Source: Octopus vulgaris
Taxonomy: Eukaryota
DNA length: 64,000 nt
NCBI GenBank assembly: GCA_951406725.2
Contig: OX597819.1
Span: 99,324,001 to 99,388,000, forward strand
Direction: 5' to 3'
Both the position numbers and the translations under genes were made by a program. Numbering within the stretch: the first letter of the stretch is position 1; each line of letters starts with the position of its first letter. Of this stretch, positions 1 through 64,000 are shown in pieces. A model generated the notes under the pieces. It saw nothing but the letters and a program-made list of their open reading frames with translations, ran no database searches and had not been told where the DNA came from.

Positions 1-960
1 AAGCAAATGAGAGTCGTAGTGCAATATAAAGTTAATTCCATATGCAACAATTTCCTAGAAAACTAAAGATGAATTTAAAAATACAGATATAAAGCTGTAA
101 TTTGTCATTGATTTTTAAAGAAAGACTTTTTTCAAATTCATTAAATAACTAATTATTTTACAATAAAATTAAGCCAATTGATATATTTCACTCACAAATT
201 ACTATTCAATGTGTTCTTAGAAAATTAAATTACCTTAAAAAGAATATTTGAATGAATTATATTGACGTTCTTGTTAAATACAAGATACTATCGAAACCCT
301 GCACGCATTCAAATCAAATTAACAATCGAATATTTCGACTAACTAGTCTGCAGTTAACAAAAGTAATTACCTGCTAATCAATCAATATAATTACAATACT
401 TTAAACCATATTAAAATCAAAAGTACATACCTGTAATTTGCAAGATTTTCAATATAGATGATTAATTGGATCTTCAATATAAGATTTTAAGTTCGACAGA
501 AACTTTTTGAAAATTTCTAGCGTTCTACAGTTCTATAATTCTTAAGATCATTCTATGGTCTCCGCTTCACGATGTCGCGTTGGAAGGTATCAAAATCATT
601 AGGTGTTTGTCTCCTCACACGAAGAACGTCTCTGAATATTTTCAGATGAATATAGACTGACCGAAAATTGAAATAGCGCACAAAGAAAAGAAAAGAAAAA
701 AAACACAATAGCAATAACAAGAAGCAAAAGCACCTCGAAGTTAAATGAAGCTGTTCGTCCCAAGCAATGATGGACAACTAAAAACAAAGCAAAAATAAAC
801 AACAACAACAATAATAATAATAAATCTCAGTATCTTTATCGTCTTCTATATAATTCGATCCATTGACGAGCGGCAGAGTTGAAACGGTCAATTACTTTCA
901 ATCTTCGCTCTCATTGTCTTCCTATGTTGTTTTAGAGATCCGAATGATTCCCATTTAAAC

Positions 961-1605
961 ACCCTCTTCATCACACCCTCTATACCACCACAACCACCCC
1001 ACCCCCACCTGCACCTCCACAATACCACTACCACCACCACCGCCGCCATCAATACTGCAATCAAATACAATAATATTAGCATACTATCATTGTAAAACCA
1101 CTCCTACCACGACTACTACCCAAAGAAACAAAACAAAAAAAACCCGAAAAATTACATAAACACCATCATTATCATCGACATAAGCATCACTACCACTACC
1201 ACCACCACCGCACCACCGCCAACACCATCATCGTCACAGTTACACGCGTCACCATCACTACTATGGGCAAGACAAAAGCAATATTCTCTCTCCCACCATC
1301 ATCATTCCTGTTACCCCACTATCATCACTGTAACCATGAACATCACTATCAACTTCCCCATCACTAACCAACTCACCCATCGTCACCGTCATTGTTTCCA
1401 CCACCACCACCACCACCGGCACCACCACCACCACCATACTACCACCACCATACTACCACCACCACCACCATTACCACCACCCACCACCACCGGTACCACA
1501 CCACCACCACCACCACCCACCACCACCACCACCACCACCACAATCACCACCACCATCACCATCACCACCACCACCACCACCACAATCACCACCACCACCA
1601 CCATG
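961..1605. repeat. (CAC/CAT)n-rich low-complexity tract
   Basis: Degenerate CAC/ACC/CAT trinucleotide repeats; gives poly-His/Pro/Thr ORFs in all frames. Confidence 0.85.
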
Positions 1606-1859
1606 GACAAGACTAAGACATACCGCCCCCCCCACTCTCACTCTATCTCTAAATGTTGTTAGTGGAATGATTAGTTAATCTGATTGTGTTCGATCTGTTC
1701 CTGCATAATGATCAACAATACTTGGGTAGACATGTCTTATAACTCACATGATATCTTGTCCCCGAGAACTGCTCCTCTACCTTCGCTATTCATACTACGA
1801 TTGACAAACATACTTCTTTAAAAAAACTGATTATGGGGTTCTAAACCATAGCGGAGCAC

Positions 1860-1972
1860 TTGGGTTAAGTGTGAAAAAAAATGTTTTAAATGGGGAAGGC
1901 AGTCATGGTGTAGGTTTTTGCATGTATGTGCGAGAGTATGTACGTGAGAATGAGCGTGCGCACGAGCATGTC

Positions 1973-2009
<37 letters not shown>

Positions 2010-2146
2010 TATTTTCGATCCCTTTTGATCGGAATTTTACATTTGTTCCCCTTTTTTTCCTTTTTATTTTTCCATTTTCGAAAAGAAAAGTTCTACATTT
2101 GTATTTGTCCCCTCTGTGCTCAGCACTGTGTGGCCAATAAAGAAAG
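1860..2146 (+). mobile_element. 3'-end fragment of a LINE-like repeat; related copy at ~34672-34925 on the minus strand
   Basis: Shared TTCGATCCCTTTTGATCG...TTTGTCCCCTCTGTGCTCAGC...GTGTGGCCAATAAAGAAA end followed by a microsatellite in both copies. Confidence 0.55.
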
Positions 2147-2243
<97 letters not shown>

Positions 2244-2281
2244 CGTCTGTCTGTCTGTCTTTCTGTCTACCTGTCTGTCTG

Positions 2282-2318
<37 letters not shown>

Positions 2319-2334
2319 ATATCTATCTTCATAC

Positions 2335-2375
<41 letters not shown>

Positions 2376-2382
2376 AACACAT

Positions 2383-2455
<73 letters not shown>
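2147..2455. repeat. Compound microsatellite (TATC)n-(TGTC)n-(TC)n-(TA)n-(CA)n
   Basis: Directly visible. Confidence 0.95.
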
Positions 2456-2569
2456 TACAAACACAAACACATTTACACATGTCTTCCAGAAGGTCATAAG
2501 TTGTAATTCGCAAAAATAAGTCTGAGAATGAGTAACAATTATGGACTTATTATTATTATTATTATTATT

Positions 2570-3059
2570 GAGTGAGAGAGCAGTGCATGCCATCAAAGTG
2601 ACACTGGGGTAAAATATACGAAGCCCAGTATACCCATCATGACTACCCGTCTGATAAGGGTACACTAGGCACATGCATCACAACCATATGTGCGCGACAT
2701 GGTGATCTCATATCAAAATAAACAGCACATGACCTTGCAGGTGGGGCCCAGTTAGAATTTTCTTCAGGTCGAGTAACCCATCCCACTCGAAAGGTCCCTG
2801 AATAAGGGTTGTTTAAGGATGTTGAACGAAACACCCATGTTTCCAGAGGTGAATTATTCAAACCCCAAAGAATCCCTCTCAACACATGGCTATGATGCTC
2901 CCCCACTACTTCTGCTCGTGATCAGAGATGCACATATCGTCAGCCACTAAGGGACATGCTCAACTGGTTAAAGTCAAACAACTGACAAGCAAATCTGTGG
3001 TATTGAGCAGAATATTTGCTGTAGCCCATCTTTTATACCAAGACAAAACAATGTACATG

Positions 3060-3060
<1 letters not shown>
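2570..3060 (-). mobile_element. ~490-bp non-coding interspersed repeat bounded by (TTA)n; further copies at ~3633-4035 and, inverted, at ~21030-21475
   Basis: Three alignable copies (e.g. CCATCAAAGTGACACTGGGGT, GACCTTGCAGGTGGGG, CTCAACTGGTTAA); strand inferred from the (AAT)n tail. Confidence 0.75.
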
Positions 3061-3138
<78 letters not shown>

Positions 3139-3343
3139 TTATTTCATTTACTATTTATTTCTCTAATTTCTATTATACATCTTCTGTTATATCCTTTAAT
3201 GTCATAGTATCTCTCTTTGATCGATGTATGTCCCACCTGTTTTTCTATTGTTTTGTTTTTGTTTTGTTATTGTGTGCTGTAACTTGTCTTTCGATATTGT
3301 CTTCCATGTTTTGGGCCCTTGCGGCCTATAAAAGAAATCATCA

Positions 3344-3395
<52 letters not shown>

Positions 3396-3462
3396 TGCTG
3401 TTGTTGTTGTTGTTGTTGTTGTTGTCATCATCATCATCATCATTATAATAATTATTATTATT

Positions 3463-3595
3463 GAGCTGGCAGAATCGTTAGCCCGCCGGGCGGGGGCGGA
3501 GGCATTTCCACCGTCCTTACGTTCTGAATTCAAATACAGCTGAGGTCGACTTTGTATTTTATCCTTTCGGGGCCGATAAAATGAGTACCAGTTGT
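3463..3595 (+). mobile_element. SINE family A, partial copy
   Basis: GAGCTGGCAGAATCGTTAGC head and GAGGTCGACTTTG..TCCTTTCGGGG core shared with the full copies at 35482, 43318 and 48573. Confidence 0.85.
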
Positions 3596-4039
3596 TCTCC
3601 CACCGAATTTGCAAGTCAAAAAATTCTTATTATTGAGTGAGACAGCGGCGCCGCCATCAAAGTGACACTGGGGTACAAATATACGAAGCCTAATAAACCC
3701 AATGGCTACGCGAGTGATAAGAGCATACCAGGTACCCGTATCACAAACATATGTGCGTGACATGGCCATCTCCTATCAAGATAAACAGCGTATGACCTTG
3801 CAGGTGGGGGGGCCAAGTTAGAATTTTCTCAAAGTCGAGTAGCCCATCCCGCTCAAAAGGTCCTTGAATAAGGCTTGTTTACAGAGGTGAATTTTTCACA
3901 CTACTTCTGCTCGTGATCAGAAATGCACATATTGTCAACCACTAAGGGATATTCTCAACTGGTTAAGGTCAAACAACTGACAGGCAAATCAGCGGTGTTA
4001 AGCAGAATATTTGCTGCAGCCGATCTTTTATACCTAGTC

Positions 4040-4487
4040 TTGTGCAGCATTGATCAGGCTTTCGGTGGTACGCTTCAAATTACCTCGCTCAAGCTATGCC
4101 CACGATGCTGTATTATCCTTAACGTTCTGTGTATTCCTTTCAATCTGTCCATGCATTCTCATTTCAAGGTCTTCTCTTCTCTTCTCCTCAGCTCTTTGGT
4201 TAAACTCTTCCTTGCCCATCATTTCATCTGCATTTGCACCATTATCTTTCGCGGCATATGGTAGCAGGTCTTCATCACTATTTATCAAACACTCGGCAAG
4301 CGTTCTCCTTTTTCTCCTTATGCAATGGTCTATACTAATTAGTCCTCTGCCACCATTATTTCATTTCGTAAACTGTCTGTTTACGTTTGCTTTAGAGTGT
4401 AGCGCCCCATGCAGCGTCATCAACTTTTTCGTCCTTCTATCCAGTGTTGATATTTTCTCCTTATTCCTCTTGAGTATGGACGCACTA
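4040..4487 (-). pseudogene. Degenerate Dong/R4-type non-LTR retrotransposon fragment (post-RT region)
   Basis: Minus-strand translation gives HGALHSKANVNRQFTK*NNGGRGLISID and MHGQIERN...SWA, matching the HP.ADV.RLY..R..GGRGL and HGQ motifs; stops and frameshifts. Confidence 0.7.
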
Positions 4488-4548
<61 letters not shown>

Positions 4549-4694
4549 TAGTTTTATTTTTATAGCGTGCTTTCGCTTCATTACCGAGCGCAGCTCTGTG
4601 TGGGTATGTGCTGTGATGCTCTGATGGTTATTGTATGGAAAGTGTTCTGCGTAGGATGTGTGCAGTGCCTAGTAGTGCAATTTTCTGTATGTTA

Positions 4695-5970
4695 CGAGGG
4701 GCGTTCAATAAGTAATGCCTCTGACCCACTTCCCATAGCAGTAGAGCAACGAAACTTGGCACAGTTATTGGTCTTTTCCTACATAGGAACCACCCAGAGT
4801 TACGCATTTCTCCCATTGTGTGATGCAGCTCTGGAGACCGTTTTTGTAGAAGACCCCAGCTTGGTCCTCCAACCTGAACGTGACTTCAGAAATCAAGGCT
4901 GCATCATCTGGGAAACGCTTTCCTTTAAAAAACAACTTCATGACTGGGAAGAGGTGAAAATCAGAGGGTGCAAGGTCAGGAAAGTAGGGGGATGGGGATG
5001 AGTTCATAGCCATACGCCTGTGCTTCTGATCTGGCGACAAGCGAGTTGTGGACCGGAGCGTTGTCCTGCAGGAGGAGGATGCCTTTGCTGATCTTGCCCC
5101 GCCTCTTGATTTTGATAACTTCTCTTAATTTCTTCAAAAGTGAAGCATAATAGGCTCCTGCAATTGTGGTACCCTTTGCCTGGAAATCTGTCATCACTAC
5201 TCCGTCCTGGTCCCAGAAGACTGTGAGCATGACCTTGCCAGCGGAGGGCTGCACCCTTGCCTTCTTTGGAGGGGGTGAGTCACGGTGCTTCCACTGCATT
5301 GACTGGGCTTTGGTCTCTGGATCATCGTGATGGACCCAGGTTTCATCCTGTGTAATCAGTCTTTTGAAAAATGTTGACTTATCTTCTTGGCACATCTCCA
5401 AATTCACCCTCGAGCACTCGACGCGTTCTTGCTTCTGGAAAGGCGTGAGCAACCTGGGAATCTATCTAGCAGACACCTTTTGCATATGCAAATGGTCATG
5501 AATGATAGTTTCCACAGACCCGGTGCTAATCTTGACCTCATGGGCTATTTGGCGAATAATTATGCGTCGATCTTCCAAAATGGCAGCCTCAACTTGACGG
5601 ACAGATGCCTCATCAATGGCAGAAGGGGCGACCAGATCTGGGAGCTGTTTCCACAGAGTTCCGACCATGTTTGAATTCACGATGCCAGCGTTTTACAAGG
5701 TCATATGATGGGGCATCATCACCATAAGTTACTTTCATTTCATCAAAAGTCTCCCGTGGTGTGCGTCCTTTCAAATACAAAAACCGGATCACTGCTCGAC
5801 ACTCAACAGGCTCCATTTCACACTTGACTCGGTTCAAACACCTGTAAATCAGAAACCACAATTAATTCAGAATTATAATTATAGAGATATAAATGATTGC
5901 ACATGCAAAATTTCAGCTAGATCAAACAACTGCAAGTGGGTCAGGGGCATTACTTATTGAACGTCCCTCG
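4695..5970 (-). mobile_element. Full-length (1276 bp) mariner transposon with an inactivated transposase
   Basis: TIRs CGAGGG(G/A)CGTTCAATAAGTAATGCC(T/C)CTGACCCACTT; TA duplications at 4693-4694 and 5971-5972. Confidence 0.95.
4765..5816 (-). pseudogene. Mariner D,D34D transposase pseudogene
   Basis: MEPVECRAVIRFL...RSGRP; SAR*IPR (W to stop); ITQDETWV; LLQDNAPVH; PYFPDLAPSDFHLF; two frameshifts and one nonsense codon. Confidence 0.92.
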
Positions 5971-6817
5971 TATATGTGTTTGTAAGTCCTGGTGTTTTTG
6001 TTATGTATTTGTCTGAATATTTTTTTATCATGCCTAATGCACCTACTATGATAGGAATTGTTTCTGTTTTTAGATTCCACATTCTGGTTACCTCTATTCC
6101 CAGGTCTTTGTATTTTGAGAGTTTCTCCATTTCTTTTAGAGACACGTTTTCATCAGCCGGTATTGATACATCAATTAGAAAGCATTTTTTTTCTTCGTGA
6201 TCTTTGACAACTATATCTGGTCTGTTGGCCTTAATTTCTCTATCTGTGTGTATCGGCATATCCCAGAGTATGGTTGCTTTCTCGTTTTCTGTGACATTTT
6301 CTGGTGTGTGCCTATACCATCTTTTTTCTGTTGTTATTCCATAATGTTGGTATAGCTTCCAATGTATGTAAGTTCCAACTCTGTCATGTCTATGAATATA
6401 TTCCTTCTTAGCCAGGACTGGGCAGCTAGAGATAATATGATTTATTGTTTCTTGTCCATCTCCACATATTCTGCAGTTACTTGTTATATTTCTTTTCATT
6501 ACATGTTTTTGGTAATTTCTGGTGGGGAGGCTTTGGTCTTGTGCTGCAATTAAAAATCCCTCTGTTTCTGCTTTGAGTCCTGAGCTTCTCAACCATTGCT
6601 GGGATTTTTCTTTGTCTATTTCTATTGCGTTTAGTTTAGTCCAGTATTTACCATGAAGGGGCTTTTCTTGCGATCGTTTTATCATGGTTCGTTGCTGTTC
6701 TATTTTTAGTTTGGATTTCATTTGTTTTATAGCTTTTCTTCTTCTTCTTCTTCTTCTTCTTCTTCTTCTTCTTCTTCTTCTTCTTCTTCTTCTTCTTCTT
6801 CTTCTTCTTCTTCTTCA

Positions 6818-6862
<45 letters not shown>

Positions 6863-6952
6863 TCTGAGCTTTTGGTCTTACTTGCTTTGGTTGATTCAGT
6901 GAGACCGGACAGCAACCAGTTGTCAATATTATTATTATTATTATTATTATTA

Positions 6953-7518
6953 AGTCAATGATTCCTATGGTGTTCTCTACAAGACTGACAAGGTGAATTA
7001 AGTTTCTTAACCCTCGGCGACGGAGTAGTGGGTCACTGAGCAAGATTAATCATATTTGAAATCATCGATTATATGACTCCTCTTGCTTACCGTAGGGAAC
7101 TTGTCTCCCTTGTCAGTAGTAAGATAAGTTCTCTCACGTGGCTAAGAGTTGTTTTGACTCTTATTTCTAGCAATGTTGGTGCTTACTACCATCCTCAGTC
7201 ACTTTGGTTATAATTTGCGAATTTCCACTTTAATAATTTATAACTCTCATTTCACCATTTTCGAAATCAGTCAGTTTGCTATGGTGTTTTCTACAAGGCT
7301 GACAAGGTGATCTAAATTTTTAACCCTCGAGAACGGAGTAATGAGTCATTAATGAAGACTAATCAAATCTGAAATTATCGATGATATAACTCCTTCTCGC
7401 TTGCCGTAGAGAGCTTCTCTTCCTTGTCAGTCGTTAGATAAGCGCTCTCACGTGGCTAAGGGTTGTTTTGACTCTTATCTATGCCAATGCTGCTGCTGAC
7501 TAGCACCCTCAGTCACTT
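6953..7518 (+). repeat. Diverged tandem dimer, period 313 bp, each unit with a decayed type I hammerhead (old retrozyme-like element)
   Basis: Units ~6953-7205 and ~7269-7518 align; hammerhead relics at 7030-7079 and 7343-7392. Confidence 0.8.
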
Positions 7519-7556
7519 TAATGACGACTATACTACTACATGTATATATATATATA

Positions 7557-7622
<66 letters not shown>

Positions 7623-7918
7623 TAATGCAATACGAGAGTATTGCTTTCCAGTAAAGAATAGCCCGTGAGGGAAAATTATACATAGAAGTAAATATATGGC
7701 ACAACGAAGTACCGATATTTACTGGAAAATAGCGAACGTAATAAATACGACGCTAATGTATAGCTTCACCGCGTATGTACTAGCAAAAATGCGTGTGTGC
7801 AACAAACTTGAAAAAAATTGTCTTACCTCCAGGGAGAACATCTGAAAGATGAAATACCTAGAAAGGGATAATGTGGTACCGGTTTATTTACTTCTATATA
7901 TATATATATATACATAGA

Positions 7919-7980
<62 letters not shown>

Positions 7981-8021
7981 TACATACATATATACATACA
8001 TACATACATACATACATACAT

Positions 8022-8092
<71 letters not shown>

Positions 8093-8597
8093 TCACTCTC
8101 TAAATATTTTTTCCATCTTCTATTGACTCCTATCTCTCTGTGTTTCAATATATTCCTGATTAATGTTTAATACCATAAGTTGCAACAACATCCAGTGTGA
8201 ATTTGTACTATTTATTTAAAGCTTTGTATGAACCTGCAATGTTACGTATAGGAGATTCTATACATGCTTTTTTCTTCCTAAATACATACATTTGTAACTT
8301 CAATCCTGAAATGAAATACGTGTGTCATGGAATTAAAAAATATACCGATTTTTTCCAGACTCTTGTTTTGAATGTAATAGAATTTAACAAAAACGTCAAC
8401 TGCTGTATATACCTCATTCAAAATAAAATATGTATATACATACATTTGATTAATGTGGATATGCAGATCTGCTTCACGAGGACACAATTGGGATTATAAT
8501 CCCTTACATACACCCACAAGCACATATACACAAACATGCAATTTTTGAATGCATATATCTATACATATACAAATCTGTATGTATGTGTGATTGTATG

Positions 8598-8647
<50 letters not shown>

Positions 8648-8654
8648 AGTGTGT

Positions 8655-8697
<43 letters not shown>

Positions 8698-8699
8698 TA

Positions 8700-9800
8700 A
8701 GCGTAAGCATGTATGTATGTATATGTGTAGATTTGCATGTTTTGCTTCATGTATGTATTCTCATGCATATAGTTGCATATCTAGAATGCTCATATATATT
8801 TAAATGATAAGCTTCTGGAGAGTTTTTCAGATTTTTATAGTTCCAGTGATGGATTGGATCTGAAGTCTTCGAATTAGCTTTCTCTTCACTGGTTTTGAGA
8901 AACCTAATTTCTCAAGATTGGTATTTAGGCAGTGTGTTACATATCCCAGTGCCCCAATAATTACAGGTATAAACCTGAACTTGTAATCTGGATAGATTAA
9001 CTGCAGATTTCTCAATACTTAAGCATAGGTATTTTCTTTTTCACTGATCTTCAGCTTTATGTTAACATTCGCTGGGCAGCTAATTTCCACAACTGTGCAC
9101 AGTTTCTCTTCTCTATCCCAAATGACAATATCTGGTCTGTTGTGCTTACATTTTATTGAGGTCTTCACTGGTACATTTCACCAGTATTCCTTTTTATTAT
9201 GAGTGGCTATGGCATCTACCACACTGTGGGCTCTTATTTCTTTGTCCTCGGGATTATCCTTCCGACGGATTTCATTATAGATTGTCTTAGCTAAAAAATC
9301 ATATCTCATAGGTAGATATTACCATGATAGCATTTTCGGACAACTGCTTATGATGTGGGTGATATCTTCAGTGTGAACTCCTCAAAGTCTGCATCGGCTG
9401 TCACATTTTATGGCTTTCTTGCATCTCTATCCCTTTTGTGCATCAGGTATTTGGTTGATATTTCCTATTCCTGGTTTGCAAACACATACTCTTCAAAGAG
9501 GTAGTAAGCTATTAGTCCACGATAAACTGCTATATGATCGACGTTACTATCATCACGGAGCTTTCTATCCATGCATAGTCTTCTGCTCATATAGGCTCAT
9601 CTTTTTATCTGATGGTACGTTGCGGTAGAGTCGTGCGACTTCTCTGGGCATGTATTCTAGGTTATCAGACAAAGAGCGTTGCTCAAGGAACTACTTTCCA
9701 AGTCTTATGATGTTATCAGCCCTATGTATGCAAAATTGGTCAAGGGATGCACGTCGACACTTGGTAGTTAAAAGATGTTGCCGAAGGGATATGATGCGTC
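8700..9800 (-). pseudogene. Degenerate RLE-type (Dong/R4-like) retrotransposon 3' portion, second family
   Basis: CDSRCRL*..EDITHIISSCPK; KHNRPDIVIWDREEKLCTVVEISCP; FIPVIIGALG. The same 3' end recurs at 56187. Confidence 0.8.
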
Positions 9801-10346
9801 TTGAGTCGTGAGGTCTATGTAGAAGGAAGTAGAGTTCTGTCGGACAATGCACAAATCTCCTGGGTTATCCTTTCATTCTAGGCTTGATAATCAGGTCCAG
9901 TGTCTCACGCTTCGGAAATCTGTGGACAAAAGTGAGGCAGGATGCCATGTTCGTCATTGTTTACAACTATCAAGTCCATCAGTGATGACAATAACTTGGT
10001 GCGCATCACTTTTAGCACATTTTTTGAGTTTGCATAAAGACACAAATTATTCCTCCTGTTTACCTTCTGAATCTAGTATAAGTTGAAAAAGTATCAAAGC
10101 ATAACGGTTCTCCCGAGTCTTGCCGTACATGAACTTCCCTCATCATGTGGTGGATGAGGTATGTAACTAATATCCTTGTGCACCTTAAGTCTGATAGTAG
10201 ACTCCGCTTCCTTGAGATGTTTAGTGATAGCCTTCATCAACTTGGTAGCGTTGTCGTTAATGATATTCTGAACTTGCAGGACGATCAGGGTTTCCTTATG
10301 AAATGACACCACTGAGGATATTTCTTTCCCGTGGCAACGGAGAATA

Positions 10347-11223
10347 CGGGGCCTGATTAAAAAGTATCCGGATTGTTGCCATAGTAACGAAGCTAGAGTA
10401 CGCAGAATAAAGCCGCTTGTCACAAATTGACCTTAAACACTGCTGTGATTGCGCGCTAAGTTTTTGAACGTTCTAGCTAATCTCTGCTGCTTACAGCACT
10501 GCTTGGAAAGAAGTTGTGTAGCGTGTGATTGTCGCATTGACCACGACAGAGAAAACTTGGCGATACCTGTTCAGGGGTCTACGCAAAGTTGCAGAAAGTG
10601 TATGGAGAAAGTGTATGGAGCGAAAATGTACAAGTGGTTCAGACGTTTCCAAGATGGCCAAAAAAAAGATCGATATTGACTAACGTTTTGGGAGACCCGC
10701 AACCAGAAGAACTGTGAAAAACATCGTAGATGTGCGTACAGCTGTGAGGGGAAATCATTGAATAACCATCTGTGAGTTATCAGAGGATGTGCAGATTAGT
10801 TACGGTTCAGTTCAGTCCATTATCACTGAAGATTTGGTTATGAGACGCGTGTCTATCAAATTTGCGTCAAAACTGCTTTCAGTTGACCAAAGAGACACTC
10901 GGGTTTCAGTCTTCTTACTTGTGTCGAGAACGATCAAATCTTTTTGAAAACTTTGCGTAGGCCTCTGAGCAGGTATCGTCAGACTTTTGGCAAATTTGAT
11001 GTAGATTCTCTGCTCAACATTCTCTGTCATGGTCAATGCGACGATCACACGCTACACACGTTCCTTCGAAGCACTACTGTAAACAGCAGATGTGAGCTAG
11101 AAGTTAAAACTTAGTGCGCATACATAGCATAGTACGAGGGCAATCTGTGCCAAGGGGCTTTACACTGCGTGCTTTAGCTTCGTTACTATGGCAACAGTCA
11201 GGATACTTATTGATCAGCTCTCG
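10347..11223 (+). mobile_element. Non-autonomous mariner derivative with a duplicated, inverted left end (long TIRs)
   Basis: TA flanks at 10345-10346 and 11224-11225; ~260-bp arms are mutual reverse complements; interior encodes a decayed N-terminal transposase (YKWFRRFQDG..GRPAT..ISYGSVQSIITEDL). Confidence 0.85.
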
Positions 11224-11946
11224 TACATTCCTACTGGAGAATAAGCTGACAATCTTTAAGTCTCTGTAGTAGCCTATTAGAACTACAAACACAGAGCAAC
11301 TTTTCATTTCTTCAATAGGAATCTGTCATATAGATGCTATATCACCTTGATCACTCTGTATATATCATTATTTCTACTTCAGGTCTAATATATTCTACGT
11401 ATGTTTATATGACATGAATCTCAAACCACAACTTAAAGGACTCTATAACTCTATACCTACGATATCTTTAGTTTGTCGTTTCCTTGCATCATATAGGATT
11501 TCAGAGCATAAATAACCCGCTGCCTTCTTTCACTTCTTCATGTTTAGTTGGTCATAAACTGAAGAAGAGATAAGCTGACAGCATTCTCTCTTTGTAAAGG
11601 GCTTTTTATAATCGTTGACAGATTTTGTGTTCATGTGAGATGTCCGCATACCTTTTTCACATAGTAAACTGGGCAAAAGAGACGTGTGGGGTTAATCGTC
11701 AACTACTCGACTGAAAGACGCGTTGTACTGTACCTGACAGAACTACTAGAAACAGACCAGATTCGTAGGACATGAGAATTAAATATTATTTTACTTACAG
11801 GAATATTATAAAAACATAGTATTATGTAGCTGTGTATTATTATTTTCTTTTATTCAGTGAAATTACATACAAAAATACACATTTGCATACATATATAGTG
11901 CATAATACTTAGGTGCATATATACATATATACATACATACACACAC

Positions 11947-12003
<57 letters not shown>

Positions 12004-12699
12004 CATACATACATACATACATACATACATACATACATACATACATACATACATACATACATACATACATTAACATATACAGAAAGCGTTTCAGCCAGTG
12101 GGCTATGACCAACATTGGAGAAATAATTTTGCTTAAAAAGTAACTTTCAAAATACAAATTCACTCTCTATCTCACGTTCTCTTTAATCAAAGAAATTTTA
12201 ATTCTATTATTCTGTAAAATAATATTTAATTAATTTAAATGTACACAAATAGATGTATATATCTATACATATACACATGTACATACGCACATATGCACGC
12301 ACACGTACACACACACACTAACACACACACATACACACACACATTGCGTGCGTGCGTAAAGTTGCTAACAATGTGTGCGTACTCCTCTTTTCTAATTCTT
12401 CTGCAAACAACTTGAATCGTCAGCATTTGTTATTTAGTTTTTGTTGGGAGTAATAACTCGATTCCTACCATTTCGAGGCCTCAACTTCAGTTTCTCAATT
12501 TGCCAGAAATAACAGCCAAATCTGCCTCAATTTTCTGACTTAAGAAAATAACATTTCAATTGATTCAGTCTTAGGTATAAAATGTCTGTCAGATGTGGAT
12601 CGTTTTGGCTGGACTGGTTTCGATCACAGGTCTGTTTGGCAGTACCGGTTTGCAGTTTAACAGCGACGATATGACGATGACAACAACAACAGCAACAGT

Positions 12700-12890
12700 G
12701 GAGGCGCAATGGCCCAGTGGTTAGGGCAGCGGACTCGCGGTTGTAAGAACGTGGTTTCGATTCCCAGGCCGGGCATTCTGAGTGTTTAGTGAGCAAAAAC
12801 ACCTAAGCTCCATGAGGCTCCTGCGGGGTGGGGTGGTGAACCCCGCTGTACTCTTTCACCATAACTTTCTCTCACTCTTTCTTCCTACTT
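12700..12890 (+). mobile_element. SINE family B (tRNA-Arg-like head), 3'-incomplete
   Basis: GGAGGCGCAATGGCCCAGTGGTTAGGGCAGCGGACTCGCGG...GGTTTCGATTCC with A/B boxes. Confidence 0.85.
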
Positions 12891-13914
12891 CTGCCACAAA
12901 GCAGATGAACCATGGAGTAACCCACTATGGTGTGGTAAACTTTTAGACCCTAGTCTAGATTGCGAATCCGCTATACCCCAAGATGGTTCAGCTCTCCACC
13001 CGTTAAAAGCCACCGTTTACGGAATGAGGGTAACAACGTAGCTTTCGCGCCCTCGCGACCAGTCTATCGCGTAGCTTAGAGTAGGCTCGAATTAGAGATT
13101 ATTCTTTGTGGTTAGTGGCGTGAGTCCTGATTAGAAGAAGAAGAAGAAGAAGAAGACAACAGCAGTATTAAAGGAACAAAAACAAAGAGCTTCGGTGTGG
13201 TCGATCTACATTAATGAAACAACTGGGAAGTCTCTATCAAGTCTCTCGACCTGGTAAAAATAGCAACCAAATCGTCCTCTTATTGCATTGGAAAGATGAA
13301 TATTGACAAAACAGACAAGATGATCATTCTTGGTTGTACTTTAAACAAGCCTGCTTATTCAAATCTAACTTGGACTTACAGAACAACAATGATAGAATTT
13401 ACAACTTAGCAAAAGGCAACAAATTTTAAAGGGAAGGGAATAGTCTTTACCAATAGCAAACCTGATTAATATATTGTTTTATTGTCATCCATATAAAGAA
13501 TGAAAGGCATAGTAGACTTCATCATGACTTGAAATTAGAATATAAAAAGCAGAAAAAATATCGGAGGAAATTTGATGATGATCGAATGATTTTCCCAATC
13601 GATTTTTCCAAATGATTTTCTCAGGCAATTTATTGAGGACTAATTCATTCAGTATGGCCATTTCTTAAGACGATATATTGAGAGAGATTTAGTTGCTATT
13701 TCGAGTAAATAAAGAGACCTTGTTGAGGCTTAGAGAAGTGGTTTGAACTTATATAAATATTAAGTATTTAAAGATATATTAGCAAGTACAAGATGGCTGA
13801 TGGCATGGGTCAATTTGCGAGCATACGCGCACACACGCGCGCACACTAATTGCTTCTAACACAAGCAGGGCTCCTCTAATAATAACAAGAGCAAGGGCAA
13901 CAACAACAACAAGA

Positions 13915-14452
13915 ATTTTTTCTACTATAAGCACAAGGCCTGAAATTTTGTGGGGAAGGGACAATTCGATTACATTAACTCCAGTGCTCGACTGGTGCTT
14001 ATTTCATAGACTCCGAAAGGATTGAGAGCAAAGTCAACCTCGGTGAAATTTGAACTCTAAACGTAAAGACGGACAAAATACTGCTGTGCATTTTGTCGGC
14101 GTGTTGAATGATTTCATTTATTTGCCACAAGGGCGAAAGGTGAGGGGGACAATACAGAGACAGACAAAGTGTGGGGATTTACATATAGTAATGAAATGAA
14201 AAAAAAATCCTTTCTACTATAGGCACAATGCCTGAAATTTCAGGTGCGTGGGTAGTCGATTACATCGATCCCAATGCTCAACTGGTACTTCCTTTAACAA
14301 CCCCGAAAGGCTGAAAGGTAAAGTCGACCCCGAAAGGATGAAAGGCAAAGTCGACCTCGGCAGAATTTGAACTCAGAACGTAGCGACGGTCGAAATACCG
14401 CTAATCGTTTTGCAGCCCGACTCAGCATGCTAACGATTCTGCCAGCTCGCTG
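13915..14452 (-). mobile_element. Two adjacent SINE family A copies, degenerate
   Basis: CCGAAAGGATGAAAGGCAAAGTCGACCTCGGC core present twice, with an internal duplication in the second copy. Confidence 0.8.
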
Positions 14453-14574
14453 CCGTTCATATTTCAACAAATTTACTGGGAAATTGCATCTCTCTCCCCT
14501 TTTCCGAGTGGAGAAAGCAATGAGAGTGTGAGAAGTAGAACTGACATGTGCTAATGAATCGCAAGGCAAAGTGA

Positions 14575-15075
14575 AAATATTCAGACATTTTTTCCGAGGA
14601 AACTCGCTCTCTCCATTACTCTTCATCATTGCTCCCCTGACAAGTATACTAAGAAAATCCAGGCCTGCCTATGGATTTACCAAATCCCAGATGAGAATAA
14701 AGCACCTACTTTATATGGATGACCTCAAACTGTATACAAAAAGAAAAGAGAAAAAAAAAATGAGGCAGACCTAGACCGTTTGATCCAAACCGTGAGAGTA
14801 TTCAGTAGAGATACTGGAATGCAGTTTGGAGGGAAATAAATGCGCGGTGCTAATTATGAAGAGAAGTCGGAAGATGAACTCTGATGGCACAAAATTACCG
14901 GAAGACAATATCATTAGATCGATGAAGTATATTGTGGGTTACAAATATGTAGGAGAGCTGCAAAATGATAGCATAATGGAAGAAGAAACGAGAGAGACAG
15001 TCGCTAAACAGTATAAGAGGATTAGGAAAAAGATCGAGACAAAATTAAATTGTAGGAACAACATGGGCTATGTTC
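14575..15075 (+). pseudogene. Degenerate reverse transcriptase fragment (Dong/R4-like)
   Basis: FRGNSLSPLLF...KHLLYMDDLKLY, then KCAVL, GYKYVG, ETKLNCRN; frameshifted. Confidence 0.8.
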
Positions 15076-15096
15076 ATACTGCAGAGAGCTGGCATT

Positions 15097-15695
15097 GTTA
15101 GTTAGTTAGTTAGTTAGTTAATTTGGCTCAAAAGCAAATAGCAAGGCCATGTAGGGGGACATGGAGTTAAGTACAGGGTGGTGTTCATGTAAAGAGTTCA
15201 GGCCACTTGAGGTCCAGGGAGGCTTTGAACAAAGCGGTCGTCGGCATCTTCACCATCTCGTCTGGCAGCTTGTTCCACGGATCCACAACCCGGACGGAGA
15301 AAGCTCCTCTCCTTCGATTGAGATGAAATCGTCGCAGGTAGAGCTTTTCGGAATGACCCCGCAGCCGACGCTCCGGAGCAGGAGTGAAGAACAGCTCTTT
15401 CGAGAGGTTACACTTCCCGCTTATGATGTTGTGGGCGAGAATGAGATCACCACGGCGGCGGCGTTTTTCAAGAGAACAAAGGTCGAGGGTCCTCAGCCTT
15501 TCTTCGTAGGACAAATTTTTGAGACCATGAACCATGCGGGTAGCCAGCCTCTGGACTCTTTCGAGGTGCTGTATGTTTTTGAGGAGATAAGGAGAAGAGG
15601 CTTGAATCCCATACTCCAATATGGGTCTCACCAGCGTGACATAGAGTGGCAGGAATATGGCTGCTGTGAGCATTCCGAATGACCGTCGAATCAAA
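15097..15695 (-). mobile_element. 5'-truncated CR1-clade LINE (C-terminus, short 3' UTR, (TAAC)n tail)
   Basis: LYVTLVRPILEY, LERVQRLATRMV, SYEERL, RRRRGDLI, RGH, FSVRVVDPWNKLP; uninterrupted frame 15185-15694. Confidence 0.9.
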
Positions 15696-15739
15696 AACAG
15701 AATTCCGCGCGCTTTGTTGGCAGCATGGACGCACCTTGC

Positions 15740-18700
15740 ACGTGACAGCCGCTATTCAACACAATCCGCAGCTCAACACAATCCCACAAGTCTCTAAGGC
15801 ATGGACATTGAATGATTGTATGCAGGACGCTTTCGTCCTTCTGCATGCATCTCAGGCAGGTCCAGCTGTTGGCACTTCCACGTCTAAAAAGCTTTCTTGA
15901 ACAAATAATGTGTCCCTGTAACAATGTCATACCAAAGACGTTTTGAAATTGTCCATGTTTTCGACCGGAAAGTAGTCTGGAAGTGACCATTCAGACTGTT
16001 CTCATTGACGCCCAAAATTAATCCTAGGCCATCAATTAACCCCCTTTAGAAATCTTGGGTTGTTTTCACACTAACGGTTTTGTATAACTGGTACAATGCA
16101 GTGAGAGCCTGATAACATACTAGATGTTAAACGCTCAAACTTGGTCTATGTTAAGCGGAGGCACAATGGCCCAGTGGTTAGGGCAGCGGACTCGCGGTCA
16201 CAGGATCGCGGTTTCGATTCCCAGACCGGGCGTTGTGAGTGTTTATTGAGCGAAAACACCTAAAGCTCCACGAGGCTCCGGCAGGGGGTGGTGATCCCTG
16301 CTGTACTCTTTCACCACAACTTTCTCTTACTTCCTGTTTCTGTTGTACCTGTATTTCAAAGGGCCGGCCTTGTCACTCTCTATGTCACGCTGAATATCCC
16401 CGAGAACTACGTTAAGGGTACAAGTGTCTGTGGAGTGCTCAGCCACTTACACGTTAATTTCACGAGCAGGCTGTTCCGTTGATTCGGATCAACCGGAACC
16501 CTCATCGTCGTAACCGACGGAGTGCTTCCAGACCAGGTCTATGTTAGACTCATGATTGCAGTTCCATCAATGGAATGAGCTGCGGAAAGACGTGTTGACC
16601 GACGTACATACTAGTTCACCCTTGTTTTCGTCGCCGTCGTTCATACCATCGCAGTGATTTAGATATTTCTGCAGATGCGACAGCCTCAACGCGTGACACT
16701 ACATCATCAAGGATGGCATCACAAGATCGCCACGGAGCGGTGCAGATGGATTTTCTGACAAGAGGAATCTGACCCTTCCATAAGAATCGAAAAAGCAAGC
16801 GCTCCAATCTGGCGAGTGTTTTCTTTGGAAAAGGTACGGCGGCTAGGTGGTAGTACACTACTGAGGAGATGTGTGCATCTGCTGCGTCCACCCGCCTTTC
16901 AGAGATGGCTTCTATTCTGTCTATTTGTAGGTGAGCCTAGCCACCCTGACCATGATCTCTTCCTAGTTTCTATCAACCTGGAGATCTGGTCCGAACTAGA
17001 CTCCGAATACTTTTACTGCCCCCCCCCGCCGTCTAACGAGAGAAATCACCACTCGTCAAAATGTACTTGCCTCTCCAAGAGCCTAGTTACAAACCCAATG
17101 ATTTGTCCTGGTTTATGTGTTCCTGTACATACCTGATATTCTTTCAGTATACTGTCAGTCGTTTCTATATCCGAAGAGTCGGACACTATGACAGTGACGT
17201 CGTCCGAGTATGCAGACACAGCTCTCCCGTGACCCAGTTCCAGCGGAATACTCCTCAAACTCTCCAATCTTCGTAGTAAATGTTCTGATGCCAAAAAATA
17301 AAAGTGGAGAAATAGAGCATCTTTGGCGGATCGAGCGTTTGATATTGAAAGGTTCCGAGAGGAGGCCTTTGAATTTGGCGACCGAGCAAATACCACTATG
17401 TACTGTGGCCCTCGAAAGTCAGATCTATTCCCGACCCGTTCCACGATGTGCCGCATGAGATTAGGGTTGTCGTGGATAGACCTACAAAAGATCGCACAGG
17501 CTTGTGCGTCAACAAGACTCTTGGCAAGCGCCTTAGCTAGAGTCTTTAATTTAGTGTTGAGTAAAGTTATAGGCCAGAAGTTTTCAATCACGTCCCACTC
17601 TTCGTGTGCTTCCTCAGCAGAGTCACCACGTCCAGGCTGATACGATTGGCAGTGCACCCAGTCTGTTGGCAGGTGTGGTAAACGGCTGCACCCAGTCAGT
17701 TGCCAGATGCAGTAGAAGGCTGCAAATAAGTCAGACATGTGGAAATATAGTTCATAGGCAGACCATTCAATCCTGGCGATTTGCGTTCCACAAAGCGGTT
17801 CAGTACATCTTCCACTTCTGCCACTGAAATTGGCTTCTCGCAACAATCTCTCGGTTCGATAAGGGCGACATACCATTGAGGTAGGCCTCAAAGTCCGCTA
17901 TCTCAAGTATGCCACTCCTCGAAAAGAGTTCAGCGAAGTGCTACCGAAACATTGCGCTCATCTGTTTGGAATCGGAAACCATACGGCTCTAAGGACCATG
18001 ACAGACCGAATTCTAGATTAATTGCCATGCTGTACATACTAGATTAATTGCCTTGCAGAAACCTTTGAGAACCCAAGTTCTTTTGTCACAATGTTGTCTG
18101 CTCTTTCATTTGAGATGCCCTGTCTCTCAGCTATCTGGCGACATGATATACGACTAACAGCTTTTGACCTTCATGTTTCAGCACACGCACCCTAGCTCGA
18201 AAACCGTGTTTCATGTCGAAGAAATGATCAAGTGCCATTTTCGCCACTAACATGTCGCTTGCTATTTATCTTCTGTATGCTATTTCTAAGCTACTTACTA
18301 GTTTATTTTCTATTCTTTAGTTTTCTAAGGAAATTTCTTTGCTAAAATTAACTAATGCCTCTCTGATTTTCCGTTGTAAGGAAACCTACCACCTATTTTT
18401 GGTGATGATTCCCGTCAATTCTCGTTTAACTTGTTTACTATTTCCCTGAAATCTTTCCGCATCGAGAAGGTCGCATCCCTCTTCCACAAACTGGGTTTTT
18501 GTCTCATTGTTTTTTCTAAGCTGACTGTAAAGGTTCCGAATTGATGATCTGAATACCCAACGATCTGAAAATGTAGCAACTTATCTTATGTTTATCTGCT
18601 AGCCTAATAAAATCTATTTAAGTCCATATTGGTTTATGTGGGAAATCGGGGCTAAGCCTGACATACAGTTGGAATTGTCTGAGAAGGTTAGTGAGGCTTT

Positions 18701-20450
18701 TGCACTCCACCCTCCTATCAACTACACCCACATAATCTTTGCTTGTGTTTAAGATTCCACTCCAGTCGCTCACTAATACTAATGAGCGATATGTTCCGAC
18801 GAAAGTCTCTAGACCTCTAAAAGAAATCCAGCTCTCCGGCTCCTTTTGGAGCATAGACTGCAACTTGTCTGAAGGTTCTACCGTCACTTTCCTTACCGCT
18901 TACGTCCAAGATTACGATCCTACTGACAATGTCTAGAAAAACCGTACTTACCTTTACGTCAAGGCCTTTCTGAAACAGAACCTCGACTACGTTTGATGCA
19001 GACTGACCGAAGGTGACATAAATTTTGTAGTCGTCCAGAAGTAGAGCAAGCGATTGCTTTCTGGAAATCCTAGATTCACTAATGGCTACTTCATCCAGAC
19101 TTTGTGACTTGAGGTCATCGTGCAGGTAACCCTGTTTCCACGTTGCCATTAGGCCACGAGCGTTTGCACAATCTGTTCTTAGAATTTCCATTCTAAGAGG
19201 AGGGAGATAAACAGAAGAGCCAGTCACTTACCATAGTCTTGAGTTGACTCTTTTTCAGAGCCTTTAAACGAGCCTTCTAATACGCTTCTGTCTAATAAGT
19301 CTTTCAAAACCCTCACATAATATGGGTAAGGTTTCCCAAAATACGATACATAGTGTGTGTTGTTCTTAACAGAACCCTCCCTTTTGGGCTTTTGGCATTG
19401 GTAAAATCATTAAGACCATCAGCTGTAGTTTTGTTTTTATTAGAGTCTACAAATTCTTCGTTCTCCTGCCATAAAACTGAGTAATTGAGTGGCTCATCCG
19501 AGAGATGTTACTCTAATTGTTCTGACTCTTGTGGCTGATATGGTTGTATTTCTTTAGATTTCATCTGTTGCTGATCCTATTGTGCCTTTCGCTGTTGCTG
19601 AGAATGCTGTTTCTGTTTCTTTGTGTTGCTGTAGTTGGTGTATTTCTTTTTGTTGTTTTTGCTTCTTGTCACTTTGTTTTTGAGAATGGACGCGCCGTTT
19701 TGAAGGTTAATCAGCTTGATGCCTAAAAAAGTTTGAGATTTAGGGGTTACATCTGTATTTTCTCTCTCTCTCTTTGTTTTTGTTTTGGTGGTGGTGGAGG
19801 GCCACTGAACGGTAATTTTGTCTCGTCCTTGACTCATTCTATATCCGAGGAGTCAGTAGGATTTCCATTTGTTTGTTTTTATCTGCTCCTGTGCTTGTCG
19901 TGCTTTCCTCTTCGGCATTTCAACGGATTTGGTGTTTGGAATAGTGGTGCTGAATGAGGTACCTTTCTCGACTTCACAGTGGTGATCAGTTTTGCCAAAA
20001 ATATAAAATCTGAGTTTCCTACCTTCCACGACCATCCGCATCTGTTCGCACTCTGAAATAAAAAATATCTTAGATACTATGAACTTCTTCCAGAGTAGCC
20101 AAAACCTGGAACTCCGTTGACACTCCTGTTCGGTTTTGCTTAGGCTTGCTTTCATGCTCATTATCGCCCCGTGGTGCTCCAGAAGGGCCATTACTATGGT
20201 CTGGTCCTTATGAGGAAGTACTTTTGAAGCCCTGACTTAGGGCACGCGACGTCCCATGTATAAGGGAAACATCACGGACTGGTTGAAAGAGGAGGTCATT
20301 GTAGCCAACCTGCACACTTCCTCTTCGTTGCCGCAGATAGTTACCATAGTCCCATATTGCCTTTCTCGGCAGGCTATACTTCTTCCAGGCATTTTCCATT
20401 TCGGCTAAGGTCGGGTATTGTGGCTTTTGTTTTTGTGCAATTAATGCACT
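15740..20450 (-). mobile_element. Near full-length degenerate L1/Tx1-like LINE (ORF1 relic, APE endonuclease, RT, C-terminal Cys/His motif)
   Basis: CANARGL...VAISESR and VAVYAP (APE); WPITLLNTKLKTLAKALA and SAYSDDVTV (RT); LFRFLWKG; CLRC..KDESVLHTIIQCP; many stops. Boundaries approximate. Confidence 0.8.
16157..16535 (+). mobile_element. Full-length SINE family B nested in the Tx1-like LINE
   Basis: tRNA-like head; 11-bp TSD GGTCTATGTTA at 16143-16153 and 16536-16546. Confidence 0.9.
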
Positions 20451-21489
20451 TATTTATTATTGATTTTTTTCTGGGGCAAAATTTCCTCTTCTGAGAATGC
20501 TATGATACTAGACCAATGGCCTCTGCTTTCCCTTCAAGTGATTGGGTGATCTACATATTTGTATCATTTCTGAAAGATTTTTCCTCTGAGTGTGTTTTAT
20601 CGTTACTGTCTTTGTAAAAAGAATTACTGTTGTTCTCCTTAGTGACACTGTCGTAGCTGTCAGTGCTCTAGTTGATTTCGTTACTACTGCTGATGATTAT
20701 GCTATTATTGCTGTTGTTATTCCTGGTTTGGTCACTATTGTTGTTCTTGTTGGGTCATGCTGGTGTTAGTAGTCTTGTTTTGGCTGTCGACGTTGTACCT
20801 ATTGACTTCTTGTTTTGCCTATTGGTGTGGCTTTTGGTGGTGTTGTTGATGGTATTATTGTTCGTAGGTTTTTGCAAGTCTCAATGGGTGTGGCGTTCGC
20901 CACTCTTGGTTGACTGCAAGGTCTGACCCAAGACATGGATGACAATGTCAAGTGACGAAAAATAGTAATCTGTCCTGATGCAAAACCAGGTAGTGGCTCT
21001 CATACCTTCTGATCTTCACTAATTGTGTTAACATCTACATGTTTTGTCTTGGTGTAATATATTCTGCACAATACCACAGATTTATCTTTCAGTTTCTTGA
21101 TCTTAACCAGTTGAGCAGTCATTTAGCGGCGGATGATATGTGCATCTCTGATCATTAGCGGGTGTAGTGAGGAATCATCATAGCCATGTGTTGAGAGGAA
21201 TTCTTTGGGGCTTGATCAATTAATACCTGGAAACATGAGTGTTTCGTTCATTATCCTTAAAGAAACCGTATTACCTGGAAAAAACTCTAACTAAGCTTCA
21301 CCTGCAGTTTCATGCACTGTTTATCTTGGTATAAGGTCACCATATCGCCTCCATATGTTTGTGATGCATATACCTGGTATACTCTTATCAAACGCGTAGT
21401 CATGATGAGTATATTGGCTTAGTATAATTGTACCCCAGTTTTACTTTCATGGGGGTGTACTTGTCCCTCACTTAATTGCAACATTATAT

Positions 21490-21695
21490 TGGTTTCAAAT
21501 GTTGGTACAAGGTCAGCAATTTCGGAGGAGGGGCTACGTCGATTGCATCGAGCCCAGTACTTATATTATCGATCCCCGGAAGGATGAAGGGCAAAGTCGA
21601 TCCCGGCGGCACTTGAGCTCAGAACACGAAGACAGACAAAATGCCGCTAAGCGTTTGCCTGGCGTGCCAATGATTCTGTCAGTTCGCAGCCTTCG
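21490..21695 (-). mobile_element. SINE family A, degenerate
   Basis: GGAAGGATGAAGGGCAAAGTCGATCCCGGCGG core. Confidence 0.7.
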
Positions 21696-21743
21696 GTAGT
21701 AATATCATTATTATTAACAACAACAACAACAACAACAACAACA

Positions 21744-21802
<59 letters not shown>

Positions 21803-22077
21803 AATAATAATAATTCGACCATAGCTCTGATCCTCCGTGGTACTTCGGGGTTCAATTGACGTTCGGCTATTGTAAGCAAATCTCTTTCCCAGTTCAGTAC
21901 ATTCTTCAGCTTACTCAAAGATTTTAGACACTCTAGTTACATCTCTTTAATTTTTCTTTAATACAAAATGTTATTATTTCTTCTCTTTTGTTTCACTTTT
22001 CTTCTCATTTTTGTTACTTTTTGCGCATTTAGTGTCGTTTTATATTTCCCTTCGACTGGCTATTTAGAATAAGCTTC

Positions 22078-22149
<72 letters not shown>

Positions 22150-22201
22150 AACATGTGCATGCATAAATACATATATACCTAACTACATTCATACCCACGC
22201 A

Positions 22202-22236
<35 letters not shown>

Positions 22237-23283
22237 TTATATGTGAACACAAGACAACAAGAACAAAAAACAGACGGCAACGATTAGTCGCCATTCAGTA
22301 GCTTGCTTTCATTGTTCTCTATCTCTTAATAATTTTGCTCTAGCCATCACTCTACAGTTGGGTATTGTTACGAAAATACACTAACACATCTTTATAGCAG
22401 TTAATTACAGACGCGTACACATACACACAGACACACAGACCAAACACACGGATGTGGAAACACAAAGATACATACATATGTCGCCTGCTTCATGAGTGTG
22501 TATGTATGTATATATGCATGTTATGTACATTAAATCAGAGTAATCAATTTGCTTAAATCTCGTCTTTAAAGAGTGACGAGCCGTAAAGAACGACCATCAA
22601 GACTCTATGAAAGCATTAGACTTAACTATAACATCAACTACTTATTGCCTTGAACAGTTAATTGAAGGTAGGTCCGGGAGAGGTAGGGATAATTAAGGAG
22701 AAGTAAGAGAAAGAGAAAGAGAGAGAGAGATGATGAATAAACGAAGATGAGATAGTGCAATGGTGCTGATGGTGGTGGGAGTGGAGAAGATGAAGCTGTA
22801 AAATTCTCTTTGAGGTTTCTTACAAATACTTAAAAGAAAAGCAAGGTAGAAATGAAAAAAGCAATTAGTGTATTATTTTTACAACAAGCACAGTATTTGT
22901 GCTAGAGTTAATAACTCCCAGCATTACCTGGAGACCTTTCAAACCTAAAATTAGTTATTGTTTCTAAAATTTACTACTTATTTCTTTATTTCTGATTGTT
23001 TTTGTATCGTTCTTTATTTTCCTTTAATTTTTGTTTCATATATTTCACCCTCCTCACATTCCCTTTATACGTTTGTTATTATATCTCCGTGTATTTGTGC
23101 TATTCGTACAGCTATATGTATACATACAAAAACACATATATAGACACACATACACACATATATATATAAACACAAAATACTCACACACACAGGTATATAC
23201 CATAGAAAATACTCTCTCTCACACACACATATATATATACATGTATATTTCTGTACACATATGCGCATATACGATGCGTGTAT

Positions 23284-23364
<81 letters not shown>

Positions 23365-23566
23365 TATATATACATATACATACATTCATTCATACTTATT
23401 TAAATATATACATACATGCGTACATACATAGACAACGTTACATACATACATTCTTGCATACATACAGACATACTTACACATGCATACATGCATATGTGTG
23501 TGTGCGTGTGTGTATACATACATGCATAAATACATACATACATACATACATACATACATACATACA

Positions 23567-23600
<34 letters not shown>

Positions 23601-24685
23601 CATACACACACACGCACGCACGCACACACACATATATGTACATACATACACTCTAACTTCTCCGTTTTTATAGGATCTTACCTTCTGATAAGATTTCGTG
23701 ATCGTAAATCCGAAACAACAACAACAACAACAACAACAACAATAACAACAACAACAATAGCAGCAACAAAAAAAGATCATGAATAAAACTACCAACAACA
23801 ATGAGAAAAAAAAATCACATTTATAAATAAAATTGTATGAAAATTGCATCAGCTGTGCGGTTCTCATTGGTCTCAAAGAACAGGTAGATATTGTGATGGA
23901 GTGGCCTCGCGTTGACTGTTGATGGTAGCCATTAAAGAACGAATGAATGATGTTTGTGAACTGTTGTTGGTAGTTTAAATCTATTGCTCTTTTATGTCAA
24001 TTGTCCACTAAGTCTAGGCAGTGATAAAAAAACACTTTTAGCTGAGTGTTGTTCACAGACAATTCTCACCGTTTCATTCAGTCAATATTGGTGTCCATTA
24101 TATGCATTATATCGTGTTGCTCAATACGAATGTATTGTCAGTGATATGGCTGTCGTAGATGATCAGATAAACAGTATGATAGCCTAACAAACAGGATAGC
24201 AGGTCCAATAGAGCGACACACAAATAGCCAATACCTGTACGACTATAGAATAAGTATATAAGTATATATGCTTTCTACACAATATGGACATTGTTTTGGT
24301 TAAATCAGAACGGGCGTTAGTATTCTTGCATGGTGTCTTTTTAAGGTAAAAGAGAAAGAAAAAAAGAAAGAAAAAGAATATCCTTCTGCCAGAAATTATT
24401 TTATTGTTTTTAATGAAGTATATGAACAGTGTTCGAAGATGATTAATTAGTAAAACACACTGAGAATTAACATCGATTAGAGAAACGAAGCTGAGAAAAT
24501 GGACATACGGTTTAAAATAAAATTTAGCAGCGGGACAATGTCAACAGAAACATACATGACACATAACCAAGGATAATAGTAACAAAATAAATGTTATTTT
24601 GACAGTATAGTAATAAATGTCTGCAGTAAGGTACTACCTATCTGGAAATATTGTCTCAGAGAGAAAGCTATTGATTCTCTTTCCT

Positions 24686-24781
<96 letters not shown>

Positions 24782-24885
24782 TTTCTTTCTTTCTTTCTTT
24801 TTCTCTTTCTTTCTTTCTTCATCTGTACACATACATACATATACGTACATGTACGTATACATAGACACACATACATACATATATA

Positions 24886-24979
<94 letters not shown>

Positions 24980-25156
24980 TCAATAAATGGTAGGGTTGTG
25001 TTGACCGCACGTGGAGAAATGATAAGCAAGGAAAAATTGTAAAAATTGATATATATTTATATATTTTATCAAATTTTCAAAAACTTTTTCCATACACCCA
25101 TTTGCATTAAAATTTTCTTTCAAGTTAGCATTCTGCATTTTTACAATTTTTCTTTG

Positions 25157-25199
<43 letters not shown>

Positions 25200-25201
<2 letters not shown>

Positions 25202-25532
25202 CGGAGATGTACTCGCATAGCAAGTAATTTGATCTGAGATCGTGTGCTGAAACGAAAACAATTGCAGCGTGGAAGGTGTTTATAAGCCATTTAAGAAACA
25301 CACAAAAGCCGTTCGATTCACTTCAACATTTAAGTTTAATTTGTCAAAATATTTTCGTCGCTAAAATCCGCGACCTGTTCACTGACAAGAGATGCAGCAG
25401 GGGTTTTTGTCAGTGAACAGGTCGCGGATTTTAGCGACGAAAATATTTTGACAAATTAAACTTAAATGTTGAAGTGAATCGAACGGCTTTTGTGTGTTTC
25501 TTAAATGGCTTATAAACACCTTCCACGCTGCA

Positions 25533-25537
<5 letters not shown>
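25200..25537. mobile_element. Perfect 131-bp inverted repeat with an 18-nt spacer, inserted in (TA)n; Penelope-type or retrozyme-like
   Basis: 25258-25388 is the reverse complement of 25407-25537; (TA)n on both sides. Confidence 0.9.
25406..25455 (+). ncRNA. Minimal type I hammerhead, G3-C8 variant; mirror copy on the minus strand at ~25340-25388
   Basis: TTTGTCA-GTGAACA-G-GTCGC[GGATTTTA]GCGAC-GAAA-ATAT-TT-TGACAAA. Confidence 0.65.
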
Positions 25538-25594
<57 letters not shown>

Positions 25595-25597
25595 CAT

Positions 25598-25684
<87 letters not shown>

Positions 25685-25900
25685 GGGGGGAGAATTCACA
25701 AAAAATACAAAAGACGAAGACAGGTGGTGTAGACAACAAACTGATGTATTGGTATAACGCGCGGGAAGTGAAAATGTCTTTAACGTTTCGAACCTATGTT
25801 CTTCCACAGAAAGGAACACAGAAAGAAACAAAGAGAGAAAATAAAGAATGTGCAGTGGGGAAGCGATGAAGACGTTACCAACTTTTATTGGAAAGATGTT
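25685..25900 (-). mobile_element. Penelope-like 3'-terminal fragment with a degenerate hammerhead-like motif
   Basis: Minus strand CTTTCTGTGGAAGAACATAGGTTCGAAACGTTAAAG; abuts (TA)n; homologous to 26740-26902. Confidence 0.6.
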
Positions 25901-25960
25901 TTTTTCGTTTCGTCTTTTCACATATATGTGATGATGGGGCGTGCGTGTATGTTTGCATAC

Positions 25961-25991
<31 letters not shown>

Positions 25992-26169
25992 CATTTATAT
26001 ATGTATATGTATTTATGTATGTATGTATGTATGTATGTATGTATGTATGTATGTATGTATGTATGTATAGATGCATACATACACTCACGCCCCATCATCA
26101 CATATATTTGAAAAAACGAAAGCGCTCACACATTTAAAAAAACTGTATTAAGTAATTCTCATAGACTTT

Positions 26170-26205
<36 letters not shown>

Positions 26206-26289
26206 CATATACTTTTATATATATCTCCCCCTCCCCCTCTTCTCCTCTCTCCACACTACACCACACGACTTTACACATCACATCATATA

Positions 26290-26600
26290 TGATGTGCCAT
26301 ACTAATACATACTAATACATACACCAACCCTATACATACACACGTCCAGACCTTTCATACGCACTTATACTCTCTCATACACACACACACACACTTATAC
26401 ATACTAATACGTACTAATACATACTAATACATACTAATACATACACCAACCCCATACATACGCACGTCCAGACCTATCATACGCACTAATACTCTCTCAT
26501 ACACTCACACACACACACCCTTATACATACTAATACATACTAATACATACACCAACCCTATACATACACACGTCCAGACCTCTCCTACGCACTAATAGCT
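26290..26600. repeat. Composite minisatellite: (CATACTAATA)n inside ~3 longer units containing CACGTCCAGACCT
   Basis: Directly visible. Confidence 0.85.
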
Positions 26601-26619
26601 GGTCATTCAACCCTATTAT

Positions 26620-26902
26620 CAACCCTATTATCTCCCCTTATTTCGCTCTCGCGTCTCATGTTTGATCTTTGACCTCTGGCCGAAATCAGATCGCCATGTT
26701 GATTCGTTAGTTACTGCACGCATTTTTTTCTCTCCTTCTTTCTGTGTTTTTTTTCTCTCTGTGTATCTTTCTGTTGAAGAGCGTAGGCTCGAAACGTTAA
26801 AGACTTGTTTTATTTATATTTCCTGAGCGCCATACTAATACAATTGTTTGTTTGTTTCCCACCTGCCTTCGTCTTTTGTCTATTTTGATAAAGCTTCCCG
26901 TT
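26620..26902 (+). mobile_element. Penelope-like 3'-terminal fragment with a hammerhead-like motif
   Basis: TCTTT-CTGTTGA-A-GAGC[GTAG]GCTC-GAAA-CG-TT-AAAGA at ~26766-26804; ends in (TA)n. Confidence 0.6.
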
Positions 26903-27419
26903 ATATATATGAATATATGAATATATATATATATATATATATAAATACATATACTTTTATACACACACACACACCCACACACATATATATCGATTCAGTC
27001 ATTAGACTGTGGTCATGCTGGGACATCAACCTGAAGAATCTTAGTCGAAGGAATGGCCTCCCGTACTTACATCATCGGGTTTGTTTTGCCGGACCGCTAG
27101 CTTACGGAGACGTAAACACACCGACACCGGTTGTCAAACAGTGGTAGCGGACAAACACACACACACATACATACACAGCTGGCTAAGCCATGAATAAGAA
27201 GCTTCTCATTCAATTTAAAAACTTCCTGAGACTGGAACTCTTGAACTCCATCCCAAACCGAAATAGACACAACATTTGTAAGAGAATGACTAAAGCAAAA
27301 TTTCCGTAAGAACTCTAATATGGGTACAAACTGTTAAACCCCGCCAAAAATGTTTTTCTCTCCCTGATTCTTTTTAATATATCTAATATTTGGTAAGCTT
27401 GATACATCGAAACTGGTTA

Positions 27420-27772
27420 TACTTTGGAGTAAAGATTATTTGCCAACATAACATAGCAATCCTGGTTTAGAACGATTGTTACTGTAATTTAACTCCAGGG
27501 GACATCGTCTCCAGCTGGCTATACGACACGATCTGTGTCCTTTATATTTTTGAACAAGGGAATCTAGCTTCGCCACGCAACTCAAACAATACACAGATAT
27601 TGATTTGAGCTGAGTTGAGGTGCTAGATTCCCTTGTCCGAAAATATAAAGGACACAGATCGTGTCGTATAGTCAGCTGGTGACGATGTCTCATGGGACTA
27701 AAATTACAGCAACATTCGTCCTAAACCAGGACTGCCATGTTATGTTGGCAAACAATCTTTCTTCCAAAGTAT
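27420..27772. repeat. Imperfect fold-back element (~150-bp arms), MITE-like
   Basis: ATACTTTGG..TTTGCCAACATAACAT..TATACGACACGATCTGTGTCCTTTATATTTT..CAAGGGAATCTAGC mirrored downstream. Confidence 0.85.
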
Positions 27773-27929
27773 TGTTGCTGAATATCTCTCGTTGTGAGAT
27801 TTACAAATAGTATTTTACGGTTATATTTTATTAAGCATTCTCTAAAATATACTTCTGTGTTTCTTCCAACTTAATATATATATTTTAACTCACTAATTAA
27901 ATACACCACACACACACACATATATATAC

Positions 27930-27984
<55 letters not shown>

Positions 27985-27990
<6 letters not shown>

Positions 27991-28270
27991 AACCGACTAG
28001 GCTATCAGATGTTACTACACATCGCTGGTCACAATGCGCTTCACATTGTTTTAGCCTTCAAATGCTGGCTAAGCGAGCAGGCCAACAAAAGAGTGAGAGA
28101 AAGTTGTGGCGAAATGGTATAGCAGGGATCGCCACTACCCGCTGCCGGAGCCTCGTGTAGCTTTAGGTGTTTTCGCTCAATAAACACTCACAACACCCGG
28201 TCTGGCAATCGAAACCACGATCCTACGACCGCGAGTCCGCTGCCCTAAGCACTGGGCCATTGCGCCTCCA
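27985..28270 (-). mobile_element. SINE family B, alternative-tail variant
   Basis: Same head as the 16157 copy; 3' tail matches the 52715-53005 copy. Confidence 0.85.
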
Positions 28271-29262
28271 CACACACACACATATCTGTATGTGTGTATA
28301 TGTGTATGTGTGTGTGGATACAAGAAATATTTGTCTCTTTCTATGGAAACAAAAGGGTTTATATATATAAATATATATATACACATATGTATGTATGTAT
28401 GTATGTTTTTATGTATGTATGTATGTATGTATGTATGTATGTATGTATGTATGTGTGTATGTGTGCGTGTGTGTGTATATATGTATGCATGTATAAAAGG
28501 ATAAAATTCTTAAAATTTTATCTGTGGCCAGTATGTAAAAAAAGTAGACCTATTAAGGTGAAATCATAAATACAATTATAAATAAGGGCATAGAAGAAAT
28601 TCTTGCCTGTATACTGAAAGAAGACGTGTGTAATAATAATAGTAATGATAGTTAATGTGGTTCGATGATTTAGCGTCTTCTTTCAGCATATAATCAAGAA
28701 TTTTTCTATGCCCTTAATTATAATTGTATATGTGTGTGTATATATATATATATATGTACACACACACACACACACACTCACACATATATATATATCGGAG
28801 AAAAAAGACAAGAAAAATGTGTGTTTGTGTGCGTATGTCCATGAACACACACATACACATATTCCCACTTCAGGCTGTCACTCTTACACCCTTCTACTGC
28901 CCGGGCTACTACTGACCATCTCATTTACACACATGCTCAAAAACACACAACTACCCGCCCTGTTACCATAGCTGCTGACCTCTAACTATAACATTAACAG
29001 ACACACACACACAGATCACTCACATAAACACATGTAAACAGATGATATCACCTACCACATGCGCATGCACACATATTCACACTCACACTCACACACACAA
29101 TTAACAACACATGCATACACGCTACCACGCACACACACATGCACTTAGTTACTGCTACACACACGTTACCTTACACACGCCACCGCCAGCACATGCAGAC
29201 ACACACACACACACTATCAAACACGCATGCCACCGGACTCGTATCAACACATACAGATACCC

Positions 29263-29502
29263 ATTTCTTTATTACCCATAAGGGGCTAAACATAGAGGGG
29301 ACAAACAAGGACAGACATGGGTACTAAGTCGATTACATCGACCCCAGTGCGTAACTGGTACTTGATTTATCGAAAGGATGAAAGGTAAAGTCGACCTCGG
29401 CGGAATTTGAACTCACAACGTAACGACAGACGAAATACTGCTAAGCATTTCGCCCGACGTGCTAACGTTTCTGCAAGCTCGCCGCCAATGCTAGCTCGCC
29501 GC
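29263..29502 (-). mobile_element. SINE family A with TSD
   Basis: TSD CAACACATACAGATACC at ~29246-29262 and ~29503-29519. Confidence 0.9.
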
Positions 29503-29599
29503 CAACACATACAGATACCAACTAGTCTTTACATTCTCTTCTTCCAGAAAGCACTTTCTCTTTGTCCATCTACGGTGATTCTGGTCATTCCAAGATGTA

Positions 29600-29800
29600 A
29601 CTACACGTGGACTGTTAGGCGATTTTCATCCTTTTCTTTTGGACTTTCCTATGTCTCCTGTTTCCGAAGAAGAGCTTAGCTTGAAACATAAAACAACCAC
29701 GCTTACCTTCTCTGAGCGTCTTATTAATACTTTGTATGTACCACGTCCTTGCGTTGTTGGTTTTTCTTTTTCTTTCTCCGTTTTTCGTATATTAACTATT
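29600..29800 (+). mobile_element. Penelope-like terminal fragment with a decayed hammerhead
   Basis: GTTTCCGAAGAAGAGCTTAGCTTGAAACATAAAAC; homologous to 59350-59460. Confidence 0.55.
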
Positions 29801-29926
29801 TACCGCACGCTCAAACGGACCGCCGTCCTTCCGACTGGCTTTCGAGTACCTAATTCGCGGAATTCTTTTTACCATCGGATAACATCACCTGTTCATTTGG
29901 AGTACGCCATTTCTGCGCCTTGATTA

Positions 29927-29967
<41 letters not shown>

Positions 29968-29988
29968 ATCTATCTATCTATCTATCTA

Positions 29989-30071
<83 letters not shown>

Positions 30072-30436
30072 CTATATATCTATATATCTATATATATATA
30101 TATGATGACGGTGTTTTCTCAGTTTCCTCTCGCAAAATCCACTCACAAGGCTTTGGTTTGTCTGAGGCAATTGTAAAAGACACTTGCCCAAGGTGCCATG
30201 CAGTAGGATTCAACCTGGAACCAAGTTGGAAGCAAAGCTTCTTACAAAACACCAACACCTACGCTAATATATTTGATGTCAATATGTACACACACACACA
30301 CCAGTATATATGTATGTATATATAATGGAAAGGACTGATTTAAACCACCATATGCTGCTATAGTGTGTAATACGTTTACTTTTTATCTTACGGGTTTTTT
30401 TACCTTATGGGATTTGTTCTTAGATGACTTATAAAC

Positions 30437-30790
30437 GTCAGTAATAATCGCGTATAAGCTAGAGGTAGCAGTAATCGCTAATCATAAACTAGAGACAACA
30501 ATGATGATCAACCAGGGAGTAAAGTTGTCAGTAATAACTAATCATAGTCGAGAAATGTCAGTGATGACCAATCATAAGCTAAATTGTCAGTCACAAATTC
30601 AAGATGTCGGTAATGAGCAATCAAAACCTAAAGATATCAGCGATGACCAGTTATAAGTTAAGGATGTTAGTAATGACGAAGATTAAGCCAGAGATTTCAG
30701 TAATGACGAAGCATAAGCTACAAATGTCAATAATGATCAATAATAACAAAGATGTCGGTAATAACCAATTAAAAACTTGAAATTTAACCA
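30437..30790. repeat. Degenerate ~30-bp minisatellite, about 11-12 copies
   Basis: Recurring GTCAGTAATGACCAATCATAAGCTAGAGAT-like unit. Confidence 0.8.
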
Positions 30791-31346
30791 AAGTGACGGC
30801 ATGTGACTGATAGCATTTGTAGAAAATATAAGAATGAACTTTGGTCAATACTGTACATTTGTATGAGATCTATGTTATACATTACAAAAATTACTTGTTG
30901 ATTATTTTATCTCACGTAATTCACCCACTCTGAATAAAGAACAAAATAATAATATTCTAGAGTCATTAGCAGAAATGAAGGATATACTGTATAATGTAAC
31001 GTGAGATAAGCTATGACAGAAAAGGCGGGATGCTTATGGTTAGATTATTTTAAAACATATCGCAGATAAATTTAGGACTGACAAGGGGTTAAATAATGAT
31101 AACCTCCTGCCCACAAAAAATGCCCTCTCTTTTACTCTTTTACTTGTTTCAGTCATTTGACTGCGGCCATGCTAGAGCACTGCCTTTAATCGAGCAACTC
31201 GACCTCGGGACTTATTCTTTTGTAAGCCCAGCACTTATTCTATCGGTCTCTATTTGCCGAACCGCTAAGTAACGGGGACATAGCCACACCAGCATCGGTT
31301 GTCAAGCAATGCTAGAGGGACAAACACAGACACACAAACACACACA

Positions 31347-31403
<57 letters not shown>

Positions 31404-31522
31404 CAATCAAGGAACGGCCATAATAGGCCATTCACCCACTAGAAATAACAGCCAAAGCTTCAACCGCAAAATAACATTAATTCCGCAAACCAGGAGAAAA
31501 TTAAAAAAACATTTACCCTGTA

Positions 31523-31629
31523 ATTTCTTATACGATGCACCGTTTCATCTATTGTTTAATGGTAAACTAACCTGATTAAATTAAATCAAGCCAATCTTCC
31601 ATAGGCCCTTAGATTCGTCAGTAAGAAAT
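31523..31629 (-). ncRNA. Type I hammerhead ribozyme, copy 1
   Basis: Minus strand ATTTCTTA-CTGACGA-ATCTA...TAGAT-GAAA-CGGTGCATCG-TA-TAAGAAAT. Confidence 0.85.
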
Positions 31630-32012
31630 AGCCAGATCGGAACAGATATTTTCACGAGGCACTTCTGTCCCTGCCTCGGCAATATCTGACCTAAAATTTT
31701 CAAATCATCGCACTCGCGCCAAATTTATCGGCAGCAAATAAATATAAGCCGCCGATTCCATTACGGAATCAACCAGAAAATTCATAATTAATCAATATAG
31801 GGTGGCAAAAAAAATTTTGTAGAATTTTTTTGCCACCAGCGGCCTAGTGGGAAAAAATTAAATAGTCATAGACCATTTATAAGTTCAACATCACAATCAA
31901 GGAACGGCCATAATAGGCCATTCACCCACTAGAAATAACAGCCAAAGCTTCAACCGCAAAATAACATTAATTCCGCAAACCAGGAGAAAATTAAAAAAAC
32001 ATTTACCCTGTA

Positions 32013-32119
32013 ATTTCTTATACGATGCACCGTTTCATCTATTGTTTAATGGTAAACTAACCTGATTAAATTAAATCAAGCCAATCTTCCATAGGCCCTT
32101 AGATTCGTCAGTAAGAAAT
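32013..32119 (-). ncRNA. Type I hammerhead ribozyme, copy 2
   Basis: Identical to copy 1, 490 bp away. Confidence 0.85.
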
Positions 32120-32892
32120 AGCCAGATCGGAACAGATATTTTCACGAGGCACTTCTGTCCCTGCCTCGGCAATATCTGACCTAAAATTTTCAAATCATCG
32201 CACTCGCGCCAAATTTATCGGCAGCAAATAAATATAAGCCGCCGATTCCATTACGGAATCAACCAGAAAATTCATAATTAATCAATATAGGGTGGCAAAA
32301 AAATTTTGTAGAATTTTTTTGCCACCAGCGGCCTAGTGGGAAAAAATTAAATAGTCATAGACCATTTATAAGTTCAACATCACAATCAAGGAACGACCAT
32401 AATAGGCCATTCACCCACTAGAAATAACAGCCAAAGCTTCAACCGCAAAATAACATTAATTCCGCAAACCAGGAGAAAATTAAAAAAACATTTACCCTGT
32501 AATTTCTTATACGATGCACCGTTTCATCTATTGTTTAATGGTAAACTAACCTGGTTAATGTTATTTTGCGGTTGAAGCTTTGGCTGTTATTTCTAGTGGG
32601 TGAATGGCCTATTATGGCCGTTCCTTGATTGTGATGTTGAACTTATAAATGGTCTATGACTATTTAATTTTTTCCCACTAGGCGCTGGTGGCAAAAAAAT
32701 TCTACAAAATTTTTTTGCCACCTATATTGATTAATTATGAATTTTCTGGTTAATTCCGTAATGGAATCGGCGGCTTATATTTATTTGCTGCCGATAAATT
32801 TGGCGCGAGTGCGATGATTTGAAAATTTTAGGTCAGATATTGCCGAGGCAGGGACAGAAGTGCCTCGTGAAAATATCTGTTCCGATCTGGCT

Positions 32893-32999
32893 ATTTCTTA
32901 CTGACGAATCTATCGGCCTATGGAAGATTGGCTTGATTTAATTTAATCAGGTTAGTTTACCATTAAACAATAGATGAAACGGTGCATCGTATAAGAAAT
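32893..32999 (+). ncRNA. Type I hammerhead ribozyme, copy 3; predicted cleavage after GUA at 32991
   Basis: Stem I ATTTCTTA/TAAGAAAT; core CTGACGA 32901-32907; stem II ATCTAT/ATAGAT; GAAA 32976-32979; stem III ACGGT-GC-ATCGT. Confidence 0.88.
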
Positions 33000-33382
33000 T
33001 ACAGGGTAAATGTTTTTTTAATTTTCTCCTGGTTTGCGGAATTAATGTTATTTTGCGGTTGAAGCTTTGGCTGTTATTTCTAGTGGGTGAATGGCCTATT
33101 ATGGCCGTTCCTTGATTGTGATGTTGAACTTATAAATGGTCTATGACTATTTAATTTTTCCCACTAGGCCGCTGGTGGCAAAAAAATTCTACAAAATTTT
33201 TTTGCCACCCTATATTGATTAATTATGAATTTTCTGGTTGATTCCGTAATGGAATCTGCGGCTTATATTTATTTGCTGCCGATAAATTTGGCGCGAGTGC
33301 GATGATTTGAAAATTTTAGGTCAGATATTGCCGAGGCAGGGACAGAAGTGCCTCGTGAAAATATCTGTTCCGATCTGGCTGT

Positions 33383-33487
33383 TTTCTTACTGACGAATCT
33401 ATCGGCCTATGGAAGATTGGCTTGATTTAATTTAATCAGGTTGGTTTACCATTAAACAATAGATGAAACGGTGCATCGTATAAGAAA
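33383..33487 (+). ncRNA. Type I hammerhead ribozyme, copy 4; predicted cleavage after 33480
   Basis: CTGACGA 33390-33396; GAAA 33465-33468; stem I TTTCTTA/TAAGAAA. Confidence 0.85.
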
Positions 33488-35001
33488 TTACAGGGTAAAT
33501 GTTTTTTTAATTTTCTCCTGGTTTGCGGAATTAATGTTATTTTGCGGTTGAAGCTTTGGCTGTTATTTCTAGTGGGTGAATGGCCTATTATGGCCGTTCC
33601 TTGATTGTGATGTTGAACTTATAAATGGTCTATGACTATTTAATTTTTTCCTACTAGGCCGCTGGTGGCAAAAAAATTCTACAAAATTTTTTTTTGCCAC
33701 CCTATATTGATTAATTATATATATATACATATATACGACGGTCTTCTTTCAGTTTCCGTCTACCAAATCCACTCACAAGACCTTGGTCGACCCGAGACTA
33801 TAGTAGAAGACACTTGTCCCAGGTGCCACGCAGTGGGATTGAACCCGGAACCATGTGGTTGGTAAACAAGCTACTTACCACACAGCCACTCCTGCGCCTA
33901 CCCGTATATAATTTTGGCAGAAGGGCTGCAATTTTGAAGGGATTTCGACGTCGATTACTTCGATCACAGTATTTAATCTATTTTGGATTTTTCGACACTT
34001 AAAATACGTAAGGCAACATCAAGCACAACTAAACTTTTTGTCCGGCTCGGTCTAACATATAATGAGTGGGCGGTTTCAATTTAAAGTACTGTGTGAAGAT
34101 TTAAAATCTGTGACATATATTTGGGTGTGTCATTTACCCCTCGTCCATGTTCATATTAATAAAATGCTGAACTCTGACTGCACAGGTCGCATTATTTCGA
34201 ACAGTTAACGCTGAATATAATAACTATACTGCGTAGATAGTTTATGCGTGACAAACATACGCACCTTGCCCTTTGTGACGTATGCATGCGCACACGCGCA
34301 CACAGCACATACACATAAGTGTATCTATGTAGATGTGTATACATACATAAACATGCTCACACATAAGTATAAGCATTAAGCGCAAAAGTTGCGAAACAAA
34401 AACAACAACAACACAATTTGACGCACAGAAAATTTTTAAAAAAATGACAAGATATCTTTTTAACAAATCGTGCATTCGTTTTTCTTCCGAAAGATAGGAC
34501 AGGCAGAGAGAATAAAACGAGGAGGGAAACGGGGAAATTGAAACGCAAATATATCCAGTGGTCACAGTATGGTGAAAAATATGAAGATACACATACACAC
34601 ACACAAAACACACGCGCACATTTACATATGCATGAATTTATAGATAGAGAAACTCATTGACATATAGATATGTTTCTTTATTAGCCACACAGGGCTGCAC
34701 ACAGACGGGGCAAATTACAAGGTAGAGCTTTTCTTTTTGGGGATAAAAAAAGGGGGTTTGGTTTTCGATCAAAAGGGATCGTAAAAGGAAAGAAAGAGGA
34801 AAGCAAAAAAAAAAAAAAAAGAAAGGTGGGGGAATAAAAGGAAAAAGAAAATATCGATCAATAGGGATCGTTATCACAGAAATGTCAATATAAAGTGTAA
34901 AGGGGAGGACAGGTGAGGTTTGACATATAGATAACTCTTTCGACAGATAGATACAACAGCAAAGAAATACTCTTTAGTAATGAAAACTGGCCTCTGAGAA
35001 G

Positions 35002-36214
35002 CAGGCATGTAGCCAGTGGGGAGAGGGATTATGGGGTGCTCAGCACCCCGTTAGAATCACAGCCCCCGCCCTCGTATGAAAATTTGCTTTATCCTCTTTT
35101 GAAATAATACATTGTCGCCGTACTTCTTTTTTCTCATAAGCAATATCTGAAGTCGTTAAAGATGCAATAAATTAAATTTCTTTTGATTTCGTAGTATGAA
35201 AACGCGGGTAAGTTAGAGCTGGTCAAAGTGTTTGTTGTAGCTGTAATTGTTGTCACAGAATTGGCTGCTGACCTGGTCATCAACTGTGGGTTGAATCAAG
35301 GAGTGGCTGACCCTGGGTCAGTTGCTGCTGTTCTCCGTTGTTGTGGTGGCAGTCGTGGTGGCGACGGCGGCGGTGGTGCTGGTGATTGTCGTTGTTGCTG
35401 TTGAAAAGTATGTGAAGAATTGTTGCTGTAGTTATGGTAATAAACACATCACTACACACGTATATATATATAAAAATCCCCCGAGCTGGCAGACACGTTA
35501 GCGCGCCGGACGAAATGCTTAGCGGTATTTCGTCTGTCGTTACGTTCTGAGTTCAAATTCCGCCGAGGTCAACTTTGCCTTTCATCCTTTCGGGGTCGAT
35601 AAATAAAGTACCAGTTTCGCACTGGGGACGATATAATCGACTCAATCCCTTCGTCTGTCCTTGTTTGTCCCCTCTATGTTTAGCCCCTTATGGGCAGTAA
35701 AGAAATATATATAAAAATCCCACTAAGATAAAAGCCCCTCAAACAATCCCCATCCCCCATAGTTAAAGTATGAAAGTGTTTAGTTTTCTTTTTTACGACC
35801 GCAGTTTCCGTTTTTGTTCATTTGAAATTATATAAAAATAATGTTTAAAGATTTGGCTGTTATCTCTTGCATCTGGAAATAACTTTTAGGCTTAATTATG
35901 TGGTTGTTGAAAATCATTAAAAAAAATATTGGAGTCGATACATTCGACTAAAAATTCTTCGAGGTGATGCCCCAGCATGGCCTTAGTTTAATGATTGCAA
36001 TAAGTAAAGTGAAAATAAAAACGAAATATATCAGATGTTTTGACCTGGTTAGGCTTCAAGAAAAAAAAAAAAGCGAAAAAATAACCGAAAAATATAAGCA
36101 TGGGGCTTTTGTCCACTTTCACACTTTAAGAAGGGGCTTTTGTCCATACACCTATTCAGCACCACCAGCTATCAAGATAGCACCTCCAGTTGAAATCAGC
36201 TGGCTACGTGACTG
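35002..36214. mobile_element. Non-autonomous hAT-like DNA transposon
   Basis: TIR CAGGCATGTAGCCAG vs CAGTCACGTAGCCAG (reverse complement of the right end); imperfect 8-bp TSD CTGAGAAG/CTGAGATA. Confidence 0.6.
35482..35705 (+). mobile_element. SINE family A with TSD
   Basis: ATATATATAAAAATCCC on both sides; full core and tail. Confidence 0.9.
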
Positions 36215-36264
36215 CTGAGATAAACAAATATTGGTTATACTCTCAGAATTGGATGCGCGGGCGC

Positions 36265-36301
<37 letters not shown>

Positions 36302-36573
36302 AAAAGACAATATAATATGAGTCATATTTTCTTTGTTACATTTACCACATTTGTAAGAATATGAATAACTTCTATAAAATTGAGGAGAATATTTTCTGTA
36401 TAAATTAGAGATTAGACACGGCTGTTTATTTGATATAAAAACTAATGTTGAATCAAGGTAATTTTGGCATTTGATAACTGAAATAGAATGAAATTAGTAG
36501 TAGGCTTACATACAATGCTCTAGTGTGACTACAGGGTAGTACCTGTAATTAGTAAAAAGTAAAAATGTTTCCA

Positions 36574-36643
<70 letters not shown>

Positions 36644-36783
36644 CAAATAATAGGAATGACCGATAGGTGGATACCTAATATGCTAGAGAAAGACCCCATA
36701 TGGTCTGACCACCAAGAAAAATAGTTCTCAAGAAATTTCGGCAAATGCCAGGACGTAAAGCGAGCAAGACAAATAAAAAGATA

Positions 36784-36832
36784 CAAAGCCTTGTGAGTGG
36801 ATTTGATAAACGGAAACTGAAAGAAGCCTGTC

Positions 36833-36871
<39 letters not shown>

Positions 36872-37262
36872 TGTGTGTCTCTATTTGTACCCCCAACATC
36901 GCTTGACTACCGATGTTGTCGTGTTTACGTTGCCGTAACTTAGCGGTTCGGCAAGAGTCCGATAAAATAAGTACTAGGCTTACAAAGAATAAGTCCTGGG
37001 GTCGACTTCTTCGACTAAAGGTGGTGCTCCAGCATAGCCGCAGTCAAAGACAAATAAAAGAATAAAGAATGTATATGTGTGTGTATGTGTGTGTATAGGC
37101 GCAAGCATGGCTGTGTGGTTAGCAGTTTGTTTCCCAGTCATATGGTTCCAGATTCAGTCCCACTGTGTGGCACTTTTGGCAAGTGTCCTCTACTACAGCC
37201 TCGCGTTCACCAAAACTTTGTGAGTGGACTTGGTAGACGGAAACTGAAAGAAGCCCGTTGTA
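36784..37262 (+). mobile_element. Two partial SINE family C copies
   Basis: GTGAGTGGA(T/C)TTG..ACGGAAACTGAAAGAAGCC core present twice. Confidence 0.8.
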
Positions 37263-37579
37263 ACTTTTGTCCCTTACTTTGGGACACTGGTGTCAGTCAA
37301 CGTCAATAAAACAGCTCTAAAATTAATTCTATACATCAAGTATTTAAAGTCAAAATAGTAATCATATTTCTCTGAAGAAAATATGATTACTATCAGTTCT
37401 TTACTGACAAAGGAAGGTATCTTTCAGGCAGATACTTTATCTCCTCTATATTTCTGTTATGCTTTGTCCCAATAAACAAATCTACTAAATGAAATCATCG
37501 TTATCATAAATGTTTCAGATAAAATATAAACCATCTCCATTGTATTCAAATTGATACAGACACAGAAATTTGTGAATTA

Positions 37580-37810
37580 GACCAGAACCATCTATAAAAA
37601 TATTTAGGAGATGAAACTGATACTGCAACACGCAGAAATGAAGGAGAAATTAGAACAGAGTTCAACAGACGAGTTAGATTAAAGAAAAACTGAACTCAAT
37701 GCTAGAAATAAAATAATCGATATAATGATAATAATCCACTTGAGTTAAAACTACAGCTTGAATGTTCTAAGCCGATAGTTAAACGAATTGAAGGGATAAG
37801 ATAGATAAAA
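37580..37810 (+). pseudogene. Highly decayed Dong/R4-like fragment
   Basis: RRVRL / KTELNARNKII-like translation. Confidence 0.4.
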
Positions 37811-38829
37811 TATTTTTGTATCTATCCATTCTAGAATATATGAGTGCTTACTACCCAGTAATATTTTCTATATACTGTACATATGGATTTTGGTCATGTA
37901 TTATCATTCTCATGACACCTGTGGTTATGAGTACTATTTCTCTTCAACCCCTACACCTTGATTATTCATATTTTCTGATCTTTATTTTTATTGTTTTACA
38001 CGTGTAGGTCTATCTTTATAGTATACATTCTCAATAGTCTCAACTTTAGTAACTGCATTTCTGTTTGACTTTTTGTTTGCTTTTATTTTCTCTGAATTAT
38101 TGTTTGTTTCCGCTATACAACTTTATTTTTTACTAGTTTATTTTTCTGATTTCATGTCCGGTGTTTTGAATGTTCTTCTTAAAACGACTACTCTGTTGTA
38201 AATCAAAATTATATTTGAGGTTATTTACTCTCTAGTAAATAACCTTGGGCCCATTTCTGATCTATGTATTTTGTAGCTTGATGTCAAATAAATACTACCG
38301 GGCTCGGTACAAGGATTTGCCTAGGTGTCTCACGGATCTAGGGGCCCAATTCTACTCCGTATATTTTGTGATTGCCAAGTAACGAATACTATAGGGTCTA
38401 TAATAATGCTTATATCAGCCTTGATCGTGTAAGGTTATAAAGAACAGAATTCAAATCACGAACTTCCCATCAATTTTCTACACAGACAACATTCACAAAT
38501 GCGGTTCTTGTATTTTCTTTTGTGAAGGGTTAGATTAAGTTTCGAGGCATTCTTAGTTGTTATTGTTACTGAGTAAGCTAACCACGTAGAGTATTTTCTG
38601 TTCGGTACAAAAATATTCAGACATCAATCTGCTGTTTTGATGAGTCAGATATCAAACAGATATAATTTGCCTGTTATTTGTAGAAATACCTAGAGTAGAA
38701 TTAATAATTTGTATAAATAATTAAGGGGATATGCTTTAATTTGGGGGTTCGGTATGTTGTATATAACGAACAATTTATATAATCATATGAATAATGATTT
38801 TCTACACCCATACAAATAAATACATATTC

Positions 38830-39746
<917 letters not shown>

Positions 39747-40841
39747 TGTGTATGAGAATATCTGCTATAAAATAATTATTGTTCCGTGTTTGGTATTGCC
39801 TTGCACATTAAGTTTTGAATTTCTATTTAGCCGAAGTATAATGTTGTTATCTCAATGTATAGACAGGCACATCAATTGAAATCTTGATCGGCAATGGTAG
39901 ATAGAATTACATATGATTGTCTCCAGATTTATTCAGTCCACTCTTCTAACAAATCTCCCCTTCTGAATAATTCCAGAATGTTTTGTTGGTATATTATAAA
40001 TATTTTCCCTTGCCCCCGCAGCTTTCCTCCTCTTTCTCTCAGTCTCTCTGTCTCACTCTGTCTCTCTCTGCTGACACCTGTCTTTCGTTGTCTCTCACTG
40101 TCTCTGTTTTTTGTTTTTTTTACATCCCTCTCTCTCTGCTGCTGCTCATTCGTCTCTCGCTCCCTCTAATAGTGTTAATCTGTCCAACGAAAACAAGAAT
40201 ATTTGCTGAGGTTAGTGGATGATAGCTCGGCGATAGCAACTAACAAAGCACATTTGTTAGCCGTATTTGATGTAGTATACCTTACACGGTGCTTATAATT
40301 CGCTGTTTTGTATTCAAATCGTTGAATCACTCCGGCGCTTTCAAAGTAATTCATTTCGGATGTTCTCCTCTTAATTTACGAAACGCTGACATATCACATC
40401 GAAGAACATATACAGAAATATTCGATGACACAAAACATTCCTAGCATATCAAAACTCATGGATGTCTCCCAACTTCTACCCTTTGTTTCATGTTTGATTT
40501 AGAGCTATTATTTACACAAACATCGTCATAGTTTTTCCCTCCTTCCTTTCTTTTTCTTTTTGGTACTTTTTGTAAAATTTCACGTTTTGCTGTTACTTCA
40601 GTATTTTCCTACACGACGCGGTATATTGTTATATAGTTGTCGTTTAACTGATCAATGACATTTACGTCAATTGTTATATATATATATATATACATATCAC
40701 ATGCAACTCAATATTTTTGCACTGAGACAGATAAACACGTTCACGTATATTTACTACGCACCAAAATCTATTTCCACTCACGAATTTACTTTAACTTAGA
40801 TATTTCTTTCTTCCTGCGTAAATCATTTGTAATCTTCCTCC

Positions 40842-40906
<65 letters not shown>

Positions 40907-41019
40907 TGCTTGACTCCCTCTCCTCTCTCTTTCTATCTCTTTTTACCTACGTATCTATGTATACATATATGAATACAATTGAATAGAATATACATGCTGT
41001 TTTTGTCCTGTTTACTATT

Positions 41020-41424
41020 TCTCTTTTACTCTTTTACTTGTTTCAGTCATTTGACTGCGGCCATGCTGGAGCACCGCCTTTAGTCGAGCAAATCGACCCC
41101 GGGACTTATTCTTTCTAAGCCCAGTACTTATTCTATCGGTCTCTTTTTGCCGAATCGCTAAGTGACGGGGACGTAAACACACCAGCATCGGTTGTCAAGC
41201 AATGCTAGGGGACAAACACAGACACACAAACACACATACATATATATATACATATATACGACAGGCTTCTTTCAGTTTCCGTCTACCAAATCCACTCACA
41301 AGGCATTGGTCGGCCCGGGGCTATAGCAGAAGACACTTGCCCAAGATGCCACGCAGTGGGACTGAACCCAGAACCATGAGGCTGGTTAGCAAGCTACTTA
41401 CCACACAGCCACTCCTGCGCCTAT
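41020..41424 (-). mobile_element. Full-length SINE family C (tRNA-like head, internal TA/TG microsatellite, GAGTAAAA tail)
   Basis: Minus strand TAGGCGCAGGAGTGGCTGTGTGGTAAG...GGGTTCAGTCCC A/B boxes; several copies in the window. Confidence 0.9.
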
Positions 41425-41742
41425 TCTTGTTTTTTATTTCTAATTTTTGTTTCTTGTATTTATATTCGTGTGACATCCTGTCCATGTTTCATATACATTC
41501 GATCCTCTTTCCAAGAAATCTAATGCCCGTGGCTTAGTTTTTCTTTAGGGCTGGCCGGATCGGAGCGATATCGAGATTAAACAGCCGAAATTGCTAAGAT
41601 GATCCGGTTCCCGACTGAAGATTAGTGGCTTCGAGTGACCCGTCTGTTTTTTTGTGTCGTCTCTTTGTGTGTTTTTGCGTTCTTGTCCCACTTTGTAATT
41701 TATAATTTATATTTAATTTCTATACCTATGTAATTTATAATT

Positions 41743-41793
<51 letters not shown>

Positions 41794-42017
41794 ACATATA
41801 GATATACAGACACACACGTATGCACACACACACAAACACGTACACGCTCGTGCACACACACACAAACACTCCTAAACCTACGGCATTCTGGGGCACCATC
41901 CTGAAGAATTTTAGTCGAATAAATAAGACCCAAGTTCTTAATTTTTAAAACCTTGTACTTATTCTATCGGATTCATTACCGAACCGCTAAGTTACGGAGA
42001 CGTAAACACACCAACAT

Positions 42018-42117
42018 NNNNNNNNNNNNNNNNNNNNNNNNNNNNNNNNNNNNNNNNNNNNNNNNNNNNNNNNNNNNNNNNNNNNNNNNNNNNNNNNNNN
42101 NNNNNNNNNNNNNNNNN
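42018..42117. other. Assembly gap (100 N)
   Basis: Run of N. Confidence 1.
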
Positions 42118-42581
42118 ACTGGTGAGTTACAATTTGAACCGAGATCACAAGTTTAAACCGTTACAAATGATTTGTTTATAAAATAAACAAGAAACGAAAA
42201 AAGAAAAAAGATACGGGGGATAAGTTAATGAATAGATAGTGTGGGGTCGTTTATGTCCTTCAGCATCTTAACGTTATAACATGAATGAGGGAGGATTTAG
42301 GGTTAAGGGTTCAGAACTGTGATACACACGTGCAGTTGAGAAGAATCAAATATAGTGGCTTTGAATAAAGAATCATGAAAATACGTTTTTCTGTCTCTGC
42401 TCTATTTATATAAACTGCAAGGACACCAAGGAATTCCCGAAGTAAATCCAGGAGCATGCGCATCCATGCTTATGTTGATATCAGCTGGCCAAAAACTGAG
42501 GGCTAGCTTTGTACAGCATCCATGAATGTTTCTCTACTTATATAATTTACCTTTACACACACACACACAGACACAGACACA

Positions 42582-42628
<47 letters not shown>

Positions 42629-43039
42629 CCACACATGTATGCATATATCATTGTATGTATGTATGTATGTTTGCATAATGTATGTGCATAAAGAAATTTT
42701 ATAGTTATGTACGTACATATATACTATTATTATTGCAGTCTATAGATTAGTGATTATTGTCAATTGTTTATAGAATAACATATGTTAACAAATGGATTTC
42801 ATTCTCCTTTAACAAAAAAAAAAAATTAAAATTAAAAATACTATAAATAAGTAATATTTTGCTTTCTCTTTTAAGAAATGTTGTTATTCGTCGTGGTCGT
42901 GGTGGTGGTGGGGGCGATGGCTTTCGTATGGTGTACACCAGAAATACAACTACTTCTTCGATCGTCGAAGATGGCTTCAGTACGACGATAAACCATTTAA
43001 TGACTGTTGTATGCAAAACAATATGTGTTACCTTTACAG

Positions 43040-43089
43040 ATGGAGACGGCCTAGAAACTTCTGTTGGGGTTACAGGAGTCCCTTCAGAG
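43040..43089 (+). CDS. Possible small upstream exon (DGDGLETSVGVTGVPSE)
   Basis: TTTACAG acceptor and GAG|GTAAGA donor, but it ends in phase 0 and cannot splice directly to the 45709 exon. Confidence 0.25.
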
Positions 43090-43317
43090 GTAAGATATTC
43101 TATACTCCTTTGCTCTTATAAAGAAAACAGCATTCTTCATTTCTAAATGCCAAAATTAAGATGCTTACAAATTGAGTATTTTGGAATATGGTAGAAATTC
43201 ATTACAATCCTACTTTGCAATTTCAGGTATTTAAAAAAAAAATTATAAATATTTCATTAATTAAAGGCAGATTAATCAGTGACGACTAAAATAAAACTGG
43301 TTACAGTTATGCATACC

Positions 43318-43550
43318 TATTTCTTTATTACCCACAAGGGGCCAAACATAGAAGGGACAAACAAGGACAGACATAGGTATTAAGTCGATTACATCGACCC
43401 CAATGCGTAACTGGTACTTAATTTATCGACCCCGAAAGGATGAAAGGTAAAGTCGACCTCGGCGGAATTTGAACTCACAACGTAGCGGCAGACGAAATAC
43501 CGATAAGCATTTCGCCCGGCGTGCTAACGATTCTGCCAAGTCGCCGCCTT
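43318..43550 (-). mobile_element. Full-length SINE family A
   Basis: 14-bp TSD CAGTTATGCATACC at 43304-43317 and 43551-43564. Confidence 0.92.
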
Positions 43551-45708
43551 CAGTTATGCATACCACGTTCGTGTACACTTAGATATTGTTACATCTTCTG
43601 TGGTAAAGTGTCTCGAGAAGAAATTCTCCATATAGACTGTGTGTGTGAACAACCTGTTTCTGCAGATTCGCGCATAATCGGCTCCGCACGAAATTTATCC
43701 GTCGTTCATTTAAAAATTATCATTCTTCTACATAAAGGACATAAAATAAATATGGTGGCATGTACTAAACTTTGGCAAACTAGAATTAATTAGTCGAAGA
43801 TACAATAAGCAACCAAGATTAAAATAAAGATGGTGCATGGCAAAACTGCTGACACGTAAGCGCTAAAATGATTTGCATATCTGTGGTACATTTTAACAAG
43901 CCATGAATGTTTTATTGTTTAATATTTTGTCGTTTACTACTTACTCAAAATAGCTTACATTTATGATAGTAGGCCTGTGGACTCTTAGCCCAGAAGCGTG
44001 GATGCAGCGGACATATACCAGGGAATCAAAATACAAAACATGAAAATAACACGCAATTTGGAATTAAAAAATACAATGAAAAGTCAAAGAAAATAGGACA
44101 GAGATACATAAGAACAAGCAACCACTGGGGGCATTTTGACAAAATGAAATTATCTGGGACGGATATTTCTGGTAATTTCAACAACACTGGCAGTTTTGCC
44201 AGTATCTGTAATAAGACGAATGTGATCTATGGGCTTCTGAGAAAGAAAATAAATGCAGTAAAGATATACTATGTGGAGTGGTATTCTCTTATAGAAAGGA
44301 TACATCGAGAAATGAACAAGAAAATAGCAACATACGGCAGGACATTACCTCTGTCGCATTTGAAATAGCCCTTTCCGATGAAAGAGCATTTGAAGTAGCT
44401 CCTTCTGGCGTGTATAGAGCAACTTCAACTTAAGTCTTTAAGACCAAGGAAGAGGTGGTATAGCATCACATGGAACTGCTACAGCATGTATAGCCTGATG
44501 TTGGTGCTGCAATAAAGTGGGATAACAGAATATAAAGGTTACTGCTAGGGGAAAATTCCTAATACTCTCTACCCTTGGTTTGTTGAGCCCTTTGCGGCAA
44601 TAAACGGGGAGCTAATGTGGTAAATAACTAGCAAAAAGTGCAATCAGGTGGCATTTGAATGGATATGCAGCTTCGTGTCAATAGATTTAGATGTGTTGAC
44701 GTCTGCGAGACTAGGCTTTCCAGGATGTATTAAGCGCCCCTTCTTGACATATATAAGTTGTACACATCTTATAAATGGCGACTTTGTTCTGGATTTCGAG
44801 ATATGGACCATCATTTTAGACACATGTAGAGGGTTTGTATGTCTGTAGTCTTGAATTGAATAGCAATTAAAATGATGACTGCGGACTAGTGTTCGTTTAA
44901 AGTTTAGTTAGTGTAGGGTAGCCAAGGTGTGTGTGACGTCTGAAACAGTCAGAGGAACGCTATAATTATGTGGGAATATATGACTGGAGTGGTCTGAGTG
45001 TTGAATATTCGCAAAATCTTCTTACACCGCTACAACTTTCTACCAAGTTCTGACATGAAAATCTGTCAGTCAAAAGGTAAAGATACGATAAAAGACTACT
45101 GGTTGGACAATAAGAACTTTTGACCGCTTACCTTGAGGGTATTTATCCCGACTGTTTGTGTTAAGAGTTCAAATACCACCATGGCTTATTTGGGTGGTAG
45201 ACTTATTTAGTCGCCCAGTTTAAGACCATCACTTGCTAACTGGAGCCCTTAGCGATGAAGTTCAATTTGTTGCAGGCGTTAAAGAGCAAGTCTATGATCT
45301 CAGTGGAGATATCTTCCACATATCACTTACAAAGGCTTTGTCAGTGATTTGGTGCACATGCCGTTTCCTTCCGACTGAAAATCAAAATTTAAAAAAAATA
45401 TATTTCTGTAACGATTCAGATTATTATTCAATTTTAACCAACTAAAGATCTACCTATCTATATGTCTTTCTGTCTATCTATTCCTATTTCTCTTATGTTA
45501 TGTTAAGTCATCCAACTTAATAAAAAAAGTACATTAAGTAATCACGTCATACTAGGGTCTATTTTATTTGCTTATTATTGCAATATTGTATACTAATACC
45601 AATTAAATGTTTCGATTTTCCATTCGCATAAAATATTTTCTAAATAGAACATATTAAGTGAAATAAATATTTTTGATTTATTTGTCATTGATTTCAACAT
45701 ATTTATAG

Positions 45709-45963
45709 CTTGGATGTTTGGCGATCCTCATATTCAAACTCTCGATGGTCTGAAATACTCCTTTAATGGTTTGGGTGAATATACCTTAATAAGAGTACAT
45801 AATAAAACCACAGGCATAAATATGCTAGAAATTCAAGCAAGGACCGCTCAAGCGAAAAATTCAAATGGTACTCTGATTAACGCCACAATATTTTCGGCTT
45901 TTGCAATGAAAGACTTCCTTACCAATGCCTCTGCACAGGTTGAACTAGCTTCTGATGAAAAGA
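45709..45963 (+). CDS. Mucin-like (MUC4/SUSD2-type) protein exon: start of the VWD domain
   Basis: AG|..WMFGDPHIQTLDGLKYSFNGLGEYTL..IQART..|GTAAGT; 255 nt, phase 1-1. Confidence 0.92.
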
Positions 45964-46401
45964 GTAAGTTTTATTACTTTGTCAAACTTGATTTCATTTT
46001 ACATGTATATTGATGAAGTTTTGTAGTGAATAAAATCTGACTCTTGTTTCATATAGCAATTTAAATTTTATGTTGTGTACTATTCTTTAATATCTATTAC
46101 AAATTTTAAGGCTGTAATCTGGTAGGATCGTTAGCACGCCGGGCAAAAAGCTTAGCGGCATTTCGTCCGTCTTTATGTTATCAGTTTCAATTCCGTCGAA
46201 TCGACTTTGTCTTTCATAATTTCAGGGGGCGATAAAAAACAATACCAGTCGAGCACTGGTTCGATGTAATCGATTTATCGTTACCTTCGAAACAGCTTGT
46301 CTTCTGCCAAAATTTGAAATGAATATTTGTTAGAGTTGTTTAGTAAATTTCCATGTTGTTTAAAAGTTCCAATATACATTTTCTATTCATTTCTGTTTCA
46401 G

Positions 46402-46545
46402 CTTTGGTCATCTACCACAAAGGTATTGATAAAACATCTGAATTTCAAAGTAATTCTGACTATAAGCTGACTGACCCCGCCTTGGTTATTACCAGAAAGA
46501 ACGACAACAAAACTGACCAGTCGGTGTCGCTAACATTCACATCTG
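46402..46545 (+). CDS. Mucin-like protein exon (VWD)
   Basis: TTTCAG|..LVIYHKG..SLTFTSG|GTAAGC; 144 nt, phase 1-1. Confidence 0.88.
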
Positions 46546-48572
46546 GTAAGCTCATTTAATGTAAATCTTAGATAAAATTGTTTTAGTCTCGATATACACT
46601 TGTTCGAAGTATTGTAATATGATATTAATATTTTGTATTTCGGTGCCTTCCACGATCCCGCTCCATGACTATAGTCGTGTGTCGATATCATGCACATTAT
46701 TTATCACATATTGTTATGACTTTGCCAATTAGATGACTGGTATAATAATATATCTGAAACAGATAAGTAATGCTAGAGCCTATTTCTAAATAGTGAAATC
46801 AACGGCAAAATCATATCATTTCCACGGGGACAAAACAGATAAGTTGAGTTTTTCATGAACTTGTTTCACTTAAATCTCCCTGTCCGTGGGTAGCAAATGT
46901 ATTTCTTTCAGAATTTTTTCGATAATCCCTTCATACAAAAGCAGCTTTAGTATAGAAATGGGATCTTAGAGCAAAAGCAGAGTTTTTTCCCCACTGCTAT
47001 GAGAGATGTTTTAGTGAATACCGCTTCATGTTTTTGATTCGTCTCGAAAATTTCGACAGCAAAACTCATATATTGCATTTTGTAACATACTGTACCTTAG
47101 CCATGGACGGGATATATAGAACACTGAACTGAAACTCCTATAACATGAGCCAAAAAAGCGTTTATACAAAATTTCTGTGGGTTCAAACTCTTTGATTGTT
47201 TGTCGAACGAGAACTCTGCTGAGACACAGTAAAAAATTTACCGATTCCTGATAGCGGTACACATTTACTACGTGCCACGCAGTGATCACTCCTGAAACTA
47301 ATTATGTATACTGAATCTGTTTAAACAGAATCCGTTGAATTTGTAAACTTATCAGAATAATCAAATACTGTTGAATCTGACACTTTGGAAAACTTTGGAT
47401 TTGAAGAATGTTCAGGATCATCCGTATATGAAGCAATAATCTTGCCAATGAATCGTCGAATATTACATATATATATGCGTGTGTGTGTTTGTGTGTTTGT
47501 GTGTTTGTGTGTGTGTGTACATATATATATATCTGCAAAATTATGACAAAATTATGCAACGGTTCCTAGCCAGATTAAGAAATCTAACAGTGTTATATCA
47601 CAAGTAAAATAAATAAGAATTATTAACACATCAAGGACCGAAACATTTTGCTTGGTAAACGTCATAGAATAAATTGAGATGCGTAATATTTCAGTCAAGC
47701 TAGGCACAGTATACTGATAAAACATTAAAATATTGCAAACTATTTTGATCGCGAAATTAAAATAATCGATATTTTATACTTATACATGGCTAAAACACCC
47801 GCAACTTCTAGCAAAATGTTATAATAGAAACAATTTCATAATCTCCTTCAGCCGAAGATGCTGATAACATTGACAATATTGTCACATAGAACTTCGTTTA
47901 TGTACGACAATTCAATAGCATTCACGTTAAGATTATCTAAGCGATCATTCTCCACGGTGTTGCATAGAAAACCCCTTAAACTTCTGAGGGTACAAAAAAA
48001 AAAAAAACCCTTCAAAATATACAACGAGGCAGAAAACGTGAGTAAAATTTGAAGTGTATTTCTAACTTAAATATTACATGTCGATGCTTAGTTATTCGCA
48101 CAGCAATTATTCAAACAGAAATTTTGCCCGAAATTCCCATTTTGTGCAATGGGAGCCATCAACCATACTCGGGCTTTCTCTTCTCGTACACTGCAAAGTA
48201 TGAGAAAAAAATCAGTGACAAATAAGGAAGTAAACGGAGAAGCTTAACTTGAAGTATTATTTCTGACCTATTATCAAATGTCGACATGTAGTTCATTGCA
48301 CAAGTTGTTCGAATACAACGTTACTACTTTGAAAGTAAACCACGAATACAGAATTAATGGAACGTGTTGGATGACATTAAGATAAAATGTTGCAAGGACG
48401 AAAAAAAAGGGTCAAGGCAAGTATAAATGGCTAGTCTTGCCCTGGACGGACACCACTAATGCTTTTAGCTGACCATAATAGTTAAAACCCTGTTATTACG
48501 AATATCATCTTAGTTTCAGATACAATCTAAGAAAACGATATGACTGTCATCGAACAGAAACAGAAAACTAAT

Positions 48573-48812
48573 TAAGGCGGTGAGCTAGCAGAAACATTAG
48601 CACGTCGGGCGAAATGCTTAGCGGTATTTTGGCTGCCTTACGTTGTGAGTTCAAATTCCGCCGAGGTCGACTTTGCCTTTCATCCTTTCGGGGTCGATAA
48701 ATTTAGTACCAGTTACGCCCTGGGGTCGATTTAATCGAATTAATCCCTTTGTCTGTCCATGTTTGTCCCCTCTATGTTTAGCCTCTTGTGGGCAATAAAG
48801 AAATAAGAAATA
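48573..48812 (+). mobile_element. Full-length SINE family A (intronic)
   Basis: 17-bp TSD AGAAACAGAAAACTAAT at 48556-48572 and 48813-48829. Confidence 0.92.
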
Positions 48813-48988
48813 AGAAACAGAAAACTAATCAAATGTTTGAAAAATATTTCCAAAACAATATGTTAGAAAGGAAATCAGTTCTTTCTAGTTGTGTTAGATA
48901 TGGCTATGATACATTTCGCAGTTAATTATTTTCAACATTATATTTCGAAGTAAGTGCAAAGAGGTTATAATTATTCTCATCTTTCTAG

Positions 48989-49192
48989 GTGTTGATATAT
49001 CAGTGGCGGTTGGTATTCGCATGCTTACGGTAACTGTGAGTTTACCAGAAGGCTACAAAAACACTACGGCAACCAGCGGTCTGATGGGAGTGTACAATGA
49101 TGATAAGAATGATGATCTCACAACACCAAACGGAACTGTATTGCCTGTAAATTCTAATGAAAGGGATATTTTTTATAATTTTGGTCGACTTT
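48989..49192 (+). CDS. Mucin-like protein exon (end of the VWD domain)
   Basis: TTTCTAG|..TSGLMGVYNDDKNDDLTTPNG..IFYNFGRL|GTAAGT; 204 nt, phase 1-1. Confidence 0.92.
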
Positions 49193-49287
49193 GTAAGTAA
49201 AATAATTGTATTATGTTCGCCTCTAGTCAGCTGTTCTGATTTTTTTTATGTATTGTTATCATAAATTAATGCCTGTAGAACAAGCGT

Positions 49288-51400
49288 AACTGGTCAACAA
49301 AATGAAACTTTTTTTAATCATCAGAGTTGCTAATTGACATTTTTGGGTTAATTTTTGATGCTCATTACAAATCTGAAGTCCGATTTCCTCTATCAGGTCA
49401 CATTTTCATGTTAATGATACCTACTGTTTTAACTTAAAGGATAAGTAAAGCATATCTATATAAAGTATACAAGATACGATAATTTCATGGCTTTTTATTG
49501 TACAAAATTAAAATTATTGTGTCCAAATAAGTTAGAATACACTTAAATGCATAACAACTAAAAATATTTGGGATTTGGACTTTCTATGATGTTTTGTCTC
49601 AGGTTCATCCCTGTATAACATCCAACAGTAGTCAGCTAACATTCCTGCATTCCAAAATCCTTGATATCGTTGTTCATCGATGCAATATCTTGATGAAAGC
49701 GTTTCCCTTGCTCATCAGACACTGCTCCAAGGTTCTCTGCAAAAAAGTACAGATGTGAATCAAGGAAATGGACTTTTAGTGACATCCAACAGCCCATTGC
49801 AACGTAGGAGTCTAGAAGACATTTCACTCCATTTCTAAACTCTAGAGATCTCTTGTTGCCTAGGAAATTTTCACACAGCCATTTGAAGGATTCTCAGGCT
49901 TTAAGCTAAATCTCATCCAGTGCTGTAAGGAAGTGGTTGTCCTTCTGGAGTTCTTTTATCTGTGGACCTAGGAATACGCCCTCCTTCAGTTTTGCCTCGG
50001 TGATTTTTGGAAATTTGGCCTTCACATATTCGAAACCTTTTGAGCTTTTCCTGGCAAGTGTCTTCACAAATTGTTTCATGAGGCCACGCTTTATGTGAAG
50101 AGGGGAAAGAAGAAGATTTTCTGGGTTTAAAAGTGGCTTACTCTGGACGTTAGAAACTCCTGGCTCATATGATTTTCGCAAAGGCCACTCTGATTGCACA
50201 TAGTGCTTGTTAGTTGCACGACTGTCCCATAGGCATAAAAAGCAACAACATTTGGTGAACCCAGATTGCATTCCCATCAACATCCCAATCACCTTCAAGT
50301 TTCCACATGTTTTCCAGCTGTAGTTTGTATACTTTATGGCATTGAGGAGTACTTGCATGTTTTCATAACACTCATTCATGTTCACTGAATGTCTTATGCG
50401 AATGGATGGTTTCTTATTGCCGTTGTGTAGTAGTACTGCCTTGAGGCTTCTCTTAGATCAATCAATGAATAAGCGCCATTCAGCTGGAACATGCTCTTGG
50501 AACAAACAGCGAAATAACTCATCTGTGTTATTACTGAAACAAAGTGGTCCTTCAACAGAAAAGCATGAAGACAGATCCCTACTTCTCTTCCAGAAATGTG
50601 TAATACAAACATCTTTCTTAAGCAGACACTTTTCTTGTAGGCGAGTTCAGCTTTATCCTTCGACAATGACAAGTCTCTAACTAAATCATTTAACTCCCCT
50701 TGAGAAAATTTCTGTGGTACGTCTTCATTTTCAATCGTGAAATCTGTATCCACTTCGATCTCTTCCACAGCAGTAGTATTTTCTTCGGGAAATACATCTT
50801 CATCAGACAACTGAAGGCTATTTTCTGGTGGTATTGGAATAAGAAGATCATCATCGTTATGTGGTACTGGTTCTATTGCTGATTCCAAGTTGGGATACAC
50901 AATCTTATGCTTGGTCTTTACAGTAAACCCACATACATTATTAACGTTGTAGAAATAACAGTCCATGAAATGATCCTTTGGCTCTCTCCATATCATAAGT
51001 ATTGCAAACGGCATTGTGCTCTTCCTCTTATTTAGCCAATCCCTTAATCCATTTGAACAAACTGAGCAGATGAAGTGTGGGACCCAACTCTTATCTTGAT
51101 CCCCGAGAAAGCAGCCAAAATATAACTGGTGGATCTTCTTGATTTCACTTTTGATGGTAAATGAACCACAGACATAACAAAATATATCAGGACTGTTCTT
51201 GAAATGCCTTGAGATAGAATTTACCTGTACAAGACGTTTACGTGTAGCGATACTGCTGATGGGAGTTATATACCTCTCTGATCTCATCAGAAAAACTGTG
51301 CCTGAAAGAAGGAAACCGATTATATTTTTGAAATCTGCAGACAAAACTACATATAAAACACCATATAATATCCCTGATGAAAATTGGCTGTTGACCTGTG
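49288..51400 (-). mobile_element. Chapaev(3)-like (CMC) DNA transposon with a frameshifted transposase, intronic
   Basis: FCYVCG, GDQDKSWVPHFIC, WREPKDH..CYF, SQGELNDLVRDL, CCFLCLWDSRA, PLHIK.GLMKQFVK, MSLKVHFLDSHL, SDEQG.RFHQDI; terminal repeats AACTGGTCAACA / TGTTGACCTGTG. Superfamily assigned from recalled motifs. Confidence 0.8.
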
Positions 51401-52714
51401 TTATCTATTGTGTTGGTTGTTTTTCTATTGTCACAATTATTTTGTTATACTTTTAGGCATTTCATTGTATTGAACCATTTAGACATTTTATTGCATTGAA
51501 AACTGATCTGCCATTCAGTAATACAATAACAATAGTTGAAGCCCTGAACAGTCAGATAAGAGAAGAGTCATTACATCCACTAAGTCAAATAGGAAACTAA
51601 TGGTTGGAATATTGAGAGAAATTAATGCTTGTCATTTCATTCAGTCTCAGCTCAAGTAGAAAACCATAAATATGAGACGATAATACGTTAATGTTCATTT
51701 ATTTGTTTGTTTGTTTGTGTGTGTGTATGTGTGTGTGCGTATAGATACATGTTCTGTATACTGACAAAGGAGACAAAAGCTCCCCACGTCAAGTAAGGTT
51801 ACATGAGACACCTGCATTGATATAAATAAGAGTCGAAAATACTCTAAAAAGCCACTATGTTACTGAAAGAACAGCAGGCTTATCAGAATATTTTTCGACT
51901 CTTATTCACGCACACATGTGGAGGCGCAATGGCAGCATTTGAACTAAGAAGAACGAAATGCTGCAAAAATATTTTGCCCGGCGTGCTAACGATACTGTCA
52001 ACTCGCCGTCTTATTCCAATTAAAGAATCGATTATTTGCAGGAATTATTGTAGTTGGAAATATCCGACACCTGACACATGCCCTAAAATTCTAATCTCCC
52101 AGTTAGATTCTGGCTCCACATAAATGGGTATGTTTATCGCTGAATATACATAACAGAGACAGGAATATTTTGTGACAAGTTATAATATTTTAATTTTTAG
52201 CCAGGAGGAAAGGCTGCGTCCCTTTACAGTTACTACAAAGCGTGTGGGACGAGCAAAGAAAAGAAAGTATCTTAGAAACTTTGACCTGTCCCGAATGATT
52301 ACAAGAGGGTCGATTCTGAAAAATGCCCCACTCGGAATGCAACGACGAGGTATAAGTACCGTACCACAAGGCATCTAATCCAATACTCTTACATTTCTGC
52401 TAATCACAAAGAAGAAAAAACTAAGTTAATCCTGACGGATTTTGTGCACAGAGAATCACTGCAGATAACGCAAAGGATTTTATCTACGCGCTGAGCGGCC
52501 TGCCAATACACTATCTGAGCATCTAAAATTAAGAGTCCCATTCACGGTTCAAAAAGTAGCATGGCTATGTTGTTTAGAAGCTCACTTTGTAAACACGAGC
52601 TTAAGGGTTCAGCCACACTGTACAACACACTGGGCGTATCTTTTGCTATAGACCAATAACTTGTGAGCAATTTTGGCACATGGGAACTGTGAAAGTCCAT
52701 TCTGTGTGTGTGGC

Positions 52715-53005
52715 AGTGGTTAGGGCAGCGGACTCGCGGTCGTAGGATCGTGGTTTCGATTCCCAGACCGGGCGTTGTGAGTGTTTATTGAGCGAAAACA
52801 CCTGAAGCTCCACGAGGCTCCGGCAGGGATGTTGACGATCCCTGCTGCAATCTTTCGCCACAATTTTCTCGCACTCTTTTTTCTGTTGGCCTGCTCGCTT
52901 AGCCAGCGGGGTGGCGTCACGTGATGGCTAAAACAATGCGAAGCGCATTGGGATCAGCGATGTGTAGCAACATCTGATAGCCTGGTCGGTCACGTGATCA
53001 CGTGA
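52715..53005 (+). mobile_element. SINE family B (alternative tail), preceded by a decayed family C head at ~52555-52710
   Basis: CAGTGGTTAGGGCAGCGGACTCGCGG...; tail CTGATAGCCTGGTCGGTCACGTGA then (TA)n. Confidence 0.85.
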
Positions 53006-53348
53006 TATATATGTATATATGTATGTATGTATATATGTATGTATGCATGCATGTATGTATGTATGCATGCATGAATGTATGTATGTATGTATATATGTGT
53101 GTGTATGTGCACGCGTGTGTGTGGGACCTTGAATAATGTATCAATAACGTATTATGTCGTATTCTTGGCGTTCAATATTTCAGTTGACTGTGGGTTATAT
53201 AGTTTCACTACATCTTTTAAGTTTATAAAACAAAGTCAAGAGCTTTATACTTAAAAACTATTGCTATGATATAATTTGTATTATTTCACCTCTTTATCTG
53301 TTTTGCATATTAAACTAATACCAACATTGTTTTGTCATTTCTTCCCAG

Positions 53349-53588
53349 GGGCTATAAATACTTCACTGTTTAAATATCCGAAGGGTTTTTCAAATGCTGA
53401 CTTTACCGACACTTCTTTCGTTCCCCTTTTTATTGATAAAACCTCGGCGATTTACAACAAATCTTTAGAGATATGTAAAGCAGATGACAACGCTTGTATT
53501 TATGACTACATAGCAACTGGTGATGAAAGTATTGCTAAAGCAACTGAATCCCTTGATAAAGAAGCTAAAGACGATTTCGAAGCAGCAA
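53349..53588 (+). CDS. Mucin-like protein exon (post-VWD Cys-containing region)
   Basis: CCCAG|..SLFKYP..ICKADDNACIYDYIATGD..|GTAAGC; 240 nt, phase 1-1. Confidence 0.9.
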
Positions 53589-53819
53589 GTAAGCAATATG
53601 ATTTTATTTTTTTCAGTTTCTGGTTTCCGCCTTGCGGGAAAAAATATTTTGACTAATCAGTGTCATAAGATCTACCCTAATAGCTAAAGTTGGGTGAGTG
53701 GGGGGGGGGGAGGTCTTGAATGATTTCTAACAATATCTATGTAGCATAGACAAGATAACTATTCGATCCATGTTATAGTTCATATTCACTGTTATGTTGC
53801 CGAAGATTGAGGTCTGTGT

Positions 53820-54217
<398 letters not shown>

Positions 54218-54473
54218 GTTTCAAATTTTGGCACAAGGTTGGTGATCTAGGGGAAGGGAATAAGTCGATTACACTAACTCCAGTACTTTACTGGTACTTT
54301 ATTTTGACGACCCCGAAAGGATGAATACAAAGTTGACATTGAGGGGATTTGAATGCAGAACGCAATGAGCCCTTAAACATTCTGCTTGATGTGCCGGCGA
54401 TTATGCCCACTCGCCAGTTCCGTGAATTATTCATTCCATTGTTGGTCTCCTAGCAATAAAAGGAATCAATCTA

Positions 54474-54528
<55 letters not shown>

Positions 54529-55210
54529 CTGTGATAATTAGAGATCAGGCCCAGAATAACCCTTACAGCAACTGTAAGTGTTATTACGCGACTGACCTTA
54601 TAGTACGCAACTGACCTTCGGTAATATGCGATGCATACTTGCACTCATTATTTCTATCTTTTGTATCGTCTATAGAATGAAAATAATAGCGTTTGATATA
54701 CGATTTCATTGCAATTCTAGAATGGCTTAAGCACTCATACGCAGCAATTGAACACAGCCAAAAAGACGTTATTCATTACAGCGATTGATGAAACCAGAGC
54801 CTAATACTACACTGAGTGCATTGCACATGGTGAAGTTTATGATTGGCTGTTGCCTGAATTATATTGTTTCAGACGGTATAAATTAAGATGGTAGCACACT
54901 AAGATTTTGCAATTTATGCGAGCTGAAGTTAAAATCTGGATATATTTTAACCTTCTCTCTTCCACTGATATCTTTAATAATATGATCGATATTATTTTAT
55001 ATGTCGACTGAATTTAACTAATTTCCCCATAAATTTCGGTAAGTTAGTATATATACAGGGAAGATAAAATTTCAGATGTTTTGAGAAAGTTATTTATCAG
55101 AAAAAGAACAAAAAATCTTTTGAAATAAATTTCAAAACTATTAGTTGCGTCAGCTTTTAAATTACTTTTAAATTACTGAGATTATTGATGACAATTCTGC
55201 TTTATCACAG

Positions 55211-55418
55211 GAAACACAGCCCCTGAAATTTCTGGTGAAAAAACTGTTAAAATAAATATAAATGAAACAGCCACTGCCATTCTCAATGTCACAGATAATG
55301 AAAAGGATGATATAACAATCACAAAGCAACAAGGTGGCGAATATTTTAATGTCAGTAAAAACGGATCCGATATTACATTATCAATATATTTAATGCATTC
55401 AAATGCAGTTAATATCAG
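55211..55418 (+). CDS. Mucin-like protein exon (cadherin/Ig-like beta-rich segment)
   Basis: CACAG|..NTAPEISG..LNVTDNEKDDIT..|GTGAGT; 208 nt, phase 1-2. Confidence 0.85.
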
Positions 55419-56186
55419 GTGAGTTAAAGAGGAATTTCTATTCATGTTATTTCATTTTATCATTGAGGCAAATTAATGAAACTTTGCAGAGCTCTTAAAT
55501 TCACAGAATACTGATGTTCTGGTACAATAAAATGTCAGTGCTGCAGCTCGATTTCAAGTGACAGAAGACTTCATATCGAATTGACTTGAGATTTGAAACT
55601 TCTGGAGAAGTTAACCCTGAAACTTTTCGTTGTGTATATTTGGTAGAGCAATTTACATTTGGTATGCAAAAAGATTCCTCATCGAAAAGCCAGCAGTGTT
55701 TTTATGGTTAAACAGTATCAACAGTGATTTTATTGCAACTGGAATACTCGTGGAACTTAAAGCTTTCAAACCATAAGAATTTAACATATGCTAAAATAAA
55801 ATCACTTAATTTAGTTTAAACAGCAATAAAATCAAATCAGTTTAGTCTATAACCATTTCTATAATTAAATCTATAATTAAATCTATCAATTAAGTCAAAT
55901 CAATTGAATTGAACGAATGCTAAAATCAAATAAAATCAAATAAGAAATAAAAATTAACTTAAGTCTAATCAGTGGTAAGATTAATTTGTTTAATTTTAAC
56001 GAATGATGGATTTGTTTGAAGTTTAATCGGCGATAAATTTTAAATACTCCAGAAACACATGCATACATTGGCAGTACTTACATACATACATACATGCATA
56101 CATACATGCATACATACATACATACATACATACATACATACATGCATACATACATACATACATACATACATACATACATACATACA

Positions 56187-56815
56187 CAACCAGATTACAA
56201 GTTCAGGTTTATATCTGTACTTATTGGTGCCCTGGAATATGTAACACACTGCCTAAATACCAATCTTGAGAAATTAGGTTTCTCAAAACCAGAAAGGAGA
56301 AAGCTAATTCGAAGACTACAGATCCATTCTATCATTGGAACTGTAAAAATCTGTAAAAGCTTCCAGAAGTTTATCATTTAAATATATGTGAGCATGTCTA
56401 GATATGCAACTATATGCATGAGAATACATACATAAAACATACAAATCTGCGCATACATACTGTTGTGTGGAGGCCCTCAGACAATAAGTAGGCTAGTCCA
56501 ATATGTACAAATAGTGGACATGATAGCTAGTCAGAGAAGCGTCGCGTAGAGCGAGCCGGCGCCGTCGATAGTCTAGACGTCCAGTCCTTTTGAATCGAAT
56601 CGTCGGAAGTGAGTAGAGGTACGTTATTAGCGAAGTCCCGCCATCCGAATATGCGATATAACATGCATATATACTTACATACATACTTACATACATATAT
56701 ACATACATACAAAAATTCCCTGTTGTTGATGTTGAAATTCCAATGAAGCAGACTTGGATCTAGGTTAGAAACCTGTTCTTTCTCTATTGGCAAGGAATCT
56801 TGAAATAAACTGAAT
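56187..56815 (+). mobile_element. 5'-truncated copy of the 8700-9800 RLE retrotransposon 3' end
   Basis: [30 protein letters not shown]...KFII*; flanked by (CATA)n and (CA)n. Confidence 0.85.
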
Positions 56816-56845
56816 AAGACACACACGCACACGCACACGCACACG

Positions 56846-56878
<33 letters not shown>

Positions 56879-57808
56879 GATAGAAAGCAGTGGGGCACCG
56901 AAATATTTCATCTTGTTACCGCTTTGATATATACAAAAACTGCCAAGAAACTGACTAAGATTTAAAAGTTAACTTAAATTGTCGGAATCCGTGTTTGATC
57001 TTGGCAGAATAGCTTGTTTATTTACAATACTGCCTTAACGTAAACGGCTTGAAATTATTTGCAAACTTTGCAGATAGTGGTTTTTGTAAGAATTTTTTCT
57101 AATCACTTGCAGAAATTTGCAAGTAGTTGCGTGTTATATTATGTTTTCATCATGAACAAGGATATGAAGAATATAGACATATAAGATATTTCTGATAATT
57201 TCAAAGATCCATTATCTTTGTCACCGATTTCAAAGATCCATCCTTATTTGTAAACTGATTGCGTTGCTACTTATTCTTGGTTTCGTGATGTTAAACGAAT
57301 ATCACTTTAATATTTGGACTCAGAATCTCTGATTATGGTTCCTGGTAATCCTAGATAATAAATTGATAAAACGCAGCATTTCTCTTCAAGATCACAACAT
57401 ATTTAAGCTCTTACCAACATTTGAAAACCTATGGTTATCAGCGTATTGTTCCCTCTTTCTACATATTTTATCGCTACTAGGACATAGTTGGACTTATGTT
57501 CATGCTCTCTAAGCAGATAATTCTCATATGTATTCCTGAACATACTTTTTCTGGAAACCAGAAGATACGGTTATGACAGAAATAAATTCGATCACAGAAC
57601 TGCTTAGAGTATATTTATTACGAAACAGAAATGTGGTCGTCGTAATCATCATCATCACTATCATCATCATCGACGACGACGACGACGACAACAACAACAA
57701 CAACAACAAGTTTTCAAGATAAGTGTTGAAATGACATAACAGAATTCTTAAAAATACGTTGTATGTTTAATTAATGCATATACTGATATTGGTATTTATC
57801 TGTTACAG

Positions 57809-57966
57809 CATTGTCGCTAATGATGTCAAAAATGCTTCTTCTGCCGAATTCGTTATGAGTATTGTGCTATGCAGTGGATGTTCTAATCACGGAAACTGCA
57901 GAGAAGATAACTCTGAAAATGAAAACTTTTTTCTGCAGTCATGTGACTGCAATGAAGAATATGCTG
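57809..57966 (+). CDS. Mucin-like protein exon (EGF-like)
   Basis: TTACAG|..LCSGCSNHGNC..SCDCNEEYAG|GTGAGA; 158 nt, phase 2-1. Confidence 0.92.
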
Positions 57967-59410
57967 GTGAGAATTATAAATTGTGTGAATAAATTCATAT
58001 GAATATTTTATTTATAATAATATGATGCATACTGTGAAAAAACAGCTGCTGACTAAATCTATGTGCCTAGCCAAACCCAATCTATATGAGAAATTAGACA
58101 AATGAAATGTAGTGGCAATTTAAAGCAGTAAAGATTTTGGCGGTATCTAGCATGTGAACCTCCGATGCTCATTGTTCATGTCTCAACAAAATATATGTTT
58201 CTACTCAGGTTTCTACGGCAAGAAAGTATTTCAGTACATGCTGCAGTGTCCTATCCTGATGCAATATGTAATAACCTGAAGAAATGGTTCAACCTAACTA
58301 CATTATATATGAATTTTTTGCCATTTATTATTATTATTATTGTCATTGACCCGTTACAAATTGATCGGTGTTAGAGCAGGCTTCATGATTTGCACTTTTA
58401 TAAACACAATGTTATTTTGTGTAAAGTTATTGTAGTTAGATTTGCTATTGCTGCGATGTCTTAGATCATCTTTGATTGTGTAGGCATATCATGAAAGGGA
58501 TTTTTTCACTGATTATTACCCCTCTTTAGTGATACATAGGACTACATTATCATTTTAATATGAAAATGGATGGGTATCTAGCCACTGCTTTTAAATGACC
58601 ATGTAAAGCAAGTTTCACCTCTGTATAATTATATGCTTATGTGCACGTGGCTACTACTCCTGATCCAGACAAGAGCTACCAAACTGATTGACATAAAGTT
58701 ATCCACAAATACTGTCCAAATGTTGGCCCTGGGATGTACCATTGTCTTTTCTTTCTATTTTTACGAAGGTTACTGTAATAGTTTATATTCTTTGAAGACA
58801 TCTAGGTTTTGAAGATAGCTGGGTTCTCTTCTAACTCATCACTCATTCTATCATCACTTTTATTGTGTATACAATCCAGCACATTCCCTAATCACTACGT
58901 CCAGCTCTTTCCCACCCTTTAAACGGTGTTTTTTTCAAAGTTTCGAGAGGAACAGTATATCAGAGTATATTATATCAGAGAAGCAGTAAAGTATATATTT
59001 GGGGGCCTGGAAAGGCTAAGAGCAGAAGTGAAAAGTTCTTAATAAAATAACTATTATTCTCTAAACATACCTCACTTGATCGAAAGATCAAGAAATTGAT
59101 TATTGATTCTCGCTAGTACATTATTACATTAATAATATTATAGTCAAATAGCATTATTTTGATGAAGCATGTCTGATATATGTATATATATATATCGTTT
59201 TGGGATTTGATTTGCAAGATTCTTTATGTGAGTTAGTGTGCTGAAACATATTCTGTTGTGTCTGGGGAGAGTCATTCTCTTTTAGTGCCTAATTTAACAC
59301 ACTCACCGGTAAAATTTCCACTCATTTCCATCTCCCAGACACAACGGTATAACGCGAGGAAGTGGTACATGTAAAGTATTAGCAGATGCTCAGGGAAGGA
59401 AAGAAAGGTG

Positions 59411-59445
59411 GTTTTACGTTTCGAGCAAAGCTCTTCTTCAGAAAC
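59411..59445 (-). ncRNA. Minimal type I hammerhead within a Penelope-like fragment
   Basis: GTTT-CTGAAGA-A-GAGC[TTT]GCTC-GAAA-CG-TA-AAAC. Confidence 0.65.
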
Positions 59446-59913
59446 AAGACGGAAAAAATCGCCAACGCTTCACAAGTGGTTACATTTTGAAACAAAAAAT
59501 ATATGTTTTAAATATTTTTTAAAGTCAAAACAAGTTATAAAATAGTAAAATGTAATCCGATGATTAGTATTCATATCTAGTATTTCAATATTTAAGAGGT
59601 GACAGCGATCGATATATTTCTCATGTAGATTTTCTGAAGAAGAGGTCTTAGCTTTGAAATAGTTTAAATACCATATAATAGAACTAAACACCGACCCAAA
59701 TTATTCATGTTTTATAACTTGTATTGTTTTCGTTTTAAAAAAATACGATAATATACGTTATTTCATTATGAACACTATATCAAAGTAAAATTACTCTTAT
59801 ATTTAATGAATAAATCAACTTCAGTGAAGCATTGGATTGAAAACCAGTCCGAAATTATTATAAATTCTCTAAAAATTGTCGTTCTAATAATAATGTTACG
59901 TTTTAATCAACAG

Positions 59914-60078
59914 GTGATAACTGTGAAAAAGACTTTGATGGATGCAGCGGTGATCCTTGCCCTGGAGTAGGAAAATGTGAAGACTTAAAACCAGAAGAGC
60001 ACAAAGCCCAAAATACATCTTTCCGATGTGATTGTCCACAGGGCTACGTATTAAACAACGCAACATCTCGTTGTCTAG
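59914..60078 (+). CDS. Mucin-like protein exon (EGF-like)
   Basis: AACAG|..DNCEKDFDGCSGDPCPGVGKCEDL..FRCDCPQGY..RCL|GTAACA; 165 nt, phase 1-1; absent from the ORF track. Confidence 0.92.
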
Positions 60079-61649
60079 GTAACACCTGTCTACTCACAGT
60101 ATTCTAATCCTAACACCGAACAACATTCAGTTCACTTCATCTTAATATATCTTTTATTTACTGCAATGAGGAGTTTCTTTCGGATTCAAAGAACAGTATC
60201 TGCAAATGTTTAAACAGCAATTAATAAACTAAGCATAAACTGTAATTAATAATTAATAAACAAAATTTATGATAACTTAAAAATTTATTATACTAACTCA
60301 GTTACAATACCTATACATTTATAATGCAGTAAAGTAGAAATATGGATACTGTAGAAAAATAATTTTAAGCATTTGTTTCTTTTTTTCTCTTACATTTATA
60401 AGTTAAAATATCATTAGGCTCAAATATCATTTTCCACATTAGGGAGTCAGTCAAATAATTAACAGGTATACACTGGGTCGAGGTTGTCATCTAATCTATT
60501 AGAAACCTCATATAATAGAATACAGAGTCTATATATTGTTATACGGTGACTTCGTCTAATAATACTATAAAACATTACGAGCTGTGATAGGATTGTGTGG
60601 TGAAAGAATTAACTTCGAAAGTAAGTACTTCCGATTCAATCCAGCTATGCTGTATTGAGAGAAGCATCATTTACAACCAAATCTGAGTGAGTGACATTCA
60701 TAAGAAAACATATTGAAACCTGCGAGAACAAAGTTTTCTTTTTTTTGTGTAATGACATTCATTCATTGCTACAAACATAATCTCCTCATTAGCAGCCTTT
60801 AACGGTATTCCACTGAAAGCATTTGAACTATGTCTCCGGTTTGACAATAACCCCCTTTTTCCTCGCTTTACAACTTTTTTTGAAAGCTATGAAAAGAGTT
60901 ATAGATAATGCCTTTTCCACGTGGCAGATTTAAAATATATATAAAAAAATAATGAAGATACGCTGACCCATGTTACTTTTACTATCAGTCCAAACTGTTA
61001 CAAGTATTTCAGGTAGATCTTCATTTCCTCCGGACATCATGAATAGGTAATGGATGTGTACGTAACCATCTTTGTTCCAACTACACGATCAAAGAATACA
61101 CATAATTACTTACAACCATATTCATCACGAGAGTTTATGTACACACTCACACACACACGCATATACGCACGCACATGCGCACACACATACTCATACACAC
61201 ACATACATACACATATCTTGGTACTTTGCATACGACAAATATCTGTCTGCTCATAAAAGCTCCTATGCTACTTGTTATGGCTACCGTGTATTATTTTGAA
61301 ACCTGTAGAGTTAACAATATGGGATATTTATGTATGCAGTATTTCGTGTAGAGTAGGATAAATATATTAATAATGAGAAATACTTTAAGAATGGAGATTT
61401 TAGATGTTTGTAGTTCTATTACTATATGTTTTAGCATGACATGCATTTTTATGAGATCACCTTACTACATCTATGAGTTATTTTCAAATTTTTATGGATC
61501 TTTTCTCTTTGGTTGCACTTTTTGAAATTTTAACATTAAGTGAAAATTTTCAGATTAAGTAACATTGATGTAATTTTTCACGCTGAATATCTGGGTCCAA
61601 ATAACTTATTCCAGAAAAATGTTTAAAAATAGTTGCAGATGTTTAAAAT

Positions 61650-62000
61650 TTGTTAATTTTTACCCCCGTCAGAAAACATGTTATGGAAGCTGTCATTTTA
61701 TGTATATCATTTTGTGCACAAGACAACGAAACAATGTCAACATTGCGAATTTACTCTCCATTTGTTGCGTGTGGATACCAGCTTTCGAGTTAATAAACCC
61801 AACGCTGTGGTTTACTGTTCTATGTTCAAAATTATTATCAGCAATTTCAGGATTGTGAGACAAATCGCTGAACACTGGTTTTTAGAAGAATCTATTCTCA
61901 TATGCTTTCCTCCTATGTATCAAACGAAAACACACTGTAAATTATCAGTTTGTAAATACAACGTAAGCTACCACGTGGCTGAACAGGATAGCAACACACG
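61650..62000 (-). pseudogene. Merlin/IS1595-like (ISXO2) transposase relic
   Basis: IGGKHMRIDSS and FEHRTVNHSVGFINSKAGIHTQQMES resemble the GG..VEIDES and H.TVNHS..F....G.HTQ.IES motifs. Confidence 0.6.
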
Positions 62001-62922
62001 GATAAGCAGCTTGATGACAACTTGACTTATTACTATGGGAACAGGCAATATTAATAAATATGCCTATGGCTTTCGATTGGATAAAATTATCCCAAATTTG
62101 CAAACTTTAATAGTTATCAACTATTTATATATTGATTTATGGCGACGATCAATGGCATTTCAATAATTAGCATACAAAAGTACATCAATACATCAAATCT
62201 GAAATCAAGCAAACTTGAAGCAATTGAAAAGGGGCAGACAAACAGAAAAGAACCATAATATTTATAATAGCCATGGAGCCATTAATTCGACAGGCATATT
62301 TCTTGAGGTAAATTCTGCATTATTTTTTATCGGATTTCCTTGTCGTTTCGACTTTTACACCAATCAAAAAGTTATGTTGGATTAATGGGCAGTACTTAGA
62401 AATTCTTGCAAACTGCTAGATAGATGAATGTAGTGATACAGCAGGAACTTGAGAGGGATAGTTTTGTTCGTTGTTTACATATCAGTGCAGGTGAACATTT
62501 AAGGTGGGAAAGAAAAAGAAAAAGAAAAAGAAAAGAAAAGAACAGGGAGCTGTATTCAGTCAAGTGTATGCTGTCAACTGAGCGCGGACAGGAAGATAGG
62601 AAGAATGAAAAAAGATACAAGAACTTGGGAATACGGGAAAAACAGAAAAGGGAAAACATACACTGTATTATGGATAAGAAATATTTAGTTGATAAGAGAA
62701 TAATCCCCAACCCATGTTTCTCTAATAAATAGACAAAAGCTTTAAATAAAACGGTAAGTAAAACTTTGTTCTTATCATTAATAGTTTCATCCCAATACAA
62801 CTCACGATTTTATCTCCTACCATTTCTTTTAAGAATTAAGAATTTTAATACGAGAAGATGGAATAAACAAGTTTGATGAACATCTATATTCAATGATAAT
62901 TTTATTTTCTTCATTCGGTCAG

Positions 62923-63039
62923 ATATAAATGAATGTCTAACGAATACAATATGTGAACACAATTGTACAAATACCAAGGGCAGTTTCGAATGTTCGTGCC
63001 GGTCTGGTTATGAACTTTTTAATAATACACGATGTGAAA
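62923..63039 (+). CDS. Mucin-like protein exon (calcium-binding EGF)
   Basis: TCAG|[39 protein letters not shown]|GTAGGT; 117 nt, phase 1-1. Confidence 0.92.
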
Positions 63040-63158
63040 GTAGGTATCACTCCCATACTCGTTCTTATTGCAAGTGCATTTTCTTTTGTAAACATGTTCC
63101 TATATAAAGTTTTCATATATATTATGTATTTGTAATGTAATTACATATATTAATGTAA

Positions 63159-63274
<116 letters not shown>

Positions 63275-63412
63275 GTATTTCAAAATACAAAATTACCCTT
63301 TAACAGGTAATTTTTACTTGCTAGAAATAGCAGCCAACACGGCCAAAAACCACAATTTTATAGCAAATTTCGAAGTAGATGAAAAATAAAAAAACTTTAC
63401 TTTGTTATTTAA

Positions 63413-63523
63413 CGGTAATGCCATGGATTCAAATTTCTTTAGCAAATAATATTGCTTGCCATTTTTTAATAGATAATTTAGCAAGACCATATTATCTACC
63501 AGGCGAATTCTCGTCAGTAACCG
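63413..63523 (-). ncRNA. Degenerate type I hammerhead with a long branched stem II, inside a ~410-bp insert between two (TA)n tracts
   Basis: CGGTTA-CTGACGA-GAATT...AATTT-GAAT-CCATGG-CA-TTACCG. Confidence 0.55.
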
Positions 63524-63683
63524 GCCTTAACAACTAACTTATAATTCAGAGACAAGATAACACGTGTCCCATCATTATATGTTATAATTTTTAAAATACC
63601 GCGCGCAGGCACATTTACAGTCAGCAATAGATACAATGCCGAGCTGAAACTTCGAGAATGCTAAGAACATATTCATAAGGTAC

Positions 63684-63770
<87 letters not shown>

Positions 63771-63777
<7 letters not shown>

Positions 63778-63929
63778 AACACAATTGTACAAATACCAAG
63801 GGCAGTTTCGAATGCTCGTGCCGGTCTGGTTATGAACTTTTTAATAATACACGATGTGAAAGTAGGTATCACTCCCATACTCGTTCTTATTGCAAGTGCA
63901 TTTTCTTTTGTAAACATGTTCCTATATAA
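63771..63929 (+). repeat. Direct duplicate of 62949-63107 (partial cbEGF exon plus donor and intron start)
   Basis: 159 bp, offset 822; one visible difference (TGT/TGC). Confidence 0.9.
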
Positions 63930-63930
63930 T

Positions 63931-63986
<56 letters not shown>

Positions 63987-64000
63987 ATAAATAAATAGAT

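Follow-up and report, generated by a model that had tools for sequence, protein, structure and literature searches.

A 64,000-nucleotide stretch of Octopus vulgaris DNA (contig OX597819.1 of assembly GCA_951406725.2), referred to here as the window, contains a mutated, head-to-tail pair of repeats that is probably an inserted, now dead, animal non-LTR retrozyme. The pair amounts to approximately 1.8 copies of a non-coding, many-copy unit of approximately 340 bp, and the majority sequence of the family has a complete type I hammerhead motif. The locus is a decayed dimer of an apparently undescribed family within a known class.

The two copies (Table 1) share homologous blocks of 244 bp each (6962–7205 and 7276–7519), spaced 313–314 bp apart. 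In an alignment of 245 columns, the blocks are 82.4% identical, with two single-base gaps and 41 substitutions—that is, 25 transitions and 16 transversions, with a K2P distance of 0.19. Unit 1 begins approximately 120 nt upstream of its predicted cut site. The GC contents of the two copies are 38% and 41%, and the longest open frame in the dimer, over all six frames, has 57 codons. Both flanks are microsatellites, with no target-site duplication of more than 2 nt found around the dimer, and a window-wide similarity search found no further full copy within the 64 kb. On the left, the TAT microsatellite joins the dimer to a non-LTR retrotransposon fragment (5954–6926, minus strand) containing a zf-RVT domain, which we take to be R4/Dong-like. 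The named relatives of this fragment come from marine invertebrates (52–63% identity), its two closest matches being 90% and 77% identical, and a mariner-type transposase fragment (4976–5461) adjoins it.

Table 1. Positions of the dimer, its parts, and its flanks within the 64-kb window.
Feature	Positions	Strand	Details	Basis
Left flank, (TAT)n microsatellite	6927–6952		beside opposite-strand non-LTR retrotransposon fragment	
Unit 1	6953–7268	+	approximately 26 nt absent after 7205 relative to family members	alignment, contig loose ends, joints
Rod extending helix I	6985–7116	+	9-bp arms 6985–6993/7108–7116; copy 2 arms 7299–7307/7422–7430	
Type I hammerhead, copy 1	7030–7079	+	helix I 7030–7035/7074–7079; core 7036–7042; helix II 7043–7047/7053–7057; GAAA 7058–7061; helix III 7061–7072; predicted cut after 7073	sequence, descriptor, family letters
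Hairpin-bearing 45-nt segment	7139–7183	+	stem-loop approximately 7144–7162; copy 2 at 7453–7497	folds, contig depth
AT-rich stretch	7206–7268	+	only in copy 1 at this locus, yet belongs to the family unit	contig depth, joints from 7268
Unit 2, partial (approximately 0.8 unit)	7269–7537	+	ends in TA microsatellite; right end approximately 7534–7537	alignment, contigs
Type I hammerhead, copy 2	7343–7392	+	core 7349–7355; GAAA 7371–7374; predicted cut after 7386	
Right flank, (TA)n microsatellite	7543–7621			

The strings quoted in the original prediction are present letter for letter at 7030–7079 and 7343–7392, 313 bp apart. Neither copy alone fits a strict type I descriptor. The claim that the two copies in combination rebuild a hammerhead nevertheless proved correct: reading either letter at each position gave a strict match, with 6 bp in helix I, 5 bp in helix II, and a count of 4 for helix III. 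Among 5000 column shuffles, three matched a loose descriptor and none yielded an equally good hammerhead. The copies differ at 11 positions of the 50-nt motif, two of these differences being neutral (N7, and a G-U versus an A-U pair in helix I) and nine damaging the core or stems, namely three core changes, four broken pairs, and two Watson–Crick pairs turned into G-U. In copy 1, the damage consists of the loss of G8 (7041), two broken pairs, and one G-C pair that is now G-U; in copy 2, it consists of the loss of C3 (7349) and G5 (7351), two broken pairs, and one C-G pair that is now U-G. Core bases other than C3, G5, and G8 are identical between the copies, the majority letters being those seen in the 40 of 100 variant rows listed. 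Thus, with G8 lost from copy 1 and C3 and G5 from copy 2, neither copy is predicted to cut. The C3U and G5A changes presumably disable copy 2, judging from what is known of the conserved core, and copy 1 is predicted to be dead because a G8C change has been reported to abolish hammerhead cleavage (PMC11167929).

Helix III extends 3 bp past A15.1–U16.1 and ends in a UCGA loop. In the family majority, the 12-nt segment of helix III is perfectly palindromic, as had been expected of this stem, whereas each copy is palindromic at 10/12. Both copies close the base of helix II with A-U (7043/7057 in copy 1, 7356/7370 in copy 2) rather than G10.1–C11.1, an agreement from which A-U would appear to be the family state. 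An internal loop follows helix I. A focused Rfam search returned no hammerhead match on either decayed copy, and three unrelated matches with E values of 4–9; over the whole window, Rfam gave low-complexity noise in the 150 of 237 matches listed.

The letters of the wider family were taken from contigs of two sequencing runs, X1 from organism A and X9 from organism D, with at least 80% likeness to 6953–7530, in a contig comparison covering 4 of 24 runs. In total, 1752 (X1) and 1452 (X9) contigs aligned on the stretch, and the many-copy family is present in both organisms. All 11 motif differences are among the 40 of 100 variant positions listed. In X1 and X9 alike, most relatives have the canonical letter at every one of the nine damaging sites: G8 is restored for copy 1 and C3 and G5 for copy 2, giving CUGAUGA as the majority core, and the six damaged stem positions are likewise restored. 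The original prediction was to be refuted if a multi-copy consensus lacked the core or the stems; the majority letters, among the positions listed, retain both. The A that it placed at the second stem position needs correction, as most of the family has G at 7344 (248/339 depth units, X1), making a G-U pair in the majority helix I. In X1, the majority letter accounted for 731/763 depth units at 7349 (C), 678/763 at 7351 (G), 434/469 at 7041 (G), 1300/1333 at 7359 (T), and 1193/1267 at 7388 (G), the weakest site being 7070 (G, 142/206), with the majority letter carried at each damaged motif site by 8–30 contigs in X1 and 5–31 in X9. As to the 41 substitutions between the blocks, the listed rows place 10 changes in copy 1, 21 in copy 2, and one in both, with nine lying outside these rows; at 7125/7439, both copies depart from the majority at the same site.

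The median agreement among the relatives was 0.94 at the nine functional sites, compared with 0.80 at 22 others, with one-sided p values of 0.010 (pooled), 0.004 (X1), and 0.043 (X9). This depth-weighted comparison used 38 of the 40 listed rows, two beside an indel having been dropped, and then set aside seven with a depth below 200; it covers, among the rows listed, only sites mutated at the dimer locus. Higher agreement at ribozyme sites is no more than suggestive of selection for the hammerhead motif while the family diversified. Given the approximately 94% per-site agreement, intact family copies may exist at other loci. The term "fossil" is therefore supported for the dimer locus alone, where both copies are damaged, since at every site tested most relatives keep the canonical letter. 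In X1, contigs of the dimer locus itself have a depth of 16–18, and the summed motif depth is approximately 100 times higher—a ratio that does not amount to a copy number—with most motif contigs at approximately 1–3 times single-copy depth. In a run guessed to be RNA (X22), 75 contigs covered 18 of 29 bins and neither core, a blank that is uninformative on expression.

The contigs also bear on the length of the unit. Loose ends after 7205, found in 69 (X1) and 71 (X9) contigs, start like the tail of copy 2 (7520–7534), and loose ends of the same type rejoin copy 1 at 7206 after approximately 26 letters; for this reason, copy 1 has likely suffered a deletion of approximately 26 nt. Furthermore, the depth over 7206–7268 (540–1,580 in X1 and X9) is comparable to that of the remaining unit. 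On this sequence evidence, the family unit is likely approximately 340 bp, with 313 bp as the local spacing only. The original description of a 313-bp dimer therefore stands with respect to two head-to-tail copies and their spacing at the locus, but not with respect to the family unit, whose length makes the locus approximately 1.8 units. Joints from 7268–7274 to 6953–6959 occur in four X1 and six X9 contigs, among the 15 of 100 joints listed. At other loci, units therefore run on directly from end to start, although these joints do not give array length.

Beyond the hammerhead, the surrounding sequence is strongly self-paired. The outer 9-bp arms are unchanged between the copies, and the 150-nt regions that they enclose fold as rods with z scores of −4.8 (copy 1) and −3.8 (copy 2), none of 200 shuffles being as stable in either case; the proposal that outer pairings extend stem I into a long rod thus agrees with the folds. 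Further self-pairing folds of the dimer sequence gave z scores of −2.7 and −3.0. The cut-to-cut monomer (7074–7386), which is mutated and bears the deletion, folded no better than its shuffles (z −0.86). RNAalifold did not return the hammerhead fold from the two copies, with 3 of 56 pairs changed on both sides, two damaged sequences being too few for this purpose. A pairing of 7022–7036 with 7179–7194 that would block the ribozyme was set aside, as it is seen in copy 1 only.

A second structural element, the 45-nt segment with its hairpin retained in both copies, behaves differently from the ribozyme in depth. Summed contig depth at 7153–7172 was 87,346 (X1) and 71,522 (X9), compared with 150–1,500 over the hammerheads, such that the hairpin segment is 50–100 times deeper than the ribozyme part in both runs. 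Loose ends around the segment are heterogeneous (agreement approximately 0.5–0.6) and partly resemble the adjoining sequence of the unit, in register. The segment also matches, with two differences, one contig of run X20 (organism E), the only contig from that run, and it has no exact match in the prokaryote genomes and viral contigs searched. The likeliest explanation is that the segment belongs to a far larger set of sister repeats that have diverged or been truncated. A rather unlikely one is that it is a signal common to the retrozyme and to an autonomous Penelope-like partner, or to a sister family that lacks the ribozyme and numbers thousands of copies. Animal retrozymes are described (PMC7761336) as having no conserved motif that indicates a mobilising partner. 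If the shared-signal explanation were true, the segment would be such a motif, reportedly lacking in animal retrozymes, and would name the enzyme mobilising an invertebrate retrozyme; it would also be accompanied by a variant hammerhead that could act as a monomer or dimer by virtue of a fully palindromic helix III of 4 bp. Elsewhere in the window, a long hairpin on the minus strand (51753–51920; 185 nt folded, −64.5 kcal/mol) has arms resembling 7139–7183 and is followed, in swapped order, by a piece like 7083–7125 (nhmmer E approximately 0.002 each); it may be an ancient remnant of the same superfamily that has since been rearranged.

The cycle that would have produced the dimer is modeled on that of known retrozymes, from which cleavage, circularisation, retrotransposition, and the partner are all borrowed. 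Tandem units would be transcribed by read-through, and the transcript would cleave itself after AUA (7073 and 7386) once per unit, yielding a monomer of approximately 340 nt to be circularised by a host ligase, as described for other retrozymes (PMC7229834). Reverse transcription of the circle would then go beyond one full turn, using a borrowed enzyme whose most likely source is a Penelope-like element. The product would be inserted into AT-rich microsatellite DNA, after which the copies would have decayed separately, by approximately 10% each on average. Both the start of the dimer 120 nt upstream of the cut and its length of 1.8 units fit this cycle; a later truncation would look alike. A Penelope-like donor is plausible because the window contains four minimal hammerheads of Penelope type and because a purified Penelope-like protein has been reported to prefer AT-rich targets (PMC11167929).

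Alternatively, the unit might have been the pLTR, or terminal repeat, in an autonomous Penelope-like element; the dimer would then be a frame-less remnant, and the family would never have moved as free circular RNA. The partial-tandem layout, microsatellite flanks, and lack of a target-site duplication would fit Penelope-type insertions as described (bioRxiv 2021.04.23.441226; PMC11167929), the 45-nt segment is common to a far more abundant family, and Xenopus retrozymes are reported to resemble Penelope-like termini (bioRxiv 10.64898/2026.07.22.740005). This origin is nevertheless unlikely: contigs at other loci, in two organisms, pass directly from unit end to unit start, and helices I–III are all complete in the motif, in contrast to the minimal hammerheads reported for most animal Penelope elements (PMC4209133), which moreover occur separately in the window. 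The nearest long frames, too, belong to the zf-RVT retrotransposon and the mariner transposase. A pLTR origin of retrozymes is itself a published model, and is compatible with reading the dimer as a retrozyme.

Spread of the family as a DNA satellite by unequal crossover and local duplication, with the hammerhead as a passive leftover from its origin, appears still less probable, and indeed quite improbable. The greater agreement at ribozyme sites suggests selection for the motif, the 1.8-mer is isolated within 64 kb, and the near-single-copy depth of the motif contigs is that expected for many distinct copies, not for a homogenised array. These observations must be set against the fact that an old local duplication would explain the two copies equally well, the shared departure from the majority at 7125/7439, and a report of in vitro cleavage in only one of nine predicted Xenopus dimers (bioRxiv 10.64898/2026.07.22.740005). 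That the hammerhead is a chance likeness, created by choosing letters across two diverged copies of a hairpin repeat, might be suspected from the damage to both copies and the blank in Rfam; with no shuffle as good, and with the relatives of two organisms carrying the canonical letter at every damaging site, this suspicion is refuted, as far as sequence comparison can do so, and its probability is negligible.

The original prediction had regarded the dimer as belonging to an older, second retrozyme family. Within the window this was not upheld, as the hammerheads found there apart from the dimer are minimal ones of Penelope type that have no tandem partners. These are single and dispersed, at 59441 (minus strand), 29664 (plus), 26771 (plus), and 25809 (minus), with a weaker one at 59634 (plus); that at 59441 has an intact core and shares 100 bp with 29664 at 81% identity. 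A 489-bp tandem array (31398–33718), approximately 98% identical and arranged as an inverted repeat of approximately 2.2 kb centred near 32500, was considered as a possible "first" retrozyme and set aside, its only descriptor matches having a mismatched core. Other features of the window include broken cysteine-rich frames without a Pfam match (49906–51404, minus strand), probably a DNA-transposon relic; two long, near-perfect palindromes (25258–25537, 280 bp; 27419–27772, 354 bp); and an assembly gap of 100 N (42018–42117).

Corals, mussels, insects, and amphibians are already known to have retrozymes. The non-LTR type has been described as a short, many-copy, non-coding unit that is arranged head to tail and has a type I hammerhead and a GC content below 45%, and its units measure 350–390 bp in Mytilus and 330 or 350 bp in the axolotl (PMC7229834). 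Every feature of the dimer that gave a clear test result conforms to this class, of which it is likely a member: the unit is head-to-tail, within 150–450 bp, many-copy, non-coding, below 45–50% GC, and self-paired as RNA, and the type I hammerhead is complete in the family majority, with both local copies damaged. Hammerhead type, layout, copy number, GC content, and rod are shared with the metazoan non-LTR retrozymes described in PMC7229834, which, like the Octopus window, also co-occur with Penelope-type minimal hammerheads; such co-occurrence is likewise described in bioRxiv 10.64898/2026.07.22.740005. Compared with their descriptions, the dimer differs in its longer, palindromic helix III, in a helix II closed by A-U, and in the core damage to both of its copies. 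The canonical type I form has the core CUGANGA, GAAA, and UH, approximately 6 bp in helix I, approximately 4 bp in helix II, and a short helix III with a palindromic loop; the family majority agrees with this, in the variant rows listed, with its 6-bp helix I and 5-bp helix II, its helix III being longer than typical. A typical hammerhead is reported to have a helix III of 1–2 bp and a helix II closed by G10.1–C11.1 (PMC4209133), and the axolotl motif has a U-U mismatch at the helix II base (PMC7229834); the helix III length and A-U closure represent variation within a class that is known to be species-specific.

The dimer layout, short arrays, and decayed derivatives reported for vertebrate non-LTR retrozymes derived from Penelope pLTRs are also similar, as is the unit length, which averages 313–363 bp in that group, although the dimer lacks the two consecutive complete motifs by which "active" retrozymes are defined there (bioRxiv 10.64898/2026.07.22.740005). 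The same survey, whose main text mentions no mollusc or cephalopod, reports that 24 of 57 Xenopus retrozyme families show terminal similarity to 22 known repeats, of which 21 are Penelope-like. With the minimal hammerheads of Penelope elements, the dimer motif shares a type I topology and a palindromic helix III sequence; these are described as having no stable helix III, a short helix I, and G10.1–C11.1 (PMC4209133), unlike the 6-, 5-, and 4-bp helices and long rod of the dimer, and window-wide searches found no similarity between the four minimal hammerheads and the dimer unit. Newt satellite 2 and Schistosoma SM-alpha are likewise type I repeats of approximately 330 bp, in which a palindromic helix III permits a dimeric fold (PMC7229834; PMC6155905). 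The newt motifs, with a one-pair helix III, are reported to require a dimer, whereas for the Octopus motif a stable monomer is predicted too.

With respect to cephalopods, the literature searched yielded no description of a retrozyme, and the supplements of retrozyme papers could still list the family. A repeat annotation of Octopus vulgaris (PMC13282606) does not mention hammerhead, retrozyme, or ribozyme, and 235 Rfam hammerhead hits have been counted in the giant squid (PMC6962438). Metagenome matches to a core-plus-helix-III pattern (76 loci) were rejected as chance, having no helices I or II and no likeness outside the pattern. Because both copies are damaged, motif scans would miss the retrozyme at this locus; such relics can, however, be read from complementary damage between copies. 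Overall, the dimer adds to the known class a retrozyme family common to at least two organisms, and the single lead of broader interest is its over-represented hairpin segment, through which the mobilising element could be identified.

Follow-up and report, generated by a model that had tools for sequence, protein, structure and literature searches.

Metazoan non-LTR retrozymes are tandem repeats whose non-coding, GC-poor and highly folded units each carry a type I hammerhead ribozyme, and which occur as many polymorphic copies in hosts that also bear Penelope-like elements (PLEs), at least in the portions of the literature covered here (PMC7229834; bioRxiv 10.64898/2026.07.22.740005). In their proposed cycle, a multimeric transcript is cut to monomers, a host ligase closes these into circles, and the copying falls to a borrowed reverse transcriptase, for which PLEs are candidates (PMC7229834). 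The 2026 preprint (Li, Clavereau and Pollet) recognises a retrozyme by at least two consecutive tandem units that each hold a complete type I hammerhead, and its available text argues for a PLE origin from co-occurrence and pseudo-LTR (pLTR) homology, leaving the mechanism open; one of nine predicted Xenopus retrozyme dimers cut in vitro. PLEs leave marks of their own, described as an inverted, 5′-truncated copy and a (TA)n target (PMC8557442), and a purified PLE protein has been reported to cut and extend both strands at AT-rich DNA and to start internally on RNA (PMC11167929). In Octopus vulgaris, 190 Penelope-like families have been counted, 31 of them recently active, and PLEs make up 6.83% of the genome; Dong-R4, another microsatellite-associated element, is also active there, and the study makes no mention of a hammerhead or ribozyme (PMC13282606).

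The window analysed here is a 64,000-nt stretch of the O. vulgaris genome (contig OX597819.1, forward strand), and all positions refer to it. It contains an insertion (31398–33718) in which a 489-nt tandem unit forms two arms, each about 2.4 units long and set head to head. It is probable that the type I hammerhead found in each unit of this head-to-head TA array, with its 56-nt stem II hairpin, is the likely active ribozyme of a non-LTR retrozyme, likely copied by a Penelope-like retrotransposon. The right arm (32555–33718, + strand) comprises 2.38 units and the left arm (31398–32558, − strand) 2.37, the unit length being 489–490 nt, and the arms meet at a junction (32553–32558) where they have 5 nt of microhomology in common, with a base change at 32554. 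The insertion carries five hammerheads, four of them full: copies R1 (32893–32999) and R2 (33383–33487) on the + strand, with predicted cuts after 32991 and 33480, copies L1 (32013–32119) and L2 (31523–31629) on the − strand, and the 3′ half of a fifth (32502–32558, −), cut off at the junction. Each arm thus holds two consecutive tandem units with a complete type I hammerhead. The predicted cut-to-cut monomer (32992–33480, +) is 489 nt long and 37% GC, its longest ATG frame has 28 codons and its folding z-score is −6.2.

The arms are 97–99% alike, and so the insertion is young. Both right-arm hammerheads have TC at 32913–32914 and the matching place, where both left-arm hammerheads have AG, which makes it likely that the arms came from different templates. 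The two left-arm copies differ by one substitution and the two right-arm copies by five, among them the family polymorphism at 32752; as a template, a single circle suits the left arm better, and the five differences argue against one circle as the template of the right arm.

Both ends of the array run into TA repeats, an (AT)n stretch on the left (31350–31398) and a (TA)n stretch on the right (33716–33734), and beyond these lie the left half (31150–31349, +) and the right half (33735–33900, +) of a host composite repeat. Empty-site paralogs, in which the composite-repeat halves are joined by (TA)n alone, occur at 36780–37100 (−) and 41050–41400 (+). The array was therefore inserted in the (TA)n linker, and local duplication or a fold-back artefact is unlikely; a target-site duplication is unreadable within (TA)n.

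The stretch 32893–32999 is a complete type I hammerhead motif. Stem I pairs 32893–32900 with 32992–32999 over 8 bp and is followed by the core C3–A9 (CUGACGA, 32901–32907, +); stem II pairs 32908–32913 with 32970–32975 around 56 nt (32914–32969); GAAA occupies 32976–32979, stem III 32979–32990, and a GUA triplet precedes the predicted cut. Stem I is open, stems II and III are closed, and the core-flanking bases are paired in all three stems. By the core criteria of the sections available of PMC3088659, C3 U4 G5 A6 N7 G8 A9, G12 A13 A14 A15 and U16 H17 are unchanged in all four full copies. The whole 107-nt motif has a folding z-score of −4.3, and a scan with thresholds of at least 7 bp for stem I, at least 5 for stem II and at least 3 for stem III returned four matches in the real window, all of them copies of the motif itself, whereas 100 dinucleotide shuffles gave no match. 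Judged from these features of its sequence, the motif is likely an active self-cleaving ribozyme.

The initial annotation had drawn stem II as ATCTAT/ATAGAT around ATGG/CCAT and a distal hairpin, and the coordinates and pairings of this arrangement were confirmed. The hairpin is present but had been underestimated in length, extending to 14 bp (five of them G·U) between 32925–32938 and 32945–32958. The proposed 6-bp stem II holds for five pairs; the sixth is mismatched in both left-arm copies, and 32970 is G in 83–96% of depth in the four runs described below.

Sequence variation in the wider family is consistent with this structure. The 489-nt unit is present in 20 of 21 listed runs, from eight studies and four coded organisms, and contigs from four runs, one per organism, were aligned to 32520–33060; one of these, run X1, may be the source sample. 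Between 584 and 14,956 contigs per run align in all four, numbers that do not give genomic copy number, and head-to-tail joints of the unit were found in each of the four. Forty changes at a level of at least 5% are listed for the aligned region, and 18 of these, at 17 positions, fall within the hammerhead. None of the 18 touches the 12 conserved core positions, the core being polymorphic only at N7 (32905: C, A or T), where three alleles are common in three runs and a C/T polymorphism is common in the fourth. Among the 12 changes at paired positions, seven keep the pair, two are rescued by a listed change of the partner (32896/32996 in stem I and 32912/32971 in stem II) and three break it (32956, 32975 and 32999). 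The common variant at 32975 would mispair 10.1–11.1 unless 32908 changes too; one loose end of run X9 carries partner changes at 32908 and 32911, and this partner for 32975 was left out of the count. Within the stem II extension, two G·U pairs become A-U, an A·A mismatch is closed and one pair is broken.

Core hits and pair breaks together number three, against 7.4 expected under random placement of the same changes (P 0.014), a combined measure chosen post hoc; the three separate tests give 0.09–0.10 each, and the stem II extension alone 0.25. Variants that spare the core and mostly keep the pairs lend moderate support to the hammerhead. Covariation, which had been put forward as a check, returned two rescued pairs across the runs and no two-sided change among the four window copies, and the contigs do not reveal the phase of paired changes. 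With C at N7, core positions 32904–32907 can also pair with the 3′ strand of stem III (32987–32990), giving an inactive fold with a local probability of about 0.5. In such folding models the N7 alleles may tune hammerhead activity.

Several smaller observations concern the runs. Diverged subfamilies, about 85% alike (a loose end of run X3 before 32915, record 18 of run X5 and record 29 of run X9), appear to align across the entire hammerhead with few gaps. As weak hints, a loose-end consensus of run X1 ends in TA repeats where the right arm also ends, and in one X9 contig a joint at another place in the unit changes strand. None of the runs listed as carrying the unit is an RNA run; six further runs, guessed to be RNA, contain 33–46% of the unit's words.

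The motif has an unusual stem II. The 56-nt insertion (32914–32969, +) consists of an internal loop where loop 2 would be, a 4-bp helix (ATGG/CCAT) and the 14-bp hairpin. The 68-nt stem II domain folds with a z-score of −5.0 on the ribozyme strand, compared with −2.3 on the opposite strand, because five of the 14 distal pairs are G·U, a strand asymmetry indicating structure in the RNA rather than a palindrome in the DNA. The earlier claim of a structured long stem II insertion within a hammerhead is therefore borne out by the fold and the shuffles, and, to judge by the diverged subfamilies, the long stem II is probably an old feature of the family. A distal extension of stem I is also predicted (32886–33005, +), with a 3×2 internal loop and four more pairs. 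The predicted internal loops lie 8 bp into stem I and 5–6 bp into stem II, whereas the canonical lengths are given as 6 and 4 bp, with a helix II of 4 bp and a short loop (PMC4209133, as far as its text was available). The offset between the loops would thus be roughly kept, and the extension is best read as a loop 2 that has turned into an internal loop and is capped by a hairpin. On this model, which has about an even chance of being right, the stem II internal loop would replace loop 2 and dock on the stem I internal loop, and the long hairpin would be a passenger. A pseudoknot of just 3–4 bp can be drawn on paper between 32915–32918 and 32889–32892.

The nearest structural parallels come from plant infectious RNAs. 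In the CChMVd (−) hammerhead, loop 2 is likewise described as an internal loop with a capping hairpin, and its 3′ strand ends in ACA, as here; its partner is a hairpin loop 1, whereas stem I of the octopus motif would offer an internal loop (PMC2632901). In the sCYDV-RPV (+) hammerhead, helix II contains internal loops and its segments measure 5, 4 and 4 bp (PMC1636495, Table 1). The extensions of both are shorter than the one described here. The octopus motif, in contrast, is a genomic repeat, and the likeness is one of structure, by description. Within the running text of the open-access papers covered, no animal type I hammerhead with an equally long stem II extension was found. Nor was a docking geometry of internal loop on internal loop found in the hammerhead literature covered, as far as those texts extend.

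The initial annotation had predicted that the long stem II would hide the ribozyme from standard searches, which holds for the Rfam hammerhead models: there was no match at the gathering score in the whole window, and none even at E up to 10 in the region 32800–33100. The miss is probably due to the stem II insertion, a cause deduced from the structure. A 20-base family motif had no match in viral contigs and none in prokaryote contigs. Metagenome matches to the core pattern with a gap of 55–80 nt, at 29 loci, were rejected as chance, as none of the 29 has stems I and II of at least 4 bp and there was no BLAST match to the unit. Searches of the open-access literature turned up no account of this 489-nt family as an octopus or cephalopod hammerhead or retrozyme.

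Stem III (32979–32990, +) is self-complementary over 12 nt, with two G·U pairs. It had been described as near-palindromic and, with G·U allowed, is fully so, forming a self-duplex of 12 bp at −17.5 kcal/mol; 264 of 3539 random 3-bp stem III sequences (7.5%) are equally self-complementary, so the palindrome is suggestive and not decisive. The 2-nt loop originally proposed arises only if a fifth pair is forced, and the stem III open to a monomer is instead a hairpin with either four pairs around 4 nt (−0.1 kcal/mol) or three pairs around 6 nt (−0.2 kcal/mol). In the two-copy transcript 32870–33500, the inter-copy stem III and the outer hammerhead form unconstrained, with pair probabilities of 0.91–1.0, which makes dimer folding likely in the natural tandem. 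The double hammerhead reaches −195.6 kcal/mol against −184.5 for two monomers, a gain of 11 kcal/mol. In each of the 17 contexts that were folded, the active monomer fold exceeds the minimum by 2–7 kcal/mol, and its share is 0.0001–0.03 in a folding model that takes no account of tertiary contacts.

These energies could be taken to mean that a single copy is inactive and that two tandem copies paired via stem III are needed, an arrangement that would also protect the monomeric circle. The self-duplex at −17.5 against the hairpin at −0.2 kcal/mol, the 11 kcal/mol advantage of the double hammerhead and the very small share of active monomer all favour such an obligate dimer, as does the palindromic stem III common among repeat-type hammerheads (PMC3088659, legend of Fig. 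S8). The dimer-dependent hammerheads of newt, axolotl and ASBVd likewise combine a palindromic helix III with tandem copies, but their helix III has 1–2 bp, compared with 3–4 bp and a loop of 4–6 nt here, so any dependence on dimers is likely weaker in the octopus (PMC7229834, PMC6155905, in the parts covered). Most invertebrate type I hammerheads are reported, in a review from the group behind PMC7229834, to cleave efficiently as monomers (PMC7761336), those of coral and mussel at about 0.8 and 0.1 per minute (PMC7229834, available text). The absence of variants at 32976–32991 in the four runs would also suit a dimer, yet it lies within chance, with 9–56% of 12–16 nt windows being variant-free, and was rejected as a sign of dimers; the frequency of equally palindromic random stems and the blindness of the model to tertiary contacts weaken the case further. 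Strict dependence is accordingly doubtful. The claim that the ribozyme needs two tandem copies stands insofar as such copies exist and probably fold as dimers, and goes beyond the evidence in making them a strict requirement. Dimer-assisted cutting through the 12-bp inter-copy stem III is somewhat more likely than not. A conserved lock between 32810–32816 and stem III in the circle was also considered and rejected, since variant 32815, at 23–82% of depth, breaks the pairing.

The unit as a whole has the sequence features of a retrozyme, being non-coding, below 50% GC, without LTR organisation, stably folded by prediction, multi-copy and inserted. A non-coding, 37% GC, folded unit fits the non-LTR retrozymes as characterised in the available text of PMC7229834, and the type I hammerhead in each unit, the many polymorphic copies and the PLE-bearing host are likewise shared with the metazoan members. 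At 489 nt it is longer than the 150–450 bp given in PMC7229834 and within the 51–972 bp of the 2026 preprint, as far as these texts could be consulted. The ribozyme, at 107 nt with its 56-nt extension, departs from the canonical helix II of 4 bp with a short loop (PMC4209133, in part), and the head-to-head insertion in (TA)n has no counterpart in the covered text of PMC7229834, where the words "inverted" and "microsatellite" do not occur. On the sense strand of the unit there are no Pol III boxes, no poly(A) signal and no long or endless reading frame; no tRNA genes were found. A bacterial promoter scan stayed at background level and has no relevance here. Two further long hairpins lie in the unit (32830–32889 and 32687–32722), the former with a cluster of 15 listed variants, and it may be a second conserved domain.

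The likeness to PLE insertions lies in the anatomy of the array, in which an inverted, 5′-truncated copy stands beside a tandem in a (TA)n target with internal end points (PMC8557442, PMC11167929, both in part), and in a type I hammerhead with a palindromic helix III, as described for PLE pLTRs (PMC4209133, likewise). Unlike PLEs as portrayed in these texts, the octopus array has no reverse transcriptase or endonuclease frame, its hammerhead is full-size and not minimal, and its two 3′ ends lie 102 nt apart within the unit, compared with a tail of 30–40 bp in PLEs. Both array 3′ ends (31398–31411, −, and 33706–33718, +) fall 6–7 bases past a TTGATT that follows a strong hairpin. This TTGATT is a possible start signal for reverse transcription, based on two cases noticed afterwards.

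A route by which such an array might have formed can be proposed from these elements. Read-through transcription of one arm would yield a multimeric RNA, which the hammerheads would cut after GUA at a spacing of 489 nt; a double hammerhead, slightly favoured, would probably do this best, with cutting by monomers still possible and a strict dimer unlikely. The monomers would be ligated into circles by a host ligase, by analogy with the retrozymes of coral, mussel and axolotl, for which this has been shown. A Penelope-like enzyme would then cut both (TA)n strands and, starting at each end, make cDNA of more than two units, and the two cDNAs would join head to head at the 5-nt microhomology, a final step that appears fairly probable. 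PLE-driven movement is likely by analogy, the PLE-type marks of a tandem, an inverted 5′-truncated copy and a microsatellite target being present at one locus.

The marks just described would also be expected if the unit were the pLTR of an autonomous PLE and the locus a truncated tandem and inverted insertion of that element, with no independent retrozyme. [quoted passage not shown] However, each arm holds over two complete units and nothing that separates these is coding, no PLE protein occurs among the 42 window frames scanned with Pfam, and the unit has no reverse transcriptase or GIY-YIG frame. Head-to-tail joints occur in all four runs, and the share of contigs running into unlike sequence is 0, leaving out 271 loose ends. 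Metazoan PLE hammerheads, moreover, are described as usually minimal and lacking helix III (PMC4209133, consulted text). A PLE pLTR is accordingly a distinctly unlikely identity for the unit.

It is less likely still, and would be surprising, that the array is the relic of a dead satellite, its hammerhead non-functional and its copies spread by DNA-level processes. Eight of nine tested Xenopus candidates were inactive in the portion of the 2026 preprint covered, but the octopus variation spares the core and mostly keeps the pairs, the arms are similar enough for the insertion to be young, the G·U-rich hairpin folds on one strand only, and the array is a dispersed insertion in (TA)n. An inverted array might also be produced by assembly fold-back, and no contig bridging the junction was found among the 32 listed of 22,245 pieces. 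The arms nevertheless have different haplotypes and end points, and the outer flanks, correctly ordered, are the left and the right half of a single composite repeat, where a fold-back would mirror the flanks; such an artefact is scarcely credible.

A broader reading is more tentative, and on balance improbable as a whole: that a family of large hammerheads missed by covariance searches exists throughout the octopuses, in which a stem II internal loop docks on a stem I internal loop, and that the head-to-head insertions with arm-specific haplotypes are the direct imprint left by a Penelope-like enzyme as it primed each end of a cut TA repeat on two separate retrozyme RNAs. If this were true, animal hammerhead counts would be underestimated, and what moves retrozymes would be readable from genomes. 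The insertion anatomy, with its inverted junction, TA target and arm-specific haplotypes, is a different type of evidence for PLE mobility from that in the available text of the 2026 preprint, which argues from co-occurrence and from homology to pLTRs. Should the octopus motif cut, animal type I hammerheads would occur in nature over a wider range of sizes, and a family with thousands of contigs per run could be invisible to Rfam, so that surveys should allow for a long stem II. The class, the dimer folding and the long helix II each have precedents, and the surprise is moderate.

The surroundings of the array contain other repeats and a gene. Two different repeats lie tail to tail via (TA)n in at least three places (31150–31398 with 33716–33900, 36780–37100 and 41050–41400), as if one repeat targets the TA tail of the other, and both are presumably SINE-like. 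The exons of a mucin-4-like gene, with VWD and C8-3_MUC4 domains, extend over 35195–63881 (+), and about 1.5 kb separates the end of the array from the first exon matched (35195). One exon (45705–45965) is a 99% match to the O. vulgaris mucin-4-like protein, and six of 12 matches of this protein to the window are 100% identical, among the matches listed. A retroelement fragment with a zf-RVT domain lies beside a (TTC)n run at 5957–6733 (−) and is, by appearance, what we take to be an R4/Dong-type element; a broken mariner-type transposase (Pfam Transposase_1) occupies 4768–5461 (−).
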